Part shown: positions 1 to 21,288 of the stretch, piece after piece | How the letters are laid out: each line of letters opens with the position of its first letter | Numbering within the stretch: the stretch's first letter is position 1 | From: an uncultured Clostridia bacterium | GTDB lineage: Bacteria; Bacillota; Clostridia; Christensenellales; Aristaeellaceae | NCBI GenBank assembly: GCA_937907055.1 | Contig: CALCTW010000042.1 | Coordinates: forward strand, 1-21,288 | Direction of reading: 5' to 3' | DNA: 21,288 bases | Position numbers and translations under genes: made by a program | Notes under the pieces: model-generated | The model's input: the letters and a program-made list of their open reading frames with translations, nothing else | Databases searched by the model: none | What the model was told of the DNA's origin: nothing

Positions 1-867
1 CTCGTCGATATCGGTCCAAAAGCCGGACGTTATGGTGGTCATGTCGTTTATGCAGGTCCGACCGATCAAATCGGCAGTGTTCGCGATTCATTGACGGTTG
101 ATTATCTGCTCGGCAGAAAACAAATCGAGGTTCCGCAGTCGCGCCGCACGCCCGATAATGGCTGGATTAAGATTCGGAATGCGCGCCAGAACAACCTCAA
201 AAATGTCGATGTCGATATTCCGCTCGGATGCGTCGTCTGCGTTACGGGCGTAAGCGGTTCCGGCAAATCGACGCTTGCCAAGCTGCTCAATGCGCTGTAC
301 GTGCCCTCCAAGGGGCGCGTTTTGGTCTGCGGCATGGACACGCAGGACGAGGACAAGCTGTGGGACATCCGCCAGCAGGCGGGCATGATCTTCCAGAACC
401 CTGACAACCAGATCGTTGCCACGGTCGTGCGCGAGGACGTTGCCTTCGGCCTGGAGAACATGGGCGTTCCCCACGACGACATGGTTCGCCGCGTGGACGC
501 CGCCCTCGAGACTGTTCACATGACCGACTACGCCCAGAGCGCCCCGCACATGCTCTCCGGCGGTCAGAAGCAGCGTGTCGCCATCGTGCGCGCCCTGTGC
601 ATGGATCCCGATGTCATGCTCTTTGACGAACCCACCAGCGCGCTGGATCCCGAAATGGTCGGCGAAGTGCTGGATGTTATGAAGGAACTGGCGATGGCCG
701 GCATGACCATGGTGGTGGTCACACATGAGATGGGCTTTGCCCGTGAAGTGTCCAACCGCGTCTTCTTCCTGGATGACGGTGTTATCCGCGAGGAGGGCAC
801 TCCCACCGAGATCTTCGGCAATCCCAAGACCGAGCGCCTGCAGACCTTCCTGGCCAAGGTGCTTTGA
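1..867 (+). CDS. ABC-type ATPase, 5' end off-window; mosaic of UvrA-like, EcfA/CbiO-like and polar-amino-acid (GlnQ/HisP-type) segments
   Basis: Frame 1 is open from nt 1; the track ORF 91..867 is only its TTG-started part. First ~92 aa ([51 protein letters not shown]) resemble the UvrA linker plus its second Walker A. The next ~100 aa ([55 protein letters not shown]) are EcfA-like. The last ~95 aa ([49 protein letters not shown]) are GlnQ/HisP-like. TGA at 865-867. Confidence 0.6.
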
Positions 868-874
868 GTCCTTA

Positions 875-903
875 AACCCGGTACGGCAAGTGCCGGGTTT
901 TGT
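875..903 (+). terminator. Rho-independent terminator after the ABC ATPase ORF
   Basis: AACCCGGTAC (875-884) pairs with GTGCCGGGTT (890-899): 10 bp including one G-U, with loop GGCAA, running into TTTTGT. Confidence 0.75.
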
Positions 904-941
904 ATATCCCCCGATCGGATCAAGAAAGACGATTATGCGTT

Positions 942-1781
942 ATGAGTAAGGAATTGACCCCCTGCCAGAAGGCAGAAAGAAGTATCATCACCACCTACCG
1001 CAAACAGCTGTGGACGCCGTTCATCCATGCCATCAAGGATTATCAGCTGATCCGGGAGGGCGACCGGATCGCGGTCTGCATCTCCGGCGGCAAGGACAGT
1101 ATGCTGCTGGCCAAGCTCATGCAGGAACTGCAGCGCCGCAGCGATTTCCCTTTTCAGGTGGTCTATCTGGTGATGGATCCGGGCTATAATGCCCGGAATC
1201 GCGAGCGGATAGAGCAAAACGCCGCGCTGCTTCAGATCCCTGTCCATATTTTTGAGACAGATATCTTTTCCGTCGCCTCGGATCAGGAAAAGAACCCCTG
1301 CTACCTCTGCGCCCGCATGCGCCGGGGGCATCTGTACAGCAAGGCGCGGGAACTGGGCTGCAATAAGATCGCGCTGGGCCATCATTTCAGCGATGTCATC
1401 GAGACCACGGTGATGGGCATGTTCTGGGGCGCGCAGCTGCAGGCCATGCTGCCCAAATTGAAGTCTGTCAATTATCCGGGCATGGAACTGATCCGTCCGC
1501 TTTACATGGTGCATGAGGAGGATATCATCCGCTGGCGCAATTATAACGGGCTGGAGTTTTTACAGTGCGCCTGTAAGATGACCGAAACGGCTGCCCGGGA
1601 CGAGGAAGCCTCCAAGCGTCGGGAGACCAAGAATCTCATCCGTCACCTTCGGGAGACCAATCCCGATATCGAAAAACGCATTTTCAGCGCCATCCATTCT
1701 GTCAATCTGGATACCTTTCCGGGTTACAAGACCGGGGGAGAGGAGCATTCCTTTCTGGAGCATTATGATGACGCGCCTTAA
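942..1781 (+). CDS. ttcA: PP-loop ATPase of the TtcA (tRNA 2-thiocytidine) family
   Basis: SGGKDS PP-loop (IAVCISGGKDSMLL), CYLCARMRRGHLY (the CxxC-RxRRG motif typical of TtcA), and C-terminal Cys pair LQCACK. I chose ATG 942 because the track start TTG 900 lies inside the upstream terminator. No strong SD before 942. TAA at 1779-1781. Confidence 0.75.
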   Translation: MSKELTPCQKAERSIITTYRKQLWTPFIHAIKDYQLIREGDRIAVCISGGKDSMLLAKLMQELQRRSDFPFQVVYLVMDPGYNARNRERIEQNAALLQIPVHIFETDIFSVASDQEKNPCYLCARMRRGHLYSKARELGCNKIALGHHFSDVIETTVMGMFWGAQLQAMLPKLKSVNYPGMELIRPLYMVHEEDIIRWRNYNGLEFLQCACKMTETAARDEEASKRRETKNLIRHLRETNPDIEKRIFSAIHSVNLDTFPGYKTGGEEHSFLEHYDDAP

Positions 1782-1799
1782 AGCCGTCTTTTTCCTTAC

Positions 1800-1840
1800 G
1801 CCTTCCGCGCGCTTTGCCGCCGGAGGGCTTTTCTTTTTGT
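1800..1840 (+). terminator. Rho-independent terminator after the ttcA-like gene
   Basis: GCCTTCCG (1800-1807) pairs with CGGAGGGC (1821-1828), including one G-U, followed by TTTTCTTTTTGT. Confidence 0.7.
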
Positions 1841-1898
1841 CTGATGTTTTACGGTTGTTTTTACGGCGGCTTTCATGCCCGCGTTTCTCTTTATGTGA

Positions 1899-1934
1899 TG
1901 AATAATTATAAAATATTAATGTATAATATGCATT
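1899..1934. promoter_or_regulatory. AT-rich ARG-box-like dyads (putative ArgR/AhrC operator) upstream of argF
   Basis: TGAATAATTATAAAATATT (1899-1917) is followed by the imperfect 17-bp palindrome AATGTATAATATGCATT (1918-1934; 7 of 8 arm pairs symmetric). Both resemble the TGAAT-A/T-rich-ATTCA ARG-box pattern and sit 30-65 nt upstream of the predicted -35 of an arginine-biosynthesis gene. Confidence 0.4.
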
Positions 1935-1963
1935 GTTTATTTACTGTACGCGCCTGAAAGGGG

Positions 1964-1991
1964 TTGACAAGCGTAACTTTATGCATATAAT
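1964..1991 (+). promoter_or_regulatory. Sigma-70/SigA-type promoter for argF
   Basis: Consensus -35 TTGACA (1964-1969), 16-nt spacer, consensus -10 TATAAT (1986-1991), about 60 nt upstream of the argF ATG. Confidence 0.65.
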
Positions 1992-2050
1992 AGAAGAATG
2001 ATGCCCGGGAGGGAACGCGGCATCCGAATTATGATCCGGGAGAGTGTATT

Positions 2051-3034
2051 ATGCTGAAGAACCGTCATTTCCTTACCCTGCTCGATTTTACCCCCGATGA
2101 GATCCGTGAGTTCCTCGCCCTCGCGAAGGAATTGAAATATAAGAAAAAGAACGGCATTCCGCACCGTATGTGCGAAGGCAAGAATGTCGCGCTCATTTTT
2201 GAAAAAACATCCACCCGCACCCGCTGCGCCTTTGAGGTCGCCGCGGCGGATCTGGGCATGCATCCCGTCTATCTCGATCCCAAGTCCAGCCAGATCGGCA
2301 AGAAGGAGTCCATCGCGGATACCGCCCGTGTGCTGGGCCGCATGTTTGACGGCATCGAGTACCGCGGCTTCGGTCAGGAGATCGTGGAAGCGCTGGCCAA
2401 GTATGCCGGTGTCCCTGTCTGGAACGGCCTTACCAACGAATATCATCCTACGCAGATCCTGGCGGATATGCTGACAGTCGAAGAGCATTTCGGCTCTCTT
2501 GAGGGCATCAAGTTCGTCTATATGGGCGATGCCCGCTACAACATGGGCAATTCTCTCATGATCGGCTGCGCCAAGCTGGGCATGCATTTCGTTGCCTGCT
2601 CTCCCAAAAAGTATTTCCCCAACGCGGAACTGATCGCCAAGTGCGAAGCCATCGCGAAGGAGACCGGCGCCACACTCGAATTCAATGAGGATCCGGCCGA
2701 TGCCGTCAAGGGCGCGCATGTTATCTATACCGATGTGTGGGTCTCCATGGGTGAGCCGGATGAGATCTGGGCGGAGCGTATCCACGATCTCAAGCCCTAT
2801 CAGGTCAATCAGCAGCTGATGACCATCGCCGGCCCCCAGTGCCGCTTCATGCACTGCCTCCCCGCCTTCCACGATCTGGGCACTCAGGTCGGCCGTGAGG
2901 TGAACGAGAAGTTCGGCATGTCCGCGCTGGAGGTGACGGATGAAGTGTTCGAGGGTGAACAGTCCATCGTCTTCGATGAGGCGGAGAATCGTCTGCATAC
3001 CATCAAGGCCGTCATGGCCGCCACATTGGCATAA
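2051..3034 (+). CDS. argF: Ornithine carbamoyltransferase
   Basis: Carbamoyl-phosphate motif STRTR, HPTQ, ornithine motif DVWVSMG and HCLPAFHD. Length 327 aa. SD-like GGGAGAG about 8 nt upstream. TAA stop. Confidence 0.92.
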
Positions 3035-3043
3035 ATATCCTTT

Positions 3044-3077
3044 ACACCGCACTGCGTCAACGGTGCGGTGTTTCTTA
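3044..3077 (+). terminator. Rho-independent terminator after argF
   Basis: Perfect 9-bp stem ACACCGCAC (3044-3052) / GTGCGGTGT (3063-3071), followed by TTCTT. Confidence 0.7.
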
Positions 3078-3150
3078 AGAAGATACGGTTGCCGGCCGGC
3101 AGCCTTATCGATAGATCAGGAAGACCACGAAAAAGTCAGGAAGGTTAGTT

Positions 3151-4221
3151 ATGAAAAAAGGGTATCTTGTACTCAGTAACGGACTGGTTTTTGAGGGAGA
3201 GAGGATCGGCGCCGAACAGGCGGCGATCGGTGAACTGGTCTTCACCACCGGTATGGTCGGCTATCTGGAAACGCTGACCGATCCGAGCTACGCGGGGCAG
3301 ATCGTCATGCAGACATTCCCGCTGATCGGAAATTACGGCGTGATCGAGCCCGATTTTGAAGGCAAGCCCGCGCTGAAGGGCTATGTCGTGCGCGAACTGT
3401 GCGACACTCCTTCCAATTTCCGCTCGGAATATGAGCTTGACCGCTATCTTAAGGAACAGGGCATCCCGGGCCTTTGCAATGTGGATACCCGTCAGATCAC
3501 CCGCATCATCCGCGAGGAGGGCGTGATGAATGCTGTGATCTGTGATGAGATCCCCGAAGATCTGACCGCTGTGAAGGAATTTGCCGTGAAGGGCGTTGTG
3601 AAGGCCGTCAGCTGCGCCGAAAAGCATGTAATTCCTGCCGCGGGTGAGAAAAAATACAATGTCACGCTGATCGATTACGGCGCCAAGAACAATATCCCCG
3701 GCTGTCTCAGCCACCGCGGCTGCGAGGTGACCGTGGTGCCCCAGTCCACGACGGCGGAGGAGATCCTCGCCGCTCATCCGGACGGCATCATGCTTTCCAA
3801 CGGCCCCGGCGATCCGGCTGAAAATACCTTCTGCATCGAGCAGATCCGCAAACTGATCGGCAAGGTGCCGGTATTCGGCATCTGCCTTGGCCATCAGCTG
3901 ACCGCGCTGGCCATGGGCGGCAGGACCATCAAGCTCAAGTACGGTCACCGCGGCGCCAATCAGCCGGTAAAGGAATGCAAGGGCGTACGCACCTTCATCA
4001 CCTCTCAGAATCACGGCTACGCCGTTGTGGCGGAAAGCCTGAACGGTGTGGGTGAGCAGCTTTACATCAACGCCAATGATCAAAGCTGCGAGGGCATGGA
4101 ATATCCGGGCAAGCGCTGCTTCACCGTGCAGTTCCACCCCGAAGCCTGCGCGGGCCCGCAGGATACCGAGTTTTTATTTGACCGCTTTATTGCCATGATG
4201 GGAGGTGCCGGGAATGCCTAA
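3151..4221 (+). CDS. carA: Carbamoyl-phosphate synthase small (glutaminase) subunit
   Basis: Class-I amidotransferase nucleophile GICLGHQ and the His/Glu pair in VQFHPEA. N-terminal CPSase small-chain domain. SD AGGAAGG (3138-3144). TAA stop at 4219-4221 overlaps the carB start. Confidence 0.92.
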   Translation: MKKGYLVLSNGLVFEGERIGAEQAAIGELVFTTGMVGYLETLTDPSYAGQIVMQTFPLIGNYGVIEPDFEGKPALKGYVVRELCDTPSNFRSEYELDRYLKEQGIPGLCNVDTRQITRIIREEGVMNAVICDEIPEDLTAVKEFAVKGVVKAVSCAEKHVIPAAGEKKYNVTLIDYGAKNNIPGCLSHRGCEVTVVPQSTTAEEILAAHPDGIMLSNGPGDPAENTFCIEQIRKLIGKVPVFGICLGHQLTALAMGGRTIKLKYGHRGANQPVKECKGVRTFITSQNHGYAVVAESLNGVGEQLYINANDQSCEGMEYPGKRCFTVQFHPEACAGPQDTEFLFDRFIAMMGGAGNA

Positions 4222-7200
4222 GGATCAATCGATTCGCAAAGTTCTGGTCATCGGCAGCGGCCCGATCGTCATCGGTCAGGCGGCTGAGTTCGACTATGCC
4301 GGCGCGCAGGCGTGCCGCGTGCTGCGTGATGAGGGCATCAATGTTGTCCTTGTCAATTCCAACCCTGCCACCATCATGACCGATAAGCATCTGGCGGATG
4401 AGATCTATTTAGAGCCGCTCAATGCCGAAACGGTCGCCCGTATCATCGAAAAAGAACGCCCGGACAGCCTTCTGGCCGGTCTCGGCGGTCAGACGGGCCT
4501 CACCATCGCCATGCAGCTGAGCAAGATGGGCGTGCTGGACAAGTACGGCGTGCGTCTGCTGGGCAGCGATGTGGCCGCCATCGAAAAAGCAGAAGACCGC
4601 GAGCTGTTCCGTGACACCATGAAGTCCATCGGTCAGCCCTGCGTGCCCAGCGAGATCGCCGAGGATATGGAGACCGCGCTGCGCGCCGCGAAGGAGATCG
4701 GATATCCCGTCATCGTGCGTCCGGCCTTCACGCTGGGCGGTTCCGGCGGCGGTATTGCCGAAAATGAAGACGAAATGAAGATCATTGCCAAGACCGGCCT
4801 TGATCTTTCTCCCATTACGCAGATCCTCGTTGAAAAGTGCATCTCCGGCTGGAAGGAGATCGAGTTTGAGACCATGCGCGACGGTGTGGGCAATGTCATC
4901 GCCGTCTGCTCCATGGAAAATTTCGATCCCGTGGGTATCCACACGGGCGATTCCATCGTCACCGCCCCCGCGCTGACCCTTTCCAACAAGGAATATCAGA
5001 TGCTGCGTACTGCCTCGCTGGATATGATCAGCGCGCTGGGCATCGTGGGCGGCTGCAACTGCCAGTTTGCCCTCAATCCTGATAGTTTTGAATACGCTGT
5101 TATCGAGGTCAACCCCCGTGTCAGCCGTTCTTCCGCGCTGGCTTCCAAGGCCACCGGTTATCCCATCGCCAAGATCACCACGCGCATCGCCCTCGGCTAT
5201 ACGCTGGATGAGATCCGCAACGATATCACGGGCAAGACCTGCGCCTGCTTTGAGCCCACGCTGGATTATGTGGTGTGCAAGTTCCCCAAGTGGCCGTTTG
5301 AAAAGTTCTTCGGCTCCTCCCGCAAGCTGGGCACGCAGATGAAGGCGACCGGCGAAGTCATGGCCATCGGCCAGAGCTTCGAGTGCGCCCTGATGAAGGC
5401 CGTGCGCGGCGCGGAGATCTCGCTGGACACCCTGAACGCCAAGCCTGTCAGCGATCTTTCTCTGGAGGAGCGGCTGCACATTCCGGATGACCGCCGCCTG
5501 TTCACGGTGTTTGAGGCCATCAAGGCGGGCGTCACGCTGGAGCATATCCATGATGTCACGAAGATCGACCTGTGGTATCTTGCCAAGTTAAAGAACCTGG
5601 CGGATTTTGAAGCCCGTCTGGCCGCGGAGCCCATGACGGATGAACTGTATAAGCAGGCCAAGAAGCTGGGCTATCCCGACAAGGCCATCGCGAGGCTGGC
5701 GGATGTGGCGGAATCCACCCTGCCCGGCTGCGAATTCAGCTATAAGATGGTCGATACCTGCGGCGCTGAGTTCGATGCCGAGACCCCGTATTTCTATTCC
5801 TCCACCGATGAGTGGTGTGAGAGCCGTCATCTGCCGCGCAGCGGCAAGCCGGTCGTCATGGTTCTGGGCAGCGGCCCCATCCGCATCGGTCAGGGTATCG
5901 AGTTCGATTACTCCTCCGTTCACTGCGTGTGGACCCTGCGGGAAATGGGCTATGATGTCGTGATCGTGAACAACAACCCCGAGACCGTTTCCACCGACTA
6001 TGATACGGCGGACCGCCTGTATTTTGAGCCGCTCTCTCCCGAGGATGTCATGAACATCATCAAGGTGGAAAAGCCCATCGGCGTTGTGGTGGCCTTCGGC
6101 GGACAGACCGCCATCAAGCTCACCCAGTTCCTCGATCAGAACGGCATCCGCATTCTGGGCACCAGCGCGGAATCCATCGATGTGGCGGAGGACCGCTCCC
6201 GCTTCGATGCCCTGCTTGAAAACTACGGCATTTCCCGTCCCAAGGGCTCCAGCGTGACCACCATGGAGGAAGCGCTGTCGGCGGCGGAGCGTCTGGGCTA
6301 TCCCGTGCTGCTGCGTCCGTCCTATGTCATCGGCGGTCAGAACATGACCATCAGCCGCAATCCTCAGATGACGGAGGATTATATGCGCCGCATTCTGGCG
6401 GGCGGTATCGAGAACCCCGTTCTGGTGGATAAGTACATGTCTGGTATCGAACTGGAGGTGGATGTTATCTCCGACGGCAAGGATGTGCTCATCCCCGGTA
6501 TTATGGAGCATATCGAGCGCGCCGGTGTGCACAGCGGAGACTCTATCGCCGTTTATCCTCCCTACAACCTCAACGATAAATTCCTGAACAAGATCTGTGA
6601 CCGCAGCGAGAAGCTTGCGCTCGCGCTGGGTACGCAGGGCCTTGTCAATATCCAGTACCTCATCTACGATGACGAGCTTTATGTCATCGAGGTCAATCCC
6701 CGCGCCTCCCGTACCGTGCCGTACATCAGCAAGGTGACGGGTGTGCCCATGGTGGATCTGGCCAGCAAGGTGATGCTGGGCAGCAGCCTGACCGAACTGG
6801 GCTACGGAACCGGGCTTTACCGCACGCCGCCGTACTGCGCGGTCAAGGTGCCTGTCTTCAGCTTTGAAAAGCTGAACGATGTCAACTCCATTCTGGGCCC
6901 GGAAATGAAATCCACGGGCGAGGTGCTGGGTCTGGGCAAGAGCATGGCGGAAGCCCTGTTCAAGGGCCTGACGGCAGCCGGTTTCTCTGTCGAGCGTATC
7001 CAGCACGGCAAGAACGGCATCTTCCTCAGCGTGGATGAGAACGATTATCAGGAAGTGGTCTCGCTGGGCAAGCGCTTCCACGATCTGGGCATCCGCCTGT
7101 ATGCCACCACCGGCACGGCGAAGTCCATCGCTTCTCTGGGGATCGATGTGATCGATGTGCCCAACCTGACCAAGAATAATACCATTCTGGAGCTCATGGA

Positions 7201-8251
7201 GCAGGGCAAGATCAACTACATCATCTACACCGGCGCTGTGCAGGACCGCACGGTGGGCGACTTCCGCAAGCTCCATCAGCGCGCCATGCAGCTGTCCATC
7301 CCGTGCCTCACCTCGCTGGATACGGCCTCCGCGCTGGCGGATATCATTGAAAGCCGCTTCACCATCGAGAATACCGAGCTGGTGGATATCAATGCCATGC
7401 GTCCCTGGCGGCAGAAGATCCACTTCGCCAAGATGCATTCCTGCGGTAACGATTATATCTTCATCGAGAACTTCGACGGCAAGATCACCTGCCCCGAATC
7501 CCTGTGTGTCAGCCTGTGCGCGCAGCATTACGGCATCGGCGGCGACGGGATCGTGCTGATCGAAAAGAGCAGTGTGGCGGATTGCCGTATGCGCTCCTTC
7601 AACAAGGACGGCAGCGAAGGCAAGATGGCCGGCAATAACCTGCGCTGCGTGGGCAAATATCTGTACGATAAGGGCTATGTGCGCAGCGAATACCTCTCCA
7701 TCGAGACCGCCAGCGGTGTCCACCGCATCCGCCTGTTCCTGAGGGACGGCAAGGTGAGCAGCGTGGCTGTCGATATGGGCAAGGCTACGCTGAGCGCCGC
7801 GGCGCTTCCGGCGGATGTGCCGTTTGAATCCCTGGTGGATTATCCCCTGAATGTGGCCGGTCAGGAATGGCCTGTGACCTGCGTGGGTGTGGGCAACCCG
7901 CACTGCGTGGTCTTCTGCGATGCTATCGATGGTCTGGATCTGCAGCAGATCGGACCGCAGTTTGAATACGCGCCGGTCTTCCCGCAGCGCATCAACACCG
8001 AATTCGTGCGTGTCATCAACCGCACCTCCCTGCGTATGCGCGTATGGGAACGCGGAAACGGCGAAACGCTGGCCTGCGGCCCCGGTGCCTGCGCGGCGGT
8101 CGTGGCCGCCACGGTGAAGGGCTATGTGGAAAAGGGCCGCGATATCACGGTCAGGCTGCTGGGCGGCGATCTGACTGTAAACTACACCGATGAACGCGTC
8201 ATGCTGACCGGCAGCGCCGTCATGGTGTTTGAAGGCGAATTTGAATACTGA
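4214..8251 (+). CDS. carB: Carbamoyl-phosphate synthase large subunit fused in frame to a C-terminal DapF-like (diaminopimelate epimerase fold) domain
   Basis: ATG 4214 is preceded by GGAGGTG (4201-4207) and overlaps the carA stop (ATGCCTAA). About 1061 aa of canonical CarB: two ATP-grasp halves, an oligomerisation region, and an MGS-like allosteric domain ending ..LDTASALADIIESRF. The frame then continues with no stop into ~280 aa that align end to end with DapF (FAKMHSCGNDYIFI .. GNPHCVVF .. RVWERGNGETLACGPGACAA). TGA at 8249-8251. Confidence 0.85.
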   Translation: MPKDQSIRKVLVIGSGPIVIGQAAEFDYAGAQACRVLRDEGINVVLVNSNPATIMTDKHLADEIYLEPLNAETVARIIEKERPDSLLAGLGGQTGLTIAMQLSKMGVLDKYGVRLLGSDVAAIEKAEDRELFRDTMKSIGQPCVPSEIAEDMETALRAAKEIGYPVIVRPAFTLGGSGGGIAENEDEMKIIAKTGLDLSPITQILVEKCISGWKEIEFETMRDGVGNVIAVCSMENFDPVGIHTGDSIVTAPALTLSNKEYQMLRTASLDMISALGIVGGCNCQFALNPDSFEYAVIEVNPRVSRSSALASKATGYPIAKITTRIALGYTLDEIRNDITGKTCACFEPTLDYVVCKFPKWPFEKFFGSSRKLGTQMKATGEVMAIGQSFECALMKAVRGAEISLDTLNAKPVSDLSLEERLHIPDDRRLFTVFEAIKAGVTLEHIHDVTKIDLWYLAKLKNLADFEARLAAEPMTDELYKQAKKLGYPDKAIARLADVAESTLPGCEFSYKMVDTCGAEFDAETPYFYSSTDEWCESRHLPRSGKPVVMVLGSGPIRIGQGIEFDYSSVHCVWTLREMGYDVVIVNNNPETVSTDYDTADRLYFEPLSPEDVMNIIKVEKPIGVVVAFGGQTAIKLTQFLDQNGIRILGTSAESIDVAEDRSRFDALLENYGISRPKGSSVTTMEEALSAAERLGYPVLLRPSYVIGGQNMTISRNPQMTEDYMRRILAGGIENPVLVDKYMSGIELEVDVISDGKDVLIPGIMEHIERAGVHSGDSIAVYPPYNLNDKFLNKICDRSEKLALALGTQGLVNIQYLIYDDELYVIEVNPRASRTVPYISKVTGVPMVDLASKVMLGSSLTELGYGTGLYRTPPYCAVKVPVFSFEKLNDVNSILGPEMKSTGEVLGLGKSMAEALFKGLTAAGFSVERIQHGKNGIFLSVDENDYQEVVSLGKRFHDLGIRLYATTGTAKSIASLGIDVIDVPNLTKNNTILELMEQGKINYIIYTGAVQDRTVGDFRKLHQRAMQLSIPCLTSLDTASALADIIESRFTIENTELVDINAMRPWRQKIHFAKMHSCGNDYIFIENFDGKITCPESLCVSLCAQHYGIGGDGIVLIEKSSVADCRMRSFNKDGSEGKMAGNNLRCVGKYLYDKGYVRSEYLSIETASGVHRIRLFLRDGKVSSVAVDMGKATLSAAALPADVPFESLVDYPLNVAGQEWPVTCVGVGNPHCVVFCDAIDGLDLQQIGPQFEYAPVFPQRINTEFVRVINRTSLRMRVWERGNGETLACGPGACAAVVAATVKGYVEKGRDITVRLLGGDLTVNYTDERVMLTGSAVMVFEGEFEY
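7397..8251 (+). other. DapF-like domain portion of the carB ORF (in-frame ATG 7397 could be the ancestral or an internal dapF start)
   Basis: MRPWRQKIHFAKMHSCGNDY matches the usual DapF N-terminus (M..F.KMHG.GNDF). A weak SD-like GGTGGA lies about 10 nt upstream of ATG 7397. The first catalytic Cys position is Ala (GCC, 7628-7630). The second Cys is present (TGC, 8075-8077). Confidence 0.7.
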
Positions 8252-8267
8252 TCCCCGTTTTTTTCAG

Positions 8268-8303
8268 GGCATGCTTTCCCATGCGGAAGGCATGCCTTTT
8301 TGT
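8268..8303 (+). terminator. Strong rho-independent terminator after carB-dapF
   Basis: GGCATGCTTTCC (8268-8279) pairs with GGAAGGCATGCC (8285-8296): 12 bp including one G-U, with loop CATGC, followed by TTTTTGTG. Confidence 0.85.
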
Positions 8304-8386
8304 GTGCTGTTCCCGTGTTTTCAGCGCGCGGGAGGAAGATGATCGGTTTATGCGATTATTGTGTATGTTTATTCTGTGTTTATCCC

Positions 8387-8415
8387 TTGAAATCACTTGA
8401 AGGTTAACATAAAAT
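8387..8415 (+). promoter_or_regulatory. Promoter for the ABC exporter operon
   Basis: -35 TTGAAA (8387-8392), 17-nt spacer, -10 TAAAAT (8410-8415). The ~80-nt leader contains the hairpin AAGCCCTC-GCG-GAGGGCTT (8440-8458). Confidence 0.55.
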
Positions 8416-8501
8416 GACTTTGTATGCTTTTTTGAGATCAAGCCCTCGCGGAGGGCTTAAACGCGACGTTTTTGGGGAGAAACGCCGTTGAAAGGAAAAA
8501 T

Positions 8502-10241
8502 ATGAAGCTGATACTCCGGTATATGAAACAGGTGAAATGGCGCATCCTGTTTGGGATGTTCATCAAATTCCTGGGAACGATGACCGAACTGATGGTGCCG
8601 TATGTGATGGAGCACCTGATCGATAACGTGGCGCCGAACAAGGAAATGGGGGCCATTCTGCTGTGGGGCGCCATCATGCTGCTGCTGGTGTTTGTTACGC
8701 GTGTGCTGAATGTGACGGCCAACCGCCGCGCTGTGCGCACCGCGCAGCACTGTACCTATGATCTGCGGCAGGAGCTTTTCTTCCGCACCCTGTGCCTTTC
8801 CGGCAATCAGGTGGATCAGATCGGCCTGCCCTCGCTGATCTCCCGCATGACCAGTGACAGCTATAATGTGCAGAATTTTATCCGCATGTTCCAGACCATG
8901 GGCATCCGCGGCCCCATCATCCTGCTGGGCGGCATCTGTGTAACGCTCACCATGGATGTAGGTCTGGCGGCCATCCTGTGCATCCTCGCGCCCATCATGA
9001 TCGTGCTGGTCTCCTGGATCAGCATGAAGGGCGTGCCTTTGTATAACAAGGTGCAGCAACGCATGGATGAGATCGTGCGCGTGATGCGCGAAGGTATCAC
9101 AGGCATCCGCGTGGTGAAGGCGCTGTCCAAGGAACAGCACGAGAAGGATCGCTTTGCCGCCGCCAATGACGAAATGACACGGCAGGATCGCCGCGCCGGG
9201 ATCGTAATGGCGCTGCCGGGCCCCCTGCTGACCATGGCGCTCAATATCGGTCTGGTCATCGTTGTGGTGGTGGGCGCGAACCGCGTCAACGCCGGTCTGA
9301 CCAAGCCGGGCGTGATCCTGGCGTTTCTCACCTATTTCAATATGATCCTGAACGGCGTGATGGGCGTGACGAGGATCTTCCTGCAGATGAGCAAGGCCAA
9401 CGCCAGCGCGAACCGTATCGATGAAGTGCTGCAGTGCGGCGAGGATCTGCCGGTGCTGCCGGAAGCGGAAGGCGAAAAGCCCGCGCGGGAGGGCATGATC
9501 GTGTTTGATCATGTGTCCTTTGCCTACGGCGCGGCGGAGCAGCCTGTGAATGAAGAGCGCCGCATGGCGGTGCGGGATATCACCCTGAGCGTGCAAAAGG
9601 GCGGGTCGCTGGGCATCATCGGGGCCACCGGCAGCGGCAAGACCACGCTGATCAATCTGCTGATGCGCTTTTATGATGTGACGAGCGGACACATTTATGT
9701 GAACGGAAAGGATATCCGTACATATGACCGCAACGAACTGAGACGGATGTTCGGCGTGGTGTTCCAGAATGACATGATCTTTGCCGATACGCTGGAGGAG
9801 AATATCGCCTTTGGCCGCACGGCGGATCCGGAGGAGATGCGGCGCGCGCTGCGTGACGCGCAGGCGGCTTTCGTGGATGAATATGAAGATGGTCTGCAGC
9901 ATGAGGCGGCCATCCGCGGCAGCAATTTCTCCGGCGGTCAGCGGCAGCGTCTGCTGATCAGCCGCGCGCTGGCCAAGAAGCCTTAGATTCTCATCCTGGA
10001 CGATGCCTCTTCCGCGCTGGATTACCGCACCGACGCGCAGCTGCGCCATGCCGTGCGCGAGCATTATGCTGACAGCACCACGGTGATCATCGCGCAGCGC
10101 GTGAGCAGCATCATGAGCCTGGATCATATCCTGTACCTTGAAAGCGGATCGGTCGCCGGCTACGGCACGCATGAGGAATTGCTGCGCACCTGTCCGGCAT
10201 ACCGCGCCATCTATGAGGCGCAGATGGGGGAGGGCGCGTGA
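8502..10241 (+). pseudogene. ABC exporter permease/ATPase half-transporter (degenerate-site subunit) interrupted by one in-frame TAG at 9984-9986
   Basis: ATG 8502 with AAAGGA upstream. Six-TM exporter domain, then an NBD with Walker A GATGSGKTTL and signature [8 protein letters not shown]. TAG falls in ..[18 protein letters not shown]... The same frame continues through Walker B (LILDD, Asp instead of the catalytic Glu) and the H-loop position (IIAQR) to TGA at 10239-10241. Track ORFs 8472..9986 and 10053..10241 are in the same frame. Confidence 0.8.
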
Positions 10242-10242
10242 T

Positions 10243-12012
10243 ATGGCAGGATTGACATTCTCTCAGAAGCCGCACAATACAAAAGGCACCCTCCGCCGCC
10301 TGCTCTCGTATCTGGGGCAGTATAAGCTCATGATCGCGGCGGTGCTCATTCTTTCCGTGATCGGCAATATCCTTTCCCTGATCGGCCCCGGCATGGCGGG
10401 CAATGCCATCAACGAGGCGGCGGCCGGTGAGGGACAGGTAAACTTTGAACGCGTGGGCTATTACGCCGTGCGTATGTTCATCTGCTATCTGTTCTCCTCG
10501 CTCATCACCATTGCCATCCATGTGCTCATGATGTATGTTTCGCGCTGGATCGGGCGCAAGATGCGCAAGGATGTCTTTGAAAAACTGATGCGCATGAAGG
10601 TGGGCTATTTCGATCGTCATCAGGCCGGTGATATCATCTCCCGTGTGTCGTATGATATCGATGTCATCACCACCTGTGTTTCCACCGATCTTGTACAGAT
10701 CGTGACCAGCGTGGTCACGGTGCTGGGCTCCTTTGTGATGATGATGATCATCTCCCTGCCCATGAGCGCTGTGGTCACCGTCACCATTCCGGTATCCATT
10801 CTGTACACCGTCTATATGCGAAAGAAGACCCGTCCGCTCTACTCCCGCCGCTCTAAGAATTACGGTATCATGAACGGCTTTGTGGAAGAGATGTTCGCCG
10901 GGCAGAAGACCATTCAGGCCTACGCCAATGAGGACCGCACCAATGACCGCTTCCGCACGGTGAACGGCAACGCCGCCGAGGCCTACGGCAATGCCGAGCA
11001 TTACGGCGCTTCCATCGGCCCTACCAATACCGCCATCAATAACCTGACCCTGGCCATCATCGCCACGCTGGGCAGCATTCTGTATATGCTGTATGAAGGC
11101 GTTACGCTGGGCACCATTTCGTCCTTCGTGCTGTACTCCCGCAAGTTCGCGGGCCCGATCAATGAGATCGCCAACGTGATGAACGAGATCTTCTCCGCCA
11201 TTTCCGCGGCGGAGCGTGTGTTTGAACTGCTGGATGAGGAAGAGGAACCCGCGGATGTGCCCGGCGCGCTGCTGCTGAGCGCTGTGCGCGGCGATGTGGA
11301 GATCGATCATGTCTCCTTCGGTTATGATCCCGGACGCATTATCCTGCATGATCTTTCCCTGAACGCGCCCTCCGGCCGCCTGATCGCCATCGTGGGGCCG
11401 ACAGGCGCGGGCAAGACCACCATCATCAATCTGCTGATGCGCTTCTATGACCCGGCTTCGGGCGTGATCCGCGTGGACGGGCATCCCATCTGTGAATGCA
11501 CGCTCGGCAGCCTGCGCGGCGCGTATGCCATGGTGCTGCAGGAGACCTGGGTGTTCCATGGCACCATCTTTGAAAACATCGCCTACGGCCGTGAAAACGC
11601 GACGATGGAGGAAGTGGTGGCTGCCGCCAAAGCCGCGCGCATCCATCACTTCATCATGACGCTGCCGGACGGCTATGAGACGGTGATCAACGAAGAGGGC
11701 ACCAACATCTCCAAGGGTCAGAAGCAGCTGCTCACCATCGCGCGGGCCATGCTGTATGACTGCCGCATGCTCATTCTGGATGAAGCCACCTCCAATGTGG
11801 ATACGGGCACGGAAAAGGAAGTGCAGTCCGCCATGCGTGAGCTGATGAAGGGGAAGACCTGCTTCGTGATCGCGCACCGCCTGTCTACCATCCGCAATGC
11901 CGATCACATCCTCGTGCTGGAGCACGGCGATGTGGTGGAGTCCGGCACGCATGCCGAGCTGATGGCGAAGCAGGGCGCGTACCGCAGGCTGTATTCCGCG
12001 CAGTTTGAGTGA
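10243..12012 (+). CDS. ABC exporter permease/ATPase half-transporter (consensus-site subunit)
   Basis: ATG 10243 lies 1 nt after the upstream TGA, with SD GGGGGAGGG (10226-10234). TMD plus NBD with Walker A GPTGAGKTTI, Walker B LILDEATS with catalytic Glu, and H-loop IAHRLST, but a degenerate signature ISKGQKQ. TGA at 12010-12012. Confidence 0.88.
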   Translation: MAGLTFSQKPHNTKGTLRRLLSYLGQYKLMIAAVLILSVIGNILSLIGPGMAGNAINEAAAGEGQVNFERVGYYAVRMFICYLFSSLITIAIHVLMMYVSRWIGRKMRKDVFEKLMRMKVGYFDRHQAGDIISRVSYDIDVITTCVSTDLVQIVTSVVTVLGSFVMMMIISLPMSAVVTVTIPVSILYTVYMRKKTRPLYSRRSKNYGIMNGFVEEMFAGQKTIQAYANEDRTNDRFRTVNGNAAEAYGNAEHYGASIGPTNTAINNLTLAIIATLGSILYMLYEGVTLGTISSFVLYSRKFAGPINEIANVMNEIFSAISAAERVFELLDEEEEPADVPGALLLSAVRGDVEIDHVSFGYDPGRIILHDLSLNAPSGRLIAIVGPTGAGKTTIINLLMRFYDPASGVIRVDGHPICECTLGSLRGAYAMVLQETWVFHGTIFENIAYGRENATMEEVVAAAKAARIHHFIMTLPDGYETVINEEGTNISKGQKQLLTIARAMLYDCRMLILDEATSNVDTGTEKEVQSAMRELMKGKTCFVIAHRLSTIRNADHILVLEHGDVVESGTHAELMAKQGAYRRLYSAQFE

Positions 12013-12355
12013 TACTCATCTCAGATCAAAAACGCCCGTCCTGCTCGTCTCTTTTCCGCCCCGGCTGTGCTTCAATGCGGTCAACGCAGCGCTGCTGCGC
12101 CTCCCTCCATTCAGCTTTGCCGGAACAAAAAACAGATGTCGCATTTCCGGGCGTTTTGATTTGTTCTTCGTATCGTTGGGGGCACGAAATGGTGCGGGCC
12201 GGGTTGTTTTCTCTTTGTCAATAATAGAAAATTGTCGCTTCTTATCTATAAGCAGGTAAAAACAGTATGCGAATACAATACGATTTATACGTATGGTCAG
12301 AAGCGGAAAAAAGGATGGAGTGAGCAATTCCGACAGCTTGTTAAGGACATAGGCG

Positions 12356-12414
12356 AATAAAAACAGGGGTCTGTTATGCGTTGCTTCGCTGTAGGCGCAA
12401 TGCATAGCAGACCC
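12356..12414 (-). terminator. Long hairpin with a T-tract on the minus strand (candidate distal terminator of the esterase transcript)
   Basis: 18-bp stem GGGTCTGTTATGCGTTGC (12367-12384) / GCAATGCATAGCAGACCC (12397-12414) including two G-U pairs, with a 12-nt loop. On the minus strand it is followed by TGTTTTTATT. It lies ~220 nt downstream of the esterase stop. Confidence 0.55.
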
Positions 12415-12638
12415 TTTGACATAAAAAAACAAAGAGAAGCGGAAGTGTTTGAGCATCGTGTCAAAGATCACATCGCAGTAAGCAAAATAATCATTTTTGA
12501 ACGCTTTGCTGACAGGAAAACACCGGCAGACGCTGTGGCAGCATAGCCGGCAGATTGAAAATATGCGTTGTGTTTTATAGGGTATAGAAATGGGGGTTAC
12601 AGAGTAACGTTTTGAAAGAGGCGCTGAGTCAGTTATTG

Positions 12639-13541
12639 TTACTCTTTAACCGGCCACAGCAGCGGTAGGGCGAAGTACAGATCCTCCCAGATGGCCTCGT
12701 AGCAATGGTACGCGCCTTCGTGCACAGAGAAGCGCAGATTGCCTTCCGCGCCGGGATCGCTGATGAAGGTCTCGGTCCGCTTCGCCAGCGCGAGCATCTG
12801 CGGCTTCAGATTCGGATAGGCGATATCGTTGGAGCCGGTCATGGCGCAGATGAAGAATTCGGGCGTGCCCTGCGCCTGAACGGCCTTTGTGATCGCGTCC
12901 GCGGTGCCCTCCGGATCGGTACCGCCGCCCAGACGGCCTTTCACCCAGCTGTCACCGCTCATGGGCAGGAAAACGGAGAAGCAGTTCAGGCAATGCATGA
13001 ACACCTCCCATGTGGTCACCGAGCCCATGGAGAAGCCGCCGAACGCGCGGCGCGCGCGGGAAGCCTGAAAGCCTTCCCGGTCTGCTGTTCCGGCATAGGT
13101 GGAAAAACGGCTTTCCACCGCGGGCATCAGATAGCGGATCAGCTCGTCCGGCACATCTCTGACCAGCTCGCCCGAATGCTCCGGCGAGGTATCGGTATCG
13201 TCCGCCGGGTAGAAGGTGGGGGTGACTACGAGGATCGGCTGCAGCTTCTTTTCCATGATCAGGTGATCCAGCAGCCGCCGGAAGATGCCGTCGGGATCGC
13301 CCAGACAGGTGTGATAATTTCCGCCGCCGCCGTGCATCATATAAAAGATATCATACGGCCGCGCGGCGTCATAGCCGAAGGGTGTGTAGACAAGGGCATC
13401 CTTGCCTGTGTCGTCCCCGATGCGGTAGGTGATATGATGAAGCGTTCCGCGTTCTTCTGCTTCTGTTTCATAAGCCTTCGGGAGAGGCTGAATGCGCGGA
13501 TCCGGATCGAACAGACCGGGAGTGAGTAAGCCATACTGCAT
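12639..13541 (-). CDS. Alpha/beta-hydrolase, putative-esterase family (esterase D / feruloyl-esterase-like)
   Basis: Start ATG at 13541 with AGGAGG 7 nt upstream; the track start at 13655 lies upstream of the promoter. Oxyanion-type HGGGG and nucleophile elbow GFSMGS. TAA at 12639-12641. Confidence 0.8.
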   Translation of the reverse strand: MQYGLLTPGLFDPDPRIQPLPKAYETEAEERGTLHHITYRIGDDTGKDALVYTPFGYDAARPYDIFYMMHGGGGNYHTCLGDPDGIFRRLLDHLIMEKKLQPILVVTPTFYPADDTDTSPEHSGELVRDVPDELIRYLMPAVESRFSTYAGTADREGFQASRARRAFGGFSMGSVTTWEVFMHCLNCFSVFLPMSGDSWVKGRLGGGTDPEGTADAITKAVQAQGTPEFFICAMTGSNDIAYPNLKPQMLALAKRTETFISDPGAEGNLRFSVHEGAYHCYEAIWEDLYFALPLLWPVKE

Positions 13542-13626
13542 AAGGGGCCTCCTGTGTTGATATTGATCGGAAAAGGCACACAGACGATCGCCTGTGTTCT
13601 TTCGCGTTTGCCGTTCGCTGTGATTG

Positions 13627-13655
13627 ATTATAGCACGGCATCTTTCAGCAGACAA
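13627..13655 (-). promoter_or_regulatory. Promoter of the esterase gene (minus strand)
   Basis: On the minus strand: -35 TTGTCT (13655-13650), 17-nt spacer ending in TGC (extended -10), -10 TATAAT (13632-13627). Located about 85 nt upstream of ATG 13541. Confidence 0.6.
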
Positions 13656-13817
13656 GCAGAGGGACAGCAGAAAGAGAACAAACCGCGAAAACGCGTCTCC
13701 GCCGATAATATCTCATGGTAGATGGGATCCTGAAAATGGTCAGACAGGCTCAGGAAAAAGCGGTTCCGATGCGCTGACATGGTCCGATCGTCCGTTTGAA
13801 AAGTGTGTGAACACAAC

Positions 13818-13892
13818 AAAAAAACTTACCTTTTCGGTAAACTTCTTTGCAGGAACGCTGTTCCTGATCTGTGTTGGGGAACAAGCGTTCCT
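13818..13892 (-). terminator. Hairpin cluster downstream of the LysR gene (probable terminator region)
   Basis: Two self-complementary, mutually inverted elements: AGGAACGCTGTTCCT (13851-13865) and GGAACAAGCGTTCCT (13878-13892). Then TTACC-TTTTC-GGTAA (13826-13840), followed on the minus strand by T7 (13824-13818). Confidence 0.4.
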
Positions 13893-13917
13893 CTCATTAA
13901 CATGTTGTCATGGATAT

Positions 13918-14784
13918 TCAGCCATTCCTGATCCTGTCAATGAACAGCCTTGCTGCCTTTGAAAAATACGCGTACTTTTTGGTCACGATAAATGCTTCGA
14001 GCTTTACTTCCGTATCAAGCGGAATGAAGCGTAAGTTACGTCCCTCTGTATTCACCAGATCAGCCAGCGTGAAGGCATACCCCAGCCCCTGTTCGACCAT
14101 GTAGGTTGCGTTGGTGATCAGGTTGTAGCTGCCAATGGCATGGAGCATACTCAGATCAACGCCGCCAAGGTCGTGTGTACCGCCCGCAATCTGCGCCGGA
14201 ACCAGGATCGGCAGATCTGCCATTTCATGAAGGGAAATGGCCGTCCGTTCCGCAAGAGAACAATCACCGGGAACAAGCAGACCAAATCGATCGTGCCTGC
14301 CGAGATCTATGTAGTCATATTTTTCATGAAAGAAGGGGCCAAGCAGCAGACCGGCATCCAGCAAGCCTTTGTCCAACCGCTCCAGCACGGCCTCCGCATC
14401 ACCGCTGTAGATATGGAAACGAACGCCGGGATGCTCCTTCTGAATATCCCGCAGCACTGCGCTGATCCTGGCCATGATGTGTGTCTCGCCGCAGCCCAGA
14501 TAGATGTCCCCTGTGATACTGCCTGTATCAGACGTGAATTCCGACTCGATCTTGTTTGTCAGGTCGACCAATTCCTGCGCCCGCGCACGAAACAGCACGC
14601 CGTCTTCTGTCAGCAGCGTGCTTTTATTGGTGCGCTTGAACAGTTTGATGCCCAGCTGCTTTTCCAGCGCGGCGATCTGTGCAGAAAGAGCAGGCTGCGA
14701 AACATGCAGCTCTGCCGCCGCCTTGGTCATGTTCTGTTCTCTGGCAACCACCAGGAAGTATTCTACCAGACGTCCATCCAACAT
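13918..14784 (-). CDS. LysR-family transcriptional regulator
   Basis: N-terminal wHTH (LVEYFLVVAREQNMTKAAAELHVSQPALSAQIAALEKQLGIKLFKR) and a C-terminal substrate-binding domain. ATG 14784 with GGGAGG 8 nt upstream. TGA at 13918-13920. Divergent from the operon starting at 14924. Confidence 0.9.
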   Translation of the reverse strand: MLDGRLVEYFLVVAREQNMTKAAAELHVSQPALSAQIAALEKQLGIKLFKRTNKSTLLTEDGVLFRARAQELVDLTNKIESEFTSDTGSITGDIYLGCGETHIMARISAVLRDIQKEHPGVRFHIYSGDAEAVLERLDKGLLDAGLLLGPFFHEKYDYIDLGRHDRFGLLVPGDCSLAERTAISLHEMADLPILVPAQIAGGTHDLGGVDLSMLHAIGSYNLITNATYMVEQGLGYAFTLADLVNTEGRNLRFIPLDTEVKLEAFIVTKKYAYFSKAARLFIDRIRNG

Positions 14785-14844
14785 CGAATCTACCTCCCTC
14801 TGCATGTATTATAGCAAATGCGCCATGTTTTGCAATAAGAAATC

Positions 14845-14861
14845 CTGATTGCAGCAATCAG
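14845..14861. promoter_or_regulatory. Perfect 8-1-8 palindrome, candidate LysR operator
   Basis: CTGATTGC-A-GCAATCAG lies in the 139-bp divergent intergenic region between the LysR gene and the redox operon. It contains T-N11-A-compatible dyad symmetry. Confidence 0.5.
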
Positions 14862-14923
14862 AACTGTGTATTTTACAGATAACAGAAAATCGCTTACACT
14901 ATAACCGGAAAGGATGATGCAGG

Positions 14924-15160
14924 ATGGAACAAAGCATGGAGCAGCGGCTGCGCTGTTATTTGAAAGACTGCGGCTGTTCTGCAGAGCAGGCTGCCGAATA
15001 TCTGAAGATGGCTGCATCCGGCAATGCGCGGGATCAGCTGATCTTTATGAAGCGACAGCGGAATATGGTCATGGACCGGCTGCATACTGCTGCAAGACAG
15101 GTGGACTGCATCGATTATGTGATACGCGAACTGGAACAGGAGGTCAATCATCATGGCTGA
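14924..15160 (+). CDS. Small (78 aa) predicted all-helical, Cys-containing hypothetical protein
   Basis: Coding-like, with heptad-like helical sequence (..DQLIFMKRQRNMVMDRLHTAARQVDCIDYVIRELEQE..). Its stop overlaps the next start (ATGGCTGA, 15153-15160). ATG 14936 is an alternative start. No family recognised with certainty. Confidence 0.55.
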   Translation: MEQSMEQRLRCYLKDCGCSAEQAAEYLKMAASGNARDQLIFMKRQRNMVMDRLHTAARQVDCIDYVIRELEQEVNHHG

Positions 15161-15485
15161 CAAGATCATTCAGACCGCAGGTCGGGCTCAGCTCGGCGAC
15201 TTTGCACCGGAGTTTGCCCATTTTAATGACGACGTTCTCTTTGGTGAGAACTGGAACAACAGAGATATCGACCTGAAAACCCGCTGCATCATTACCGTTG
15301 TGGCCCTGATGTCATCAGGCATTACGGATTCATCGCTGACCTATCACCTGCAAAACGCCAAAGCTAACGGCGTGACCAAAGCTGAGATCGCGGCGATCGT
15401 GACGCATGTGGCGTTCTATGCCGGATGGCCCAAGGCATGGGCTGTGTTCCGGCTTGCAAAAGAAGTATGGAACGAGGAGGAATGA
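15153..15485 (+). CDS. Carboxymuconolactone decarboxylase (CMD/AhpD-like) family protein
   Basis: Typical CMD-family sequence (DLKTRCIITVVALMSSG..; EIAAIVTHVAFYAGWPKAW). SD AGGAGG (15138-15143). TGA at 15483-15485. Confidence 0.8.
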   Translation: MADKIIQTAGRAQLGDFAPEFAHFNDDVLFGENWNNRDIDLKTRCIITVVALMSSGITDSSLTYHLQNAKANGVTKAEIAAIVTHVAFYAGWPKAWAVFRLAKEVWNEEE

Positions 15486-15487
15486 AC

Positions 15488-16621
15488 ATGATTTATCGTC
15501 AATTCCAGGATCTTTCCCTGTCCGGTCTGGGTCTGGGCATGATGCGTCTGCCCGTGGTGGACGGCAACGACAATGTGGTGGATGAGCCTGCTGCCGCGGA
15601 GATGATCGACTATGCCTATACCCACGGCGTCAATTACTTCGATACCGCATGGGGCTATCACAACGGCAATTCTGAGCTGACCGCGGGCAAGTTCCTGAGC
15701 CGTTATCCCCGCGAAAGCTATTATCTGGCGTCCAAGTTTCCGGGCTACGACAACAGCAACATGCCCAAGGTTCGTGAGATCTTTGAAAAGCAGCTGGAGA
15801 AATGCCGGACACCGTATTTTGATTTCTATCTGTTCCACAATGTGTATGAGGGCAACATCGACGACTATCTGAATCCTGAATTCGGCATTCTCGACTACCT
15901 GCTGGAGCAGAAGAAAAATGGCCGCATTAAGCACCTGGGCTTCTCTGCACACGGCAGTGTTGCCGTCATCAAGCGTTTTCTGGCGGCCTACGGCGAGCAT
16001 ATGGAATTCTGCCAGCTGCAGGTGAACTACATGGACTGGCATTTCCAGGAGGCCGAAGCCAAGGTGAAGCTGATGCAGGAGGCAGGCATTCCTGTGTGGA
16101 TCATGGAGCCTCTGCGCGGCGGCAAGCTGGCCAAAGCCTCTGCTGAGAAAGAGACTGCTTTGCGCGCAATGCGTCCCGATGAAACGATCCCGGCCTGGGC
16201 ATTCCGTTTTCTGCAGAGCATTCCCGGTGTCACCGTGGTGCTGTCCGGTATGAGCAACATGGCGCAGCTGAAAGCCAACATTGATACCTGGACGGTTGAT
16301 GCCCCGCTGACCGAAACGGAGTTTGGTACGCTGGTCGCCCTCGCGGATGAGGAGACCAAGCGCGGCGGTTTGCCTTGCACTGCCTGCCATTACTGCACCG
16401 CCCATTGTCCCATGGAACTGCCGATCCCGGAGCTGATCGCCCTGTACAACGAACATAAGATCACCGGCGGCGGCTTCATCGCCCCTATGGCCGTTGGCAG
16501 CATGCCTGAAAACAAGCGCCCCGCGAACTGCATCGGCTGCCGCAGCTGTGAGCAGGTCTGCCCGCAGCAGATCAGGATCTCCGGGATGATGAAGGACTTT
16601 ACCGGCATGATCGGTATGTAA
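15488..16621 (+). CDS. Aldo/keto reductase fused to a C-terminal 2x[4Fe-4S] ferredoxin domain (COG1453-type oxidoreductase)
   Basis: AKR core (GVNYFDTAWGYHNGNSE..; ASKF). Two CxxCxxCxxxCP motifs (CTACHYCTAHCP, CIGCRSCEQVCP). GGAGG (15476-15480) is 7 nt before ATG 15488. ATG 15482 (ATGA overlap with the CMD stop) is an alternative start. TAA at 16619-16621. Confidence 0.85.
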   Translation: MIYRQFQDLSLSGLGLGMMRLPVVDGNDNVVDEPAAAEMIDYAYTHGVNYFDTAWGYHNGNSELTAGKFLSRYPRESYYLASKFPGYDNSNMPKVREIFEKQLEKCRTPYFDFYLFHNVYEGNIDDYLNPEFGILDYLLEQKKNGRIKHLGFSAHGSVAVIKRFLAAYGEHMEFCQLQVNYMDWHFQEAEAKVKLMQEAGIPVWIMEPLRGGKLAKASAEKETALRAMRPDETIPAWAFRFLQSIPGVTVVLSGMSNMAQLKANIDTWTVDAPLTETEFGTLVALADEETKRGGLPCTACHYCTAHCPMELPIPELIALYNEHKITGGGFIAPMAVGSMPENKRPANCIGCRSCEQVCPQQIRISGMMKDFTGMIGM

Positions 16622-16634
16622 AAGGAGCCTGACG

Positions 16635-17555
16635 ATGAAAAAGCTGCTTGTTCTTCTCGCCCTGATGCTGATGATCGCTGCTCCTGCCTGCGCGGAAAGC
16701 CGGATCCTGGTGGCATGCTTCTCGGTCACGGGCAATACAGCACCGATCGCGCAGATGGCTGCGGAAGTGCTGAACGCTGATTACTATGAGATCGTACCGG
16801 AAATACCTTACACGGACGCGGATATACAGTATACCAACAGTGCCTGCCGCGCGAACCGTGAGCAGGAGGACAATGCCTGCCGTCCTGCCATCGCCGGCGA
16901 AGCACTTGATATGAGCGGTTATGACACCGTGCTGATCGCTTATCCTATCTGGTGGGGTGAAGAGCCGCGCGTCATCGATACATTCATGGAGACATACGAC
17001 CTTTCAGGCAAAACGCTGGCAACCTTCTGCACCTCCGGCAGCAGCGGCATTGGCACAGCCGAACGGAATCTTCAGGCGCTTGCGCCGGAAGGTCATTGGC
17101 TGGGCGCGAAACGCTTTCAGGTCGGTGCGGATCGCGTAACTGTTCGGTCCTGGCTGAACGAGATCGGGATTGAGCCCGATGAACAGAAGGAGGAAACCGT
17201 CATGATGAAGCTGGAGATCGGCGGTACAGTTTTGTATGCGGAGTTTGCCGACACTGACGCTGCCCGCGCGCTGCAGGAAAAGCTCATGCAGAGCAGCGTG
17301 ACCATCGATGTGAGCAATTACGGCGGCTGGGAAAAGGTTGGTGATCTGCCCTGGTCGCTGCCTGCCGGCGATGAACAGCTGACAGCGCAGCCCGGAGACA
17401 TCATGCTGTATGTCGGGCATTCCATCGTGCTGTTCTACGGCAATAACAGCTGGGCTTATACCCGTTTGGGACAAATTGCAGACTGTGATGCAAACGAACT
17501 TCGTGAGATCCTGGGCGGAAATGAAAGCCGGCTGACCCTGTCTCTTGCAGAATGA
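16635..17555 (+). CDS. Signal-peptide-bearing flavodoxin (flavodoxin_4-like) fused to a cyclophilin-like-fold domain
   Basis: N-terminus MKKLLVLLALMLMIAAPACA/ES looks like a Sec signal with an AxA site. The flavodoxin part has ILVACFSVTGNT..LIAYPIWWGE..FCTSGSSG. After the acidic linker EPDEQKEE comes MKLEIGGTVLYAEFADTDAARALQEKL..GDIMLYVGHSIVLFYG, typical of the cyclophilin-like family often found after such flavodoxins. SD AAAGGAG (16621-16627). Confidence 0.75.
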   Translation: MKKLLVLLALMLMIAAPACAESRILVACFSVTGNTAPIAQMAAEVLNADYYEIVPEIPYTDADIQYTNSACRANREQEDNACRPAIAGEALDMSGYDTVLIAYPIWWGEEPRVIDTFMETYDLSGKTLATFCTSGSSGIGTAERNLQALAPEGHWLGAKRFQVGADRVTVRSWLNEIGIEPDEQKEETVMMKLEIGGTVLYAEFADTDAARALQEKLMQSSVTIDVSNYGGWEKVGDLPWSLPAGDEQLTAQPGDIMLYVGHSIVLFYGNNSWAYTRLGQIADCDANELREILGGNESRLTLSLAE

Positions 17556-17590
17556 TCGATTTGATACAAGTCAGAAAGTGAGAAATCAGC

Positions 17591-17923
17591 ATGGCCATCA
17601 CCGTAAACATCTACTATACAGGAGAAGGAACAAACGCCAGGAAGTTTGCTGAAGAGATGGTATCCAGCGGCACGGTCGAGAAAATCAGAGCTGAGGCAGG
17701 CAATCTCCGCTATGAATACTTCTTTCCGATGGACGATCAGCGTACCGTTTTGCTGATCGACAGTTGGGAGAATCAGGCCGCTATTGATGTACATCATCAG
17801 TCACCTATGATGAATACCATCATAAGCCTGCGTGAAAAGTATGATCTGCACATGAAAGTTGAGCGGTATATTACGGATGAAGACGGTGTGCCGACAAGTG
17901 ACAAGGCTTTTGTCAGGTCATAA
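17591..17923 (+). CDS. ABM-domain (antibiotic biosynthesis monooxygenase / YgiN-like quinol monooxygenase) protein
   Basis: 110 aa. Ferredoxin-like ABM pattern (ITVNIYYTGEG..RAEAGNLRYEYFFPMDD..VLLIDSWENQAAIDVHHQSPMM). TAA stop. Confidence 0.7.
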   Translation: MAITVNIYYTGEGTNARKFAEEMVSSGTVEKIRAEAGNLRYEYFFPMDDQRTVLLIDSWENQAAIDVHHQSPMMNTIISLREKYDLHMKVERYITDEDGVPTSDKAFVRS

Positions 17924-17997
17924 TACAGTCTCGGTTGTTGAGAAATATATCCTTCCTAAGCTTACAAAGAGATATTTCGCTTTCTATTGAAATGCAA

Positions 17998-18070
17998 AAC
18001 CAGCCTCCAACATCATCGCTCACCTGCAAATGAAGCAGGTAACGAAAATGAAGGAGGCTGGTTCGTTTTT
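17998..18070 (+). terminator. Two-tier hairpin with T-tract between convergent genes (probable terminator)
   Basis: Outer 11-bp stem AACCAGCCTCC (17998-18008) / GGAGGCTGGTT (18053-18063). Inner stem ACCTGC (18022-18027) / GCAGGT (18035-18040). Followed by CGTTTTT (18064-18070). Confidence 0.5.
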
Positions 18071-18099
18071 CTCAAATAGCTTGATATCTCAAATGGAGA

Positions 18100-18705
18100 T
18101 TATTCACCGGCGCGGATGTTCTTGACCGTCTTTTGCTCAATGGTCAGATGCTCATAGATGCGTTCGCCGCCATTGCCGGTGGGCGCCTGCGCCAGCATGC
18201 CAACCTTGATGGCCTTGCAGGAGGGCATCAGGAAGTAACGTGTCATATGGAAATGCTCGCCGTCCTTGGAATAGTGGAAGGAGAAGGCACGGCCAACGCG
18301 GCATACACGCAGCCAAAGGTAGTCCTGACCTTCAATGTCGCAGCCATTGGCGTCGTCAGATTCGCCATTCTTGGTCACCACGCTGACGGCGGCATGGGTA
18401 CCGAAATCGGTCAGTTCAAAGCAGCACTTGGCCCAATTGGTCATGTCCTGCATGATCATGATGGATGCGGAGTCATAGGTCTCACGGAACGCGTGGGATA
18501 CCTTCACCTGCAGAACAAAGTCGCCCTCGATCTCCGTGTGATAGTAAGGTGCGTTGCACAGAGATTCGGGCAGGATACCTTCCTCGCTGCTGGTCTCGCC
18601 ACCGCAGAAGAAGTCCGTCAGCGCAGGGGCAGTCATGATGATCTTGTCATCTTCAAAACGAACCTCACCCTGGTTGATCCACTGGAAATTGTCAAAGCAA
18701 ACCAT
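18100..18705 (-). CDS. DUF1349-family (concanavalin-A-like lectin/glucanase fold) protein
   Basis: Start ATG 18705 with AGGAGG 6 nt upstream; the track start 18798 has no SD. The sequence (FQWINQGEVRFEDDKIIMTAPALTDFF.., LWLRVCRVGRAFSFHYSKDGEHF) is typical of DUF1349. TAA at 18100-18102. Confidence 0.7.
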   Translation of the reverse strand: MVCFDNFQWINQGEVRFEDDKIIMTAPALTDFFCGGETSSEEGILPESLCNAPYYHTEIEGDFVLQVKVSHAFRETYDSASIMIMQDMTNWAKCCFELTDFGTHAAVSVVTKNGESDDANGCDIEGQDYLWLRVCRVGRAFSFHYSKDGEHFHMTRYFLMPSCKAIKVGMLAQAPTGNGGERIYEHLTIEQKTVKNIRAGE

Positions 18706-18844
18706 ATTATGCCTCCTGTTTTTCAGATGCGTTGATGTACACCTTGCCTTCCGGCAAGTATGTGATATAATAATACAGCATAACCAACAGAAGTGCATCC
18801 GATTATATCACCATTTTATATGACGATGTCACCAAAGGAGCAAT

Positions 18845-19789
18845 ATGGCTGTATCAAAATGTGTTTCCCTGTCTGCCGAGAACCATCTTGCAGCAAATGA
18901 TCCCGGTTTGAGTTTCCGGATTGATGAAACCGGCTGCAACAGTACGCCGGATTTTCCTGTTGCGGTATACCTCGATAACGTGACAACAGACTATGTCAAC
19001 TGGCACTGGCATGATGAGATCGAGGTGGGTTTCATTGTGGAAGGTTCAGTCGTAGTCGGCAGCGGAACAAGTAAAGCGACACTGACAAGCGGAGATGTAT
19101 TCTTTGTCAATTCCGGCGTACTGCACGCCATGTACAACGCCTCAGCTCCAGAAAGTGCGATCTTCAAATCCATCACATTCAACGGGTCTGTCGTCGGCGG
19201 AGAGCAGAACAGTATCTATTGGCAGAAATACCTGAAGCCTATTCTCAACGCCGCACATTTCAGAAGCCTGGTATTGCCAGCGGGCAGCGAGCACCATGCC
19301 GCTGTCATACCCCTGTTGTCTGAGATTTGGGAACTGGTAGCGCAGGAACCTGAACACTACGAGATCCTTGTTCGCAATGGCCTTTCCAATTTGGTTTGCA
19401 TTTTGCTCCAGATTCAGAAGGAAGCAAGTGATGATCCATCGCAAAGCGCGTATAGCCTCCGACTGGAAAGACGCCTGCATCAAATGTTGGATCATATTCA
19501 TGTCCACTATGGCGAACACATCACGCTGGATGACCTGGCCAGCACCGCAGCCATCAGCAAAACGGAAGTGATGCGCTGTTTCAAGAGCATCATTGGCAAG
19601 TCACCGATACGCTATCTGATGGAATACAGACTTCAGCAGGCAGCCTATCTTCTGTTGCATACGGAGAACACAGTGCAGCAGATCGGTGAATGCTGCGGGT
19701 TTGAGGATAACAGCTATTTTGCCAAGTCCTTCCGTGTGATGTATCAGGTGACACCCACCGAATACCGACGGAGAAGATTTCAAGAATGA
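18845..19789 (+). CDS. AraC-family transcriptional regulator with N-terminal cupin sensor domain
   Basis: C-terminal double HTH (ITLDDLASTAAISKTEVMRCFKSIIGKSPIRYLMEYRLQQAAYLL..IGECCGFEDNSYFAKSFR). N-terminal cupin (WHWHDEIEVGFIVEGS..GDVFFVNSGVLH). SD AAAGGAG. Divergent from the DUF1349 gene. Confidence 0.88.
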   Translation: MAVSKCVSLSAENHLAANDPGLSFRIDETGCNSTPDFPVAVYLDNVTTDYVNWHWHDEIEVGFIVEGSVVVGSGTSKATLTSGDVFFVNSGVLHAMYNASAPESAIFKSITFNGSVVGGEQNSIYWQKYLKPILNAAHFRSLVLPAGSEHHAAVIPLLSEIWELVAQEPEHYEILVRNGLSNLVCILLQIQKEASDDPSQSAYSLRLERRLHQMLDHIHVHYGEHITLDDLASTAAISKTEVMRCFKSIIGKSPIRYLMEYRLQQAAYLLLHTENTVQQIGECCGFEDNSYFAKSFRVMYQVTPTEYRRRRFQE

Positions 19790-19888
19790 TTGGCTGATGT
19801 CAGAATGAGTTATCTGGAATCAATTTACTTAGCTATATCCATCGAAGTATATTAAGTGATTATTGCTATCATTTGATTTTTCACGAAT

Positions 19889-19932
19889 ACATAAAATTGG
19901 CATCCATGACCTTGCGCTGAGTCATGGATGCC
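19889..19932 (-). terminator. Rho-independent terminator on the minus strand (downstream of the HPr-like gene)
   Basis: Perfect 12-bp stem GGCATCCATGAC (19899-19910) / GTCATGGATGCC (19921-19932), followed on the minus strand by AATTTTATGTATT. Confidence 0.7.
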
Positions 19933-20009
19933 ATCGGAAATATAGGATGATCTGATCAGAGGAGGATATCAGATCGTATACGTTTGGGGACAAAACATTT
20001 ACGCTTCCA

Positions 20010-20282
20010 TCAGTTTGGTAAAGAGGGGTTACGTCTCAAGAATTTCTCTACGGTTTGTACCAACTGTTGAGCCTGCGGCCCATCGGCTGAGATCAGAAGT
20101 TCATCACCGCCTAGAATCATCATGCTGAGTAGACCGAGCAAAGTGTTTCCGGGCATTTGGCAGTTTTCCTTTTGCAGATACAACTACGTATCGGCAAATC
20201 CACGGGCATTACTGCAAAGCTTGGCTGCCTGTTGAATCTGCATCAGGCCAAATTCCGGGGCTACTTGACATAAACACTGCAT
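20010..20282 (-). pseudogene. HPr/Crh-like phosphocarrier-fold ORF lacking the His15 motif and carrying one in-frame TAG
   Basis: My manual minus-strand translation is MQCLCQVAPEFGLMQIQQAAKLCSNARGFADT*LYLQKENCQMPGNTLLGLLSMMILGGDELLISADGPQAQQLVQTVEKFLRRNPSLPN. It aligns over its full length with HPr (G[IL]HARPA..KS[IL]MG[IVL]MSLG..G.E[IVL].I.A.G.DE..A). GLHARPA is GLMQIQQ here and Ser46 aligns with Thr. TAG is at 20184-20186. SD AAAGGAG lies 9 nt before ATG 20282. TGA at 20010-20012. The gene is absent from the ORF track because the TAG splits it into pieces under 60 aa. Confidence 0.6.
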
Positions 20283-20400
20283 GACGAACGACTCCTTTCT
20301 GCTCTCTCCTGACGCACAATGCCGCTGGTACTTCAAGAGACAAAAGAACAAATCCGCTCCAGGTATTTATACTGAGGAAGTGTTGATCTATCTTTTGTGA

Positions 20401-21288
20401 TTACTGAACCTGCACCCAGATAATGCCCTCCATCATCGCAGACTGAGGCACATAGGAGCCGCAGGCGTCGATCAGCGCTTCGATGTTGGAGGGAGCCTCA
20501 TAGCCCTCCGCGATCATGTAAGGACCGTTGTTGATCCAGCCGAGAGGCTGACCGTCCAGCATGGGAACATCGTGGATGAGTTCTTCCAGCGGCTGATCGT
20601 TCAGGGTCGTCGTCACGGTATTGTTTGCAGCACCGGTGTTGGCAATGGGCGTGTATTGCAGGATCTGCAGCATGTAGTATACGTCGATCCGGCCTGCGAT
20701 CGCACCGATGTTCAGCTTGCCCTTGTCGCTGTCCAGCGTGCTGTGGTCAGTGATGGCCGCATTGACGGTGCTGTTTTCGGTGATCAGATAGCGCTGGCTG
20801 CCGGTCACGCCGCCGATATTGACGCTGCTCTCACCCACAGGCTTGTTGACCGTCGTATCGATCACCGCGTTGACCGTGCTGCTCTTGGTGGACGTATTGG
20901 AGCCGCCGAGGCCGCCGACATTGACCGTCAGCAGGGTGTCGGCTTCAGCGGACGAAGCATCATTGGCATTCAGCTTCAGCGTGACTGCGTCTGCCGCGCA
21001 GCCGGAAACCATGGCGTAATTTTCACCGATCAGACCGCCCAAGTAGATCTCGCCGCCATGGGACTTGATGGTCTGTGCATCCAGTGCAATGGTGCCGCTG
21101 ACAGAGCAGTCCGTCACATTGGAGCTCCAGCCGCCGGCTTCCAGACCGGAAACGCAGACGAACAGGGAATCACGATTCGCAGCCTTTGCTTCATCGGTGA
21201 CCACGTTGATCTGTGCATCGACGACCTTCACATTGGTGAGGTTGGAAGCCATGTCGAAGGCAGCCACAGTAGAAACATAGAGATAATC
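20401..21288 (-). CDS. C-terminal part of a large secreted/surface protein with GLUG-like repeats (continues beyond the window edge)
   Basis: The frame stays open from 21267 up to nt 21288 (..DYLYVSTVAAFDMASN..). Repeated units: IYLGGLIGENYAMVSGC, VNVGGLGGSN, VNIGGVTGSQ, LNIGAIAGRI, resembling the GLUG motif. The last ~90 aa have no recognisable anchor. TAA at 20401-20403. Confidence 0.65.
   Translation of the reverse strand, partial: DYLYVSTVAAFDMASNLTNVKVVDAQINVVTDEAKAANRDSLFVCVSGLEAGGWSSNVTDCSVSGTIALDAQTIKSHGGEIYLGGLIGENYAMVSGCAADAVTLKLNANDASSAEADTLLTVNVGGLGGSNTSTKSSTVNAVIDTTVNKPVGESSVNIGGVTGSQRYLITENSTVNAAITDHSTLDSDKGKLNIGAIAGRIDVYYMLQILQYTPIANTGAANNTVTTTLNDQPLEELIHDVPMLDGQPLGWINNGPYMIAEGYEAPSNIEALIDACGSYVPQSAMMEGIIWVQVQ

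Follow-up and report, generated by a model that had tools for sequence, protein, structure and literature searches.

A conserved fusion of the carbamoyl-phosphate synthase large subunit to a DapF-fold domain that lacks the first catalytic cysteine in a clade of gut Clostridia

A single uninterrupted open reading frame of 1345 codons for amino acids (positions 4214–8251, forward strand) encodes a complete large subunit of carbamoyl-phosphate synthase (CPSase; CarB) followed by a complete domain with the fold of diaminopimelate (DAP) epimerase (DapF). It lies in a stretch of 21,288 nucleotides from an uncultured Clostridia bacterium, referred to here as the window. CPSase is a textbook allosteric enzyme, the CarB of Escherichia coli responding to ornithine, UMP and IMP, and DapF, an antibiotic target, is a classic two-thiol epimerase. 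We conclude that the fused domain, termed DapF', is probably a pseudo-epimerase module maintained by selection on an arginine-operon CPSase, with a candidate role in regulation or assembly. Hundreds of abundant gut and rumen species share the conserved fusion, which is apparently undescribed, as no paper on a CarB::DapF fusion was found in the literature searched. The features of the region are listed in Table 1.

Table 1. Positions of the fusion gene, its parts and its neighbours in the window.
Feature	Position	Strand	Basis
Sigma-70-type promoter-like site, TTGACA-16-TATAAT (12/12), upstream of argF	1964..1991	+	Consensus match only
argF, ornithine carbamoyltransferase, first gene of the apparent argF-carA-carB' operon	2051..3034	+	TIGR00658, 439 bits (cut-off 280.85); OTCace_N + OTCace
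carA, CPSase small (glutaminase) subunit; stop overlaps fusion ATG by 8 nt	3151..4221	+	NF009475, 449 bits; TIGR01368, 424 bits
CarB::DapF-like fusion ORF, 1345 aa	4214..8251	+	Stop codon within coordinates; profile, domain and homologue searches
CarB part: two ATP-grasp halves, oligomerisation domain, MGS-like domain, own C-terminal tail	4214..7405 (3' end approximate; tail length from E. coli CarB alignment)	+	NF003671, TIGR01369, Pfam
MGS-like allosteric domain of CarB	7055..7312	+	Protein residues 948–1033; PF02142, 46.7 bits; aligns with E. coli CarB 914–1054
Seam TELVDINAMRPWRQK	7373..7417	+	Conserved without gaps in Cys-type and Cys-less fusions; virtually no linker
In-frame ATG within the CarB tail, not a conserved start	7397..7399	+	Codon counts at 82 loci; tail length
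DapF-fold domain (DapF'), both DAP_epimerase half-domains	7418..8248	+	TIGR00652, solved DapFs, AF2, Foldseek
Ala (GCC) at the first catalytic Cys position (Haemophilus influenzae Cys73 / Corynebacterium glutamicum Cys83 / Anabaena Cys75)	7628..7630	+	Alignments to solved DapFs; Cys in 0/67 clade members
Second catalytic Cys (TGC), Cys217 / Cys221 equivalent, retained	8075..8077	+	C in 66/67 Cys-less loci
Pro (CCC) at the substrate-carboxylate-binding Ser/Thr219 position	8081..8083	+	Window alone; T/S in all other loci
Terminator-like hairpin, 14-bp stem then T-run, 15 nt past the fusion stop	8266..8298	+	Pattern match only

The reading frame and its seam

The frame is open from GTG 4205 or ATG 4214 to the stop codon at 8249–8251. 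The true start is ATG 4214 and not GTG 4205; this ATG overlaps the carA stop at 4221 and gives a protein beginning MPKDQSIRKVLVIGSGP. The CarB part matched NF003671 (1445.7 bits, cut-off 599; protein residues 1–1048 on positions 1–1049 of the 1058 of the model) and TIGR01369 (1409.2 bits, cut-off 1027). It contains two pre-ATP-grasp (PF25596) and two ATP-grasp domains (PF02786), an oligomerisation domain (PF02787) and an MGS-like domain (PF02142). Its assignment to CarB is given by the full-length equivalog match, the duplicated halves with oligomerisation and MGS-like domains, and the adjoining carA; this half presumably forms a complete, active CPSase large subunit. Canonical CarAB (E. coli CarB, PDB 1bxr/1jdb/1ce8) shares the CarB domains, their order, a similar tail length and an adjacent carA with overlapping stop and start. 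The fusion differs by the addition of about 280 residues of DapF fold straight after the tail. The initial annotation had read the stretch as a CarB-DapF fusion, and the uninterrupted frame, with curated models covering both halves end to end, bears this out. The exact protein is already present in public collections (P0121), and a close relative (P0122) is encoded on a 46.8-kb contig.

The same architecture, which the initial annotation had proposed to look for in related genomes, is widespread. At least 599 GTDB species genomes carry seam-spanning homologues; most belong to Oscillospiraceae/Ruminococcaceae, and cultured isolates are among them. From these at least 599 genome matches, 80 (47–75% identity) were kept and compared at the level of the locus; 77 cover the seam query almost end to end and the other three are cut by a contig end. 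The best 120 protein matches to the seam-spanning query (56–75% identity; query coverage 75–100%, full in most) all carry MGS and DAP_epimerase domains. Seam length is identical and seam sequence nearly identical across the fusion homologues. Since the junction is ungapped in all of the best 120 proteins and in the 80 kept loci, the gene architecture is real, and neither chance nor a base-call error explains it. The comparisons show that this architecture is old and has been conserved in many gut and rumen Clostridia of Oscillospirales type.

The in-frame ATG at 7397 reported in the initial annotation is present, but its reading of 'MRPWRQKIHF...' as a native DapF amino terminus is refuted by the CarB tail, the starts of stand-alone DapFs, the codons at this position and, at most loci, the missing ribosome-binding motif. 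E. coli CarB can be aligned as far as its residue 1054, which falls at '...ALADII'; the 19 residues left in its tail extend to about '...DINAMRP', and the ATG is therefore assigned to CarB's own tail. Stand-alone DapFs begin only 3–5 residues ahead of 'F.KMH'. The corresponding codon is ATG at 58 of 82 loci, CTN (Leu) at 20 and TTG at four, and no Shine-Dalgarno (SD)-like tetramer lies upstream of it at 65 of the 82. No conserved internal start was found at the seam in these loci, which argues for a single polypeptide.

An artefact or very recent event (sequencing or assembly error, strain-specific stop loss, or internal initiation at ATG 7397) is extremely improbable: an in-frame TAG interrupts the seam of one metagenome contig of 2.4 kb (L082), yielding separately called ORFs, and the window carries a weak SD-like GGTG 12 nt before ATG 7397, but the junction recurs in all the species genomes and protein matches named above, the TAG is a single in-frame point change amid otherwise conserved seam codons, and CTN cannot initiate. 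As a general explanation, artefact or recent stop loss is refuted by the conserved junction.

In the AF2 model (pTM 0.68) pLDDT dips to about 62–78 at the seam. Structure prediction had been suggested as a means of seeing whether the extra domain docks on the allosteric domain. AF2 gives no confident docking of DapF' there and, because confidence falls at the seam, a fixed docking is unsupported.

The DapF-fold domain and its active site

DapF' matched TIGR00652 with 261–266 bits (cut-off 114.65; model 1–268 of 270, protein residues 1069–1343) and the solved DapFs with E = 6e-67. Its AF2 model has pLDDT >90 over most of the domain. Foldseek superposed it on DapF structures with TM 0.85–0.91 and rmsd 2.1–2.9 Å, the TM to ligand-bound DapF being 0.91. 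Stand-alone DapF (EC 5.1.1.7; 9mro, 2otn, 3ejx, 1gqz, 5m47) thus has the same two-domain fold at 38–41% identity, and shares the DAP-recognition residues and the second catalytic Cys. DapF' differs from it by Ala for the first Cys, Pro at Ser/Thr219, the fusion to CarB and the lack of a nearby DAP-pathway gene.

According to this first Cys, the fusions fall into two types: Cys-type, with both catalytic cysteines, and Cys-less, including the window. In the window, Ala faces the catalytic Cys in alignments to 9mro, 2otn, 3ejx and 8qzy, and its codon is two base changes from any Cys codon. Among 67 Cys-less fused domains the position is occupied by Ala (56), Gly (6), Ser (3), Thr (1) or Tyr (1), and by Cys in none. 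All 15 Cys-type fusions and all 104 stand-alone DapF representatives have Cys here, and no other position with 80% or higher conservation among stand-alone DapFs is specifically lost in the Cys-less clade. The DapF mechanism needs a thiol/thiolate pair (PMC12039745). With Ala here and never Cys in the clade, it is very unlikely that DapF' still works as an epimerase. The label 'dapF-like' given initially conceals this loss.

The remainder of the pocket is well preserved. Out of 67 clade members the expected residue is found at N64 in 65, N75 in 66, N157 in 64, H159 in 66, N190 in 67, E208 in 67, R209 in 66, C217 in 66, G218 in 67 and T/S219 in 66. N11 is Asp in 19 members, and the other substrate-contact residues are at least 96% conserved. 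The window has N11, N64, N75, N157, N190, E208 and R209, with Pro at S/T219, where a locus 98% identical to it (L001) has Thr (ACC). This Pro may be a base error, or it may indicate that the strain does not need ligand binding.

The two fusion types have almost equal ratios of DapF' to CarB pairwise identity (Cys-less 0.812, Cys-type 0.813), and the window and L001 differ within DapF' by 12 synonymous and four non-synonymous changes. These figures show the Cys-less DapF' to be under selection, its constraint relative to CarB being the same as in the Cys-type. Sequence comparison and the AF2 model thus fit a pseudoenzyme, in which an essential catalytic residue is lost while fold and purifying selection persist.

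In nine of the 67 clade members a Cys is found three residues downstream of the lost one (AGNCIRC), where the window has Asn. It could be a relocated thiol in those lineages.

Gene neighbourhood and the two types of fusion

The neighbours of the fusion in the window are argF, carA and ABC transporters, and the gene appears to be expressed from an arginine-type argF-carA-carB' operon. The fusion directly follows carA in 57 loci. In 32 loci argF precedes carA or the fusion; every one of these belongs to the Cys-less clade, and no Cys-type locus has argF in that place.

Cys-type fusions occur in Neglectibacter, Acutalibacter, Ruminococcus and Ruminococcaceae AM07-15 (a subset of L054–L081; P0127). 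They have the same architecture, seam length and pattern as the window, their identity being about 65% for CarB and about 52% for the DapF part, but differ in their cysteines and their surroundings. dapL (TIGR03542, about 550 bits) follows the fusion in seven of 16 Cys-type loci. It was found near none of the 66 Cys-less loci searched, and no Cys-less locus has any DAP-pathway neighbour. pyrG is nearby in four of the 16 against no Cys-less locus, and two of the 16, in Neglectibacter caecimuris (L078) and an Acutalibacter MAG (L066), have an adjacent stand-alone canonical dapF besides the fusion, so paralogy is possible. The Cys-type fusions are probably true bifunctional enzymes.

The gene order in relatives is carA-carB::dapF-(dapF)-(pyrG)-dapL, and stand-alone dapF sits in the same dapF-pyrG-dapL neighbourhood. 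This synteny fits the proposed origin by merger of two abutting genes. That CPSase and DAP epimerisation have no metabolic link, as was also remarked initially, is beside the point, the link being one of genomic adjacency.

The Cys-less domains group together in a single clade of 69 that contains no Cys-type member. In the NJ tree this clade and that of the Cys-type fusions are not resolved as sister groups, and the claim of a single origin rests on the shared seam. The Cys-type fusion is ancestral and the Cys-less clade of the window derived. The series from stand-alone dapF through Cys-type to Cys-less fusion offers a natural route to study the change from enzyme to pseudoenzyme after fusion.

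Possible functions of DapF'

We propose the following course of events. carB and dapF would once have been neighbours in a carAB-dapF-(pyrG)-dapL cluster and have merged once. The resulting Cys-type fusion would have kept both cysteines, and probably still serves as the DAP epimerase of the cell. In the derived clade the first catalytic thiol has been lost and the second Cys and the DAP-recognition pocket kept; DapF' would no longer epimerise DAP and would be retained as a non-catalytic CPSase module. Its most likely role may be that of an appendage beside the allosteric domain, either binding a DAP-like diamino-dicarboxylate or dimerising, which would tune the activity or assembly of CPSase. 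This regulatory mechanism is the weakest step of the proposal. The initial suggestion that the extra domain modulates CPSase by binding a ligand is compatible with these results.

In a more specific and tentative form of the proposal, which is less likely than not, DapF' would be a new allosteric sensor domain of CPSase: a dead epimerase closing around LL-/meso-DAP or a DAP-shaped metabolite (citrulline or ornithine derivatives) would, by its attachment to the allosteric domain of CarB, couple carbamoyl-phosphate synthesis for the arginine branch to the status of cell-wall and lysine precursors in a large group of gut Clostridia. If DapF' does sense a metabolite, arginine and carbamoyl-phosphate metabolism would have a new regulatory input.

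It is rather unlikely that DapF' is a neofunctionalised one-thiol enzyme, in which the Cys217-type thiol performs another one-base chemistry, for instance an elimination/dehydration or a stereospecific proton exchange, with DAP or an amino acid of DAP-like shape, possibly a ureido one, as substrate. The intact pocket under sustained purifying selection speaks for it, and the near-invariant second Cys, H159 and E208, not obviously needed for pure binding or a scaffold, hint at residual one-base chemistry. There is a precedent in the proline racemase superfamily, a distant structural match of DapF' in Foldseek with a related cofactor-independent two-thiol fold, where natural loss of one Cys changes function: Cys-Cys members are racemases and Cys-Thr members trans-3-hydroxy-L-proline dehydratases (PMC4364671). 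Ureido amino acids are also accepted by the DapF fold, as in O-ureidoserine racemase (7vdy; E = 6e-36, TM 0.87–0.90), and the operon makes carbamoyl-phosphate and citrulline. However, the Cys-Thr enzymes have a specific Thr and a defined reaction, whereas in DapF' no defined new catalytic residue has replaced the lost Cys: 62 of 67 members have chemically inert Ala or Gly there, and only four have Ser or Thr. Positions specific to the clade are found mostly around the first helix ('ITCPES'), with no new invariant polar residue near the active-site motifs, and gene context yields no candidate substrate beyond speculation.

We regard as quite unlikely a pure scaffold that binds no small molecule and is kept since folding, stability or oligomerisation of CarB came to need it. 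In its favour, the catalytic site has degenerated, Pro is tolerated at a ligand-contact residue in the window, and DapF is a tight homodimer (KD about 22 nM) able to act by sitting on the surface of a partner such as RppH (PMC6061855). Activation of RppH by E. coli DapF indeed works by physical association and not by epimerase chemistry (PMC6061855, PMC6061791, PMC4227774), but there the partner is non-covalent, the epimerase fully active and the target an RNA pyrophosphohydrolase and not CPSase. A scaffold would hardly explain why ten buried ligand-contact or active-site residues are near-invariant across 67 diverged sequences. Independently of this reading, a CPSase polypeptide that retains a catalytically dead domain, DHOase-like in this case, is known in yeast Ura2 (CPSase-ATCase). 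Ura2 differs from the fusion in being eukaryotic and pyrimidine-specific, with another fold and its dead domain between two active ones.

A bifunctional enzyme, in which DapF' still works as a DAP epimerase alongside CarB, was implicit in the initial annotation and is improbable for the window. The DapF equivalog model is matched far above its cut-off, the fold, the substrate-recognition residues and the second catalytic Cys are kept, and for the related Cys-type fusions adjoining dapL such a reading is probably right. In C. glutamicum, however, the DapF mutants C83A and C221A 'almost completely lost their activity', N15A abolishes activity and T223A is inactive (PMC5296763). The Cys-less clade drifts between Ala, Gly, Ser, Thr and Tyr at the first of these positions, 19 members have Asp at the third (N11), the window has Pro at the last, and DAP-pathway neighbours are missing as described above. 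If Cys-less genomes have neither a canonical dapF nor ddh, DapF' might have to supply meso-DAP.

Automatic annotation of the family diverges between 'diaminopimelate epimerase, partial' (NCBI) and 'carbamoyl-phosphate synthase large subunit' (JGI, NCBI). Metabolic reconstructions may therefore credit the Cys-less clade with a DapF activity that its domain probably lacks. The Cys-type protein P0127 is annotated 'carbamoyl-phosphate synthase large subunit'.

Reading frame, conservation and seam

The initial annotation described an uninterrupted carB–dapF-like gene, and this description holds as written: one open frame runs through both parts, and both halves of the product are matched end to end by curated models. 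The CarB half (protein residues 1–1048) scores 1445.7 bits with NF003671 (cut-off 599) and 1409 bits with TIGR01369, while the DapF half, which we refer to as DapF', scores 261–266 bits with TIGR00652 (cut-off 114.65), covering model positions 1–268 of 270. ATG 4214 is the true start: translation from it yields a typical CarB N-terminus (MPKDQSIRKVLVIGSGP), and the codon overlaps with the carA stop at 4221. In the window, argF, carA and the fusion look like an operon, which places the fusion in an arginine-operon setting.

A seam-spanning fragment of 445 residues, comprising the allosteric domain and the DapF part, was used as query for protein searches. The 120 best protein matches all contained both MGS and DAP_epimerase (56–75% identity; 75–100% query coverage, mostly full). 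A genome scan with one genome per GTDB species gave at least 599 matches. From these, 80 loci were kept, 77 of which span the query almost end to end (47–75% identity), the remaining three being interrupted by a contig end. The fusion is thus conserved in related genomes, as the initial annotation had proposed to check, and its presence in all 120 best protein matches and at least 599 species genomes rules out an artefact or a recent stop-loss. Among the matches listed, the hosts are mostly MAGs from gut or rumen under the labels Oscillospiraceae, Ruminococcaceae or Clostridia; cultured isolates carrying the fusion are Neglectibacter caecimuris, Mobilibacterium timonense, Ruminococcaceae bacterium AM07-15 and Oscillospiraceae bacterium CM74B_53B. 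The architecture is already present in public databases under inconsistent automatic names. Full-text literature searches found no described CarB–DapF fusion. The protein in the window is best described as a carbamoyl-phosphate synthetase (CPSase), complete in its large subunit, to which a catalytically degenerate DapF domain has been added.

The junction shows no length variation throughout (...NTELVDIN.MR.....F.KM..GNDYI...). CarB of Escherichia coli (1073 residues) aligns to the window until its residue 1054, at '...ALADII', and its last 19 residues match 'ESRFTIENTELVDINAMRP' in length. Stand-alone DapFs of the same order begin just 3–5 residues before the 'F.KMH' strand (MKLRFTKMHG, MSVLRFTKMHG). 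Both observations argue that the methionine at 7397 belongs to CarB's own tail and is not a former DapF initiator, so that the native DapF N-terminus originally seen behind it could not be upheld. The linker between this tail and DapF' is essentially nil. In 82 loci, the seam codon is ATG (58), CTN (20) or TTG (4), and an SD-like tetramer precedes it in only 17, leaving 65 with none. An internal start at ATG 7397 was therefore rejected as a conserved feature on three grounds (the CTN codons, the missing SD-like motif and the position within the CarB tail length), and the conserved product is a single polypeptide.

A seam stop was seen in one locus only, L082, a short metagenomic contig (ENA k141_595306). 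An in-frame TAG among conserved seam codons ('...ILASR(stop)SEENTEPVDINALR...') divides the fusion, so that two ORFs are called; it is likely an isolated nonsense mutation or a sequencing error. Protein P0123 from this contig, considered as a stand-alone Cys-less DapF', is in fact a fusion broken by this TAG.

Features of the window and of the comparison loci
Sequence	Position	Strand	Feature	Remark
Window	91–867		ABC ATPase gene	before TtcA-like gene, upstream of arg operon
Window	900–1781		TtcA-like tRNA 2-thiocytidine synthetase gene	NF007972, 195 bits, under 272-bit cut-off
Window	1964–1991		perfect −35/−10 consensus	upstream of argF; pattern match only
Window	4214–8251	+	CarB–DapF' fusion, 1345 residues	frame open from 4205/4214; stop 8249–8251
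Window	7628–7630	+	GCC (Ala)	first catalytic position
Window	7637–7639	+	AAC (Asn)	+3 position
Window	8081–8083	+	CCC (Pro)	Ser/Thr219 position
Window	8266–8298		strong terminator-like hairpin	after fusion; pattern match only
Window	8457–10172	−	shadow ORF, 571 residues	no Pfam match
Window	10111–11952	−	shadow ORF, 613 residues	no Pfam match
Window	8472–9986, 10138–12012	+	ABC-transporter genes opposite the shadow ORFs	ABC_membrane, ABC_tran in annotation of L001 (98%-identical relative)
L027	2379–3272		argF directly before fusion	low GC (~0.40), Gly-type
L040	2376–3269		argF directly before fusion	low GC (~0.40), Gly-type
L066	7360–8214		stand-alone canonical Cys–Cys dapF	Acutalibacter MAG
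L078	9126–9998		stand-alone canonical Cys–Cys dapF	Neglectibacter caecimuris
L070	2715–7103		fusion with Cys-to-Ser	first catalytic position
L082	1350–1380		in-frame TAG	at seam
L094/L095	1–13657		glutamine-using/nitrogen gene cluster

Active site of the fused DapF domain

In alignments to four solved DapFs, the window has Ala opposite the first catalytic Cys ('kmAgnn' vs 'emCgng'), with a codon two base changes from a Cys codon. The comparison covered 67 fused domains from the clade of the window, 15 fused domains having both catalytic Cys residues (Cys-type) and 104 stand-alone representatives that an exhaustive search of 1.84 billion cluster representatives had supplied. The first catalytic position is Cys in all 15 Cys-type fusions and all 104 stand-alone representatives, and never in the window's clade (56 Ala, 6 Gly, 3 Ser, 1 Thr, 1 Tyr), which we therefore call Cys-less. 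It is the only position with at least 80% conservation in stand-alone DapFs that is specifically lost in this clade. The DapF mechanism requires a thiol/thiolate pair, with one partner at each face of the alpha-carbon (PMC12039745). Corynebacterium glutamicum DapF becomes almost inactive through C83A or C221A, and likewise through Ala at N15, N74, N85, N159, N194, E212, R213 or T223 (PMC5296763). The working epimerase implied by the initial annotation is thus not what the fused domain resembles. We regard it as a predicted DapF-fold pseudoenzyme domain. The fusion protein passed all CarB membership tests and failed a defining DapF test, the first catalytic Cys being absent, so that its classification as a diaminopimelate epimerase is unwarranted.

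The remainder of the site is preserved in this clade. N64, N75, N157, H159, N190, E208, R209, Cys217, G218 and T/S219 are each present in 64–67 of the 67 Cys-less sequences, N11 being the only relaxed site position (Asp in 19/67). The near-invariance of the second Cys, H159 and E208 would also suit the main alternative, a new one-thiol chemistry, for which the Cys–Thr dehydratases of the proline-racemase superfamily provide a precedent (PMC4364671); against it, 62 of the 67 sequences carry inert Ala or Gly in place of the lost Cys. We favour a non-catalytic role: DapF' would no longer epimerise diaminopimelate and would be kept on CPSase for binding of a diaminopimelate-like ligand or for dimerization beside the allosteric domain. 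DapF, a tight dimer, is known to act on E. coli RppH simply by binding (PMC6061855). If DapF' does sense a metabolite for CPSase, the finding gains in weight.

Candidates for a relocated catalytic Cys were considered. The one in 'HSCGNDY' is frequent in canonical DapFs too. The cysteines of 'ITCPESLC', located where the first helix begins, are clade-specific. Nine of the 67 Cys-less members have AGNCIRC, with a Cys at +3, one helical turn past the lost residue, and in these lineages the thiol may have moved there; the window has no Cys at that position. In L057 (M. timonense, NZ_FUHN01000008) the motif is 'GTYDNGIRC', in which Tyr stands in for Cys73 and Asp for Gly74. Its genus does not belong to the Oscillospirales-type majority; this points to possible horizontal transfer and to a site that has degenerated further. 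The Pro found in the window in the CG[ST]G motif, where Ser/Thr219 binds the substrate carboxylate, is Thr (ACC) in L001 and Thr or Ser in all 66 other Cys-less loci; either a residue that contacts the ligand has changed in this strain alone or the base was miscalled.

Two types of fusion and their probable origin

Cys-type fusions (47–53% identity to the query) occur in Neglectibacter, Acutalibacter, several Ruminococcus MAGs and AM07-15, and include protein P0127. A gene for DapL (LL-diaminopimelate aminotransferase; TIGR03542, ~550 bits) directly follows the fusion in 7 of 16 Cys-type loci, and pyrG is nearby in four. Stand-alone dapF was found by protein searches and on contigs in Neglectibacter, Acutalibacter, Butyricicoccus and Oscillospiraceae. 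In an abundant human-gut organism (L094) it lies in a carA–guaA–PCC–dapF–pyrG–dapL cluster, and its product is 59–71% identical to the Cys-type fused domains. From this identity and the dapL/pyrG context, the Cys-type domain sits in the place of the housekeeping dapF, and it is probably an active epimerase. The complete cluster in L094 and L095 comprises purA, a gltD-like gene, glnA, an ANTAR regulator, purF, carA, guaA, a PCC-domain gene, dapF, pyrG and dapL, with no carB within 10 kb of this 'orphan' carA.

The Cys-less domains, 69 sequences in the tree, group as a single clade that includes no Cys-type member. Upstream of the fusion, 32 Cys-less loci have argF, encoding a true ornithine carbamoyltransferase (TIGR00658); a search of 66 Cys-less loci yielded neither dapL nor pyrG. 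In L027 and L040 there is no carA between argF and the fusion, and carA must therefore be encoded elsewhere. Within the 6-kb flanks of each locus, a second dapF copy was present only in two Cys-type loci. The dapF genes directly downstream of the Cys-type fusions of L066 and L078 are tandem paralogues of the fused copy. Stand-alone DapF protein searches and contig look-ups found no canonical dapF tied to an assembly with a Cys-less fusion.

Most simply, the fusion would have arisen by read-through between neighbouring carB and dapF. The merger of abutting genes proposed initially thus retains its origin, which we infer from synteny of the carB/dapF neighbourhood, and loses its native DapF N-terminus. 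Deep nodes of a neighbour-joining tree were unresolved and nesting of the Cys-less within the Cys-type domains was not demonstrated, so that a single origin rests on the shared seam. In L070, an independent Cys-to-Ser change lies within the otherwise Cys-type fused clade; loss of the first Cys may therefore have occurred more than once. Stand-alone enzyme, probably active fusion and presumably dead fusion make up a traceable evolutionary series, in this order.

Selection, predicted structure and naming

Full-length fusions of the Cys-less clade have a mean pairwise identity of 0.708 in CarB and 0.575 in DapF', and those of the Cys-type have 0.755 and 0.614; the DapF'/CarB ratio is the same (0.812 and 0.813). 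Between the window and L001 there are 12 synonymous and 4 non-synonymous differences in DapF', and 53 and 4 in CarB. Constraint may be slightly looser on DapF' than on CarB, and these values indicate that DapF' is far from neutral, with purifying selection persisting.

An AlphaFold2 model of the allosteric domain plus DapF', built on a 67-sequence alignment, has pLDDT values mostly above 90 over DapF' and about 62 at the seam (pTM 0.68). DapF' superposes on DapF structures with TM 0.85–0.91, best on the ligand-bound Anabaena enzyme (2.1 Å rmsd). The prediction confirms the DapF fold; given the values for seam and pTM, it does not establish that DapF' docks rigidly on the allosteric domain.

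Other DapF fusions among database representatives are P0260 (class I/II aminotransferase–DapF, probably DapL–DapF), P0253 (DapF–Mur ligase) and P0176, a 687-residue protein with a 400-residue N-terminal part without Pfam match. The CarB–DapF' family itself is named 'diaminopimelate epimerase, partial' (NCBI) or 'carbamoyl-phosphate synthase large subunit' (JGI, NCBI), and the stand-alone DapF of Acutalibacter muris carries the latter name at JGI. Such inconsistency could distort pathway reconstructions.

Follow-up and report, generated by a model that had tools for sequence, protein, structure and literature searches.

An uncultured Clostridia bacterium carries a carB gene that ends in a domain with the fold of diaminopimelate epimerase (DapF), in which the first of the two catalytic cysteines is replaced by alanine. 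The question raised by this locus is whether the domain is still an epimerase and, if it is not, what it does in an arginine-pathway carbamoyl-phosphate synthase (CPSase). The window analyzed here is the entire stretch of 21,288 nucleotides of contig CALCTW010000042.1. A sequence-only reading had proposed that the domain is a pseudo-enzyme or has been repurposed, rather than having decayed.

Organization of the carB::dapF* gene

The fusion gene is the last gene of a local arg/car unit, with the following features.

2051..3034, + strand: argF (ornithine carbamoyltransferase; PF02729 and PF00185), which opens the local argF-carA-carB::dapF* unit
3151..4221, + strand: carA (CPSase small, glutaminase subunit; PF00988 and PF00117), its 3' end overlapping the start of carB
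4214..8251, + strand: carB::dapF* fusion gene, CarB with a C-terminal DapF-fold domain, 1345-1348 codons and a stop codon
7055..7312, + strand: MGS-like allosteric domain of CarB (residues 951-1036; PF02142)
7358..7417, + strand: C-terminal tail of CarB and short junction into the first DapF strand, …NTELVDINAMRPWRQKI…
7418..8248, + strand: DapF-fold domain lacking the first catalytic Cys (residues 1072-1348, the last 277 codons of carB)
8266..8303, + strand: intrinsic-terminator-like hairpin and T-run closing the arg/car unit (14-bp stem with 7 GC pairs, then TTTGTGTG)

The open reading frame (4205..8251, + strand) opens with a GTG at 4205 and is intact over 1348 codons, and translation likely starts at the ATG at 4214. 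The CarB part is complete. It scores 1445.6 bits on NF003671 (cutoff 599) over residues 4-1051, and contains two copies each of PF02786 and PF25596 (the ATP-grasp halves), the oligomerization domain (PF02787) and the MGS domain (PF02142). The carA gene is adjacent.

The exact sequence of the fusion protein, with either start codon, has no match in public assemblies. There are 120 full-length homologues of about 1343 residues each. The nearest is 85% identical, and no second sequence from the same species was found among them. The Met and Arg of the 'MR' junction are nearly invariant in the aligned domains of the relatives that have Ala at the first catalytic position (the Ala clade). The junction is common to the fusions with both cysteines (Cys type), and the alignment to one of these (P0245) is gapless at this point.

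Structure of the DapF-like domain

The domain belongs to the DapF family. It scores 266 bits on TIGR00652 (cutoff 114.65), with 260.9 bits for residues 1072-1346 of the fusion, and PF01678 matches in two stretches (1.3e-54). The alignment to B. anthracis DapF (PDB 2otn) by phmmer is gapless over the two segments that run from mrsfnkd to vgkyly and from wergnget to aavva, which reproduces the gapless alignment to Bacillus DapF in the sequence-only reading. The GNDY, GNPHCV and ERGxGET motifs are intact, as had also been noted there.

The AF2 model of the domain (pLDDT 93.6, pTM 0.91) shows the two-lobe, pseudo-symmetric fold of DapF. The top matches of this model in Foldseek are two ligand-bound structures of DapF, 9mro_A (TM scores of 0.90/0.92 and an rms distance of 1.8 Å) and 3ejx (TM 0.90). 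The similarity to PhzF is more distant (TM 0.72, 14-16% identity), and PF02567 matches faintly and on some homologues only. In PhzF-like isomerases a Glu residue is the general acid/base (PhzF E45). A model of the allosteric and DapF-like domains together has a pTM of 0.66, with confidence below 50 for the tail, and therefore predicts no fixed contact between the DapF-like domain and CarB.

The first catalytic site

DapF relies on two essential bases, of which Cys73 is one, and DapF mutants with Cys-to-Ala changes are reportedly inactive (Koo et al. 2000). The C73S and C217S mutants of DapF (PDB 2q9h and 2q9j) are among the matches of the structural search. At the N-terminus of helix A, where DapF has this first thiol, the contig has two substitutions.

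7628..7630, + strand: Ala at the catalytic Cys73 position (E. coli/H. influenzae numbering; GCC, codon 1142), between FNKDGSEGKM and GNNLRCVGKY
7637..7639, + strand: Asn at the Gly76 position (AAC), changing CGNG to AGNN

The Ala residue is common to the entire clade. It is found in 113 of 113 recognizable fragments, in 107 of 107 aligned domains, and in all 81 further loci, which were drawn from about 205 matching stretches and include 80 species-representative genomes. Among the 120 full-length proteins, about 114 have Ala at this site and 119 have Ala or Gly. All four Ala codons are used across 73 species (28 GCG, 25 GCC, 18 GCA and 2 GCT). Its presence in all close homologues, from many independent assemblies and in four codons, indicates that this Ala is neither chance nor error. 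The sequence-only reading had also held that it is not a single miscall, and had allowed that a strain-specific Ala would count against its proposal; the close relatives, every one with Ala, bear it out on both points.

The change at the Gly76 position is less diagnostic than first supposed. The Ala clade has Asn (78%), Ala (9%) or Ser (9%) here, and two-cysteine DapFs have Gly (54-57%) or Ala (43-46%). GNA is thus ordinary in canonical DapFs, and only Asn and Ser are specific to the clade.

The Cys residue of the SCGND motif (Cys17) was considered as a relocated catalytic Cys and rejected. It is conserved in 78-86% of the clade, and is also common in canonical DapFs, being present in 49% of fused and 27% of standalone two-cysteine proteins. 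Replacement of Cys73 by a nearby Cys, another result that would have spoken against the sequence-only reading, is thus not what is found. The clade-specific changes are F23, E25, N26, C33, C38, C42, E57, N82, R117, R206 and Y285, and none of them is a new conserved acid/base near position 79.

Three of these residues (Cys33, Cys38 and Cys42) are located on helix 1, and a metal site was considered for them. Other DapFs have Ser/Ala at positions 38 and 42, and Asn/Ser/Asp at position 33. As small or polar residues predominate here in those DapFs, buried substitutions are a simpler explanation than a metal site.

The second catalytic site and the substrate pocket

The second thiol, at the N-terminus of helix B, is retained, and is followed by a residue that is found only in this contig.

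8075..8077, + strand: second catalytic Cys kept (Cys217 equivalent; TGC, codon 1291), between ERGNGETLA and G-P-GACAA
8081..8083, + strand: Pro at the Ser219/Thr position (CCC, codon 1293), private to the contig

Both residues, like the Ala, are encoded as the sequence-only reading had stated. The second Cys is present in 105 of 107 aligned domains, and the codons counted for it in the relatives are TGC (67) and TGT (6). Eleven positions, N19, N70, G80, N81, N168, H170, N201, E219, R220, C228 and G229, are 95-100% conserved in the clade. They include all seven equivalents (N19, N70, N81, N168, N201, E219 and R220, each of them present in the contig) of the residues that we take to be the substrate contacts of DapF, namely N11, N64, N75, N157, N190, E208 and R209 in H. 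influenzae numbering (Pillai et al. 2006).

The Pro residue does not belong to this pattern, even though it had been counted as part of the loss. Among more than 400 related sequences it occurs in the contig only. Every other full-length or genome-derived relative keeps the Ser/Thr that follows Cys217-Gly at the start of helix B and binds the carboxylate (97% Thr and 3% Ser in the clade). The Thr codons of the relatives are ACC (41), ACG (23) and ACA (8). The Pro is unique to the contig, and its CCC codon is one substitution from the ACC of the family. Either a private mutation or an error could explain it, and it falls outside the selected design. Such a Thr-to-Pro change would weaken carboxylate binding further.

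Evolution of the fusion

The Ala type forms a large clade, which comprises uncultured Clostridia of the gut and rumen and the cultured genus Dysosmobacter. In a rough neighbor-joining tree of the domain, its sister group consists of two-cysteine fusions from Ruminococcus and relatives. P0245 aligns to the contig's protein from end to end, with 61% identity, the same junction, and CGNA and CGTG at the two catalytic sites. Both cysteines are present in about 96 of 120 profile matches. These comparisons show a single fusion of carB to dapF, in an ancestor with a two-cysteine DapF, and a later loss of the Cys residue. With an ancestral fusion and sister lineages that keep both cysteines, the case becomes one of lost catalysis within an older fusion.

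The first Cys is absent from 19 of 82 fused representatives, as compared to 2 of 115 standalone ones (Fisher p = 1.4e-6). In the sister clade it has been lost about six times independently, according to the rough neighbor-joining tree, and the recurrent loss suggests that a fused domain can do without catalysis. Some sister-clade proteins have neither cysteine (SGNA and SGTSA), which shows that the fused domain is retained in the absence of catalysis.

Within the Ala clade, sequences are 58-85% identical and dS is saturated. The dN/dS ratio is about 0.20 for the DapF domain and 0.14 for CarB, values that are approximate as dS is near saturation (only pairs with dS <1.5 were used, and the median pS is 0.74). 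Judged from these ratios, the DapF domain is under purifying selection, which answers a check proposed in the sequence-only reading. Measured from the fusion ancestor, Ala-clade tips lie only about 13% farther out than two-cysteine tips (rough neighbor-joining tree).

Three Ala-type proteins of 284 residues (P0011, P0014 and P0018) are apparently standalone. The one that was checked, P0014 (locus L001), is an artefact, as a scaffold gap of 10 N (L001:7921-7930) splits carB from the domain. Literature searches for CarB::DapF fusions or pseudo-DapFs returned nothing relevant.

Operon context and DAP genes

The fusion lies among arg genes in the contig and in about 60 of the 73 related loci. The order argF-carA-carB::dapF* is seen in 34 related loci, and the longer order argJ-argB-argD-argF-carA-carB::dapF* in about 26. 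In the contig the fusion is not associated with DAP/lysine genes.

The ±10 kb surroundings of the fusion in 80 loci were searched by tblastn with canonical DapFs, DapL and C. glutamicum Ddh. No second DapF and no Ddh were found there, and DapL gave one match, at locus L081. In this Ala-type genome dapL is located 2.7 kb upstream of the fusion, the only locus where it is near. The genome encodes DapL, and so makes LL-DAP and needs an epimerase. In R. bicirculans (GCA_037437605.1), dapL is directly downstream of a two-cysteine fusion (TIGR03542, 507 bits). A search for Ala-type and Cys-type fusions in the same genome, by proximity of NCBI accessions, gave no informative pairs.

The allosteric site of CarB

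In the MGS-like domain of the contig, the positions of K954, K993, N1015 and T1017 in E. coli CarB are occupied by Tyr, Asn, Tyr and Gly, respectively (alignment to residues 942-1054). The arrangement is Y/N/Y/G throughout the Ala clade, in comparison to K/K/S/S in the two-cysteine fusions. The K954 position is Tyr in 64 of 73 Ala-clade sequences and Lys in 25 of 26 two-cysteine fusions; the K993 position is Asn in 56 of 73 and Lys in 26 of 26. The contig therefore has neither of the two lysines, K954 and K993, which we take to be the UMP/IMP phosphate ligands of E. coli CarB (Thoden et al. 1999).

Function of the fused domain

We give about an even chance to the reading that the DapF domain is a selected, ligand-binding, non-epimerizing module of the arginine-pathway CPSase, and that another gene encodes the true epimerase. 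The clade has exchanged the L-face base Cys73 for Ala (rarely Gly), and Gly76 for Asn, Ala or Ser, and has kept the other DAP contacts and Cys217 essentially invariant. Canonical two-thiol epimerization of LL/meso-diaminopimelate would be lost in a domain that stays folded and may still close on a diamino-dicarboxylate resembling DAP, or on a related amino acid, so as to act as a regulatory sensor and/or oligomerization element of an arginine-dedicated CPSase. DAP epimerization would then be carried out by a standalone dapF, a two-cysteine carB::dapF paralogue, ddh or dapF2. The proposal of a pseudo-enzyme or repurposed domain thus stands on the clade-wide Ala, purifying selection and the kept pocket, and gives up the Pro. 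The arg-operon setting and the correlated change in the allosteric site of CarB also speak for the module. Other observations sit against it. The second Cys is retained in 98-100% of the clade, has no obvious need in mere binding and could mean residual chemistry. L081 has dapL, yet no epimerase is found within ±10 kb of the fusion in the 80 loci. The two-domain model, with its low-confidence tail, predicts no fixed contact with CarB, and there is no obvious physiological reason for an arginine-pathway CPSase to sense DAP.

A more specific version, that the dead domain is an allosteric sensor replacing the MGS domain's nucleotide site, the phosphate-binding lysines of which are lost in the same clade, with LL-/meso-DAP or a related amino acid directly tuning the supply of carbamoyl-phosphate, is possible but on the doubtful side.

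The invariant DAP pocket and Cys217, the dapL gene beside the car genes at L081, the lack of a second dapF within ±10 kb in 80 loci, and the score on the DapF equivalog model would all suit a domain that is still the cell's DAP epimerase, with Cys217 assisted by a substitute base (a water on the new Asn, or another residue). This is nonetheless very unlikely. No new conserved acid/base has appeared near position 79, Cys17 is frequent in two-cysteine DapFs, and the Cys73 site accepts Gly as well as Ala. In addition, some sister-clade proteins have lost both cysteines, and removal of Cys73 is reported to abolish epimerization in the DapFs studied (2q9h being C73S). An enzyme with a single base, working on a DAP-like or arginine-pathway amino acid either as an eliminase/dehydratase or as a catalyst of stereospecific proton exchange, would account for a conserved Cys217 opposite a residue that is always small, and for the stable arg-operon context; proline racemase and 3-Hyp dehydratase structures (6r76 and 4k7g) are among the structural neighbors. 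It is quite improbable all the same. The residues that recognize the distal L-amino acid (N70, N168, N201 and R220) are unchanged, so that a new substrate is not indicated; the replacement is Ala or Gly, not a polar residue like the Thr of the dehydratases; and arginine synthesis is not known to have a step that needs such chemistry.

DapF is a dimer, and folding or oligomerization of CarB may depend on the DapF body as a structural passenger or scaffold for which the ligand is irrelevant. We consider this unlikely. Recurrent Cys losses in fused domains, including double losses, agree with it, as do the very short, conserved junction and the selection on the whole domain at a level like that of CarB; however, in a clade this deep the pocket should then have eroded, whereas about 11 positions that contact the ligand remain 95-100% conserved, and AF2 predicts no defined contact with the allosteric domain. 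An origin of the substitutions in errors of sequencing or assembly, or in a decaying strain-specific allele, is barely credible. This would suit the Pro only, which is contig-unique and one base from ACC in a protein whose closest relative is 85% identical; the Ala is shared by all relatives, is encoded by four codons and comes from many independent assemblies, and the frame is intact over 1348 codons.

If the non-epimerizing module does sense a ligand, it would represent a new mode of CPSase regulation and an unexpected link between cell-wall/lysine precursors and arginine synthesis, an enzyme-to-sensor conversion caught beside a still-active sister lineage. Standalone DapF, active CarB::DapF and fusions that repeatedly lost the catalytic Cys but kept the pocket form a clean natural series, which illustrates the origin of pseudoenzyme domains within multidomain enzymes. 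The curated equivalog model of DapF accepts the domain, and fragments of Ala-type genes carry the NCBI name 'diaminopimelate epimerase'. As a result, metabolic reconstructions may include an epimerase that does not function in hundreds of Clostridia species from the gut and rumen, and so predict lysine/DAP prototrophy wrongly. Experiments are feasible, as Dysosmobacter, a cultured genus, has the Ala type.

Comparison with known systems

E. coli DapF activates RppH by protein contact, independently of epimerization (PMC6061791; PMC4227774). This DapF is an unfused enzyme with intact catalysis and a moonlighting role, whereas the contig domain is fused to CarB and has lost one catalytic residue. 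DapF-RppH is a precedent for a DapF that works by touching another protein and not by catalysis.

O-Ureidoserine racemase DcsC (7vdy) is a DapF homologue that acts on a ureido amino acid, with 30% identity and TM scores of 0.86-0.88. It has both thiols and is located in a cycloserine cluster, and the contig domain is much closer to true DapF. The ureido substrate of DcsC is a thematic link to carbamoyl chemistry.

Loss of one of the two catalytic cysteines turned proline racemases into trans-3-hydroxy-L-proline dehydratases, a documented change that the single-base reading would parallel. These enzymes (6r76 and 4k7g) share the fold superfamily (TM about 0.7), but are only 15-17% identical to the contig domain, and have Thr in place of Cys and a known new reaction, where the contig domain has Ala. 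Neither a close similarity nor the Cys-to-Thr change of the one-cysteine members of the proline racemase family is found here.

The two-lobe fold is common to the contig domain and DapF (EC 5.1.1.7) of the Firmicutes/cyanobacterial type (2otn and 9mro), with TM scores of 0.85-0.92. The identity is 38-42% to the top structures (Foldseek) and about 45-52% to the closest standalone DapFs (HMMER). Both have the GND, FN.DGS, GNPHC, N.EF and ERG.GET motifs and the second Cys at the start of helix B. The contig domain differs by Ala for the first Cys, Asn for Gly76 and Pro after Cys217, and by its fusion to the C-terminus of CarB in an arginine operon, not among dap/lys genes.

The two-cysteine CarB::DapF proteins of Ruminococcus, Acutalibacteraceae and other Clostridia, on which literature searches found no paper, have the same architecture and junction. 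They keep CGN[GA] and CGTG, as well as Lys at the K954 and K993 positions, and their genes adjoin dapL, pur genes or purA/nadE and not arg genes.

The fused gene and its neighbors

The DapF-fold domain encoded in the window is fused to CarB, has lost one catalytic cysteine, and is kept by selection. The fusion gene is referred to as carB::dapF*.

Features of the window
900-1781: TtcA-like PP-loop ATPase
2051..3034: argF, upstream of carB::dapF*
3151..4221: carA, upstream of carB::dapF*
4205..8251, + strand: carB::dapF* reading frame, 1348 codons in a single open reading frame, likely start ATG at 4214
8266-8298: terminator-like hairpin, downstream of carB::dapF*
8472-9986 and 10138-12012, + strand: pair of MsbA-like ABC exporter half-transporter genes, downstream of the terminator
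13918-14805, - strand: LysR regulator
18845-19789: AraC-type regulator

Residues 4-1051 of the protein form a complete carbamoyl-phosphate synthase (CPSase) large subunit (NF003671, 1445.6 bits; cutoff 599), with both ATP-grasp halves, the oligomerization domain and the MGS-like allosteric domain (residues 951-1036) all present. The domain at residues 1072-1346 is recognized by TIGR00652, the DapF equivalog model (261-266 bits; cutoff 114.65), and has two matches to PF01678. The carB frame opens (GTG 4205, ATG 4214) ahead of the carA stop codon (4219-4221), and the overlap at 4205-4221 is typical of translational coupling. Five close homologs (P0144, P0152, P0165, P0189 and P0191; 1500-1512 residues) are about 160 residues longer and have a CPSase_sm_chain match; the extra length may come from a carA-carB fusion by read-through, or from miscalled start codons where the two genes overlap. 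None of the exporter pair, the TtcA-like ATPase and the two regulators is related to DAP or arginine. Very long open reading frames also run antisense to carB and other genes, for example one of 771 residues at 5588..7903 (- strand). Their translations are low-complexity, rich in Gly/Ala/Arg/His and without family support, and they are compositional artifacts of the GC-rich coding strand.

Catalytic residues

Epimerization by DapF has a two-base mechanism, with Cys73 and Cys217 on opposite faces, and loss of either thiol abolishes it. Ala mutants are reportedly inactive. Structures of the C73S and C217S mutants are available (PDB 2q9h and 2q9j, respectively).

Catalytic-site codons
7628-7630, + strand: codon 1142, GCC, Ala, context FNKDGSEGKM-A-GNNLRC, site of the first catalytic Cys
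8075-8077, + strand: codon 1291, TGC, second catalytic Cys
8081-8083, + strand: codon 1293, CCC, Pro, context LA-C-G-P-GAC, Ser/Thr site after the second Cys

The sequence-only reading had described the first Cys as replaced by Ala, the second as kept, and the Ser/Thr after it as Pro, and the DNA bears this out at all three codons. Its gapless alignment to Bacillus DapF is also reproduced, as both motif segments, including that of the Ala, pair with B. anthracis DapF (2otn) in phmmer alignments to solved structures. The same segments align gap-free to a cyanobacterial DapF (9mro).

The Ala at the Cys73 site is shared across the clade and maintained by selection. The domain as query found 120 proteins (58-77% identity), mostly contig-end fragments with MGS and DAP_epimerase from Oscillospiraceae and Clostridia MAGs, and A-G-N-[N/A/S/C/G] is present in 113 of the 113 with a recognizable motif. 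The whole protein found 120 fused proteins (about 1343 residues, 77-85% identity), mostly AGN[NS], five of them having Gly in place of Ala. Scanning GTDB with each species represented by a single genome gave about 205 stretches that match; the 80 best loci are all fused, all have AGN[NS] and CGTGA, and all are from uncultured gut or rumen Clostridia. Across 73 full-length genes the codon for this Ala varies, with 28 GCG, 25 GCC, 18 GCA and 2 GCT; the codon has turned over synonymously while the amino acid was constrained. Ser, Thr, Val, Pro, Asp and Glu could also be reached in one step, yet the clade has nothing but Ala or Gly at this site. A strain-specific error, considered in the earlier reading, is excluded by this distribution and by the four codons.

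In contrast, CGPGA is confined to the window among full-length proteins and genome-derived loci. The codon of the relatives is ACC (41), ACG (23) or ACA (8), CCC being one substitution from ACC, and the Pro, whether a private mutation or an error, does not belong to the design. The earlier preference for a repurposed domain or pseudo-enzyme over decay therefore stands for the Ala and falls for the Pro. The change from GNG to GNN, counted there as part of the pattern, belongs to it only in that Asn or Ser is clade-specific, since GNA is ordinary in canonical DapFs.

At one locus (L001), a 10-N scaffold gap (7921-7930) shifts the frame, and the gene caller separates carB (1047 residues) from a '284-aa DapF'; Ala-type DapFs that look standalone can arise as artifacts in this way. 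Four loci from 'cleanbin' isolates titled Phascolarctobacterium succinatutens, Collinsella aerofaciens, Escherichia coli and Bacteroidaceae bacterium (L019, L020, L021 and L027) bear a Clostridia-type arginine-operon carB::dapF* with 70-71% identity to the window. These records seem to be misnamed or to come from contaminated bins.

Fold, pocket and selection

An AlphaFold model of the domain (70 homologs; pLDDT 93.6, pTM 0.91) has as its top structural matches two ligand-bound DapFs, 9mro_A (TM 0.90, rmsd 1.8 Å) and 3ejx with LL-aziDAP (TM 0.90), whereas PhzF and proline-racemase-family proteins match far less well. The equivalents of the DAP-contacting residues (N19, N70, G80, N81, N168, H170, N201, E219, R220, C228 and G229 in alignment numbering) are 95-100% conserved in 107 aligned Ala-type domains and likewise in 287 distinct sequences. 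By motif, we take these to be N11, N64, G74, N75, N157, H159, N190, E208, R209, C217 and G218 of the H. influenzae enzyme, whose contacts with DAP have reportedly been seen in crystal structures. Pairwise Nei-Gojobori dN/dS ratios, taken from pairs with dS <1.5 only, come to about 0.20 (domain), 0.14 (CarB) and 0.29 (junction), rough values as dS is near saturation. This comparison, proposed in the earlier reading, indicates purifying selection on the domain.

Positions F23, E25, N26, C33, C38, C42, E57, A79, N82, R117, R206 and Y285 distinguish the Ala clade from two-cysteine DapFs, and no obvious substitute base beside position 79 (the Cys73 site) was found among them. Replacement of Cys73 by a nearby Cys had also been considered. 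The Cys of 'SCGND' is rejected as a relocated catalytic residue, being present in 86% of the clade yet also in 49% of two-cysteine fusions and 27% of standalone DapFs. The first helix of the domain contains a C-x4-C-x3-C motif (TCPESLCVSLC, window 7487-7519; residues 1096, 1101 and 1105). These cysteines are 91-98% conserved in the Ala clade; other DapFs have mainly Ser/Ala at 1101 and 1105 and Asn/Ser/Asp at 1096.

History of the fusion

An exhaustive HMMER search, with 50%-identity representatives, surfaced fused proteins with both cysteines: P0245 (1349 residues, CGNA and CGTGA), P0242, P0246 and P0268. P0245 and the window protein share 61% identity end to end, and they have the same junction, which aligns without a gap. 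A profile of these fusions found 120 further fusion fragments, about 96 with both cysteines, from named sources including Ruminococcus bicirculans, R. difficilis, Acutalibacteraceae and Treponema MAGs. In a rough neighbor-joining tree built from 338 representatives after masking the catalytic columns, the Ala clade (137 Ala and 4 Gly) is monophyletic, its sister is the two-cysteine fusion clade, standalone DapFs lie outside, and the inferred root state is Cys. The CarB::DapF fusion predates the loss of the Cys. The distance from the fusion ancestor to the tips is only about 13% greater for the Ala clade than for two-cysteine tips, so relaxed evolution did not come in a burst.

About six further losses of the first Cys, to Gly, Ala, Ser or Phe, fall within the sister clade, where some proteins have Ser at both catalytic sites. 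Outside the main Ala clade the first Cys is absent from 19 of 82 fused and 2 of 115 standalone representatives (Fisher p = 1.4e-6), counts that are not phylogenetically independent.

Other DapF fusions, all two-cysteine, join the domain to a class-I/II aminotransferase (P0377), a Mur ligase (DapF::Mur ligase, P0372), an ATP-grasp fragment (P0386), or an N-terminal half without an assigned family (P0294, 687 residues). P0478 and P0479 (558 residues, ENA) have the N-terminal 246 residues of serine hydroxymethyltransferase, a CarB tail and a two-cysteine DapF domain. Their join falls at the CarB motif '...LCLTSIDTANA...', and they have arisen either by chimeric assembly or by rearrangement of a fusion. 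The 90% cluster of P0480 holds, beside fusion fragments, 288-residue 'diaminopimelate epimerase' entries from Ruminococcus difficilis/sp. M6 and Lachnoclostridium sp. MSJ-17. In these cultured strains the gene may have split, or the gene caller may have picked an internal start.

Genomic context and the allosteric site

Ala-type genes lie in arginine operons (argF-carA-carB::dapF* at 34 loci, argJ-argB-argD-argF-carA-carB::dapF* at about 26), whereas two-cysteine fusions lie outside them in 3 of 3 cases examined. The R. bicirculans fusion is followed by the LL-DAP aminotransferase gene dapL (TIGR03542, 507.5 bits; cutoff 364.7), the pathway partner of DapF; the second by a GntR regulator and the pur operon; the third lies between purA and nadE. 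From this context, the two-cysteine fused domain is probably a working DapF.

The allosteric domain (window 7055-7312) was aligned to E. coli CarB 942-1054, where we take K954 and K993 to be the UMP/IMP phosphate ligands, as has reportedly been observed.

Residues at allosteric-site positions (E. coli position: two-cysteine fusions; Ala clade; window)
K954: Lys 25/26; Tyr 64/73; Tyr
K993: Lys 26/26; Asn 56/73; Asn
N1015: Ser; Tyr; Tyr
T1017: Ser; Gly; Gly

These changes suggest that the nucleotide effector site was lost or remodeled in the same clade as the DapF Cys. The Ala clade thus looks like an arginine-dedicated CPSase, its classical nucleotide site remodeled as the DapF domain lost catalysis. 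It may be an arginine-specific paralog whose genomes also encode a two-cysteine fusion; proximity of accession numbers gave no informative pairs of the two types.

Possible role of the one-cysteine domain

The domain would still bind a DAP-like ligand, without turnover, and could serve the CPSase as a sensor and/or an oligomerization element. Counting against this mechanism, the mutual orientation of the allosteric and DapF-like domains is not fixed in a two-domain AF2 model (pTM 0.66). Also against it, Cys217 is strictly retained, and the domain may therefore still carry out one-base chemistry.

If the domain is a sensor or oligomerization element, epimerization would be supplied by something else. 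The Ala-type locus L081 (gltD-glmS-dapL-pyrG-carA-carB::dapF*) contains dapL, so this lineage at least makes LL-DAP and needs an epimerase from some source, unless it combines an LL-DAP wall with imported lysine; LL-DAP walls have been reported for Christensenella. No second DapF and no Ddh was found within +/-10 kb of the 80 loci. A PLP-dependent DapF2 is known as an alternative epimerase (PMC9026213; bioRxiv 10.1101/2024.10.14.618325), and E. coli delta-dapF has no growth defect (bioRxiv 10.1101/2024.10.14.618325).

Literature searches turned up no description of either a CarB::DapF fusion or a DapF with one cysteine. The fusions bear on the annotation of the lysine/DAP pathway in gut Clostridia and provide a natural enzyme-to-pseudoenzyme series; a sensor function, if true, would raise the importance of the one-cysteine fusion. 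There is precedent for a DapF that acts through protein contacts, in the E. coli DapF-RppH pair (PMC6061791).
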